NCBI GenBank assembly: GCA_037447605.1
Contig: CM074805.1
Coordinates: 4,373,361-4,437,360 of the forward strand
Direction: 5' to 3'
Length of the DNA stretch: 64,000 bases
Source of the DNA: Zygnema circumcarinatum SAG 698-1b
Lineage: Eukaryota; Plantae; Zygnematophyceae
Shown: piece after piece, positions 1 through 64,000 of the stretch
Position numbering within the stretch: position 1 is the stretch's first letter
Layout: the number at the start of each line of letters is the position of its first letter
Notes under the pieces: model-generated
Seen by the model: the letters and a program-made list of their open reading frames with translations, nothing else
Database searches by the model: none
Told to the model about the DNA's origin: nothing
Program-made: the position numbers and the translations under genes

Positions 1-262
1 AGTAGAGGCAGCGAAAGCCTACATATTCACTTTACCGAGTCACCAAGGGAGTGAAACACTATATCTTCTCTTTCGGGAATTCTTAGCCAGACTATGCATA
101 GCAGTGAATGGGAACAAACAAAATAAACAAATGAGTTCATACATTTCGAAGGAGGAGCCATTTTGGATTCAACAAACTCAAACACTCACAACGAAAATGC
201 GTTTCATGTAAATTTAGGGCTCCGGAAAAAGACTCTTGAACTAGCGTCAGTGACTCACTGAC

Positions 263-3045
263 CTTCGTTGACATCTCCACCGTCCAAAATTGAGGAATCC
301 TTTAAAGTGAGAATCACCCCTCCTCCCTCCATGACTTTGTCGAGACCATGTCTGACCTTCAGTCCCGCAAGATCTTCTGTTCCCTTCACACCACCCTGCA
401 TCTGAGTGAATCTCCTAAAAGTAAAGCTCCATCATAAGCATCAGTAACTGCAGCTCTAGCAAAGCTTATACGAACGAAAAGCTGAGAACATGCAAATTCA
501 ATCAAGGAATCCTTAATCGTGCTTTACTAAACCTCCTGGCACAGATTTTCAGACCCAAAACAATTATGGAAGCATTCGTGTGTATTAGAAAGACAGGTCT
601 GTCAAGTTGCCCCGTATTTGCTTACTTGAGTCATAGGCAGAATCTTGTGGAAAATCCTCGTCCTCGTCTGCACCTTCATCCTGTAACATGCAAAGTCCGA
701 GACATATTCAGCGAAAAAACGTCTCATTTATACAAGGATTACAACGCGCAAAGGTCAATCATAAGGTCAGTAACTTGATTCAAAAAAGGAGTGTAGGAGA
801 AAGCAAGATCCTGCTAGGCTGTATAGGAAGGTGAAGAAAATCACCATTTCTGAAAGCATTCTTGCAGTGCGAGCAGCTTTGGCTCTTTCCTCTGCCCTCC
901 TTCTCTCTTCTAAGATCCTGCTCTTCATGACCCAATCTCCAATATCATCCTCTGCCTCATCTGCAAGCGGAGATTCACCTGCCCTAGTCTTCTTCTCCTT
1001 GCTCTTAAGTCGCTCCTCCCTCATCCTGCACACCACCAGAACAGCTGCTCAGACCCTCACTATCGTCAGCATACCCCATACTTCAATGATCTGCAACAAG
1101 CAGAGTCACGGAAACATGGCATTAACAACGTTGCCAACAGCATCAGCTTACAGCAATGCTTCAGTTTTAGAATACCGTGAATGGTTCAAAAAAAGAAATG
1201 ACGGAAAAGAAGAACATGGAGGTTACATTATTGCGAGAAGAAAGCACAAGAATGCAATGTGAAGAATGTCTTCAAGTGAAATAATGGCTGGTTTACGCCA
1301 AGAAACGAGCCACGTTATTGATATTGCTTTTAACCCGAAGTTCACAAGACCCTAGATAATTCATTGCCGACCATAAGTAAGTGGAAGAGTCTCCGAGTCC
1401 TGCATATGCAAGTAACTTTATCTTGAGAACTGGTCTAAGAGAAAGCTACGCTGCAAAGGGTGAAAACATGAAGTTCGCTATTGAATGTGGCAGACTATTC
1501 AGGAATTAAAGAACAAGGAGGCTGACCTCGAGTATGCTATTAGCCGCACTTTATGTCATTTCGAAATATTGGTGCTTGATTGCATGCATAATCAGATAGT
1601 AGTGACAAGAATTGTTCTCAGAAGTACAGTGTACATTTTTTTAATCACGATATCTTCAGTGTACTTCCTCAAATTAATCATCCCTGACTTGCTTAAGCAA
1701 AGTGCTTATCAAAACACTAAACGTAAAATTGGTAGTAACTTCAACAAACCAGCTTTTACTATGAAGGTAACTCATAGTTAAGCATCACAGCACAAAAATG
1801 CCGTCTTTGTCAATTGAATTGGATTCTCCTTCAACCTTCGGGAAAAATAGCTTACCTGACAATCTTGTCCTCCAGCTCACTGCTTGACGCCTCTGCCCCT
1901 TTTGCTGCTTTAGTTTCTCCCCGTCCTGTACTCCTATGCTCCGCGTGCTCACGCCTTCCATGGCGGTCCGGCTCTGTTCTCTGATCAGCCACATTACTTA
2001 AGTTACTCTTCTTTACTTCTTCTATCTTTTCTAACCCCTTTGGTTTCTCCATCACCCTCTCCTTCTCTGCTGACTTCTTATCCCTTTTCTCGCTATCTCT
2101 TTCACGTGAGCCTTCCTGTTTTTCATCCAACGCCTCTCTATCCTTCAGGTTGTCTTCAACCTTGATACCCTTTTTCCCGCCGTCCAAGTCATGTGCCTCG
2201 TCCTCCTTCCCTCGTCCCTCTCTCGCTCGCTCTTTGCTATCCTTCTCCTTGCTGATGGCCTTCTCCTTCACCTTCTCCTCAAGTTCTGCATCATGGCGCT
2301 TCAGACCCCTCTCCCTCTCTTTCGGCTTTTCTTTCTCTTTCTCTTTCTCTTTCTCCTTACTCCTCGGCTTTTCTTTTTCCTTTTCCTTTTCTTTCTCCTT
2401 CTCCCTCCCTTTCTCCTTGTTCCTTTCCTCCTCTCGATGCTTGTCTTTATCCCTCTCTTTTTCCACCCGATGCTTTTCCCTTTCTTTCTCCTCCTCTCGA
2501 TTTCTCTCTCTCCCCTTGTCGTCCTTCTCTCGAACTTTGTCCTTTTCCCTCTCTTTCTCCTTCAATTCCGGCAAATTTTCCCTGTGCTTGTCTTTCCCTT
2601 TCTCCTTCTCCTTGGGGCGATCTCTGTCTCTCTCTTTCTCCACTTTCTCTCTCCCTTTACTCCTCTCCTTCTCACTCACTTTTTCGTCCCTCTCTTTCTC
2701 CTTGCTCTTTGGTTTCTCCTTCTCCTGCTTCACATCCACGTCTTTCTCTTTCCTCTTCCTACTTTTCAAATTCATCTCCTTCTCACTATCGTCGTCCTCG
2801 TCCTTACTCTTGACCCAACCTTTCTCGCTCTCTTTGCTCCTCTCCTTCTCCCTCCCCTTCTCTCTCTCCCTCTCCCTGTCTCTCCCTTTCTCCTCCTCCC
2901 TCTCCTTCACCCGAACCTTTCCCTTCTCCCTCTCTCCTCCCTTTCCCCTCTCCTTCTCCTCCCGACTCCTCCCTTTCCCATTCTCTCTCTCCCTCTCTTC
3001 TCTCTGCTCGTCATCCACCAGCTCTCCCTCCTCTACTGCGCCCAT
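263..3045 (-). CDS. SART1: U4/U6.U5 tri-snRNP-associated protein SART1 (DOT2/MDF-like); 3' part continues beyond the window start
   Basis: Exons 3045-1856, 1025-845, 680-626 and 376-263 with in-phase GT-AG boundaries. Long KE/RD-rich N-terminus, then SSELEDKIVRMREERLK...DWVMKSRILEE and KDLAGLKVRHGLDKVMEGGGVILTLKDSSILDGGDVNE, matching plant SART-1 motifs from memory. Confidence 0.9.
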
Positions 3046-3534
3046 CCTCCTACCCTAACTAACCCTAATCCCAACCCTAATTCTTCCCTCCCTTCCTCCC
3101 TCCCCCTCACCTTCTCGCCATCCCTCACTTTACAAACCCTAAACTATGCCAGGCAGGGCCCTTTTCCCTTTTCAAAAACCAACCGAATGACAGGTTCCGT
3201 TGACCGCTGTCCATCCACAACCGTCGACATCCGTTCGTGTCAGTTACCGCCCGTTTCCTGCGGTTGGCGTCGTCCGTTCGAGCGGCCAGAAACCGCCACG
3301 TCGACCGACTGATAATGACGTCATAATGGCGTAGAAAATAGACAGTCCAAACAATGAGTTGACGTCACCCTCTGAAACCAGAAACTGGCAAAAAACCCAA
3401 ACGGAAACCGGTTTTCCGGTTTTCCGGTTTTCCAGTTTTCCGGTTTTCAGTTTTTTTTTTCGGAAACCTGGACACTGGAAAAGCCCGGGGGGCCCCTGTC
3501 CAGGGGCCCTCGCCTCTTCCAGCAGTCCCAGGCC
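3046..3534. promoter_or_regulatory. Bidirectional promoter/5'UTR region between SART1 and EF-G
   Basis: The divergent ATGs are 489 bp apart. Contains telo-box-like AACCCTAA copies (~3057-3080 and ~3134-3143), two TGACGTCA palindromes (3316-3323, 3360-3367) and a TTTTCCGG tandem run (~3405-3450). Confidence 0.6.
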
Positions 3535-6500
3535 ATGGCGGGGGGGCTGCGCCTGCTGGCGCTCGCGGCCTCTCGCCTGCGGCGCCCAGCGGCTCCCTCT
3601 GTTGCTGGAATCCGCCATGGAATGTTTGCAGGAGGGGGAGGGCTGGGGGGAAGGGCGCGCGTGTTTAGACTGCTGGAGGATAGAGGAAGCGGTTTTTCCT
3701 CTTTGGCAAGTCCTAGCGAGGAGCGGGAGCGCGAGTCATGGAGGGATGCTATGGAGAAGGTATGGATTCAGGCCTCAATTTTCATGGATATATGGAAGCA
3801 GAGATTTCAGCACTCGTCATGATTGTATGCGTAGGCTAGAGTAGCAGTCGATGTTAGCCATTTTCCTTCGTTTCTGAAGCATGCTATAGAAGCAGAAGGC
3901 CTTATTATTTTGAAATTTCGCAGTATTCAGGCTAATTTACGTCTAAAACTAAGTGCTTTGCTGGAAGACGTCGGCAAGCCCGAGCTATCTTGCTCGTTAT
4001 ATTTCAAGGTTCTCCTTTGATGTGAAATGATGATCTCTAAGTCTAAAGCATTTGCTGGCACGTTTTTCTTAAGATCAACCGGATCTTGAACCAGGCCATT
4101 TATAATAAGGCTTTCTGTAAGGCGGGCTTTACCTTTCTATAAGGCTATTGGATAGGACTCTTTGAACAGAATACAACGAATAAGGTGCGCCTAGAACAAT
4201 TACTTGTAACCACTTTGTGTGGCTTCTATAACCGTCGCGTGGTTTTGCAGTTTATGCAATCTCTTTGAGAAGGACCATTTGAGTGGTGTGTGTTGAAGTT
4301 TTTTGCTGTATGGATCTTTTTCCGGGCCCAGATTCGAAACATTGGAATTTCAGCACACATTGATTCGGGGAAAACTACATTGACAGAACGAATCCTTTTC
4401 TACACTGGGCGCATTCATGAGATCCATGAAGTCAAAGGGCGAGATGGAGTGGGCGCCAAGATGGATTCTATGGACTTAGAGAGAGAGAAGGGCATCACAA
4501 TTCAGTCAGCTGCCACACACTGTGTATGGGGAGATAACCAGGTGAGATCACCTTCCTTGTTGAATCACTGTTTGGACTAAAATGCCACATCGTAGTTAGA
4601 ATTGTCTCAACTGGAAAAGTTGTCTAGTGGAATACCAATTCCAATTGGATACTAGGTTTGGTGAAATATTGAACTTATTTTATCCAGTGTGGACGAGTTT
4701 TTTGCCAAAAGGCTTTTGGACCAACAGTCATCCAGCTTTAACAATGATTTTTTGACGTTGAACAAGTGGAGGTTGCAAATCATTTCATATTCTTTCCTTT
4801 GTAAAACTCAATGACGATCCATAATTCCATGCACAAGTTGTCTTCTCACCAGGCAATTCTTCACACCAGGCAACTGACTCCTGTTCTGTGAGGTTTTACA
4901 ACTAAGTAACTAGATGAAAGATTGTCTGCAAGTATTCATCCGAGGAATAGAGAGTGTGCAATGGGGCTTCATATAGGTGAATATTATTGACACTCCCGGC
5001 CACGTGGACTTCACCATTGAAGTTGAGCGAGCGCTGCGTGTGCTGGATGGAGCTGTGCTCGTCCTCTGCAGCGTGGGGGGGGTTCAAAGTCAGAGCATAA
5101 CGGTGGACCGCCAAATGCGTCGTTACGGGTGCGCCTTTTTTGTTTTTCGTTTACTGCAGTGAACATCAAATGACCCAAGCATCTTTCTCAGCCACTTTTT
5201 TTGCTGTAATCTTTTTTAAAAACGTATGTTGTGAACGAAAGACATTTGCGTTAGAAGCATTTCATCACCCACCTAATGCTAATGCTAAGTGAAAGACCGC
5301 TTAAAATCTTTGACTGCCTGCATTCTCTGTTCACTCACTTCTGACAAAGTTGTTCCTGGACCTAGCCTTTCTATATGAGTAGGCAATCATAATTTATCTC
5401 AAGCCTCCTCCCCTCCCCCTAAAAATCCCATAACTGTTGCAATGTGTGTGACGATTGACGATTGACCGATTGGGCCATTTGCAGTGTACCCCGGCTCGCA
5501 TTTATTAATAAATTAGATCGGACCGGCGCAGACCCCTGGAAAGTATTGCAACAGGTGCGCTCCAAACTGCGCCACCACTGCGCGGCTGTGCAGCTACCCA
5601 TCGGCCTTGAAGGGGATCTGAAGGGTTTGGTCGACCTTGTACGCGAACGCGCAATTATGTTTGAAGGGGCCCACGGGTGAGTGCCAAACATTGCACATCT
5701 TGGAGGGAGGGGGGAAGAAGGCTGGAAACACAAGTTTTCCTTTCCTTTCCCTTCCTGGGTTTTTCAGTCTGCTCTTTTGGTCTTTAGGAAGCCTTAGAGA
5801 AGGTGCAGGGGTTGCTAAAACGATGGGGCTAGTTGAAGCTTAGTGAATGCTTGTCGCTATCCTACTACCAATAGGTTTGAGCTTTGAACTTTTTTTTTGG
5901 GAATTGTTCAATGTTCAAATGAAAAGGTTTCGTTTGAACTTTGAACACTCGAAGCGAATAGTTTTTCAAATTGAACAATATAAAACAAAGTTCAATTGTT
6001 CAAAGTCTCAGTCTGTTCGGTTGTTCAGTTACACGTGTGGATTCCAATTTTTGCCACTTAGGATTTAAGCAATCTGAAAATTTTGCTTAACTCCGGCCCA
6101 TTTTCGTCGTACGATTTTTTGGCGCTAATGTAGATCAACAATTTCCGTACGGTATGGAAGGTTTCTACTACCGTACGGTAATAGAAACGGGCAAAATATG
6201 AACGCGGGTGGACCTGGGTCCACGCAATCTGCGATTTGACAGCAAATCACATTGTTGATCTATGGATGCGAAGTAAACTGAAATTGAACTCGACCGGTTC
6301 TTCAATGTTCAATTGGTTTCGTATTGGATTCCCATTTGAACAAAGACCAGTGTTTAAAAAAAAAAAAAAAAAGAGAAATCTAAAGTGGAAACAGTGTCTT
6401 TTTTTAACACCGATTGCGAACAGTTTTTTTTTGAACTGCCAAAACATTTAATTGTTCAAAGTTCAAAGCTCAAAGCTATTGGTAGTAGGGTAGTGCAGGT

Positions 6501-9500
6501 TCCTCAAGAAGCTGGGATTGCCTGCTGCAGGGAAATCCTTCGGGAGGAGGCCATTCCCGAGCGGCTATTGGAGGCTGCTGCGGACAAGCGAAGGGAGCTC
6601 ATCGAACATGTGTCGGAAGTCGACGATGAGCTGGCAGAGCGCTTCCTCAATGATGAGCCTGTCACGGCAGAGCTGCTACAGGTGGGTAGGACCTTACCCC
6701 CTGCTCAGGCATACATCTGCAATGATGGATGCAGGAAAGCTACAACTACATGCATGGAAACTTAATACTGAATAACATGCAGGTAGGGTGACATTCTATG
6801 TGAACGACGAGGAGCTACAAATGCTTCTTCAACATTTTAGAGCAGGAAACCCAGAGATCCTTGATTGCACATGTAAGAGAAAGTGTCTTGCCATGATTCA
6901 TATAGTCTCTGTGATTACGGTGGATCTGTGTTTTGCAGGCCGCCATTCGTAGAGCCACACTCAAACTTGAGTTTATTCCCCTTTTTATGGGCAGTGCTTT
7001 CAAAAACAAGGTGAGCTCCTTGTTCAACTCACACAGTTATGTAGATCTGCAAGAGGCTCACAGAGGTTGATGCTTATGAAGTTTCTCATTAAGTTGAATC
7101 CCCACTCCGTCTCTCTTTCCCACTATGCAAAGCAGGGTGTGCAACTGCTTCTGGATGGCGTTCAAGATTACCTGCCCTGCCCACTGGAGGTGGAAAATTA
7201 CGCGTTGGATCAGAACAGGAATGAGGAAAAGGTTTTGACGTCCTCCTTTTCCTGCCAGAGACTTTGGCTGTGGAACTACAAAAGTTATTGTGAATGGGGG
7301 AGTTTTTAAGAAGTGCGCATATCATGATGTCATATTGTGCATTCTAATGAATGAGGAAGTTCAGAAGAGTGATTTGTGCATTATGGGCTTGTTTTGTCAG
7401 GTAGTGCTGCAAGGCTCCCCTGAGGGCCCAATGGTGGGGCTCGCTTTCAAGCTCGAAGAGGGGAGATTCGGACAGCTCACATATTTAAGGTGCTTTTCTT
7501 ATTCTACATGGAGAGTAAGAGTGTCATTCTGCAAATGGTTTCATACTATTGCTAGCGGGAACGTGAGTTAAAAAGAAACGGAAGGATTACTTGTTTGGCT
7601 GCTTTCAACAGAGCAAAAGAGACTCTTGGCTGGGTAGGATGTATGAGGGTACCATGAGGCGGGGCGACTTCATCTACAACTGCACCAATGGAAAGAAGAT
7701 AAAGGTGGGATCATTTGTTGAATGCTTGAGTTTCTCTTTTCCCGCCTGCTTGGGCAAACCATGTAACCTAACTCTGATGTTGCAATCACAGCCAGACACC
7801 CTTAGAATGTGCACTGTTTTTTGTTAAAAAAGGTTGTATCAGATACAGCTCTGCTTTATGTTTCTCCTGTAGCTACTTTGCATCATCGCGTGCTGCATAA
7901 CTGAAAGGAATCACAAGCTCAATTTTGGGTTTCAGGTGCCGCGTTTGGTGCGGATGCATGCAGATGATATGGAGGTGAGAAGCTTACCCTCCATGTAAGT
8001 CCGTTCCCTTAAGTATCACAGCTATAGGCGGGATACTCTCACACTGTCCTGGACTACCTCACTCGTCTTCACACCTAATTCCTCTGACCTTCCTGTTCTT
8101 CATTGTCACAGTCACGATAATTAGTGGGCTTTCTAGTTTATTGAGCAGAATTGTGGGATGGGGAACAGGATATTCAAGAGGCTCAAGCTGGAGAAATTGT
8201 TGCCATGTTTGGAGTTGACTGTGCAACTGGTGAGCGCTTTACCCCATCGTCTTTGAGTTCTGTCAATATCAAGATTGTCTGTGTATGTATGTGTGTGTGT
8301 GTGTGAAAGAGCGAGTGAAAGAGAGAATTGTGATTGTTGCTTGCCCTCATGCAGGCTGGGCATGTTGTGAGGGATTAGTTCATGAATACCCATAACTGAT
8401 GCTGGCCAAACTACTTTTGTTTTTGCTGTTGATGATACAGGCGATACCTTTACTGATGGAACAGTGAAATACACTATGACTTCCATGAATGTTCCAGACC
8501 CTGTCATGTCTCTCTCCATTACGCCCGCAACGAAAGATGTCGGACCACAGGTCTGCCTCTCAAACCTCTTCCTTATCTTTCATATAAGGCCAATTTGCCT
8601 TGGTGCTGGGATTGCTGATGAGTGGGTCATTTTCTAGTTCTGCTATTTAAAGAGGCAGCTTGATGCCCACATTACTATGCAGGTGTTTTCCTGAACCAGT
8701 ATAGGCCCTAACTGCTCCATGTCAATTGGGATGTATTCGTATTGCAGTTCTCGAAGGCGCTGAACCGCTTTCAGAAAGAGGATCCCACTTTCAGAGTTAG
8801 CCTTGATCCCGACAGTGGGCAGGTTGAACCAACCCTTAACCTCAAAAAGCATGAGAGTGGATTCTTTATAAGAATCATGGCTTGACATTGGAGGGATGGA
8901 CGTGCTGCTAAAGCGACATGGGCAAATTCCAGTTCTTAGAGGTGTCGTCTCTGACTGTGAATAGGAGAGCGGGTGGGACTACTGCAGACCATCATATCGG
9001 GCATGGGGGAGTTGCACTTAGACATCTATGTGGAGCGCATCAAAAGAGAATACAAGGTGAGAAAAAGGGGATTGTTGATCTTGTTTTTCCTAGTCCGTTT
9101 GGTGTCGAAAATACCTCCAGCCAACCCTTTTAGCTGCATTTGGGTGTATGTCTTGGAAGTAATGGAGGAAAGCAGGCTTGTTGGGAGAGTGCAGGTGGAG
9201 ACAGTGGTAGGGAAACCTCAGGTCAACTTTCGTGAAACTATCACCAGAAGGGCGGACTTTGACTACACGCATAAGAAGCAAAGTGGAGGGCAAGGCCAGT
9301 ATGGTCGAGTTATTGGGTAAGGGAGGATATGATACGAGCTGCTGCCATAGTGTGGTTGTGGAGTAGCCCTCTTCTTCCATTTGTTACGAGATAGTGAAGG
9401 TCTTGGTCGGGGTTTTTTGTGCCATTCTGTAAGGGTTCAGGTACATTGAGCCGCTTCCTGAAGACCACCCCACAAAGTTTGAATTTGAGAATCAAATGGT

Positions 9501-11224
9501 CGGTCAGGCGGTGCCATCGAATTTCATTCCTGCCGTTGAAAAGGGGTTTATTGAGGCTGCGAATAGGTATGTGACCGAACACTTGCTTCAGGTTAATCTG
9601 AAAATTTCTGCAACCTACACATTCACGCGAGGAGATAACCCTTTAAGACTGTTTAGTTGGGCAAGACGGAAGCAGGTCAGGTGAAGTTGAGAAGAAGGAA
9701 GAGGTCAAATACTTGCCAGCTCTCCTCTCCCTCTCTCTCTCTCTCACTCTCTCTTGCTCTCTCTCACACACACACCCCCCCTCACTCTCTCTCCCCACTC
9801 TCACTCCCCCCTCCCCCTCTCCTTTTCCCTCTCCCTCTCCCTCTCCCTCTCTCTCAGGATCTGTAAGGAGCAGCTAGGTATAGCTGAAAGGATAAGATTT
9901 TGAATTTGTGTGGGGCTCCTGCAGTGGGGCTCTGATAGGCTTCCCAGTGGAAAACCTTCGATGTGTCCTTACGGATGGAGCAAGCCATGCAGTGGATAGT
10001 AGCGAACTTGCATTCAAGCTGGCATCCGTCTATGCTTTCCGACAGGTCAGCCCTTGAAGCCCTCCCATTTTCCGCCTCCCATTTCTTGCCTCGTAAATCA
10101 TCATCAGAAAGACGCCTGAGCCCTTACAGAAGCTCTGCAATGTGGCCTAAAAGATCACCATCTCTGCTCTCCCTGGCCTTCCTTCATAGTGGCTCTTTAT
10201 CACTATCGTCTCTTCCCACCCCCCTTAGCATATCATTCTAGTGATTGCATCCAGACCATCCTTGTTCTTGCTTCAAACCCACTGAATTTTGACCAGTTAT
10301 AGACATGTGACGAGTCTAAAGCTTGTCCAAGTGAGCATCTGAGGTCGCAGTGCTATGAGAAGGCTGCCCCTGTCATCTTGGAGCCTGTAATGGCGGTGGA
10401 AGTGAAGGCTCCTGTAGATTTTCAAGGGACCATCATCGGCAATGTGAACAGGTAAGAGAGGCAAGCTGGGCATGTGGGGGGAAGGCTTTCATTAACTGTT
10501 CCATGTGCTCTATTCAAGACTGCTGTATCTTTCGACTGTTACTGTAATCTTTGGATCGAGGAAGGATGCATTTGCATGTTTGGATAACTTCTTGTAGCAG
10601 CCTTTTCTATTAAGGGTCAGCAGCTGACGAGGGGTAAGCGGCAATGCAGGCGGAAGGGCATAATTTCAGGTAGCGAGCAGGACGGGGACGAAGTCACTAT
10701 TCTGGCACATGTAACGTTACCTTATGCCCCTTCAATCTTCTCTTTCTTCAACACAGCTTCTTCATTCCTTGTTTTTTAAGTGAATTTCAGCGTTTGACAA
10801 TGTTCAATTTGTTGTCACTTGATTGACAGGTTCCCCTTAACAACATGTTTGGCTATTCGACAGACTTGCGCTCCATGACGCAGGTGTGTTACTGGAAGCA
10901 GCATGCATGCATGCATGCATGCATGAATGTTGCTCGGCACATTTTATTTAAAGACGTCGATTCTTCTCAATCAACAGCTGCTTTGCGTTTAGCAGAGCTC
11001 AAACTCCAAAAACCTAACCGCAAAGCGAGTTCCTGTTTTGGAAGTGACTTGGAAGTGCATGCTCGTCAAATCTTTCTCGGAACTGGACCCTTTAACTGAT
11101 GTGCTCAAACGTGGTAAGGGCACAGGGCAAAGGAGAGTTCACCATGGAGTACTTTGAGCACAGCCCTGTGCCGCAGGATGTGCAGGCGCAGCTTGTAGCA
11201 GACTTCAGGAAGGCTCGAGCCTGA
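3535..11224 (+). CDS. GFM1: Elongation factor G, mitochondrial (EF-G1/GFM1 type), 21 exons
   Basis: Exons 3535-3759, 4332-4541, 4977-5128, 5485-5676, 6531-6681, 6939-7010, 7136-7231, 7401-7489, 7638-7704, 7936-7974, 8169-8229, 8441-8550, 8748-8822, 8988-9056, 9195-9316, 9441-9566, 9925-10045, 10351-10451, 10650-10710, 10830-10883, 11126-11224. Motifs: [94 protein letters not shown]. Arg/Ala/Leu-rich N-terminal transit peptide. Confidence 0.97.
5861..6489. mobile_element. Non-autonomous DNA transposon (MITE) in EF-G intron 4
   Basis: 30-bp terminal inverted repeats CCTACTACCAATAGGTTTGAGCTTTGAACT (5861-5890) and 6460-6489, with one mismatch. AT-rich interior with repeated TTGAAC/GTTCAA. TA dinucleotides one base outside each TIR (5858-59, 6491-92). 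Confidence 0.85.
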
Positions 11225-12334
11225 GACCTCTCGTCAGCTGAGCAGCAGCTGTAGGGGAAGACTTTGAACGCAATTCAAGCACATTTTGGACTATGGACTG
11301 CAAGAGAAGAAGAGCGCAGCGACGGGGACTATTGAAAAAGGATAGAAGGGAGAGGGCGGGTGAGGAGGGAGGGAGACAGTATTGAATAAAGGAGAGTGAA
11401 GGCATCCATGACCTTCACTTCCTTACCGAGGTCAGGGAGAGAGTGAGAGGGAGCGAGAGAGGCTAGAGACGAGAGCAATGGAGAGAGTGGGACTCCTCCT
11501 TCAAGTGTACGTGAAGCTCCCGGGCAGCACCCAGGCGGAGCATTTGGGCTTATTCTGAGCCTCTGTAGGAGGGCAAGCCGATCCATTGTTAAGGTTGGAA
11601 AAAGCTTTGGAAGTGACAAAAAAAAATGGAGAAAAAAAAAATGAAATTTTGACTAGTGGGTGAGGTGGTTGGACGTTTTTGGTCCGCCTTGGGGGGCACC
11701 ATTTTTGGACAAGCTTATTTTTTTATAAATAAAGCTCGCTTGTACGGCTCTACATGCGAGTGTCTTGATTGTCACCCCGAACCGGGTAGCTGGGAGTATT
11801 TTGAAGTTGGTCTTTTAAAAAAAAAAAAACAGGTCTGAAAATTCCTTGGCAACAACAAGGCTGCCTTCTCGTGACATGAATCCCCGGAAAAAAGGAGAAA
11901 AAGGGAAAGAAAAACTCTTCTTTGAAGAATGTGAGAGCACAGGAGAGCGTCTCAGAGGCAGCTTGGAAGCCCCCCATTATCTGCTACGCGATCTTTCAAA
12001 CCCTAAAAATAGGTCAAAAAATAGGTGGAGTGTGCGCATTGGAGGTGAATTCGCCTCTGAACTCCCTTTGAAATTTTACTTTACATCTAAGCCTAAATAT
12101 TTCTAGCACCCACGCCTTGAGGCGCAAAGGTGAAAGGTCCTTCCTTCACCTGGAGTTACTTTACATAATGAAACTCACAGTACCTAGAATTCTAAGACCT
12201 AAAATTACCGGTGGCAGTATTGCCGGCTCCTTCAAAGAAGCTCTCCCATCGCCTTCCTCCTCCTTCACGATGCCATAATGCAACTTCCTTCTTCTTTCTC
12301 GGGATTAGTAGCAATTCTTTTACCGCCGGTAAAC

Positions 12335-15300
12335 CTAGTTTTCGGTGACTCCCAGATTTGCAAAGAGCTGGTCTTCAGAGAGGTCTGCCAGTATGGAGTG
12401 GACGGAGGCGATGACACCTGTCACTCCCGCCACTGTGCAGACAGCGGCTAAGCAAACATTGGCCCAATAGATGAGTCTTGGAGGGCGCCGAACAGCGAGG
12501 TACATAGCGATGGGAACGACCATATCAACGGGAGTGATAGCGAGAGCGCCTGCAAGGGAGGAGAGCAACAAAGTGAGGACTCACATGTTAATGATGTATT
12601 CAGAAAATGAGAAAACGCGGAGGAGAACTCGAAGAGGGAGGGCGAAAGGAGTGAGGAGTGACTCACCGATGAGTGCGATAAAGTCTCCCAGAAAGGGCAA
12701 CCTGTAAAACCCACATGTTTGAAACCGCTGTCAGCTTTTCCAAGTTTGGCAATTTCACGCACACGCATTTTTTCCTGAAACGAAGCTCGTCGCGATCGCT
12801 CCATAGAGAGAGGAAGTGGAGAGGAGAAAGAGGGGGAGAGGGGGAGAATGGGATGCTGGCAAATTGGCCGAGAAGAGCCAAAGAGTGATAGGGAGGTGAG
12901 CGGGGAACAGGGAGGAGGAGAGAGATGTAGAGAGGGAGGGGAGGAGCGGGGAGAAGACTTACGCTGCCGCCATCAAAGCAAGTGAAGCATTGTACAGAAT
13001 TCGCATAAGACTGCGCAGCAACCAGCGCTTCCAACTCCACACGCCCTTCCCCTTCACGTGCGAATAAATCCATGACTCGCCCAACTCCAACACCGGGGCA
13101 TTGCATAGCTGCGAACAAGGGGGGGGAGAACGTTTATGGATTAAGTGGTTCGGTAGGGTTTTTGGAAGTGAGGATCAAGCAGAGCGATTCTGAAGAGGAG
13201 AAGAATGAGACGGGGGGGAAGGAGGGGGATTTGGAGTGAGGGTGGTAGGCAGCAGGCAGTTGGAGGTATGAGGGACAGAGGAAGAGAAGGGAGGGAAAAG
13301 GGAAGGGTGAGAAAGAGGAGTGGACGTGAGTGAGAGGAGGTTGCGAGTGGCTAAGGGGGGGTCGGGGAGTGTAGGGGGAGAGGGGATAGAGAGGTGGATG
13401 AGAATGAAGTGAGGAGCACTGTGCGAGCAAGAAACTGAGTGGAGTAAGCGAGGAAAAAGTTGACACAGAGCGAGAGGACAAAGTGTTGGAGGAGAGGAGG
13501 GAGAGATTTGGAGTGTAAGGACGAGGAGAGAGTGTGAGAAGGGAAAAGGGAAGCTTTGGATGCACCTGAACTCCGCAGATTGCACTGCATACGGTGATGA
13601 GATTAATGGCGACTAGAGGCCACGCAGGGCCCCCAATAGACGCCATATAGGAGGGGAGGTTGGACTGGTCGCTCTCTGCTAGCCCATAGCCTGCACTCCC
13701 CAGCAAATCCCTTCTAAATTTCCATCAGCACGTGGTTTTTGCTGAGGGTTTTTAAACAGAAGGATAAGTGAATTTAATTGTCTACATACATAAGAGTGCG
13801 ATTTTCAGACTGCCTTACCGTATGCCCAGTAGCCGACAATTGCAATTGGGATGTAAGTGAATGCAAGGAGCGTGTACAAGACGCCGATGGCTTTGTACAT
13901 TGTAAGCACGGAGGGGTGCTTGGCATTTGACTGCAATAGGGCACAATGAATTCAATCATTATGAGAGGAGCGCACTATAAGGTAAAGAAAGAAGCAACAG
14001 CGGAAGACAGAGCTACTCAAACAAAAAGGGGGGGAGGGAGACGAGAGAGGGGCTGGCGGAGAAAGAGAGCGAGAGGACAGGAGAGAGAGAGGAGAGGGAG
14101 AGAGTGAGCGAGAGAGAGAGAAAGGAGGGGGAGAAGAGGGAGGGTTACCTGAATTTCGGGAATAATGGTGTCGCCATATATGAAGATGACAATGGACATG
14201 CCGGTGAGGACCCCCCATGCTTTGTTGGAGGTGGAGCCATTCCCCAGGTTGTAGTAGCGCTGGGGGATGCAGTCCGGAGGGGAGTCGCCCGAAGGGCACT
14301 GTGGGTATGTGTACACTGAGAGAGAGAGAGGGAGAGAGAGAGAGCGAGAGATGTGTGAGAGAGGGTGATTTGAGAGAGGGGGATGTGAGAGATGTGATGA
14401 GTGTAGAGGGTCAGGGGGAGGGATAGCGAGAGGAGGAAGGGAGGGAAGGGACGAGAGGGGAGAGTGAGTGCGAGCGAGGGGCGGAAAAGGAGAGGACGAC
14501 AGAGAAGGGGAAACGAGGTAGAGAAAGTAGAGATTCGAGAGAGTGGAAAAATGGTAGAAAGGAATTGCTTTTGTCATGCCGCACGTGACTTTATCAAGAT
14601 TGCCATTGTATGGAGAGCGATTTTGTTGTCAACCCCTTTCTTACTAGAAAAGAGACTACAGTTCTTGACGGTTTTCTGACAGCTTTTGCATTCATCCCCG
14701 AGATTCCTTCCTATGCACTCAATGAGTTCCTTTCTGCGAATGTGCTGATCTCTGTGAAAAACAAAGTTGATGAGAATTTTAGAGTCACACAGCTTGACCA
14801 GTAGTTGGCCATAAACACAAAAGCCCCTGACACGAGAAGATGTGAAAAGAGGGAGAGAAAGAGAGCGAGAGAGGAGAGAGTGGGTAACCACCTTGGTAGA
14901 TGCTGAGACCTATGGCTCCAAAAGTGTATACGTATGTGGACACCATGGCAAAACCGTTGATGATCCGAAGGGAGTGAATGGTTGGAAGCTGTGACAACAC
15001 AATGACGAAAAGTAACACAACTACTATCCACTCGGATAAAGTAACTTCCGTATTGCCCGGATAGTAGATCTGGCTGATCGCCTGCGCCCACTCGCCCCAC
15101 CGCTCACTTCATTAGCTACATCCACGTAGAACTCCAATACTTCTCACTTCCCCTCTCCCACCCTATAGAGTCTCCTTCTCCCTTCCTCCCTTCTATCTCC
15201 CATCGTCGTCCCCCCATTCTCCTTCCCTCGTCAATTCCCCTTGCAATCCACCCCAAGTCTTTCTCTTCCCTCCCTACCTCTCTCATCTTCACCTCGAATT

Positions 15301-16318
15301 CTTCTTGCTCTGCCTTCTCCCGAACCCCCTGCCATTCAACCCAAATTCTTTACCCCCCTCCTCCCACCCCCCCCCAACTCCCTCCCCCCCTCTTCCCTTC
15401 CAACTCCTCCCCCCTCCCCTCCGGCCACGCCTTCCCCCCTCCAACCCCCTCCCCACTCTCCCCTCCTCCCCCTCCTCCCCACCTCTCTCTTTTCCCTTCC
15501 TCCTCTCCCCTCTCTTCCCTCTTCCCCTCCCCCTCGTCCCACCTCCCCCCCTCTACCTCCTCTCCATCCCCCCTGTCCCATTTCCTCCCACCTCCCTCTC
15601 CCAACCTCTCCCCTCCTCCCCGCTTCCCCCCCCTCTCCTTTCCCTCCCAACTTCACCCCCTCTCCTCTTCCTCCCCCCCCCCTCCCTCCCCCCACCTGCA
15701 GGCTGAGACCGCTCTGTATGAAGACGGAGACGTTGCTCCCCATGAGGTAGGCCCACTGGCAGGGCCATATGACGCACTGCCCGAAGGTCTCCCCGAAGAT
15801 GGACTCCACGAGGTCCCTGTACCGCACGTGCCGGCGGCCGTCCCACTCGTGCAGGGAGGCGACGAGCGTGGCCGTGTAGAGAGTGACGCAGAAGAAGAGG
15901 AGCAGCGCGACGAGGCCGAACCCCCACCCGAGGAGGGCCATCGCGTAGGGGAGGCTAAGGAGGGCGGGGCCGGCAACCGCCGTGGTAAGGTGGAAGCCGA
16001 CGTAGTACCTGGGGGAGGGGGAGAGGAGAGGGGTAAGGTGGGGAGGGAGGGAGGGGAGGGAGGGAGAGCTTGGAAGAGTAAGGGAGTTAGATGCCAGCCT
16101 CCTTGAAGTAAGCAGATCTAGACCCAATTCAGTGTACAATTGGAGGTAAAGCTTAAAAAATTAGAGATACATTCGTTATTTGCATGATAGGTTGCAACAA
16201 ATTTACATTTTGGATTTTATGAGGATTAGGCTGCGTACCAGTCGCCCTTGCCAACGTCAAAGGAGGGAGGAGCATCCTCAAAGCTGTCCTCGTCTTCTTC
16301 TCTTATTCCCTTCTCCAT
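12335..16318 (-). CDS. Amino-acid/auxin permease (Aa_trans) family transporter, GAT1/ProT-like, 9 exons
   Basis: Exons 16318-16239, 16008-15696, 15081-14892, 14315-14149, 13930-13819, 13690-13566, 13108-12963, 12701-12667, 12549-12335. Motifs: [81 protein letters not shown]. Multiple hydrophobic helices. Confidence 0.88.
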
Positions 16319-17009
16319 GGCTGCGGAACGACAAGCTACCGCTTCTCAGCTCACTTTGTCCTTTCCGCCACTCTCACTACTCTCTTTCTCTCTCTTTCCT
16401 CTCTCTTCTCACCCGCTTACCATTCTCTGATTTCTCTTGATATTCCCATTTCCCTTTTCTCCACTCTTCTTTATCTTTCTCTCAGTCCTTCCTGTTACCT
16501 TCCACAGTCTCTCCTCTCCTCTTGCTCTCTTCTTCCCCTCGTCCCTCCCTTTCCACCCTACCTCCCCCCCACTCTCCCTCCTCTCCTTCCCTACCTCCCC
16601 TCCCTTCTCTCCGCCTCCCTCTCCCTCCACTCCCTCCTCTCCCTGCCTCCCTCCTCTCCCTGCCTCCCTCCCTGCTCCCCTCCCCTCCCGCACTCCCCGC
16701 CGCGCTGTTCCTCTCGACTGTGACACCCGTCACGCCATGTCACCACCTTCTGACCATGTGGCAGCCTCCCCGGCAGTCTCCGGGTCCCGGCGGGGAGCTC
16801 CCCGTCCGCACATGCGGCCGCGCCCTCCCATTGGTGGAACCTCCATTATTCGCGCGCGACCTGCATAAGTTCCCGTTCCATGTCCCTTTTCAGTTCAACC
16901 GACAAAATCCGTTCAACAAACGTTTTAGTAAACGGGGAATTCCATAGAACCTTCTCCCGTCCCTTCTACCGTCCATCCCGTTGTCCACGTGGATCAATCA
17001 TGCTTTGCC

Positions 17010-19108
17010 ATGTCAGAGTTTTGCACGCGTGGCAAATCGTGGTTGGCGCTCGATGAAGAGGAGGGTAGCCTTAAGGCCGTTTCCTTCAGACCTCTTCTTC
17101 AGTCCGCCATGGAGACGCTGCTCGCGGCGGCATCCATGGAGGGCAGGCTAGCGGTCCTCTCGGAGGGGAGGGCTTACTCCTATGGCGCCCTGCTCCGTCT
17201 CTCGCGGCAGCTGGCCCTTGAACTTGGAATCCAAAGCGCGCCTCCTCTCCCGCCCTCTGCACCCTCCAGGAGCACATCTCCACAAACCCTAAAATCTGTT
17301 GGAAGTGAGAGAAGCCTCGCCGCGGCTTGTGGATATGGAAGGGGTCCTTCTTCTGCATGGCTGCAACCATGGCGTGACGCCCTTGGTTGTCTGCATGCTG
17401 AGAGGCACCTACATCTCTGTCTTGCACAGCGCAGAGCTGGATTCTCACTTCTTCCAGGGAGTGTTGATCCACTTGAATTATATGGAAGAATAGAAGCAGC
17501 TGGTATTGCTAGCAACAACTTCGTAAGAGCAGACGTGGCCCTTCGTGGCAACCAGCCGCACTTTAGAAGGGGGCAGAGCACATTTCCTGCACTTGATGGC
17601 CCCAGGGTTGGGATCTATGCGGAGCCAACTGTGCAGTTCGTATCTGCCCTTTGGGCCACGTGGCGTGCAGGAGGAGTTGCCGTCCCATTGGCAACATCAC
17701 ACCCTGATGCCGAACTCACACATGTTTTGCGCGATGCGGTGCGCTTTCAGAGCTTCTTTACTAACATTATTGTGTTATCTTTGCGCAAAATTTCCCTATG
17801 TAAACCGCGTGAACCAAAGAGAGCGCTTCTTTCGTATCGCATCGATGCATTCATGGTAGTTGTCGCCCAAGAAACGCTGAACTTGATTTCAAGGTTTTTT
17901 AAGCGTAGAGTCTGAAATGTGAGGAGTACACTTCAAATGAGTTCAGCGTGGTAAATTTAGGGTTCAAGGCCCTAAACAGCCGACGGAGTGGATGCGGTAA
18001 TGGGTGCGTGGTCCTCGGGACCCTTCACAGGTAGAAAGCGATGATTGATATGCTTTTCTCCGATTCAAGTTGCAACACTTAACACTTTAGCTTATGCTAA
18101 CGGGTTTACAAAAAAATAGGAGCACTTGCGCTTGAGTTCAATGTAAAGCCAATGCTGTCACCCACACAGCAGATTGAGCATGACCTAATCACCATTGGCA
18201 TCTCACCGAAATATTGCATTGAGCATCCGATGTGACAAGCATTTGGATTTCGGTGAAAGAGATTCCTGTCTTTCGCGTGCATAAATCAGTTTTCATTTGC
18301 TCAATGGAAAGTTGGGAGCTAGTTTCCTGGATGTTCCAAGTAAGTCTGCCTAAATATGGCGTCATAACTAGTTCTCTTGATTCTAAATTGCAAACGCCTT
18401 CCTTTCTCCTTCAACAGGCCGTGCATTACTTATTGGCGGGGTGTAGTTGAGGTTTCGGTTGAACTGCTTTTGGCTCATCGTATCATTTCAACAATTATTT
18501 CGAACTATTCAAAAAAATAACATCAATGTATTCTTTAACCTTCTCTAAGGCCAGTTCCTTTTCCTTCCCCCGTCAGGACTCGCCAATACTCGAGAAACGG
18601 TCAACGGTGTCTAGCAAGCTTGGTTTCACCCTCTGCCATTCAATGAAATGACATTCAATTCATTAGGAAAGATTAACGATTCATACACGGCCGACCTTTT
18701 CCAGAGCCGTACATCTCCCTGCTGGATCACACCATAGCACTTCCCTGCTGTTACATAAACAGACATTTCCTTCTCATCCCTGCTTGTACGACAACCTCAC
18801 CCAGAAGCTTAGAAGTTTCTCCCCATGGGTGCAGGATGTCTCCATAGTGGTGGCCCCAGAAGCTCAGCGAAACCGACTCAAAAATCTCTCTGAGTCCTGC
18901 AATGCTCGCTTTGTGGGGCTGCCCCCTCTCACCTGCACAGCGTCCAAACTTCTGCAAAAACATGACAAGCCCTCTGTGGCGAGCCTCATGGTGAACTGCC
19001 CCCCCCCAGGTGGGGGCACACCTCTCGACAAGCTATACCATCTTTCTATGTGTTGTCGCTGGATTGCTTCTCTCTGCTTCTGCTACTCGCCCCGATAGCA
19101 CAAACAGG

Positions 19109-19145
<37 letters not shown>

Positions 19146-20678
19146 CAACTGTGGGAGGGCTTCTGGGGCTCCACTTCTCATATCTTCATATCTGCGTTGT
19201 TGCATGATGACTTCTGCCAACAGATGGGCAGTCGGCAGCCATGATCGTGTACACGAGTGGGACGACAGGACGGCCGAAAGGGGCTGTGCATACTCACTGC
19301 AGCCTTGCAGCACAGGTGGATTGCATCGCTCCGGAGCCATAGTGAAGGGATGGTGCAGAGGAGAGTGAACAAAGTAGGAAGGTGCATGGGAGTTTGGCCA
19401 TGCATCCATCATGGTATGGCTGACTTGGGCATGCATGCATGCATGGCCAGGCCGAGATGATAGGGGAAGCGTGGGAGTACTCCCCAAACGACTGCATGCT
19501 GAACTGCCTTCCTCTGCACCATATCCGTTTCCCATTTGAGAATCGCTTTCATGGAAATAGAATAACGGTAAATGTAACCATGCATAGTCCAAACAAGCCC
19601 CAAGTTCAGTTCAATTGTTGTTTCTTTTTCTGCCTTTTGGTTTGGAATGGCAACATGCTGTGAGAAATTCTGACAGCGAAGTGTACAACTTTGATACTTT
19701 TCTTGGATTCAAGCTCCGTTCTTTAACACATAGAGAACATGTCCATGGAGCCATGAACGCCCTCATTGCTCCTCTCTCAAGTGGGGGCTCGGTAAGCAGG
19801 CCAACTTTCTCAACTCCTTTTCCTTCCTTTCACATTGACTTAGTATCACATCATCCCTAGAGACATCAATTCCATTTTAAGCTTGTTTTCATTCGAATGC
19901 ATCCGTTGAATCCTCGTCTTTATGTTTTGTATGCATGATGACCTAACAGTGGCTAAAACCCTGATGGACTGAACCCTTTCTCTTGTTTACCAGGTGGAGT
20001 TTATGCCCAAATTCAGCCCTAGCAAAGTGTGGGCGAGATGGAGAGAGTCATATCCAGAAGACGAATCTCCTCAGAAAAATGCCATAACAATGTTCACAGG
20101 GGTGAGCCTGACACTATAAGTCACGTCTGTCACGTTTGTTATGTTGAAACAATTTTTGCTCTGAACGTCCCAAGTTTGAAGAGAAGAGAATTCAGTTGAG
20201 AATTCGACTGTTGTGAACTTGATAATTTGTGGGTTTTGTTGATTGTCCTTCATGCTGACGCTATGGGAGAGCAGGTCCCAACCATGTATGTCCGCCTCCT
20301 TCAAACCTACGATGCCATGGGAGAGAGGGAGAAGGAGGCCTCCTCTCGAGCGGCTCGGAAACTGCGACTAATGGTGAGGTCAAACTGCAGACTGAGCTGC
20401 ATAGAACTTGGTGCTTTTCCTTTCATGAGCTCCTGGAGAAGCTTCTCAACTGAGGGTTCCATGGGCGGTTTCTTATTGAATTGGTGAAGTGGAGGGAGGG
20501 AGAGAGGGAGAGAGGGAGGGAGGAGAGGAAGGTGTGTGTGTGGTGACAGTCCTCCAAGTGTGGTGCAGATGTGCGGCTCTGCTGCTCTTCCAGAAGTTGT
20601 GATGGAACGGTGGGAGGCAGTAACAGGCCACCGGCTGCTGGAACGATATGGCATGACTGAGGTGTGGTGCCCTCTCTC

Positions 20679-20740
<62 letters not shown>

Positions 20741-22309
20741 GCCCTCTCTCTCGCTCGCTCTTTCCTCTCTCTCCCCCCTCTCTCTCCTACCCCCCGACTC
20801 CTCCCACACTCCCTCACTCCCATGATTATGGGTGGGGGCAGCTTGGCATGGCACTCACGAATCCCCTGCGAGGGGAGAGGCGGCCCGGACACGTGGGAGG
20901 TCCCTTTCCGGGAGTGAAGGTGCCGCTGCTCTCCTCCCACTCTGCTGCAGGAGAGGGGAGGAGAGAGGAGAGAGAGGGCCAGAGAGTAGGAGAGAGTGAG
21001 GTCTCGGTTTATCTGTGCTATTCTTTCTGAGACGAGATGATTCAAAAGTGCAGTACTTTCTCAGTATGTAAATGTACGTTCACTCTCAATTTCGGAGCCT
21101 GTTTGTTTCAGGTCCAAGTTATTCCCGAAGATGGGAGGGAGGAGGGAGAGCTAAGAGTGCGGACCTCCGGCATGTTTCGTGAATATTGGAGGAGGCCTGA
21201 AGTGAGCAAGGTTTCTTGCCAGCCTCGATGAGAAGATCACAAAAAACATGAAAAGATGTTTTCCTTGTTATAACAAAATACCCAATTGCAGGCAACTTTT
21301 GTCCTGCCAGTTTACAAGGGAGAGGGATGGGCCAGACAGGCAACTAAAGAAGCATTCGACGAAGAGGGTTTCTTTCTTACAGGAGATGCGGTGAAAGTCG
21401 AAGATGGGTACTTTCGAGTTCTAGGAAGTAAGCATTCTCGATGCGTCGAATCCCCTCAATGCACCATGGTTGGCATCTTCATATAGCCATGGATGAAGTT
21501 AAAGTTGAATGTGATGCTGTACTCATGCTGCTGTGAAAGGGAGGGGTTCAGGGCGGAGTGTTGATATCCTTAAGAGCGGTGGGTTCAAGGTTTCAGCTCT
21601 TGAGATCGAGGCAGCTCTCTTACAGGTGCGTAATTGTCACTTTTCCTGCAACTTGAGGGAGCACAGAGGAGGAGAGTTTTGTCCTTTCGGATATCCCAAT
21701 AGAGACAGACGTAACCAGCGGCTTTGTGTTTACAGTATGCTGCTGTGTTGTGCCTTCTTGCAGCATCCCTTAATAGCAGAGTGCACAGTGGTAGGAGTGG
21801 CGGATGAGGAGTATGGCGAGAGAATAGCGGCAGTGGTGGCCCTAAAGGAGGAGGGAGGAGGGGAGGCCTCACAGCAGAAATTGGACTTGGAGGGACTCCA
21901 AACATGGGCATTGGAACGCATGGCTCCCTACAAGGCATGGCACCATTTGGGCATGAACATGGCCATGAACACATGCATGAACATGAACAATGCTCGGTTA
22001 CAATGAAAGGGTAACGTTTTCTGTGTTGTCCCGTCTGTTGGGCGTTCAGTTGGTGTGAACACGTGGCTCTCTTTTGCAGGTCCCTTCTGTGTTGAAGGTG
22101 GTCGCCAGCATTCCCCGAAATGCGATGGGCAAGGTGGGTGGGGCCTAAAACCCTTCAAACCCTAAAGGTGGCACGTGCTGCCCATGTTACTGAACGTGTG
22201 GAAGGTGAAGGTGGGTGCTGATTTTTCGGGCCTGAAATAATTTCTTTTTGGGGAATTGCAGGTGAATAAGAAAGAGGTTCTGCGAGATCTGTTCGGGCAG
22301 GGGATGTGA
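17010..22309 (+). CDS. AAE13: Malonyl-CoA synthetase / acyl-activating enzyme 13 (AAE13, ACSF3-like), 15 exons
   Basis: Exons 17010 (or 17109)-17738, 18835-19009, 19224-19315, 19451-19520, 19739-19791, 19994-20101, 20275-20373, 20569-20661, 20842-20919, 21112-21201, 21340-21427, 21552-21625, 21764-21934, 22080-22133, 22262-22309. Motifs: YTSGTTGRPKG, EAWEY, LPLHHVHG, VEFMPKFS, WRESYP, GHRLLERYGMTE, DILKSGGFKVSALEIE, PRNAMGKVNKK. Confidence 0.93.
19521..19738 (+). other. U12-type (minor spliceosome) AT-AC intron in AAE13
   Basis: 5' end ATATCCGT, branch-site-like TTCTTTAAC at 19719-19727, terminal AC at 19737-19738. Removing it restores the conserved LPLH-H-VHG exactly. Confidence 0.85.
21935..22079 (+). 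other. GC-AG intron in AAE13
   Basis: AAG|GCATGG donor and TTTTGCAG acceptor join MAPYK to VPSVLKVVASIPRNAMGK, collinear with AAE13 homologues. Confidence 0.75.
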
Positions 22310-23258
22310 CGACTGCTGGAGTCTGAACAGAAGGTGAAAGTATGGCAAATTTGGTGCAGTGCAATTTTTCTATTCAGGATTGTACTATGTTGTTTCATCG
22401 AAGGCGACAAAACTCTTCTACAAACATCGTTCAAATGTTTCCAACGTCTGCCATTGATTGGCTGTTGACGTTTGAAAAGGACTTATATTTGTGGGAGCGC
22501 CTCCTGCCCCTGCTTTGTGCTTTTTCTCAAGTTTGGGGATCCTGTTAGTTCCTCATCGATGCTGGGTCAAGTGAGGGGGACTTGACAACATGTCGCGGTG
22601 ATGTTTGCCGTTGAAAACATCACATCGAATGATGTTAACTTCACCTTCTGACATCAAATCTCAATGCAGAATTGAAGGGCTACACGGTGGCTCTTGACTG
22701 AGTTTTGCTATGGCATACATCCATCCATTCGTACATACTTCCGAAGGACACATGAAGTGGCTACTTCTCGATGCGTGTTGTTAGGCCTTGAAGTAGAGTT
22801 CCGCTCCTTAGCTTTTCTTTCGTTCTTCGGTCATTCGTGACCGGTTCTCCTTGGTTCTCTATGCTGCTTGTCTCAAATGTACATATTTGATGGCATCGCC
22901 ATCGTGAGATCAAAAAATAAAAATGTGTGTTTTTGACATGAAGTTAATCTGCTAATTCACAATCAAGCAGATTCACTCCGACTGCGCGTAAATCAAACAG
23001 ATGCGAATGAATGGCTTATTCAACAAAAGAAATCACATGAAGGCTGAGTAGTCGACCTGCACAGGAAGAGTCAGCGTGTCCAAGCTACGCTTTCTTACTC
23101 TCATCAAAGGCGGGTCAGTCTGAGACAATGCAAAGGCCGCCACAAACTGCAACAGGAGCTTACATGCCTTCAACACCCCAAAAACTGGAAACCCCACTGT
23201 CCACAGGTTCTCTCCCAAGTACTCGCTGGTCTTTATATCTGTTCTGAAGCATGTAACA

Positions 23259-24551
23259 TCACTCGCTTCGCACTTCCTCCAGCAGCGGACATGCTTGAAG
23301 AAGCCGAGCAGTCGATTCATAAGTCGCCCCTTCCATGCACCGTTGGTCACGACTCCAATAAACGACTCCTTTGTCCTTCTTCGAGTTTCCGCTGACCACA
23401 ATTCTCTGAAGGCGGGGCAAGTTCAGCGCTTGACCATACACATAAGGTCCGTCCCGGAAATCCAAATAATCCGAAGGAACACACACTGTAAGAACTGTGG
23501 AGCTGCAATGTTGGAGGAAATTCTGCACAACTCCCTCTGCTAATGAAGGCCCGAAACTGAGATGAGTAACTGGCAGTCTCTTCTCAGGCAGAACCACGCG
23601 AGCCGGCTCAGAATCCCACCGAGAAGGGATTGAATACAACCCCAAACGTACGTCCTTCAGTCCTTTTGCAGCCTTTACGGTAAAGGATTTAGGTATAAGT
23701 CCGACGACTAGTGACGTCAGTTCTGGGCACTTGATTTTGAGAGAATGCGTGCAAGTATCCACTCGAAGAGACTTCAAAGTCTTGTGTTTAATCTTGAGTT
23801 CATCGTGATATGGATTACATAATACATTATGTTGATATGAATTACAGAAGATTTCCAAGGTGGCAAGGTTCGGGAAAAGGTCAATCATGAGCTGTGGCTG
23901 ATCCATAAAGCTCGTTGCTTCAAAAAACATGGACAGATTCTTCACATTCGTAAAAACACAATCTTGCACCGTGCTCAAAGACCTTCCCCGAAATTTCACC
24001 CCCCATTTTAGGGTTTCCAGGTTTGGGCAGTCTGTCAGAGCCTTCACCTTTGACACAGTCGGCCGTATTGGCTCACTTATACAGACTTCAGTCAAGGCGT
24101 CCTTCATTTCTGAGGGCAAAAGTCCAATTGCCACAGGAGAAAAGGCCCAGTCTACTGCAAGCTTCGTAACATTTGGAAAGCGAATAAAGATTTTTTTAAG
24201 GCGTTTGTTCAGGAGAGGTTTGGAGACATAGCGCTTAGAGGAGCCTTCCTTGCCACCCTTCAGCTTCTCGAGATCGATCCGCAGAACGGTTACTTCTCGG
24301 AGCGCTGCATGGAACGCCCTGCAGACCTGCGAAAGCTGCAGGAGCCGGCGAAGACTACCTCCTGTAGCGAGGGAGAAGATGCAGCTAAGGAGAGGAGCTG
24401 GAAGACGGCCAAACTGCCCAAGCTCTCCCTCTCTCCGCCCTCCCTCTCCTCCTACCTTTCGTTCAATCTCATGCTGCTCCTTTCCTTCTCTCGCCCAAAA
24501 CGCCCCTCCCTTTTCCCCAATCCTACCACGTTTTTTCCCTTGTTCTTCCAT
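23259..24551 (-). CDS. Intronless F-box protein with LRR-like C-terminal repeats
   Basis: 430-aa ORF. F-box-like segment LPAPLLSCIFSL...LLQLSQVCRAFH, followed by repeated FPNVTKL, CPNLETL, FPNLATL, CPELTSL, LPRLQRI and CPLLEEV motifs. Confidence 0.75.
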   Translation of the reverse strand: MEEQGKKRGRIGEKGGAFWAREGKEQHEIERKVGGEGGRREGELGQFGRLPAPLLSCIFSLATGGSLRRLLQLSQVCRAFHAALREVTVLRIDLEKLKGGKEGSSKRYVSKPLLNKRLKKIFIRFPNVTKLAVDWAFSPVAIGLLPSEMKDALTEVCISEPIRPTVSKVKALTDCPNLETLKWGVKFRGRSLSTVQDCVFTNVKNLSMFFEATSFMDQPQLMIDLFPNLATLEIFCNSYQHNVLCNPYHDELKIKHKTLKSLRVDTCTHSLKIKCPELTSLVVGLIPKSFTVKAAKGLKDVRLGLYSIPSRWDSEPARVVLPEKRLPVTHLSFGPSLAEGVVQNFLQHCSSTVLTVCVPSDYLDFRDGPYVYGQALNLPRLQRIVVSGNSKKDKGVVYWSRDQRCMEGATYESTARLLQACPLLEEVRSE

Positions 24552-24559
24552 CCTCTCCC

Positions 24560-24920
24560 CCGCTCTCCCTCACTTCCACCCTCGCTCTCTCCCTCTCCAA
24601 CTCCCTCTGCTTCTCTCTCTCCCACGCTCTCCTCACTTTTCTCCCCCTCTCCCTCTCCACTCCCTCTGCTTCTCCCTCTCCCCCTCTCCCCCGCTCTCCC
24701 TCACTTCCCTCCCCCTCTCCCTCTCAACTCCCTCTGCTTCTTCCTCTCTCTCTCCCCTCCCCCTGCTTCTTCCTCTCTCTCTCCCCTCCCCTCCCCTCCC
24801 CTCCCCTCCCCTCCCCTCCCCTCCTCTCCCTCTCCCTCTCCCTCTCCCTCTCCCTCTCCCTCTACCACTCCCTCTGATTCTTCCTCTCCCTCCCTCCCCC
24901 TCTCCCTCTACCTTCCGCTT
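24560..24920. repeat. Polypyrimidine low-complexity tract including (CTCCC)n and (CTCTCC)n
   Basis: Directly visible C/T-only runs upstream of the F-box ORF. Confidence 0.9.
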
Positions 24921-26212
24921 GGCGCATGACCGCACTGTGACGTTTTTCATGACGGCAGACTAGGGATGGCCCGCGTTATAAATTCCGAATATATTATATA
25001 ATTTACAACGGGTTTAAAATTAGTAATATATTACAAAGTAAAACACTTTATTACATATATTATACCCACTCGTTTTGAACAATTAACGACCGTACGACCG
25101 TACTCGTACGGTCGTACCATACCAAAATTAGGTCGTTTTGGCGTTGGCGTTGCGAAATGCGTTCGTCTGGTTTTTTCTGTCTGCTCGTGCTCGGGCCGCA
25201 AAATACCGTACAGTCGTACGACCGTACATGTTGTAAAGGCGTTGTAAATTAATATATATCAGCCGTTATCTATTCGTCACAGTTGTATAATATAATATAT
25301 AATATATAATCGTAACTAATCCATGTCTGCCGGGCAGACACAACAAATCGATTGCTCTGCGTGGCAGAAAGTAATTCAGCGCCGTCAGTGCCGTCCGATC
25401 GAACCTTTTTCAGCCGTCGATGTCACGTGTTAAAGATGGAAAAGATTCAAGATCCGTTCGATCGATTTTGCGTCCGCGCGTGCGCCGAAGTCTGGGATCG
25501 AAGTCAAGGGGCGAATATAAAGAGAGAAGATGAGGGACGGAGAGAGCGCGTGGCAGAGAGGGAGTGACGGGTCGCCGAGAGGGAGGCTAGAGAGGAGCTG
25601 ACCTGAAATGTAGACTTTCTAGAGAATCTTAATAATATTGCACAGAAATTGAATCTTACAAGGAGGCCGAATAAAGTAAATATAACTATGTAATCGTTTA
25701 ATACGATTCTGTTTGTTTACCTGCTGTAATTTTTTAGTGCAGGGGGCTTTTCTAAGGGAAACCCTAGAAAAAAGTGGTGGGTTATTGGAGAAAAGGATGT
25801 GAACTCGTATAGGAGCTGTTTGAGGAACGGCAGAAGGAGGGGGAGTTGCTGCAGAGCAAGGTCTGGCTGAACGACCGCTCATAATGCTTAGTCTTAATTC
25901 TTTTTTTAATAAAATAAAAACATTTCCTGTTCCCTGAAAGGTCCTTGTTTGCTATCATTACTTGTGTGCCAGCTGTAAGGGCTTACTCTCGCGCCGAATT
26001 TAACTGCAGACTGAGCTTCAAGACGAGTTTCAACGAGTGGGAGAGAGAGTTGGATGATTATTTAAAATGGAGGAGAGGCCTCCCAACTTTTTTCTGGGGC
26101 TGTTGGGGCTTTTGTGGTTTTCCGCATTTTTTGGGTTTTTGGATTTTATCTTCATGATAGTGAGAGATTCGGAGAAGCTGAAGGTGTTGAGGGTTGAACT
26201 TGAGGAAGAGGA
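24810..26212 (+). repeat. ~1.4 kb direct duplication, copy A
   Basis: Repeated at 26223-27617. ORF-track offsets are 1413 bp before and 1405 bp after an 8-nt indel (GACCGTAC at ~25220-25227, present only in copy A). Confidence 0.95.
24961..25340. mobile_element. AT-rich palindromic MITE-like element (also duplicated at ~26374-26745)
   Basis: Begins with hAT-like TAGGGATGG. Internal 12-bp inverted repeat (24999-25010 / 25240-25251), a perfect hairpin GTACGACCGTAC-TC-GTACGGTCGTAC (25092-25117) and a GTCTGCC-G-GGCAGAC palindrome at the right end. The right TIR and TSD are not cleanly resolved. Confidence 0.4.
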
Positions 26213-26222
26213 NNNNNNNNNN
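26213..26222. other. Assembly gap (10 N)
   Basis: N run between the two duplicated copies. Confidence 1.
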
Positions 26223-27617
26223 CCTCCCCTCCCCTCCTCTCCCTCTCCCTCTCCCTCTCCCTCTCCCTCTCCCTCTACCACTCCCTCTGATTCTTCCTCT
26301 CCCTCCCTCCCCCTCTCCCTCTACCTTCCGCTTGGCGCATGACCGCACTGTGACGTTTTTCATGACGGCAGACTAGGGATGGCCCGCGTTATAAATTCCG
26401 AATATATTATATAATTTACAACGGGTTTAAAATTAGTAATATATTACAAAGTAAAACACTTTATTACATATATTATACCCACTCGTTTTGAACAATTAAC
26501 GACCGTACGACCGTACTCGTACGGTCGTACCATACCAAAATTAGGTCGTTTTGGCGTTGGCGTTGCGAAATGCGTTCGTCTGGTTTTTTCTGTCTGCTCG
26601 TGCTCGGGCCGCAAAATACCGTACAGTCGTACATGTTGTAAAGGCGTTGTAAATTAATATATATCAGCCGTTATCTATTCGTCACAGTTGTATAATATAA
26701 TATATAATATATAATCGTAACTAATCCATGTCTGCCGGGCAGACACAACAAATCGATTGCTCTGCGTGGCAGAAAGTAATTCAGCGCCGTCAGTGCCGTC
26801 CGATCGAACCTTTTTCAGCCGTCGATGTCACGTGTTAAAGATGGAAAAGATTCAAGATCCGTTCGATCGATTTTGCGTCCGCGCGTGCGCCGAAGTCTGG
26901 GATCGAAGTCAAGGGGCGAATATAAAGAGAGAAGATGAGGGACGGAGAGAGCGCGTGGCAGAGAGGGAGTGACGGGTCGCCGAGAGGGAGGCTAGAGAGG
27001 AGCTGACCTGAAATGTAGACTTTCTAGAGAATCTTAATAATATTGCACAGAAATTGAATCTTACAAGGAGGCCGAATAAAGTAAATATAACTATGTAATC
27101 GTTTAATACGATTCTGTTTGTTTACCTGCTGTAATTTTTTAGTGCAGGGGGCTTTTCTAAGGGAAACCCTAGAAAAAAGTGGTGGGTTATTGGAGAAAAG
27201 GATGTGAACTCGTATAGGAGCTGTTTGAGGAACGGCAGAAGGAGGGGGAGTTGCTGCAGAGCAAGGTCTGGCTGAACGACCGCTCATAATGCTTAGTCTT
27301 AATTCTTTTTTTAATAAAATAAAAACATTTCCTGTTCCCTGAAAGGTCCTTGTTTGCTATCATTACTTGTGTGCCAGCTGTAAGGGCTTACTCTCGCGCC
27401 GAATTTAACTGCAGACTGAGCTTCAAGACGAGTTTCAACGAGTGGGAGAGAGAGTTGGATGATTATTTAAAATGGAGGAGAGGCCTCCCAACTTTTTTCT
27501 GGGGCTGTTGGGGCTTTTGTGGTTTTCCGCATTTTTTGGGTTTTTGGATTTTATCTTCATGATAGTGAGAGATTCGGAGAAGCTGAAGGTGTTGAGGGTT
27601 GAACTTGAGGAAGAGGA
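26223..27617 (+). repeat. ~1.4 kb direct duplication, copy B
   Basis: Matches 24810-26212 by eye apart from the 8-nt indel. Only this copy continues into the 27472-28302 ORF. Confidence 0.95.
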
Positions 27618-28302
27618 AAATGGAGAAATTTTGAAGGCTGAGGAGCGTGAGAGACAGAGGAAGGGGAAAAAGGCCGAGTTTGATAAGTATTGTGAGAGAG
27701 GGGGAGGAGTGAAGTGGGTAGCTGTGGTTCCACCGGAATTGACGAGTGAGAGAGGCCTTAGGGGATGTGAGGGGGTGTGGGAGGAGAGAGCGAGTGGCGA
27801 AGAAAAAGGTGGTAGTGAGGATGCCCCTCGTGGAGAGGAAGGAGAGGAGGAGAGCAGGCGGGAAGTATGTATGGAAGTTATGGAGAATGAGAGAATGAAG
27901 CGGAAGTTCTGGGAAGTGGAGGGAGAGGAGGGAGGGAGGGAGCTGAAGAGGCTTTGCACGAGGGGTGAAGGAAGCGATTTTGGTTCTTTTGGGGTTGTTT
28001 ATTCCGAGGTGGAAAGAGTGGAAAACTACGCACTGGTGAAGAAGTTTACGGGAAAAATGAAACGTGAGGAGCGCGGAAGAAGCGAGGAACATGAGAGGCT
28101 AAAAAAGCGAATGCGAGCTGATGAGTTTTCTTCCGTGGAGTCTCAAATAGACAACAATTCCCGCATTGAACTTTCCTGCCGCGAGAAACGTGTGCGTGAG
28201 ATGGGTCAGGCGGCCTGCGCGGACTGCGATGAAGGCAAGGTGCTTAAGATGAGGCGGAGAGAGCAGATGGGGCAGAGTGGTAGTGGGGGACTGGTACATT
28301 AG
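27472..28302 (+). CDS. Hypothetical Glu/Arg/Gly-rich protein
   Basis: 276-aa open frame with a hydrophobic N-terminal stretch and a charged remainder. No recognisable family. The T-rich hydrophobic stretch could instead be an intron. Confidence 0.3.
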   Translation: MEERPPNFFLGLLGLLWFSAFFGFLDFIFMIVRDSEKLKVLRVELEEEENGEILKAEERERQRKGKKAEFDKYCERGGGVKWVAVVPPELTSERGLRGCEGVWEERASGEEKGGSEDAPRGEEGEEESRREVCMEVMENERMKRKFWEVEGEEGGRELKRLCTRGEGSDFGSFGVVYSEVERVENYALVKKFTGKMKREERGRSEEHERLKKRMRADEFSSVESQIDNNSRIELSCREKRVREMGQAACADCDEGKVLKMRRREQMGQSGSGGLVH

Positions 28303-29318
28303 CAAGTAGGAGCTGCAAGAGGGCCATTTTAGTAGATGAGATAGCAGGAGGGAGGACAGAGCGAGCGTGCGGGAGCTGCAGCAGATATAGAGGCCTTTTC
28401 CGGTCCGCATCTCACCGAATAGCCCCCCCGTTTCTCCCGAGGCCTTTTGCCCTCCTTTTTTTCCTTTATCGAGCAGGAAAATGCTGATCTTGTTGCATAG
28501 AAAAGTGGCATCGTATGGCTACTTACGCATCACCACACGATGGTGGTACTGTGACTTTTTGGAGTGAATAGCAAGCATCAGTGGGAGTAGGATAGACTGT
28601 TTCGACGGGGTGTTGACGAATCCAAAGGGGAACGCTTTTTTGTTATGAGATGACTGCGGAGCACGGGTATGTCAGAATGTATGTCAGAGGCAGTCCAGGA
28701 ATTGGAGACTATTTGGATAGAGCAGAGCAGCCTGTAAATAGAGCGGATACAGGTTTACATTGGAGAGCTGAAATTGAATGCTGCATTGTTCAAGAGAACC
28801 ACTCAATAGTTTTAACTGCAGCAAGATTATCAACCGACTCCTGTTTCCACATTCTGAAATATGTCTTTGCAGTCAATGATGATCAATGTTTTTGCACCTT
28901 ATGTATCGCATGCATGCTGTGTGCTCCTTGTATGCTTCTTGTTCGCTTTTACTCCATTTCCTTATGTATCTTTGTTACAAAGGATACAAAAACACTTCTT
29001 TTTTATGATTCGATGTCATTACACATGCAAACTCCAGAACAGTGACACCGTCAACAAATCCCAAACAGGGACATCCCACAAAGAAACAAAAAGCTGCTCT
29101 CTTTCCAACACACCAAGAGAACACATACATCACCAACTGCCTTCCTTCACCGCCCTGCTCCATTAACCTCCTCACAGCCCGCGCATCTGTCGCACACGAC
29201 TGAACAGAGCCAAAACCACCCTTAATGATCGCACACTCAAACCCCAACTCCCCTTCCAACCCCCTTCCCCCTCCCCCCCTCCCCTCCCCTCCCCCTCCCC
29301 CTTCCCCTCCTCTCCTCC

Positions 29319-31083
<1,765 letters not shown>

Positions 31084-33434
31084 CTTGCCTCTGCTTTATA
31101 AAGAGCTGGGCTCTCTCGCCACCTGCATAGCCCACCGTCTGCTATCAATCAGGCGTTCATTTCCTATTCCTTGCAATATGTCAGCGCACTGGAGAAGACG
31201 AGCCCAAGTTGGCCCCTTCCAAGTTCAAATTCAGTTCCAATTCAGCTCTATTTCTTTATATGCAGACGTTGCACCGTTGCAGGAACCCTGCCTCAGTCAT
31301 CTCTTTATTTTCTAAGCACTCCAGTGACGGAAGCCCAGGCTGTACGGCAATGTCCAGCCAGCTCTACAAGGTGGGGAGTTCAGCCAAACCACTGCAGCAC
31401 AGTCTGAGACATGGGAACAAAGTTTATTCTCTGGAATATTGAAAAATAAGGAGGGGGGCGGAGGAGGGGGAGGGGGAGAAACAGAACATGGTCTCAGGAC
31501 TACTTTATACACCTCTATAACAGTTTCCAACCCACAAAAAACCAGAAATAAGAACCCAAAATGGCTCCCATTCATCCCTCAAGACCCAAAATTCCCTCCT
31601 TCCGACTCAGCCCACCACTCGCTATTCTCTCACACCTTCCCTCCCCTCCCCCTCCCTCTCCACCCCTCCCCCCTCACACCTCCCGCTTCCCCTACCTCAC
31701 CAGTTAGGCGCCGCAGCTGCCCTTTGAAATTCCTCCTATTTACAAATGCAAATAAGCGTTAGCTGCTCTGTCTCTTTCTGTGTCTCCCTCTCACTCTTCC
31801 TCTCTCTCTCTCTCTCTCGCCCACACTGTCCCTCTCCCTTCCTCCCAGTGGCTGCTGCAGCTCCGGCTTCTCCCAAGCGAAGCGCTGAACCCCAAAGGGC
31901 GCCCGCGGCAGCCCCACATCACTGTACGAATATGTACGGCAGGAAGCCTGCTATCGGATGATATCGCGATATGCTGATCGGCATAGATACGATACGATAT
32001 GGAGCGTCCACAGGGTGCTGTATTTTTTTCTTTCTGGTTTTGGGTCGCATGCGGCATGCGAGTGCTATTCGGTTTCCAGTTGTCTGTGAAAAGCTATGGC
32101 TGCGCTTTCGAAGTTAAAGTTAAAAACTTTGGAGCATTGGCTATGAGCGATGGATGAAGGCGCCTTTTCAAGCAACGACTTTCTAATGATGCGCAATGCA
32201 AGGGCACTGTTTGCTCTCGGAAAAACGCTTCAGTGCAGTGCAGTGCTAGTGTGGGCTTCGCACCAATCAATACAGGCCTCTTAATTAGAGATAAAGGCCG
32301 TGAGCCAAAGCTGCCAACAACACGAACCTGTCTCCATTGCAAACTATAATCGAGCATTTTCCAATGGCGGTTCACCACATGTACATTCTCTGCATGTGGG
32401 GAATTGCGACTGGGAGCTGCCGACTACAGTTCGCAACGGAGAAGGCCATAAACCCGTCAAAACATTCTTGCGCACTTGAAGCCTTGCAGGATCCAAATCA
32501 TTGATGACCGTACGTAAGAAACATGCAGTTAGGGTTTGAGAGGTTATCTCAAAGAGCCAACCAACCACGTTGGAAGCGTATCCATGGCATTAGGACACGA
32601 TGTACATTCTTGCGAGCCATGTGCGTGTAGCCTGACAGCGCCCAGATCTATCCTCTCGGACCACCTCACAACCCCTCTGGACGCAGAGCCCCTGCCACAC
32701 GGGGAGTGCCGCTATCCACCGCCCACGGGAGCGCAAGAAGGACCCTCCTGCTCCTTCCCCGAGAGGAAACCAACCTCCACCATACTATGTACACCACAGA
32801 CACAGCTTTAAAGTAGACACTCTGAAGGATTGCCGGGACTACTTCAAAAGCTCCGCCTTTGTCACTGAATTGTCAACACTCAGAAACTGAGAAACTGTTG
32901 GCAATAAAAAGCTGAGTGCTTCGGCCTGGGGACGGTCCGACGCTAGGAGTGGTTACGCCCTTGCCATACATTGAGCTGACCAACCAGCTAGTCGTAAACG
33001 GACACCCAAAAGAGCCCTGAAACCTAAGCACCTACAAACACTTCCGTGTAAGCTTTTTGACTTCATTCCATCGCCACGTAGACAATGCCGTTGTATTGGT
33101 CCCAAAGCACGGAACCACAATCGGCTGATTTTGCTGTCGTCCATCCCATCAATCCATCATCCCTTGGTTTGAGTCCTTTCTACTTCTCCCACTCGCCTTC
33201 TCTACCTACCCAGCTCCCCGGGTCTTATCTACACTGCCAGGATTCCTGTGCTTCAAGAGCATCCTGGGAAATTGGAAAATGGAAGGTACTCGTACAGACA
33301 AGGATATCCCAAAGGGAGAAATGTGAAGTAGAAACCGGGAATCAAAAGGGTGCCCCAAGTACGAATGTCGCCAACAGCATCTCTCTCAGAGAGGCAAAGG
33401 TGTGATGGCGCTCTTTGCAATAGACAAGCATGCA

Positions 33435-36400
33435 TCAAGTAACGGTCATACTCCTCATTCCATTCTCTTCTGAATTGCCGTTGGGAGGAGCAGGCTCGAC
33501 AACTTTATAGTATACCTGGAATATGGAACACAGGACACGGGCCACAGGATCGTCAACGACTACATCAACCAAGTTCCATGAAAACTAACCTTTTTCTTCC
33601 TTCATCAGGCAGGCTTGCAGGCTTGTCATATGCAATGTCTGGGTAGGAATCCCAGTGTGAAGCTGCTCCTTGCAGGCAAATGAAAGTGGTTCACCATACA
33701 ATCGAAGACTCAACCCTAAATAGAAGTTTCCTTGCAAAGACCGTTAAAAAGCAGCAGATGTTATGCTGAGGCAAGCTCAACAAGACGAAATTTAGTCCGG
33801 GCCCATTACCTGACAAGAACGAGATGGCGCAAGCACTTGGATTGACGCACAGCGATTGTTGAAATTAGTTTCCGGCTTCCCAGGAATGCCCTCGGGTGAT
33901 GAAAAATGGTCAACATCACGGCCCACCTGCACTTATGCACTAGCTTTCGTTATAATGGAATGGAACTCCAGTTAATAGGCACTCCAACTCGTACAAGGAA
34001 GGCTCAGCATCTTGTAAGGTAAGCAGAACGTATCAATGATCTTTCCCCTTCCCCCCCCCCCCCCCCCCCCCCCCCNNNNNNNNNNCCCCCCCCCCCCCCC
34101 CCCCCTTTTCCCTCTCTTCCCAACTGCCTTTCACACACACCCTCACGCACACAGCACGTTTGAACAGTTGCACGAGGCAAATAATGTACCACACAAGCAA
34201 ACAGAAAACAACGGTAGGAGGGGAAACCTGAAGGCGAGAACTGCGGGACAAGAAAAAGAAAGAGAAAGAAATTCACCAAGGAAAACAAAAGATCACGACG
34301 TAAGGCAGGCTGGTAAAATTAGATAGACGGGAAAGGAAAACCAGAAGTGAAACAAACCCATCTGGAAGAGAGTGGAAGGAGGGCATGAATTAGGCAATCT
34401 GTGGTTTAAATCATACCCGACTCTTGCCTCCATAGGCGCTATCGTCACTGTCAAGTGCCACACGATACTTCCCCGGCTCCTTGCAGCCTACCTTGTATCT
34501 GCAGGCCAAAAAAAAACATCTCATCACCACACATAACGAGAGTGCATAAATCCCCCCTGTCCGTAATTCTTCCTCGAACCTTCAGTCACTAAAGCTGCAC
34601 CAAAGTATTCCAAATGTCTCATTTTTCCAGCAGCTAAAAGCACGAGCATGAACCTGCCTTCAGAGGAAAGTCTTTCGAGAATGGTTGTCCGAAAGATCAC
34701 AGGCAGGAGTAGACAGATGAGCAACGATTTGAAACAGAAACAAGGCGCGAGGAGAAGGATCAAGCGAAAGGAAAGGTCATACCCTTCATATGTTTTTGTA
34801 GGATGAAAATTGAATACAAAAAGCAGCTCTTTCCTCTCGAACACAATTACCTGCATAAGTTACAGCATTCGGACCATTCCCACAAGACACTTTGAGATCC
34901 CAAAAATAACAGTGCTCTGTCCACGTGGACATCCAGCAAATACTACATCCCTGCTGCTTGCACATACTACCATTTACATACTCGCAATGCTCCACGCAGA
35001 AACAGGGGCACAAAACTAAGTAACCACCTCCGAACACTCGACATGTCATAATAGTGGCCTAAAGTCGTTTTGGACGACGACATCCCTTAAGTAACGTGCT
35101 CTCTGATACAAGGGCCACACCTTATCTTCATCACTTGCGCACGACACAAGTTGGTGATCAGACGCCAAAAAGTGGTACTTCTCCTCTAGTAGATTCATGG
35201 CCTTGTCAAAATTGTACATGAACTGCGAACAACATCACCCCATTCATAAATAGTCCATTAGTTCTCTAGCCGGAGATGCACTCTCAATTCCAAGAACGCA
35301 AAGCCAAATGGACTCTCAATACCAAAAGTGCAAAGCCATTTCAAATCGCAGGACAAATGATCAACGTCCTTAACACAGAAAAACCTGCAAGAAAGCAGCA
35401 GTGAGCTCACCACAGCAAACGAATTGTTCGGCATTCTCAAATACCACCATCCAGCTTTAATTCAACCAAAATCAGCATGACGGAATTGGGAAACGAGACC
35501 AGACTATGACGAAAGTGTAAAGAATAGAATAGGTCAACCCCTTCCTCTCTGCGTGCAGCCATACCCGATAGCGTAAATGCTCTGTGTCCACAAGCTCCCA
35601 TTGCCGTCGGCATTTGTCGTAGCTCCATCCATTTCCCTCACGAGGAAAGTCAACCCACTCCGGATGCCCAAACTGCCTCAACACATCAACACAGATCTCA
35701 ATAGTGCTGCCATGACAAATAGCATGGCCTACACCAGCATTTCTTCATTGAGCTGTCTCAGCCTGAGCTTTTGAATTGGGAACAAGGACGAGGCGGAAAG
35801 GATCAGAGTAAAGTTTCATGGAGGCCACTTTCCTTCCGAAGGAGACAATAGGACCCCCCCAACCCAAACAATGCCACCCAATACATTGGACCCAGAGAAT
35901 TCACTTTTCAGCTCTGAGTTTAAGACAGCTATTCATATGTTCATGACACGAAAGGATTGCTAACAGTCGAGTGGATTCCTGTTTGTTTCTATTGAAAACC
36001 TCCCTTGTGGACATTAACCTACCCTACAAGTATTGGACATTCTCTGAGAGCACACATCAGAAAAATTGACACATGCCAAAGGAGAATAGCCACTGACTCA
36101 AATCTTCACCATGTGCAATCGCAAAGACGACTTGGCTGTGCATCTGGACAAGGAAAGGCACTCCTTACCTCGTTTCCCATGAAGTTGAGGTAACCATCAC
36201 CACCCAGAGCCATGGTGAGGAAATGAATCATCTGTTGGAAAAGCCAATGAAAATCAAATACTGGGATGAGTCCCTGAAATTTAACATCCTGGACTCTCCA
36301 AAAAAAAAAGGCCCAAACTGCAAATCGGCTATGGCCATGAAAAGCAGGCTCCAAAAAAGGGGCTGATGTAGTGGAAGCTAAGGAAAGTGGAAGGATACGA

Positions 36401-39256
36401 ATTAGGACTGCTGAGACCTGGAGATCAGAAATCAACTACGGGTCACGAAAGTAGCTGCTAAAAAAAGGTTCTGAATTAGTGATTGATTAAGTTGATCGAG
36501 CATCAATCGCCCTTACAACGCACGACAAACAGCTTCTCCTCCGTTATTCCCAAGCCTCTACGTTTTCCAATTAGAACAATCTAACACTTATAGTGTAAAC
36601 GCTGCCTAGGATGTTTCCAGCTTACCTTGTGCAGAGCAATTCCACGTTCCACTGCTGGGGGAGGAGTCGAGAGACTAGACATTCCAGTGTACATGTCCTT
36701 GTCCATAAGGAGGAATGCAAAACTCTTGTCGCCTACCATGCACTGCAATATTTCACCCATTACAATACTTCACTTTCTCGTAAGCCCTCAAACCGTTCAG
36801 TAGACTCAATCATCTGCCCATGAAATGGTCAAGCTTGTCAACTGTACTGCCATACTATTCAGTCCATCAAAATCTTGTTGACCTGCAAAGACATCACGTT
36901 TTCCACTTCTATTCGGCAATTCAGAAATCCAGTCTCCATCCATCCCATGCAAAAACCTAGACTACTAAGCTTACACAAAATACCTGATCATGGCTCTCTG
37001 CATATCCAATGCATTTCTCCGTGTAACGACGATTGGTTAGTGTGTGCACAATCTCCTTCATGCTCCATTGCTCGTCTGGTCTATCCTTCAAATACTCAAT
37101 CCAGCGATCTGGAATTGCCATTGCCAATCTATAATCAAATCCAATACCTCCTTCCTTCACAGGTCTACACAGTGTTGGCATCCCCGAAACGTCTTCAGCA
37201 ATAACTGTAGCTTCAGGAAACACTCCGTGAATGAGATCGTTTGCCAGCATAAGGTACACCACTGCATCCACGTCAGTGGATGTACTTAGATACTCGTGAT
37301 AATTGCCTGAAAATGACATGTTGAGGCCATGATGATGGTACAGCATTGATGTTACTCCATCGAGCCTAAAGCCATCAAACTGGTATTCTTCCAGCCACCA
37401 CCTTATGTTTGAAAGAAGAAACCTAATAACTTCCCAGTTGCCATAATTGAAGCATCGGCTATCCCATAATTTATGGTATCCCCTGTCTCCTGTGTGGAAG
37501 TAAGAATCTTGAGCCGGCTGCCCGAAGTCAAATCCGTTCAATCCATCTGTAACATTACTGCTTGCATGTGAATGGACCACGTCTATCAACATTCGGAGAC
37601 CAAGAGAATGTGCCTTATCAACAAGATACTTCAAATCTTCAGGCGTCCCAGAGCGTGAGCTCACAGCAAAGAAGTTGGTTACATGATAGCCAAAAGACCC
37701 GTAGTATGAGTGCTCCATTACTGCCATAAGCTGCACAGTATTATATCCATTGGCCTTGATACGTGGCAAAACGTTATCTGCAAATTCAATATATGTGGCT
37801 ACGCGTGGCTCAGAGGAGCTCATGCCCACATGTGCTTCATATATGCGTGGGGCCACAGGCCGGGGAGGACGGGGGCATTTGAACTCATACCTGCACCATT
37901 GCAAAAAATACCTTCAGGACACTTCTAAATGCAAGCACAACGAGAGCTTTAAGATCTTTCCGATGTGGAGACGCGAAAGGACATTCCATCTTCATCGATG
38001 AATGAAAATAAAGACAGCTCGCCCTTTCTCTCTTTATAGATATGAATCTGAGAATCCTCTCAACATATGCCCATCGGAACTTCCCAACCTCCATGCACAA
38101 ATGCAAGGCCGCTTGCAGCACTCTTGATGCGGTTCCGAAAGGTCACAGACAGTCCACCACTACTTGAATTCACAGGGAAAACGTTCAGTTCAACCCAACT
38201 TGCGTATCACCTGTCGCTGCGATCAGGATTCCAATATATTCCATCATAGGACGCCCCCATCTTCCCAGGCTCCGGTGTCGCATATGTTATCCATGCAGGA
38301 ATGCGATCTACCCATTGGCCATCATTCCTTCGTATCCTCACTTTCACCCGCGAGCCATGTGGGATTGCAGGGTTCCCATTAACATCTGGTATGCATATGC
38401 TCCATACACCATATTGGTTTCGCTCCAACTGGTGATTTGCTCCATTCCATGCGTTGAAATCTCCGACCAGTTGCACGCTTCTGCACCATGAGCCACCAGA
38501 GCTTTAGGTTACTATCATACACCTTGAACGTGTTCTAAAGTGAATCTCAGGAAAATACTGTGAAACTTGAAACTGTAATTTGATTCCACAAAGAGCAGTC
38601 ACTAACACCAGAGTACCCGCTTCACAGCTTACCCAGCTGCTGGCAACCATTCTTGATACATTGTTGCTCCGTCGGATCGCGTGAAGCCATACTTTTCATA
38701 CCCTGAAGAGTTTCATCATCGACGTTCACATCAGTTTGGGACATTTTAGATCCTTCAAATACCGTCTCGCAGAGCAGAGTTCGTTTGCCCCCTCTCTTTT
38801 CCTGATATCGGTCAAACTCATTGGTGCATCATAACCCAAACGGACAGGCATTCACCCAAACGTCCTGTTTAGACTAATTCTGAAGTCCGACACTTAATAA
38901 TAGAGATTACACTCACCATATTACAAAGAGGGAAAGCATAGAGAATGCGAGAAACACCAAGCAACCTTAATTTACAACAAATTCCAGGTTGCATCTCTGG
39001 ACAAGGAAAGAGCAGCACCTCTGGAAAACTTCTCGAGACCGCCTTCATACTGATCAATGGCCTTCTTCTTTTGCAAAAAATCAGAATATCGATATCGCAA
39101 GTGGCTCTGATGCGAGAGCAGTAGTGGGTCAACATCAATCACTCCAAGTCCGTCCTTGCTGTACTCCACCTCGTGCCATACTGCGGGCACTGATGGTTTG
39201 AGACTGCCCGAGCGTGTGAGAGGAAAAGAGGTCTTACGCACAAGCCGCCTAGTCGC
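33435..39256 (-). CDS. SBE1: 1,4-alpha-glucan (starch) branching enzyme, class I (GH13); N-terminal/transit-peptide exons not resolved
   Basis: Exons 39256-39019, 38702-38633, 38480-38211, 37890-36984, 36742-36626, 36231-36169, 35672-35565, 35222-35121, 34850-34783, 34498-34417, 33926-33810, 33515-33435. Motifs: [23 protein letters not shown], catalytic [17 protein letters not shown] and [25 protein letters not shown], and the SBEI-type PETNFNNR. A possible upstream exon lies at ~39897-39814 and a 5'UTR exon ends near 42000. Confidence 0.96.
34076..34085. other. Assembly gap (10 N) inside a poly-C tract in an SBE1 intron
   Basis: N run flanked by C homopolymers. Confidence 1.
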
Positions 39257-42200
39257 CTGTCAAAGAAATCAAAAGACACACAGCAAATGTAACAAAGGAA
39301 CAATTACATCAATGTGATCACACATATTTATGACGACGCCACAATTATCTCACAGAAACAGACGGTGACTGACAAAGATTCTCAGCATTTGGGTCAACTA
39401 CAATCATAGCGAGTAGAAACTGGACGGTACACTCTCATTAGATCAAAGAGCTTCAACCCTAACGGTATCCGCACCTACTAGGCAAACAAACCAGGGTATA
39501 ATCTGCACACGACCCTGTAACCAATATTGTAGGCACCAATTACAGCTTTTATACTTCAAAATCTGCATACAAACGGTTACCTTAAATTCCCTGAGTCTGG
39601 ATGCTTCTATCGTCAAGCCTTACCTACCCAAGAGATTTTCATCCTAAAGCTACACTGCAGACCATTCACCAGCAAAACCGACCAAAATCGTATACCATTT
39701 GCCACTTGACTGAAAACGAAGTCCATCGCTCACGCAGCATACATAAAAGGAAATGATTGCAGAGTAACAAGAGTGTGCAAAGCTCACAGAATCAGACAAA
39801 AATGCATGCTCACCCCAACACCGTCCCACATCGACCTTTGGTTGCAGCCTGACTGCTGAGATATCCAGCTCAGCTCATGCGATCCCCGTGAAAGCAGCTG
39901 TGAGAGGCCAACCTTACCAAGCACGGCCTGCTTATCGCTCTGTCCCCAACATGCATAACCTTGTGAATGGTTGCTAGATCAAAAACAAACTCAAATGTTG
40001 TCACTTCTACGCCTACAAACATTAGACCTAGAGGTCAGAATCGCGAGAGTAAGGAATTAAACTAACATCTTCGTTAAGCTTGTTTTAATTCCTTTCAATA
40101 TAGACCAGCTCACTAGATCCACATTTCTTCAATACGGTTGTCAGATGGCATATGCTGAAACTTCACCAGAACGGTAGCTCAAAGTAGAGAAATACGGTGC
40201 AAGTTTATCACCTTGCTTTGCTTGTGTTGGCGGGAGGACAGAGGCTGCTGAGCTGATTTCTGCGAAAAACACTTGAGAAGCAAATGCGGACAAAAATTCA
40301 GAGTTGCACAAACAGAGACCAATTGATAATTCTGCTTCCGTTCTGTATAGCTAGCGAAACCGAGAAGCATTCTCTTATCGATATCCAAGTCATAAAAAAC
40401 GGCTACTACAAATGCTGCTGACAAGCATGAATAAAACTTTTTCAAGTCTTAAGAATCAATGGAGAAAAGCCTTGGCTTCACCCGTCTCGCAACACGAGAC
40501 GACATTCGAATCACCACGCACAATCCTTTTCCAACCCAACTTTTGTTCACATACCAAAGTGTTTAGAGGGAAAAAAGAGTGTGCCAGAGAGCGAAAAAAG
40601 TACTTACAACACTTAGCGCAGGGTTCTGCCTCGTTAAAAGGGCCATGTTGTCAACATTAGAACTGCATTAGATATAATCTCGGTCACATAACTCGTCGCG
40701 ATGGTCTTCAATCATCCAGGTATGTCTAGAACATCAACAAAGCAAAATCAACTATACCCAATTCAATATACTAACAAAACCCAAAGCATCTATCCATCGC
40801 TTTCAAAATTTTAAGAAAAGGAGAATAAGACTCCTAGTGCATGCTTAAATTTCCAGAAGGCACCTTAACATAAACTCTCGGTGCAACCAACCCAGAATTC
40901 CCTGACCAAGCTCTTTTTGCTCAACAAAACATAGTGACAGGGAGAAAGCATGGGCCACAGAATGGCATAGCAAAGGGCCTATGTTTGCATGTGCAAATAC
41001 ATGGCATAACTCAGCAAAAGAAAAGTCCCAAATAAGTGACAGCGACTATTCGATCTTCACGAGAAAGTAAACATAAATGATTGAAAGAAAGTAGTTCGAG
41101 TAGATACGGCCAGGAACTCAAGCCTTGAAGTTATGAAAGTTCCATTGAAGCTACCGAGAGGAAAAAAATGTGTCGGGACAGCTTCGGTTCACTAGCACGA
41201 CGAGCTTTCACCCTACTGAAGCATACACACCGATGAGTTGTACTTCAGGCGCAAGTAAGAAATTAGAAATAACATAACTATTGTCAACAGGTTGTAATGA
41301 TAAACAGTCAGATGTGGTTTCCGCGCTCGACCATATGCTGCCGCAGCGACCGTTATTGCGATCCTTTTTCTTCCTCCCCTCGCTGAGCATTGCCTGACGC
41401 TATCTTTCTTTGACAAGATCATATGCTAAGCACCTATACCATTGGCTTGTCACCTACGAGGTGGCACGTTCTTCACAGTCAAAATACTAACAGATGCGTA
41501 CTATGCACTTGTTGCATCCATACGGCTTCAGGAAATTTTCACTCGCCAATAGTTTGGAAAACAAAGATACTATCACTTAAGAAAAGATTGCAGTGGGTTC
41601 TCTGATATTTCCGCACGCTTCTTCTTGCTACTTGACCTTTCTTTCCTATAGGTAGACATCTGACAAAATAACAAACGAGCACAATCTGAAGCACAAGTAA
41701 GTCAGCAAGCACGCCCATGGAACATACAACTCAGACCTAACCAGTATAGCTCCCCGTCCTCTGTTTATTGTTCCCTCATCAGAACAGCTGTCGTCGAACT
41801 CTACTACACCGACACTCAAAGCCGAGCTCTGCTTTTTCCCTGCAACTCATCCAACCTTCTCCACAAGAAACTCTCTTCCAGCTCCAAAACAAAACACGCC
41901 TTCTCCCTTCCTCACCACAACATCTTGACCAAACAAGCATTTAGTTCCCGAAGCTCGAATCGTCCCGCTTTTCCCTCAGTCTCTCACTCAAACCCCTCAC
42001 CTTGCACAGCCTTCAATCCCACCGAGAGGGCCGCTCGCGGAGTCCACCCCGCCCTCTGCCCTCACCTGAGCCCTCACCTGAGCCTCCGCGGCAGCAATGA
42101 CCTCAGGCGAGCTCCCGCAAGTCTCTGTCTGCCTGCACGCCTGCCTGCACGCCTGCCTGCACGCCTGCCTGCCTGCCTACAGGGAGGGAGGGAGGGAGGG

Positions 42201-42537
42201 CTCTGCCCGGAACCTGCACCGCACGCCACGTGGCAGCAACAACAACAACAACAAGCACCTGCACAACCATCGTCACGGAGGGTCGCGTCATGCTACGTCA
42301 TGCTACGTCACGCTAAGTCATGTCACGTCATGTCCTGTACGCAGTATCCCCGATTTCCGCAACTGGCTGCATGAAAGCGCGGTCGCGCCGTTCGGTTCGG
42401 GGCGGGCTCGGGGCTCCCGCCCTCCATCCCTCCCGCTCTCTCTCTCGCGGTCCCGGCCGGCGGTTGCGGACCGACCGACCGACCGACCGACCGACTGACC
42501 GGAGGGAGGCCCTCCTCCCTGTACGGCAGCAGGCTGG

Positions 42538-42594
42538 TACAGTACAGTACAGTACAGTACAGTACAGTACAGTACAGTACAGTACAGTACAGTA
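42538..42594 (+). repeat. TA(CAGTA)11 microsatellite abutting a MITE end
   Basis: 11 exact CAGTA units at 42540-42594. Confidence 0.95.
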
Positions 42595-43322
42595 CAGTGG
42601 GGGGTCCTCATATTTTCGCCATGGTATTGGCCAAAAAGGGGCGAAAATATTGATTTTGCAAATATAAGGTTCGTGCTACCAATAGGCTTTCGGTAACATG
42701 TTAGAGTTCATGTTTGTCCGTACGTATCGTATCGTGTAATATCGTATCGTATCGAACCATATCGTCCAATATCTATCGTACCGTTCCGTATCGTATCGTC
42801 CAATATCATGCCGTATCGTACCGTATCGTACCATATCGTACCGTATCTATCGTACCGTGTCGTATCGTATCGCATACACGTAGTTTTCCGCTCTTCGCGT
42901 TGTTTTTCTCATTGATGATGCTATAATTATCAATAGTGGAAGAGCACACCCATGATGAAATAAATGAGTGAGTTAATATTAGGCTGGGGGTTGACGGGCT
43001 TCCACGGCAATGAAACAAAACGGGTGCCTTGTGCGACTTGGAAGACGCTCAATACCAAACCACCACTTAAAGTCAATATGCTTGCCGTGTAGATGGTTGA
43101 TGTGGATGGTATATGGAGCAGACGAGGAGAGGAGCGAGCGCCTCTTACGGCGGACACCTGTGGGAAGATTCTACAACTCGTACGGCTAGTACGAATAGTA
43201 CGGACAGTACGAACAGTACGGCTAACATTGAGTTACCGTACAAAAAGGTGGTTTCGGCAAAATCGGGGCGAATTTCTTGGGAGCGCACTGTACAGGGTGG
43301 AAAATATGAGGACCCCCCACTG
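42595..43322. mobile_element. Tc1/mariner-type MITE (728 bp)
   Basis: Perfect 23-bp TIRs CAGTGGGGGGTCCTCATATTTTC (42595-42617 and 43300-43322) with a TA target-site duplication (42593-94, 43323-24). No transposase ORF. GTAC/GTATC-rich subterminal arrays. Confidence 0.9.
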
Positions 43323-43399
43323 TACTGCTGCTGCTGCTGCTGCTGCACGGCGGCGCCGGACTGCACCGCGGGGACATCAACTGACGAGCGAACATGGCA

Positions 43400-43525
<126 letters not shown>

Positions 43526-44245
43526 AGGCTTGCATGCATGGGCATAGACAAGGGCATGCATGCCATGCCCAAAGGAGCAGAGCAGAGCGTATGATGGAAC
43601 AACGGGCTGCTGCACGCATGGGTGCGCGCGATGGATGGATGGATGGGAGGGCATGCCTGCCGTGCCGCATGCGCATGATATGATCGGATGGGGGGGGCCA
43701 TGCCATGTGTGCCATCGCGCCGCGAGCGATGATCGGTCCCGTCTGTTGTTGGTTTTGGCGCTGGCCGGCTGGCCGGCCATTGAGGTCGCTCGCTCGCGGG
43801 CGGTCGATCGGTGGTCGATCGATCTGCAGATGGGATGATGGTGGATATGGCAATGTGAATGTGTGCGGCCGCGCAACGCAACGCAACGCAACGCAAGATG
43901 CTGACTGGCCGGCCGCGCCGGTCCGGCCCGCCTGCAGCAAGCAACATGGCAACTGCTCCGTATGATATGTTGTTGGCTGCCTCAACCATGCTGCGGCTAT
44001 CTGCCTCCTGCTGCTGCCGCTGCCGGCAGGATGCGGGCCTGCAGCAGGGGGGGATTCCGGGAAGGCCTGCAGGGAGGCCCGAGGGAGGGGTTGCGGGAGA
44101 GAGTGGAGGGTGTTGGAGGCCGGGAAGGGTAGGGAAGAGCGGCATGCACTGGATGAGAGGAGGGTGAAGGATAGTAGGTAGGGCTTGAAGAGTGGGCGTG
44201 GAGGGGCTGAGCAGGGCTGGGAGTTTGAAGAGAGAAATTGAGGAG

Positions 44246-47200
44246 ATGGAGTCGGAGGAGGAAGCCATGCCGCTGCAGCAGGGCATGGACAATCAAATGT
44301 CGAAGAAAGTGACAAAGCAGAAGAAAACTCCATATCAGAAGGAAGTGCTTGAGCAGACCTATGCAGGTATCTTTTTGCGCATTATTCGGTTTTCCGGTTT
44401 TTTTTATTTTCATTGTTTCTTTTACGGAACGATATGCTGTATTCCGTGGCCACTTGTCCTGAAATAATAATAGGTGAATACCCCTTCTTTAAAGGTGATG
44501 AAGTAGGGTGATTTCGTTCGACTTGGACATGTGCAATACACTTATATTTGGAGCAAACATGTTATTCACGTTATTTTATAATGATCATAGTTTTTAAAGC
44601 ATCTTTTCCTTTCTGCTCCCCCCTTTTTTCCTTCCTTCATGTTCGTAAGAGGCCGGTGGAAGGCCATTGTACTGCTATGTTAGAGTCTGTTCTGTCAAAT
44701 TACAGCTTTTCCTTCTACTATGCTGTTTACTCTGGAAATAGATCAGAATAGGGAGTGTTCTGTGTCTTCGCGGATCTTGATTTCGTCTCCACTTCCAGTA
44801 TCTGCTAATTGCGAAGAATTTCAATTCCCGCTCTTAATTTCTTGCGGAGTTGAACTTTGGCTGCAGCAAATAAGTATCCTTCTGAAGCAATGCGATTTGA
44901 GTTAGCCACGAAACTGGAACTTTCAGACAAACAACTCCAAATGTGGTTCTGTCATCGCCGTCGCAAGGATAAAGTTGCAAGAGAGGAGGCAGCAACTGCC
45001 GCAGCCTCTCCCTGTAGCCCCGGGGAGATTCCTCTTGGAACCGATAAATATGCTGCAGCCGTACTGCAAGCGGGGAGAGGTAAACGGAAGGAGATTAAAG
45101 TGGAACCTAAAGCAGCAGAAGTGCACCCAAATCATGTGGAAGACGGAGTTGACGAAGATATTCCGTTATCAGCACAAGGTTACGCTGCTGCTGTTTTGGC
45201 AACTGAACGTGGTGACTCTGCATTACGGAACGAAAAGGACTATGATGCTTTTGGTGATGTTTACAGTGATTTCTCGCCGATTCGAGCCCCTTCAATCAAA
45301 CGTGCTCACAAGAAATCGTTGACAGACGAGAGAGAGGCAAATTTCAAGCCAGCGAAGCAACCCCGACTCAGCCTGAAAGCAGGCGGCAGAGAGCAAGAGC
45401 CTGCATTGACTCAACCCCAAATTCCTAATGGTGAACCAAGGAGGGTGTTGGAATGGGAGGAGGTTCACAGACGAGTACCTTCAGTAGGAGCTATCGCAGT
45501 CTCCAAAGCCTATAGCGAGAATGAATTACACGGAGGGCGCTTTCTCAAGCAGGGTGTTGGTAATAGCAAGTCCTTGCGTCTTGAAACAACACCAGAATGG
45601 ACCCATCCAGTTGAGAAAGCAAAGGATCCAAACTTTGCAAGTGTTTCAACTGGGCCTTTGGTTACTATAGCCAAGATGGGCGTGGATAGCATGGGAGCTC
45701 GTGTTTGGAAAAATGACACGTCTGCTGGTCCGAGTGATGATGAAGGGGATTCGTCTAGAGGGCTATCCACTAGTAGGAGTCCCGAGGAGGAAAAGTTGGG
45801 AGCAACTATGCAACTGCAAAACCCTGCATGGCACGGGGATCCTCTTGTTGGTCATGGTGTACCACTGATGGGAATTTCTAGACCAGATTCTCTTGTCAAA
45901 CTTCCGCGGGTAAAGCTTCCAAGAGTCAAACTCCCCGGAGGTGGATTTAACTCCCGCCAAGTTGTTGGTTTCGTGAATGAAAGCGAAGCTGTTGGCATGG
46001 CCACAGTGGAGCCACCACGTCCTTCATCGGCAGAACCGTCAGTACGGAAGCGAAAGTTTGAGACATCTGGGGATTACAGAAGGATAGACAATGACCCGAT
46101 GAAACATCCTTTTGCAGTGGTTGAACCAGGAAGTGCACTGACAGGTAACTTTCGGATGTGTCATTGTTGCTGCATGTTCTTTCTGAGGTAATGGTTCAAT
46201 GGGAAGATGATATGTAAACACTAGCGTTGTGTTAAAATGATTTGTACAACTTTGAGATTTTAAATGAACGTGGCATGAAACCACGTATTGAGTCTGCCTT
46301 GTGTGTCTCGTCATGGTTTCTTAGGTGTAAACAAACAGCGGAAATTGTTCAAGGCGAAGGAAGGGAACAGCGATACCGTCGGGCACATCTCACATGATTT
46401 ATCGAAGTTGAAGCCGGAAACTGAGGTGAGGTTCGCAAGAACGTTTTCATGCTTTTCAATTTAAACGAGTGTCAGGCTTTTAGGAGTGTCAAGTAATAAT
46501 TTTGCTAGGGATAGTGGCCATTTTGTGATACCTTCTCTGTTGGAATCTCCATAATGCCGGCAGGGCGATCGATTCCTTGTCCTTAGATAGAGGCACTGTA
46601 TCAGTCTCTGAGTCCACTAAGTGCGAAAATTCGGTGTCTTGTATGATATGGCAGATGGAAGGAGGCCTTTGGGTCGGCTCTCATGCAAATCATAGTGTTC
46701 AGAAGGAGTTTGTTTCAAGAGACTCGGGCAGCTATTGGGAAACGGAAGAGCCCCCTCTCAGCCTTAGCCACTCCTCTTCTGCGTCGGAAGATTCTTCAGG
46801 CGAGCCGAAACTGTTCAGCTCGCAAGAACGGGATCATATTGACAATGAAAATGGGGCCATTGGATGGCCTGCACATAGCCAACGTCATGATGAGCGAAGT
46901 CCTGATCGATTCAGTGAAGGGGAGGAATATGAGACTGCAGCTGACTTCAGTAGTGACGCTCCTCTCAAAATCTATGGTGGCTCTGAAATTCGTCCGATAT
47001 TGCCACTGACTGTCAGCCTAGGCCATAGGGGGAGGGGGGGAAGGGGCAACTTTTTCCCCAGAGTTAGTCAGATAACAGGGGCAGTAGGCCGAGGGAGAGG
47101 CAGGGGTCGTGGTAGAGGTCGTTCCCACCTTGAACATGCAGAGGACTTAGAGCTGCAAGAAGCATTGCAACGGGAAGCACTCGCAAGGGCTCGAGCAGAA

Positions 47201-50200
47201 GCTGCAGCTGCTCAGATTGAAGCACACCAAGCAGCGTTGGATGCTCTTCAGGCACGGAAAAGGGCAGCCATTGCGGAAAAGCTGAGAGCAATTGAAATGG
47301 AAGAGCAAGCTAAGCTCGAGCGCAAGAGGCAGGTGTGTATTTGAGTCCATGCAGAGATGTGGTTGAGATATAGCTATTCCACATTGTTCACAGGCTTTTT
47401 GTTCACGTCGATCAGCTTGCTTCACACGATGTCAGTGCATCAGCAAAGTTCTGATGGCCTTAGCTGGGTAGGGCAGATGGATGAAGCCAGGATTCAGAAG
47501 GAGCTTGCATTGCGAGAGAGGAGGTTGAAAAAGGAGGCTGAAAGGGAAGAAGCTGCCACAGTGAAGGTAAGGGTTCGTTTTGGAGGCCTGGTCCACATGA
47601 AGAAAAGGCATAACGCCGTAATGAACAAACCGAAATGTAGCCGTCTGATAAGCAAAAAATTGTGATCAGATTGTGTCGCTGGCCAAATTTCATTGCCTTT
47701 CTTCCACTTTCGTGACATACAAAGCTGACCAAGAATCACATTGAAGTGAACTTATGAACAATGACGGGGTATTGTCCTTGGCTACACAACGATAATACTT
47801 GAAGGTACTTAAATATGGCGTGTATGGGGATGCAGAGACAGGAACTTCTTGCCCGAAAGGCTATGGAGAAAGCAAAAAAGGATCAGCGGAGAGAAGCAGA
47901 AAGGCTTGCCAGGGAACGTGCAAAGGAGCAAGAGCGTTTCGAGAGGGAGCAGATTCGTGAATTACAGCGCTCCGCGAAAGAGCGTCAAAAGGAGGCTATA
48001 AGGGTATGAGAAGTCTAGTTTGCTAAATGTTTTAAAGTCCGCAGCTCCTTCTGCTGTCATTTTATAGTTGCTTTCTTATTTCGGAGAACAATTTGGAACA
48101 ATACCTCATTACAAATGTCTGCACCATTATGGCAGTTTTACAGCGAATTAATGCCATTTAATACTTCCGGTCTTCCTTGACAAACTGAACTAGGATATGT
48201 TTGTACTAGGACTGTTCTTGTGGAGATGTCGATATCCTCGGGTTTGGAACTGGTTTCTAACTCACACATGATATTGAGAAATTCATATGAGGCCGAGGAA
48301 GACTTTGGAGAGAGATATATATGCTGGATAAGTGGCTCAAATAGGAAAACCATTTTGGCATGGCTGTTTTGAGCCCCTGGAACAGGAAGAAAGGCGTCAA
48401 GTGAGGGATGAACGGCGGAAAGTAAAGCAAGCTGCCAAGGAGAAGCTGGCCCAAGAGAGAGCTCTGTCGAGGAGGGTAGCGAGAGGGAGGGCTGAGCTCA
48501 TAGATGACGAGGAGTTGGAGCTTCTAGAAGCAGCGCAAATGCAAATGCTTGACCTGCCCAATGCAGAACCCATGGAGCAGCCGCAAGGTCTGTGGCGACT
48601 ATGTTTCATCTAGTTAGACTGCGTTAACGTTAGTTAGTCAACGCTCAAGTTCTCTGCCGCGTGAATCATTTTTTTCCTGCATTCATTGCCCACCTTGGCC
48701 AATTTTGTTCGATTGTGATGACGACTTATTGTTGTGTGAGCAGTGCTGTGCTCGCTTTTGTGTCAACGTCTACTTCTCGTCAAACGAAATTGCAGTACTG
48801 TCCTGGCAGCATTTTTTAGAGAAGTACAGCGCGAATTTGGTGCTGTTATGCAGTTAGACCATGACTGTAGGTAACGGAGTTTCTGACTTATGCACGCTGA
48901 CGCAAATGGGCATCGTTTTCTGCAGCTGTTTTGAAGCCATTCCCGCCCAAGTCGGTGACTATGAAGAGAGTTTTGGCTTTGTCAGAACGGGACATATCTG
49001 AGGTGGCAGTCGACAATCTTGTAACTGTGAGTGAGCTTTTTTGCCGGCTTCTCTCTGTTGAAATCACTTTAAGTTGGTTTTGGTCCGTTCCTTGTATTAC
49101 ACTGTTCTTTCCCAGTCCTTCCTCGTCAGAGACTTGAAGCTAGCTCTTGTTTGGGATGCTCTATTTGGCTTCTCCTTTCTTCGGGAGAGATAATTTGCTT
49201 GCACTCTTTTGCTTCCTATTTGGAAGTGCCGCATGTAGGTCAATACCCAACATGAATCCGACCCCCTTTCTAGCCTTTATGCATTGCAATTATATGTTGA
49301 ATTTGGGATTTGGGCTTTCTTACCATTCGTGCAGGCATGGAACTTTTGTACCACCTTCTGTGACGGCCTCCGATTGTGGCCCTTCACTTTGGACGAGCTT
49401 GCACAAGCTTTACAAGACCCTGTAAGCCTAGTTGCTTACGCTCCTTTTTTTCTTTCTTTTTGGGGCAAGGCAGGAAAGAATTTTTCATATATTGGACTAT
49501 CCTGCAGTAGAATTAATTGGGCTCATTATGGCGTAAAGACAGGCCTGTGGAGGCCCTTCCTTAGTCATGAACTGGACACTGACAAAATGATCATGAAATG
49601 ATGTGATGCCTCGTTGGATTCCCTTTGTGCTGAGAATTTGATGAGATACTGGATATCTGCAACTTCTGACAGCATTTTGTTGGACTTTCTATTCGTAAAG
49701 GGTGCACTCCTTGCACTCCCCTTCACTCCTTCTCCTAAACAAGCATAGTGAAGGCTCCATTGATGGGAAAACTGAGGTGGATTGCAGGAGTCTCGACTCC
49801 TTGGCGAGGTCTATGTGGCCCTTTTAAAAGTGCTTGTGCGAGATGTGGTAGCGGCTTCAAAAGCAGCCGCGAGTGCTGTTGGGGCCCCCCTTCATCCAGT
49901 CTTTGAAGGAGTATGTCCAGGGCTTCTTTTGGACATTGTCTTTCCTTTTTGCTAACAATAATCACGCGTTGTGTCGGTCCAAGCAAAGGGGTGATAAGGT
50001 TTGGATAATCACCATCAACTGTTTGCTGTCCTGAATACGAGTGCTGCTAATTCGAGTATTGGGGCTGCACATGCAGGTCCTTGCATGGGGGTTTGATGCC
50101 AAAGTGTGGCAGAAGCATCTGAATGTGCTGACGTGGCCCGAGATTTTGCGCCAATATGCTCTTGCTGCTGGTTGGGGCCCTCGGCTTCTGAAGAAGGAAT

Positions 50201-53200
50201 CAGTGAGAAAAGTTGAGGAAAAGGCGGAGGTAAATTTCAGACTAACTGAAAAAGCATGTGTGTCCATGTAGGCTTCTTGGCTCATCTGTCGATTCAGACG
50301 TTATATGGACTATGTCATTTGCAGAAAAAGCAACAACAGTTGTAGCCAAGCAATACCTTGTTCCTCTGACGTAAAGTAGGGGTCACCTCCTTATTTCCAA
50401 CTACCTTTGAATCTCTCTCTGTTTTGGACTTACAGGTGAGCGATACGGAGGCTCTGGTCGATCAGATAAGGTCCGGAGCAGCTGCAGAATTAGCAGCACT
50501 TCAAATGTTAGGGAGACGAGGTCGATTCTCCCTCGTCCATGGCTGCCTTCCGTCTCGCCTTACTCCCGGCACTGTCAAATATGCAGCCTACTTTGTTCTC
50601 GCAGTAGAGGGACCAAAAGGGTTATCTGTGCCTCAAATTGCAGATCGCATTCAGGTGAGCCTAAAAACTCTTGAAGGTGTCTTTTCCCCCGTCTCAACAA
50701 CCTCTTCATAAGCAGTGACTTAGGGCTTTGAAACCCCAAAAACATGGCCGTGTCTCATGTTGAATTATGGCAATCCTGTAGGCATCGGGTTTGCGAGACT
50801 TGAAAACAAGCAGAACCCCGGAAGCGACCATCCATGGAGCATGTTCCCGAGACATTCTCTTTGCGAGAACAGCTCCCTCCACCTATTGTGTGAGGCCCGC
50901 TTTCAGGAAAGACCCTGCAGAGAAGGAGAGCCTTTGGCGGCTGGCGAGGGAGGAGATTGAGGCGATGGGAGGGGCAAGCAACTTTGCAGTGGAGGAGGAG
51001 GAGGCAGCAGCAGAAGACTATGTGGAGGGAGCAGGTTTTGAAGAGATAGCGGGAGAGGCTGAAGGAGCCGCACCTTGGATGCCCGTCTCAGAAGCAGCCC
51101 ACGAGTCAGTTGAAGGAGTGAGAGGAGGAGAAGACACTGGAGAGGCAGTGAGAGGGGGTGTTGGTACGGAAAGGGAAGATTTGAAGAGCACGAATGGAGA
51201 GACGGTTGAGATCAAGGCGGTGGAAGAGCAAAAACAGGCTCTTTCCTCCCTATGGGAGAATAAGGAAGAGATGGCTGAACAGGTGGTTCAAATAGACAGT
51301 TCGGAGGTTCCCAAAACATTGGTGATTGACCAGGGTCTCACTGTCAAACAAGAAACGGTTTCTCGGTTACCTGCAGAGGAAGAGGAAGAGACATTCGAAG
51401 GAGACGGTGTTAAAATTGATGAAGAAAATGTGGGAGAGCTTTGGATACAAGCCCTCGGGGAGATAGAATTCAGAGACCTCAGTGTGGAGGAGAGGATGAG
51501 AATTTTGGACCTCCTAGTGACAGCAGCTAACGAGAGTGGCACTGTTCGGGCTGCTCTGGAGGTTTGCATACCACCCATCCGGCTATTCATTTTGATTTTT
51601 GACTTTTGATCTTGTGGTTGTTGCTTAAAGGAGACTTTTTTGTAGCTTTAACTGTTATCAAGAATTCAATTCATGAAGCAGCAACTATGTCTTTTTTTGC
51701 CAAATCGAACCTCTATTGAGCTGAGCTGTTTGGAATCATGAAACAGCTTCCAAAACTCATCACCAGCACCGAAAATAAAAAATGAAAAATAAGCTTTATT
51801 TGAGACTGGGAAGGATTTGGGTTTTGTTTCAGGAGCGACATGAGGCTATGGATGCTTTGCGGCAGCAAATACGTTACGAAACTCGCAAGGAACGCAAGCA
51901 ACAAAAGGACGAACTTATGGCTCAGCTGCAGACTGTCACAGGGGGGAGCAAGGTAGGAAGAGAGGAGACACCCCCTAATAACCAGTTAACCAATGCAACT
52001 GAGACACTACCTGGAAACCTGACTGAAACTATGGCTACTGAGAGCGAGCAGATGAAGCTAGTGAAGGTGGAGGTAGAGGCGGCCCCGGGAGGGGGAGAGG
52101 CTCTGACTGTAGCTGAAGCAGAAGCGAGGGTTGCAATCAACTTAGCCGCCGATAAAGCAGTAGCTCTGCTGAGAGAGGCAGCAGCACGAGGCGAATTGAT
52201 GTATGAGATGAGGAAGAGGCCTTTGGGGAGAGATCGTAGGCGGAATATGTATTGGTGGTTGGTTCCCTATGGGGCAGCTCCTGGTGATCCAAACCTTGGG
52301 CGTATCTTTTTTCAGTCAGCTGAAGGCAGTTGCTGGCGAGTCATTGACTCCGAGCAGGTGGGTTTTCACCCTTCCAGATGGGTTAGTATCTTTGGGTAAA
52401 ACAGTGTGTGGCGAGAGCTAGAATCCTATGTATGCCACATACCGAATAACGATTTTCGGAAATTTGTATTCGTAAAAGAAATTCTTGATGCTCCGGTCGC
52501 TTTTTGGCCTCTGCTAGCCTTGCAATAGTTATTTTTGTTCGGATGACAATTTTCTGTTTGTCAATGCAGGTATTTGATGCACTACTTCGTGCTTTAGATC
52601 CTCGCGGAGCACGCGAAGCTGTGTTGCATGCAACTTTGAAGGCCAAAGAGAACATATTACGCAGAGCTATGAGAGATGCAGCCGGTGATTCGGCTGTAGA
52701 CGGGACTCCATCTCAAGAGAATCGGGAAGATGAGAGGCATAGCTTTAGTGGTGCAGCAGATGGAGGTGTTTCTGCCCCTAATGACAGTGAAGCAGCTGCT
52801 ATTGACTTGAGACATTGTGATGTAGAGAACTCGTTTCAGAGGTTTCACGAATGGGAGCAGTGGGTTTGTACAGCAGTCACGCGCGCCCATAAAGGGGAGT
52901 ATGCAGTGGAACGGAGGGTAGCTCACTTAAGTGGCTCCGGCAGTACTAATGCAGAGAGTCTAAGGGTGATGTTTGGTCGCTGTAAAGAATGTCAGGAGGT
53001 GCTTGTGGATGAGGATGAACTGCACTGCCCACATTGTCATCAAACATGGGATAGGGAATCGAGGAGTAACGATCAGCATGCAGCGCACATGGAGACCTGT
53101 GAGAGCGGTTTGGATGGGAATGGGAGAGTGGCTGATACTCGCCAACTCCCCTTACAGCTGAAGTTGGTGAAGGCTGCAATCGTGGACATTGAGGTAGAAC

Positions 53201-54964
53201 TCGTTTCTGCTAAAATACAGGAGAATTCGTGACGTATTTTTGCTCATGTTCATATACTGTGATTGTCCTGCTGCTTTATGGGTTTATGCCTGTTTTTTGT
53301 TCTGTTGTGACATATCCTCCTAGGGTTGTAGCTTTTGCTTTTTCTTAACTGGGCTCTTTGGGCATATGCAGTATGCTCTTCCACCGGAGGCTGTGCATGG
53401 ATGGTGGATGGAGAGAGAACGTTCAAGATGGCTTGAAGACGTTAAGAATGCGAGTGACCCCTTGTCTCTTTTGAAGGTGAGGACGCACTCTTCATTTCCA
53501 TCTTCATCCTCGTCTTCCGTCCTCCCCTTTCCCTCTCTCATCCTCCGCAGATTGCTGCGTCCGAGTTTTTTTTCTTCTTGTTTGAATTTTCTGCTTCCAC
53601 TTTGCTCATTAATTGTGAAATACGTGAGCAGGCCCTGGCAGAGCTTGAATGCGCGGTTCAGAAGGAGTGGCTTCGATCCGATTTCGAAACAACAAAGGAA
53701 ATTCTTGAACGAGTTCATAACTTGAACGGTCATACGGTTGCAGAGAAGGATGTAGTGGGACAGGTTCTGCCATGGATTCCATGCACATCAGCCGCAGTAG
53801 CATCACGAGCTTTTGCATTGGACGGTGCTCTGATCTATCATCCAGAAGAGCTGGGAACGGAGAGAGAGGAAGATGAGGATGAGGTCGTCAAGCTCGAACT
53901 TCCAAAGCTGGTCAGTTGGTTTATTCAAAGGGCCTGTATTGCATGCAGGAATTCTTTCCCAACTGATAATCTCCCACCATTCTGCATGGCTAGTGATAAA
54001 AGTACTTTGTAGGAGCACATTTTTCATGCTATCGTATGACTTTGAATTGCAGACTCCTGTCGAGGACCTTGTGAACCGAATCACGAGGAGGGGGCGTCGC
54101 AAGTCGAAAAAGTTGCTGCAGTCGTCTGATGATGAAGAGAGAGCTGTTGGAGCAACCCCACAGCAGCAGCATGTGCAGGGAACAGAATTGGAGCTGAAAC
54201 AGGGAGGAAGGAGTAGCCGGGGAGGGCGAGGGAGGAGAGGCAGAGGGTTCAGAGGACGCAGCTCGAAACCGTATTCTGGTGGTTCGAATCTTGAATCTGT
54301 AGCTACTGCAGGGGCTTTAGGCTCTTCTGGAAGGGGCGGGAGGGGAAGAGGGAGAGGTCGAGGGAGAGGAGGTGGAGGTAGAGGCCGCGGCTCAGCTGGG
54401 AATCTTAGCAAGGGGCAGGACGGACAAGAGAGAGGGAGAGCCGCTCGTTCTACCGACGAAGAAGATAAAGCTTTGCTTGAAGATGCCGATGTGGGTGGGG
54501 GTATGGAGGAACCCGCTGCAGGTAATCATGATGATGATGACGGAGATTCTTCGTACTACATGCATTCTTCAGATGATGAGGGGAGAACTGAGAGGTTGAA
54601 GAGGCGTTTATCTGTGGAGTCCATGGGAGGGGGAACGTTGCCGGCATCAAGTTTGGAGGGATCAAGCGAGAATGGAGAAGCCATGCAGGAGGACGGAGAG
54701 CCTGCGGGAGAGGGAGCGTGGTCCGGTTCAGAGAGTGAAAGAGATGAACGTTTGAGATCCTCTCCTTCCACCGACGACGACAGTGATGAAGATGGCGGGC
54801 CGGTTGATCACCACCGGAAGCCCAATGAAGCCTCTGATGAAGAGGATGTGGATGTGGATGAGGATGTGGATGTGGATGATGGGGAGGAGGGAGATGGAGG
54901 GGAGGGAGTGCCGAGTGAAGAGGATGACCGAGACGTGTCTCAAAGCGAAGACGATACTTATTGA
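44246..54964 (+). CDS. RLT: RINGLET-like homeodomain-DDT-HARE-HTH-WHIM protein (ISWI partner), 18 exons
   Basis: Exons 44246-44366, 44867-46144, 46325-46425, 46655-47332, 47477-47566, 47836-48003, 48386-48587, 48926-49026, 49335-49421, 49788-49910, 50077-50229, 50436-50654, 50782-51561, 51833-52357, 52570-53193, 53372-53476, 53632-53910, 54053-54964. Homeodomain KTPYQKEVLEQTYA...YPSEAMR...LSDKQLQMWFCHRRRKD. DDT region AWNFCTTFCDGLRLWPFTLDELAQAL, LLGEVYVALL, WGFD..WQKHLNVLTWPEILRQYAL. HARE-HTH RLTPGTVKYAAY...SRTPEATI...ARTAPSTYCVR. WHIM motifs DLSVEERMRIL, PLGRDRRRNMYW, ALDPRGAREAVL. Confidence 0.93.
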
Positions 54965-56235
54965 TGATGCGAAGGCAGTGGAGCTCAGTGAGGTATCGGC
55001 TCTTCGTGTGCAGCAAAACCAGTGTTTGGAACTCTGTACATTTCATTGTTCTTCTTTTCGTGTAGCGCTTAGGGCTAGGGCCCCACTTGTAATGAGTTGT
55101 CCCTCCCCCACGTTCCTCCCCCGTCGTTCCCTTCTCCCAGGGAGAGAGGGTTCTGCGGCGTGCACTTGTGCGCGTTTCCTCTTTTTTTTTCCTTCTTTTC
55201 TTAGAAAGGGTTAATCGCCGATAGGAAGCGGTTGTACTCTGGTAGGTGGACGATTCATTTATGGTCCCCCTCGACGAGGCGGCTGTTGCGCTGAGATGCC
55301 TCAAAGTGCCCATTGCCATGTCGATTTTCTATGCTTTTGGTGGCAATGAAAGTGTTAATGTTTTGGGGTATACATTCCGCAACTTTTTTTTGGCTCTTGG
55401 GTGTTCAAAAAGGGTTAGGATGCTTTGGGCTTCCATCATTAGCCTGATAGAACTTCCACCACTTACCTGTGAGTGCATCGATTCCCAGAAACCAGCGATA
55501 GCGTTGGAGCAATAGCCACGATAGTCGTGGAAATGACAAGGCGATGACTGTTGTTGAAAAGGCAAACGAGAAAACGTTGTTTGTGCGCAGTGCACCTTGA
55601 CCTTATGGCTTAAACTGCTACAAACAAACGGGAGGAGGGAGGGGAACCGCACAGTAGTGAACATGGCATGAGAGGAGGCGTGGCACAGATACTGTCCAGA
55701 AAGAAGCAAGGCTTCATAGAGTTTCTGAAAGGGTCCGAGCCCGATTTGCGTCTTCACGACGGCTTCTTTCTGCTTTTATCGTACGAATATCATCGGCATG
55801 TTCAAACAGTCGCAGGCAGTCAGGTTCCAAGGCGCCCATGCGCGTACATTTACTGTTGGCAGGGTGGCTACTCTATACAGCACTGCTCCACACAATTACC
55901 GACTCATTGGGGTTGACTGAATGCAATTTCTGAGGAACGAGCATAGTGGATACGTGCAGGTCATCACCAGATAAAAAGACAAGTTTCTACACCGAAAGCA
56001 GCGAGAGAAAGTATCAGATATCGCGTGTCATTACAGCTAACTTCGGATTACATATCTCGCGTACGACACATTTTGGGAGTGCTGTACTTCCCGTTGCCAA
56101 AAACAAAACTCTGTACATGCTCTACAATGCAGGCCAACAGCCAGTTTGCTGCTACCACGCTCGACTCTATCTTAGTAACAAGAATCGCCTCGATGTTGTT
56201 ATTAAGCACCGTCAAACCGAGTTGACTCCAGAAAG

Positions 56236-57298
56236 TTACTTTAGGCCAGTCATGCCCTTGGCAGCTTCTGTCGCCTCGGATAGCTTTCCACCGGCAGTCT
56301 GCACAAAGGTAGGAACATAGAATTTAAGCTCTAGCTGCAATGGGCAAGTATGCACTTCCACGATATGTAGAGCCTGCTCTATGTTTGACATATTTCCGAT
56401 GATGGTTTCGAAGAAAATAAGAAAAACTGCTTATTGTTGAAACATCATGTCTGTCAGGACATTCTCCGATTGAAATGCTGTGATTCGTCCAACACAAGGA
56501 CAGGTCTGCAAAGTTGTCAGACATACCTGTGTAGCACTATTGGCCTGAGCTTGTGCATCCTGAGTCAGTCCTTGTGCCTGGTTGCCTGTTTCCGTCGCAG
56601 TGCTGTGCGCCTGTGCACCTGCTTCTGACGCCTTCTGCTGACCATATCCTAAAACGGATGCTGCCTTCTGGTAAACACCGCCTGCAGTTGCAGCAGCCTG
56701 TTGGTAAGCATTCTGCGCGGTGCTTGCAACGTAGTTATAGCCGGCTGCAGTGTGGTCCTGCGTTTTGCCGGAGGCAGCCGCGGAGGTCTCCTTGGCAGAC
56801 TGGGCAGTTCCCGCAGCAGTGTCCTGCACCGACTGACCGATCTCTGAAGCCTTAGTCTGAGCCGCTCCCGCGCCAGACGCAACCTGGTCTTTTCCCTGCT
56901 CGTATGTCTTCTCCAAGTTCTGCCCAAAGGTTTGCTGCAGAAAATCAAAACTCAGGTCTTCGATCAATAATGGATCCAGCACACGTAGCACGAAATAAAA
57001 TCTCCTTCTCCAACATCTCATATGCACCGCCACTGCAAAAATCATAAGCTTCGCACCGTCCGCTCCGTGCAGCAACAACACCATGCATAGGACATCCATT
57101 CACACTTTACTTCTGAAAATTCATAATCCACTTCTAAAGAGAGTCCCATTTTCCAGCAAGCGCTTGTTTCCTTCTCAACATGCACGCCTTTGCGGGCTAG
57201 CACTAGCCCTCCCTTTTCCATCACAAGCCCGTACTCCTTCCCTCTTCTTCCCCGCCTCCCTCCTCCATGAGCAGCCCCAAGCTCACCTGAGACGCCAT
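56236..57298 (-). CDS. Late embryogenesis abundant (group 3 / LEA_4-like) hydrophilin, ~160 aa, 3 exons
   Basis: Exons 57298-57287 (MASQ), 56934-56527 and 56298-56236. Ala/Thr/Gln/Lys-rich amphipathic repeats (EQGKDQVASGA, QTKASEIGQSVQDTA, YQKAASV, QQKASEA), ending KLSEATEAAKGMTGLK. Confidence 0.8.
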
Positions 57299-57429
57299 TG
57301 CTGTATCTCCTTCCCTTCGCCTCTCTATCCGTTATCTCCTCTCTCTCTCCTCGCTCCCTCCCGCGCCCTTTCAGAGTATGTCTCGAGCAGTTCCGTCGCC
57401 AAATCCTGTCCCAATTGTAGCCTCGCTCA

Positions 57430-57940
57430 GAGCTCTTTAAAAGTGGGGGAGGGTGGGCCCCACCGGCGCGTCACGACACGCGAGGCCTCCACGTGGGAAG
57501 TGGAAAGAAGGGCACGTGGCCAAGTGTATGTCATGCTGCCACGTGTAGTTTCGTTAGGCGTCGTGCAGGACGGACATCGCGACACGTGGAATGGTTTGTC
57601 GGTGCTGGGCCGTGGGCGGGAGCCGGAAGGCTCTGTGCCATGCCAGTTGAGAGTTCAGTTCAGACCGTTTAACTGCAACATGGAGCTGGAAGAAACTGCT
57701 TCGTCTTTTTTGGAAGAGGTCTGTGCTGCCACGTCAGCTTTTGGTTTCAATCCGTTCCATGGGCCAGTTAAACTGTTAAACGGCGATCTCCGCATTCAAA
57801 TTGAGGGCACGTCTCCATGTGGGCAGAATTTTAAAAAAAATGACGTATTGCGTACGTAAGCAGTCCCCATATCTCAAGTGCAAGCCGTCAGCCTATTCGC
57901 ATTCGAAAATGGGGTAAAACTTGTTGACCGCCACGTGGCG
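57430..57940 (-). promoter_or_regulatory. ABRE/G-box cluster upstream of the LEA gene
   Basis: CACGTG at 57490, 57513, 57540, 57583 and 57932, GCCACGTCA at ~57728, CE3-like CGCGTGTC at ~57475, and TATA-like TTTTAAA at ~57436-57442. Confidence 0.75.
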
Positions 57941-58485
57941 ACGATTGGAGGCAGTTACGTGTACAACCTATGGCCTCGTTGCCAATTCAAACCGGACCGT
58001 CGCACGAGCGGTCGGTTTTTAACGTTTATGTTTGTCACAAAAAACTGAATGGAACTGGTTTGAAAACTTGGGGAAGGAACTGGAAATGGAACTGGGACAT
58101 GGAAACCGACCCTACAGAACTCGTGATATACAAGTTGTTTACTGTTGTAATCCCAACAACAGTTTTGGTTCGCCATGTATTGCACTCTTCGGACCTGTCT
58201 CGCCTCAACCCATTGCCATCCTTCCCACAAATTGTGGCTCATGCACAATAAACAAAGCTCGCCAAGTTAGCTTCGATATCATGGGTACGTCGAAGACCAC
58301 AAAACCTATTAAGGGGACAAAGGAAAGAAGTACAATACTAAACTCAATGTTGTGTATACCACTCATCCGCCACACATAAAAATCGAGCAACCTCCTTTGG
58401 AAGCCTACTACTACTGGGCGTTCCCAACGTCGGGCCCATATGTACAAGAGCATATGTAGCTACAATAAGTTCATCGACAACCGTC

Positions 58486-59583
58486 TCATGGAAGCGGCAA
58501 GGTCACCAGGATCTTCACGAGAGGCTTGGCTCGGTACACGAAGAATCCATGGTCGGCATGAGGCACTGTATACGTGTTGACCTTCTGCGTCAACACTTGG
58601 TTCGCCTGCTTCACCATGTCCTCCTGGAAGTCGATGGTAAGGGCTTCGTCCTGGGGAGTGTAGACATAGTGCCGCGGCCTGCGCAGCACAATGCAGTGGT
58701 CCTCAGTTTGATTCACGCACGAAGTCATGAGACACGCTTTAGACATGAAGAAAATTGTGGCAGGGATAAGATCGGCGGCGCTTACAGGTCCGCAGTGATG
58801 GGCGGGTTGAGCTCTGCGAACGGAAGGAAAGGAGAATCGCGGTACAAGAGGGCGGCCTCCTCCCAGACGCGATCGGGGCCGTTGGTAAAGAAGATCTTGC
58901 CGATGAGATCGCGGTTCACGCCCACAATGAGCGGTGCGCCGATGGCGCTATCCACAGGGCCGTACGCGAGGTTGTCGAGGAGAGGGCTCGGGAACAAACC
59001 GACTGCGTCGAGGGCTGAGCGGGCCGACAGAAGCAGCCCTGCAACGTAAACCAAAGCTGCCACCTGCAGGTCGAGTACGGGAGAAAGTGAGAGAGCGAGG
59101 GAGCATGATTCGATGGAGTTACATTTGCCTTTCGTTATGAGCTTGTTTTTGTTCCGTCAGAAGGAGGCATGGTAAAGTCACGCGGGGCAGTCACCTTGGC
59201 AGGCACGAGCTCCGCTACTCGTGTGATGATGAGGCCGCCATAGCTATGGCCGACGAGGATGACCGGTTCAGTGCTTGCTTCGACGATACTTCTGACAGCG
59301 AGCACTGCGTTATCGCTGGTGTGGATGCTCACCTCGGGGGTGCGGTCGACGCCATGGCCGGGCAGGTTGACTGCCTTCACCGTGTGGCCCTGCTCTTTGA
59401 GGAGGGCGATCACGGCCGCCCACACGTAGGAGCCCTGCCACGCGCCATGCACCAGCACAAAGGTGCGGGCAGTGGGAGGCGGGGGGCCGGGCCCTGTGCT
59501 CAGACTGCGGCGTGGGAGAGCGGCGTAGAGGCGGCCGCGAGGAGGAGGAGGAGAAGGAGAGCGAGGTGGTTTTGAGCGGCCAT
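58486..59583 (-). CDS. Methylesterase/SABP2-like alpha/beta-hydrolase; apparent frameshift after an N-terminal signal peptide (possible pseudogene or assembly error)
   Basis: Exons ~59583-59195, 59063-58786 and 58678-58486. Motifs: TFVLVHGAWQG, VNLPGHG, VILVGHSYGG (nucleophile Ser), LPRHYVYTPQDEAL (Asp), ADHGFF (His). The first ATG (59583) after TATAAA (~59674-79) stops after 27 codons, in a different frame from the hydrolase. Confidence 0.8.
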
Positions 59584-59840
59584 GGCGGGCGTGCGGGCGG
59601 GCGGGCGGGGGAGGGAGGGGGAAGGAGGAGAAGGGAGGAGAAGCGCTTGCGGTCGAGGACGGCGGCGGCGGCTTTATAGCGGCGCCCGCCGGCCGGCGAG
59701 GACGGGCGCTGCCGGCCGGCGTTGTCGGGTAGCGCCGCCGGCAGACAGACTTGCCGGCTACGCCATGCTTTACGGAACTGACACGGAGACGCCCAAACGC
59801 ACTTTTGGTGAGCACTGAGCAGCATGCAGTGTCGATGGTT

Positions 59841-59862
59841 CGTGACGTGACGTGACGTGACG
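59841..59862. promoter_or_regulatory. Four tandem TGACG motifs (as-1/TGA-like) upstream of the MES gene
   Basis: CGTGACGTGACGTGACGTGACG, about 170 bp upstream of the TATA box. Confidence 0.45.
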
Positions 59863-59953
59863 CGATCGTAAGGAGTCATTTATAATGCGTTTCTAGGGTC
59901 GTTTTTTTTTTTTTGCGTGAGGCGATGCGTGGACGCAGTTGGAGGAGGGGCTC

Positions 59954-60016
59954 TGTTCAATGTTCAATATTCAATGTTCAATGTTCAATGTTCAATGTTC
60001 AATGTTCAATGTTCAA
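59954..60016 (+). repeat. (TGTTCAA)9 heptamer tandem repeat
   Basis: Nine units, one variant (TATTCAA). Confidence 0.9.
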
Positions 60017-61476
60017 TGTTTCATGTATTGTTCTTGACCTTGTATGAATTTCGAGAGGGTCGTTGAGGGCTTTCGTCTGGAGGCGGCGATGATGCTCCTT
60101 GGCTTTGCCTGGTCCTTGCACCTCGACGCGGTCGGTCGAGTCCTCCCGAAACATCACTACCTTGACTGTGCCTTGCTGTTGGGCGGAAGTTTGATATGCC
60201 AGTGCTACTGTGCCTGCATTCGGCGGGGGGGATGGTTGTAGCGAACTGAACGCTACAGCCACCACGGTGCCGCCGACATCCTGGAGATATCCGTACAGTT
60301 CGGCCGTACGGGTCATCCGTAGAATTGTACGGTGTTGTCGTACGCATTCGTACCCTATACGGATAGTACGGACTGACAGCGATTCTGCGGCGTCGCGCGT
60401 TGCGTTCGAGATCGGAACGCGACCACGACCGCCGTTCACTATGCGGAGTGACGCGTCACGGTCACACATTGGGAAATGCTGGCGACCGTGACCGGCCTCT
60501 CATACAACTGGCATTGGACCAGCCGATTGGCCACGTGGCATGGCGCCATTGGCTAGCCCTGCTCCTGGTCCCTTACGCTGGTTAAGGGTTCGACGGGGGG
60601 AGCGAAGACTGCTAGAGACTAAGGCACTTAGATGTGTAATGCTGGTTTCTGGAACGATTGCAAGTGCATCCCTCCAAGATGCCCCTCTTGCATTCGCTCC
60701 ACGCCCCCTTATAGCAAATGTATTCATGTTTCCTACGTCAGGATCGACCTCCGCGCTCCAGAAAGAGCTGGACCTTCGTGAGATAATTTCTCTACGCAAT
60801 TCTGCTTTTGAAATAGTTATACAGTTGCAAGCTAGCGATAATAGTTAACGTACACGTTGTTAAATCCAGCTTGAGCGAGTGACCGCTAATATTATAAAAG
60901 AAAACATTCCCATGTTGTCAGCAACTGCTCTAGCCTGTTTGACAATGTTCCGAGCCTTTTTCAATAGGAAGAAGAAATTTCTCTCGTTGAGGACACTTCC
61001 CATGAAACTTCATAGCCCCTCTTGGCCATTATTCTGGTGCCCATTAATTTGTCCTTTGCATGGCGTTGCATGGCAGTATACGACCACAGCACACGCCATG
61101 CGACGAATGTGTGACGCGTGACGACAGACAGGAAGTAAGAGCACACCGACAATAAACACAACGTGCAATATTCTTACAGCAAGTTTAATATTTATTCAAT
61201 GTAAGAACCAGAAGTACAACGTTTCCCACAGTCTATCGTTCACTCCCCAGAGCGCAAAAGGCAACTGGGTGTGTCTGTTCCTTAACATTTGACGCCCTTT
61301 CCTCTCAAAAGTTGACAAAACACGTACAAGTCGCCGTAACTGCCAAAAAACTATACACCGACTGCTGTCGAATCTCTCGTCTCGACCTTTCAGAAAAAAC
61401 TCAACTATCGTACAACGCTAACTCTCGCCCATAACTGTAAGTTCCATGCGGCAAGACCTGTGGCTGCAGAGCCACC

Positions 61477-62920
61477 TCATTCCGTTCCAGGGTGCTTCTC
61501 TTCCAAAACCTTCATGAACTCCTTTTCCACCTGAATCAATAAAAGATCCCCAAAGCACTCCATTAGTCCTTAGCCCATTTGCTTTTCAAACCCAAAAACA
61601 CACCTTCACTTGCATTAAAGCACATTCATTTGCCATCCTGCACCAATCACCTACACCCTCTCTGATGAACCATAATTTGACCACAGTTTTAAATCTTATC
61701 ATGATTTGTTTTGATTTTGTTTCTGTCAAAGCTTACCTCTGGTTTCACTGCTGCTGCTTTCAAGGCGATCTCATCCTCTGTTCCCTCCTGAGTTCCCAAA
61801 GCCGGCGGCTGTGCAGGCGGCTCTGGTACAGGGATCGCACCTCCACGCGGGGCATCTCCTCCACGGCGACCATCTCTACCACCGTCCCCATGTCCATTCC
61901 GACCATGGCCATGTCCTCCTCCCACTGCCTCTCTCTCTCCTTTACCCTCTCTGTCACCCTTCCCCTCCCCTCGGTGAGCGCCGCGATGCCCGTGGCCTCC
62001 TCGGTGTCCCTCCCCTCTCCCACGTCCTCCTCGGCCTCCCCCCTCATGCAGACCTCCAGCTGCTGCCAAGTCCCCAATTGCAGCATCTTTCTTATTCTCA
62101 CTCTGAATGGGGTCCACCTTATCTTCATGCTGAGCTAATCCTGCAGCTCCTGCCAGCTCCCCAACTGCACCTCCCTTCTTCTCTTCATCAATCCCCCGCT
62201 GCCCCACGTGTTCCCTATGCTTCCCCCCTTCTCTACCTTCACGTTGCCCTCCCCTGAACCCATGACTGCCATGATCATGGTTTCCACCGTGCTCTCCATG
62301 AAGTTCACCCGTCATATGATGGCCGTCATGCTTCTTCCCCTCATGCCTGCCCTCTCCGCCCCTACGCTCTCCTTCATGCTCTCCCTTATGCCCCCTATGC
62401 TCTTTAAGATGTTCACGATCCTTTCCATGATGACCCCCATGCTCATGGTCCCCATGGCCATGGCTCTTCTGGCCCTTCTCCTGCTCATCGAGATCGATGA
62501 CTTTGCCGAGGACATGCGCCTTGCGCGAGTTGTCAGCGGCATCGCCATGGTGGCCATGACCATGGCCTTTTTTTGGGGATCCATGGCCGTCTCTGCCACG
62601 GCGGTTGTGCCTCTCCCCTCCCTCCCTCACGCCCATTTCCGCTGGAAGGGTCAGCGGATTAGTGGCTACAGCTTCGGAACTCGGGTTCTCAGTAGTCTGC
62701 GGCTCAGCAAGAGGCTGCGTCTGCAACATTACAACGAGAAATATGCATCAGCTGAAAGGCAAATATTCTTTTGTCACGCCCCAGCTTGGACACCACACAA
62801 ACGAATTCAAAATTCTCATCGAATTTTACCACCATATCACAAACAAACCCTTTACCAGACGCCCTCCTATGAGAGCAGAAGTCTCACCTGCACCTGCGGA
62901 TAGAGCTGCTCGGACGCCAT
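61477..62920 (-). CDS. His/Gly-rich hydrophilin with an ABA/WDS (ASR)-like motif, 3 exons
   Basis: Exons 62920-62888 (MASEQLYPQVQ), 62720-61737 and 61530-61477. The segment EEKKGGAVGELAGAAGLAQHEDKVDPIQSENKKDAAIGDLAAAGGLHE resembles the ASR core (GELGAVAAGAFALHE..KKDP..AAAAVGAGGFAFHE). TATAAAA at 63064-63070. Confidence 0.65.
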
Positions 62921-63059
62921 ACTGCTGTTGCGGAAGTAGTGCCTTTCCTCTCCAAACTCTCGCCTTGTCTGCTCTCCTCTTCTTCCTCCTCTCACCTTCT
63001 CCTCCCTCTCTCTCGTCAGGAAGCTCCCGACCACGTTTCTAAATCTCACCGGGGGCCGC

Positions 63060-63300
63060 TCCCTTTTATAGCCAGAGGCGGGTCCGCACGCCACCCCGTG
63101 TCTTGGAGCACACGGCAGCCTGGCCGACCACACGTGGACACAGTTCCACGTGGACCAATGTGCGAGGTGAACGGCCACCCTGCAGTCCACGCGGCAAGTG
63201 CTGGAAGTCCCAAGCGTTGCGGACTGCCACGCTACATTTTGCTGACGTGGCGCCACGCGGCGTTTGGACAGGTAGCTGGGTTCGGTCAAGCTGCCACGTT
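63060..63300 (-). promoter_or_regulatory. TATA + ABRE + DRE promoter of the ASR-like gene
   Basis: TATAAAA (63064-70), GCCGAC DRE/CRT core (63123-28), CACGTG (63131, 63147), TGACGTGGC (63243) and GCCACGT (63293). Confidence 0.7.
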
Positions 63301-64000
63301 GGCAAGACCGCCCTCATGGAACCCAGAAACCCATCGCGCACGACGGCGAAACTGTCCATGGAACCGAGGCCCGAAGCGGACAAGTCCAGAGTCCTGCACA
63401 GGCCGGGTCGTTGGATCAACCGCATAGTTGCGGGACCACTGGTTGGTTTGTGACCCAACCAATCATTGCCGATAGTCACAACCATTGGATTCAATGGTTG
63501 CCAGCCACTGTCTGGTGACTCAGCCAGTCATTGCCAGCGGTTGCAACCATTGAATACCCGGCCAACCATTGGAATGGTTACGAACCATTGATTTGCGACT
63601 CAAAACCAGTGGACGGCCAACCATTGGGTGGTCAACGATTGAACGGCCAACCGTCCAACCATTGGCTGCCAGGTCTGCCCGGACCAGCGGGCAGATCAAT
63701 TTAAGAAAAAACACATGCAAGGCTACCGCGACACCCAATAAGAAAGTTTCTTTGCTGCCCACCAACGCTGACCGGTGCCGTATGGAGCTCGTCCGTACAA
63801 TCCCCATCCTGAACCACGACTGACGCAATAACTGAGAGGTGAAAGAAGCTCCTTGTCCAAGTTCCGTTGGCAGTATTACTGCGGCCTAGTTTCTCACATG
63901 TGACCTTAGGACCGTTCTGTATTGTACTTTACTTTATCGAGGTCGCTCCCTGTTTTCGCCATTTCCCTATCTGCTTTTCATCCCCTCGATTCGCCACCCT

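Follow-up and report, generated by a model that had tools for sequence, protein, structure and literature searches.

A gene on the + strand of the window, the 64,000-nt stretch of Zygnema DNA analysed here, very probably contains a phase-1 intron of the U12-type AT-AC class at positions 19521..19738, within the LPLHHVHG motif of a predicted AAE13 orthologue, and we infer that the junction 19520/19739 is used. The intron is 218 nt long, starts with ATATCCGTT, and interrupts the codon for the second His of the motif. Exon 4 ends with ...CTG CAC C at 19520 and exon 5 begins with AT GTC CAT GGA at 19739; once 19521-19738 is removed, C and AT together form the His codon. The first-pass annotation had placed an AT-AC intron in this motif, and the letters, read directly, bear it out, since removal yields exactly LPLH-H-VHG.

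The gene is of the AMP-binding family and extends over 17109..22309 in 15 exons. To place them, a bacterial malonyl-CoA-synthetase-like protein (P0002) and the Brassica oleracea malonate--CoA ligase (P0141, XP_013638270) were aligned with the window by tblastn, and the splice borders were then read. All exons lie on the + strand: exon 1 at 17109-17738, exon 2 at 18835-19009, exon 3 at 19224-19315, exon 4 at 19451-19520, exon 5 at 19739-19791, exon 6 at 19994-20101, exon 7 at 20275-20373, exon 8 at 20569-20661, exon 9 at 20842-20919, exon 10 at 21112-21201, exon 11 at 21340-21427, exon 12 at 21540-21625, exon 13 at 21764-21934, exon 14 at 22080-22133 and exon 15 at 22262-22309. Their lengths total 1935 nt, a multiple of 3 that corresponds to 644 codons and a stop (TGA). 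Exon 4 (70 nt) codes for AEMIGEAWEYSPNDCMLNCLPLH plus base 1 of the next His codon, and exon 5 (53 nt) completes this codon with bases 2 and 3 and continues with VHGAMNALIAPLSSGGS; GTAAGC follows directly 3' of the exon. Exons were searched singly, and the segments of exons 4 and 5 were joined by script only for listing junction peptides.

The other 13 introns of the gene comprise 12 GT-AG introns, with a purine at +3 and CAG or AAG acceptors, and one GC-AG intron. The latter, intron 13 (21935-22079), can only be read as GC-AG, AAG/GCATGG ... TTTTGCAG/GTC, because homologues have ...MAPYK joined directly to VPSVLKVV... and no frame-keeping GT donor lies between the two. Exon 1 carries a long insert that is weakly conserved relative to homologues, and an in-frame GT...AG pair there (17304-17429, 126 nt) could be an extra intron. 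Two microsatellites lie in introns of the malonyl-CoA synthetase gene, namely (GA)n at 19100-19142 (intron 2) and a long (CT)n at 20670-20760 (intron 8). Elsewhere in the window, 24900-25600 and 26190-26970 are near-identical, with the same open frames about 1.4 kb apart, and lie on either side of a run of N near 26200; a repeat or a duplication introduced during assembly could account for them.

Several comparisons bear on what the gene encodes. In the exon translations, Pfam places AMP-binding (PF00501) on exons 1, 3 and 8 and AMP-binding_C (PF13193) on exon 13. Among all proteins fetched, P0141 gives the highest tblastn total against the window; the solved structures closest to P0141 are the MatB malonyl-CoA synthetases 4fuq and 3nyq, and its top NCBIfam model is NF005702, malonyl-CoA synthase, with a score below the model's cut-off. 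Bacterial matches in the protein searches are named malonyl-CoA/methylmalonyl-CoA synthetase. Protein word searches, covering the 327-aa frame of exon 1 and the bacterial-homologue alignments and exon rows, yielded only bacterial MatB-like proteins, with bacterial matches crowding the lists, and a PDB search with the read-through frame that spans exon 4 gave no match. On the Pfam domains, the best match to P0141 and the MatB and malonyl-CoA synthase relatives of that protein, the predicted product is a malonyl-CoA synthetase of the AAE13/ACSF3/MatB type, and the gene the streptophyte orthologue of AAE13.

The signals within 19521-19738 are those of the minor class. The 5' splice site (19521..19528, + strand) reads ATATCCGT and matches the consensus ATATCCTT at 7/8 positions, with the core from +1 to +6 intact and G at +7. 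The branch-site motif (19720..19727, + strand), TCTTTAAC, matches 7/8 of TCCTTAAC, with T for C at the third base, and lies within TTCTTTAAC at 19719-19727. Its candidate branch adenosines, 19725/19726, are 12-13 nt from the last intron base, 19738. The spacer ACATAGAGAAC between motif and intron end is purine-rich; the intron ends with ...GAGAAC, and with the purine-rich ACATAGAGA just before the terminal AC (19737..19738, + strand), a pyrimidine tract is lacking. The first-pass annotation had put the branch motif 11 nt before the terminal AC: 11 nt is the distance to the last intron base with AC included, and the gap between motif and AC is 9 nt. The 5' splice-site core, the branch motif, the short distance from branch to 3' end, the lack of a pyrimidine tract and the orthologous U12 introns described below all agree with a U12 AT-AC intron. 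The earlier assignment to the minor spliceosome is thereby upheld at the sequence level, with perfect U12 AT-AC orthologues in Carnegiea and Vanilla. The G at +7 should weaken pairing with U11/U6atac, and the mismatch in the branch motif should act likewise.

Single motifs of this kind also occur elsewhere in the gene. The perfect 5' consensus ATATCCTT is found at 21564-21571 within coding exon 12, in the codons for VDILK, which shows that the 5' motif alone can arise by chance in this gene. A second TTCTTTAAC lies at 18531-18549 in intron 1, with an AG 10 nt after the motif; this copy is probably due to chance, because no RTATCC donor is present upstream within intron 1. Over the window, the frequency per position is 1.7e-4 for ATATCC and 1.5e-4 for a motif that differs from TCCTTAAC by at most one base and lies 8-14 nt ahead of an AC. 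Protein homology fixes both borders, and the probability that the 5' and 3' signals coincide with them by chance is about 2.6e-8.

The major spliceosome might nonetheless process this AT-AC intron, as U2-type AT-AC introns are known. According to PMC3584512, terminal dinucleotides do not set the class of an intron, and U12 introns are defined instead by the 5' splice site and branch site, with an optimum branch-to-3' splice site distance of 11-13 nt. The 5' site here is ATATCC, a U12 branch motif stands 12-13 nt from the end, a pyrimidine tract is absent, and the angiosperm orthologues carry a perfect TCCTTAAC, so that we consider handling by the U2-type machinery very improbable. In U2-type AT-AC introns, the 5' site resembles GTAAGT, except that +1 is A.

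Other borders were considered by enumerating, with a script, all in-frame, stop-free GT-AG, GC-AG and AT-AC pairs around the site. Among the resulting 82 pairs, only 19521/19738 restores LPLHHVHG with the 41-residue spacing of the homologues; the motif is exact in 191/216 fetched homologues (those of >=400 aa). One pair, the GT-AG intron 19527-19735, would be removed by the major spliceosome, leaving three extra residues. It is in frame and stop-free, but its donor, GTTTCC, has T at +3, against a purine in all 12 GT donors of the gene, and its GAG acceptor has no pyrimidine tract. As the first-pass annotation had stated, this pair inserts IQH (the enumeration yields LPLHHIQHVHG) and uses a weak acceptor, the other acceptors of the gene being CAG/AAG. 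The insertion would disrupt a motif that is contiguous in those 191/216 homologues, and the orthologues have no GT at this offset, yet keep ATATCC...AC. We therefore regard removal of 19527-19735 as a very unlikely event. GC donors usually take the form AG/GCAAGT. A GC-AG intron at 19516-19733, also in frame and stop-free, would give a product of equal length with LPLEHVHG; its donor, CT/GCACCA, is far from the usual form, a His kept in nearly all homologues is swapped out, and orthologues do not conserve the pair. The probability of this splice is close to nil.

The first-pass annotation had suggested comparing the position and type of the intron among orthologues, and this comparison supports the AT-AC intron: a phase-1 AT-AC intron is present at the identical codon position in Carnegiea and Vanilla. 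Plant and algal proteins, none of them from this species, were reached by a full protein search with exon 6 alone, and the genomic loci encoding them were then compared; the ENA contigs L007 and L008 were left out of the intron comparison, as the relevant exons are beyond their reach. Against ATATCCGT, with TCTTTAAC 11 nt from the intron end, in the 218-nt Zygnema intron, that of Carnegiea gigantea (L003, 2346-2463; 118 nt) begins with ATATCCAT and has a perfect TCCTTAAC 11 nt from its end. The intron of Vanilla planifolia (L004, 4419-4648; 230 nt) begins with ATATCCAA and has a perfect TCCTTAAC 9 nt from its end. In both plants, it is flanked by exons of 70 nt and 53 nt, as in the window.

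ATATCC...AC ends are also common to Closterium sp. Yama58-4, Closterium sp. NIES-64 and an algal Logan contig (L006, from SRR24319165), and AC directly precedes ATGT in 4/4 algal copies. In Yama58-4 (L005), the 5' end is ATATCCGCC and 529 nt separate it from the first copy of exon 5. NIES-64 (L002) has the same 5' end, with ATATCCACC in the last repeat copy, and an intron of 500-874 nt, depending on which 5'-end repeat copy is chosen. The Logan intron (245-583; 339 nt) begins with ATATCCTC and has CCTTAAC 34 nt from its end. Across the copies seen, the bases at +7/+8 are GT, GC, AC, TC, AT and AA, which is off consensus in every copy. The earlier description of the +7 G as a non-consensus variant thus holds as far as the consensus is concerned, but the base is no special feature; since +7/+8 vary among orthologues, it represents tolerated variation.

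The 3' regions are less uniform. No branch motif of good quality at the canonical distance was found in the three other algal loci (near the 3' end in both Closterium strains, and in Logan L006), so that ATATCC...AC ends alone are no guarantee of a textbook 3' region. In both Closterium strains, the only good U12 branch motif is a perfect TTCCTTAAC, with AC 12-13 nt later, about 250 nt upstream of the exon. These loci are also repetitive: in Yama58-4 (L005 3860-4490), exon 5 and its AC border occur in tandem, three copies (3891, 4056 and 4436) being intact and a further one decayed. In NIES-64 (L002 3370-3790), a unit of about 124 nt that includes the last part of exon 4 and the first bases of the intron, ATATCC, is present four times. 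In the Logan contig (L006 100-600), exons 3 and 4 are fused, and CCTTAAC at 34 nt is well past the usual branch distance.

In Brassica oleracea (L001, XP_013638270), there is no intron at this position: a single fused exon of 123 nt encodes an uninterrupted LPLHHVHG, and both neighbouring introns are retained. The shared position, flanking exons and ends indicate that the intron is orthologous across streptophyte algae and flowering plants. On these comparisons, it is old, no younger than the ancestor that flowering plants share with these algae, and Brassica has lost it precisely.

It had also been claimed that AT-AC introns are often mis-annotated, and the plant database entries agree with this. 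The deposited models from the cactus Carnegiea (P0124), from Vanilla (P0125 and P0162), from artichoke (Cynara, P0153) and from soybean (Glycine max, P0127) lack the exon on each side of the AT-AC intron, and the predicted proteins pass from ...AQ or ...SQ straight to VEF.PKF or beyond. Two pea models begin just past the AT-AC intron, and the deposited angiosperm AAE13 models that skip the flanking exons or start just after the intron also include P0165 and P0166. The omitted exons are intact in the Carnegiea and Vanilla genomes. Another pea gene, that of P0164, has a span of 1362 nt for 432 aa and keeps a spliced LPLHHVHG; from this span, it looks like an intron-poor retrocopy.

These models could be taken to mean that exons 4 and 5 are normally skipped, or that this copy of the gene is decaying or goes unspliced, in either case with no functional AT-AC splicing. 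Skipping of 123 nt does keep the frame, and exactly these two exons are skipped in several plant gene models. These models are predictions, however, and in Carnegiea and Vanilla both exons are intact in the underlying genomes and separated by a perfect U12 intron. In the window, all 15 exons are open and homologous over the whole protein, with their total of 1935 nt, and the encoded protein is conserved in the motif region. We thus give very little credence to a decayed locus or to routine skipping.

The minor spliceosome consists of U11, U12, U4atac/U6atac and U5. In Zygnema, the U11/U12 di-snRNP would recognise both the 5' ATATCC and TCTTTAAC, which lies 12-13 nt from the 3' end, and 19520 would be joined to 19739. 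As described in PMC3584512, this di-snRNP binds the 5' site and the branch site jointly, and either A of the motif may serve as branch point. According to PMC11347168, all sampled streptophytes, including Chara, have minor introns and the corresponding snRNAs, and Chlorophyta do not. An Rfam scan of the 64,000-nt window found no minor snRNA or other RNA family. A literature search combining ACSF3 or At3g16170 with U12 returned nothing relevant; ACSF3 was not found in the accessible portion of the supplements of Olthof et al. 2019, a catalogue of minor-intron genes, nor in the text of PMC7507305.

If exons 4 and 5 were skipped, 123 nt would be lost in frame and the protein would have no LPLHHVHG. 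With a U12 intron inside the motif, a full-length enzyme that bears the motif would need minor splicing, and it can be soundly inferred that enzyme output would depend on the minor spliceosome. A further and rather improbable idea is that the intron may act as a slow-splicing gate, with output tracking minor-spliceosome activity and failed recognition giving the in-frame, motif-less isoform without exons 4 and 5. This idea draws on the retention of the intron in a catalytic motif from zygnematophyte-grade algae to angiosperms, with +7/+8 off consensus throughout.

The significance of the intron lies in annotation and in its use as a marker of minor splicing, and knowledge of how U12 introns work is left unchanged. 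For gene models, a predictor limited to GT-AG introns skips or truncates the 41 residues that hold the catalytic motif, and the cactus, vanilla, artichoke, soybean and pea models in the databases already show such loss. For minor splicing in this algal lineage, it provides one well-supported marker intron. If Arabidopsis shares the Brassica loss, U12 catalogues based on Arabidopsis would miss the intron.

Compared with known systems, the algal protein has in common with bacterial MatB (PDB 4fuq, 3nyq) and ACSF3 the AMP-binding fold and an LPLHHVHG-type motif; the bacterial MatB genes have no introns, and the enzyme activity of the algal protein is predicted from sequence. The malonate--CoA ligase gene of Brassica belongs to the same protein family and has the same neighbouring intron positions as the Zygnema gene, but it lacks the U12 intron and has one exon of 123 nt in place of exons 4 and 5. 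The AAE13 introns of Carnegiea and Vanilla agree with that of Zygnema in codon position, phase, flanking exon sizes and ATATCC...AC, and differ in having a perfect TCCTTAAC, A at +7 and lengths of 118 and 230 nt, as against 218 nt. Relative to typical U12 AT-AC introns, the Zygnema intron, predicted from sequence, has G instead of T at +7 and T for C at the third base of the branch motif. It shares with the U12 AT-AC introns of plants and animals the ATATCC core, a TCCTTAAC-like branch motif 12-13 nt from the end, the AC terminus, the lack of a pyrimidine tract, a non-zero phase and long-range positional conservation, and by its sequence it is a well-behaved, ordinary member of this known class.
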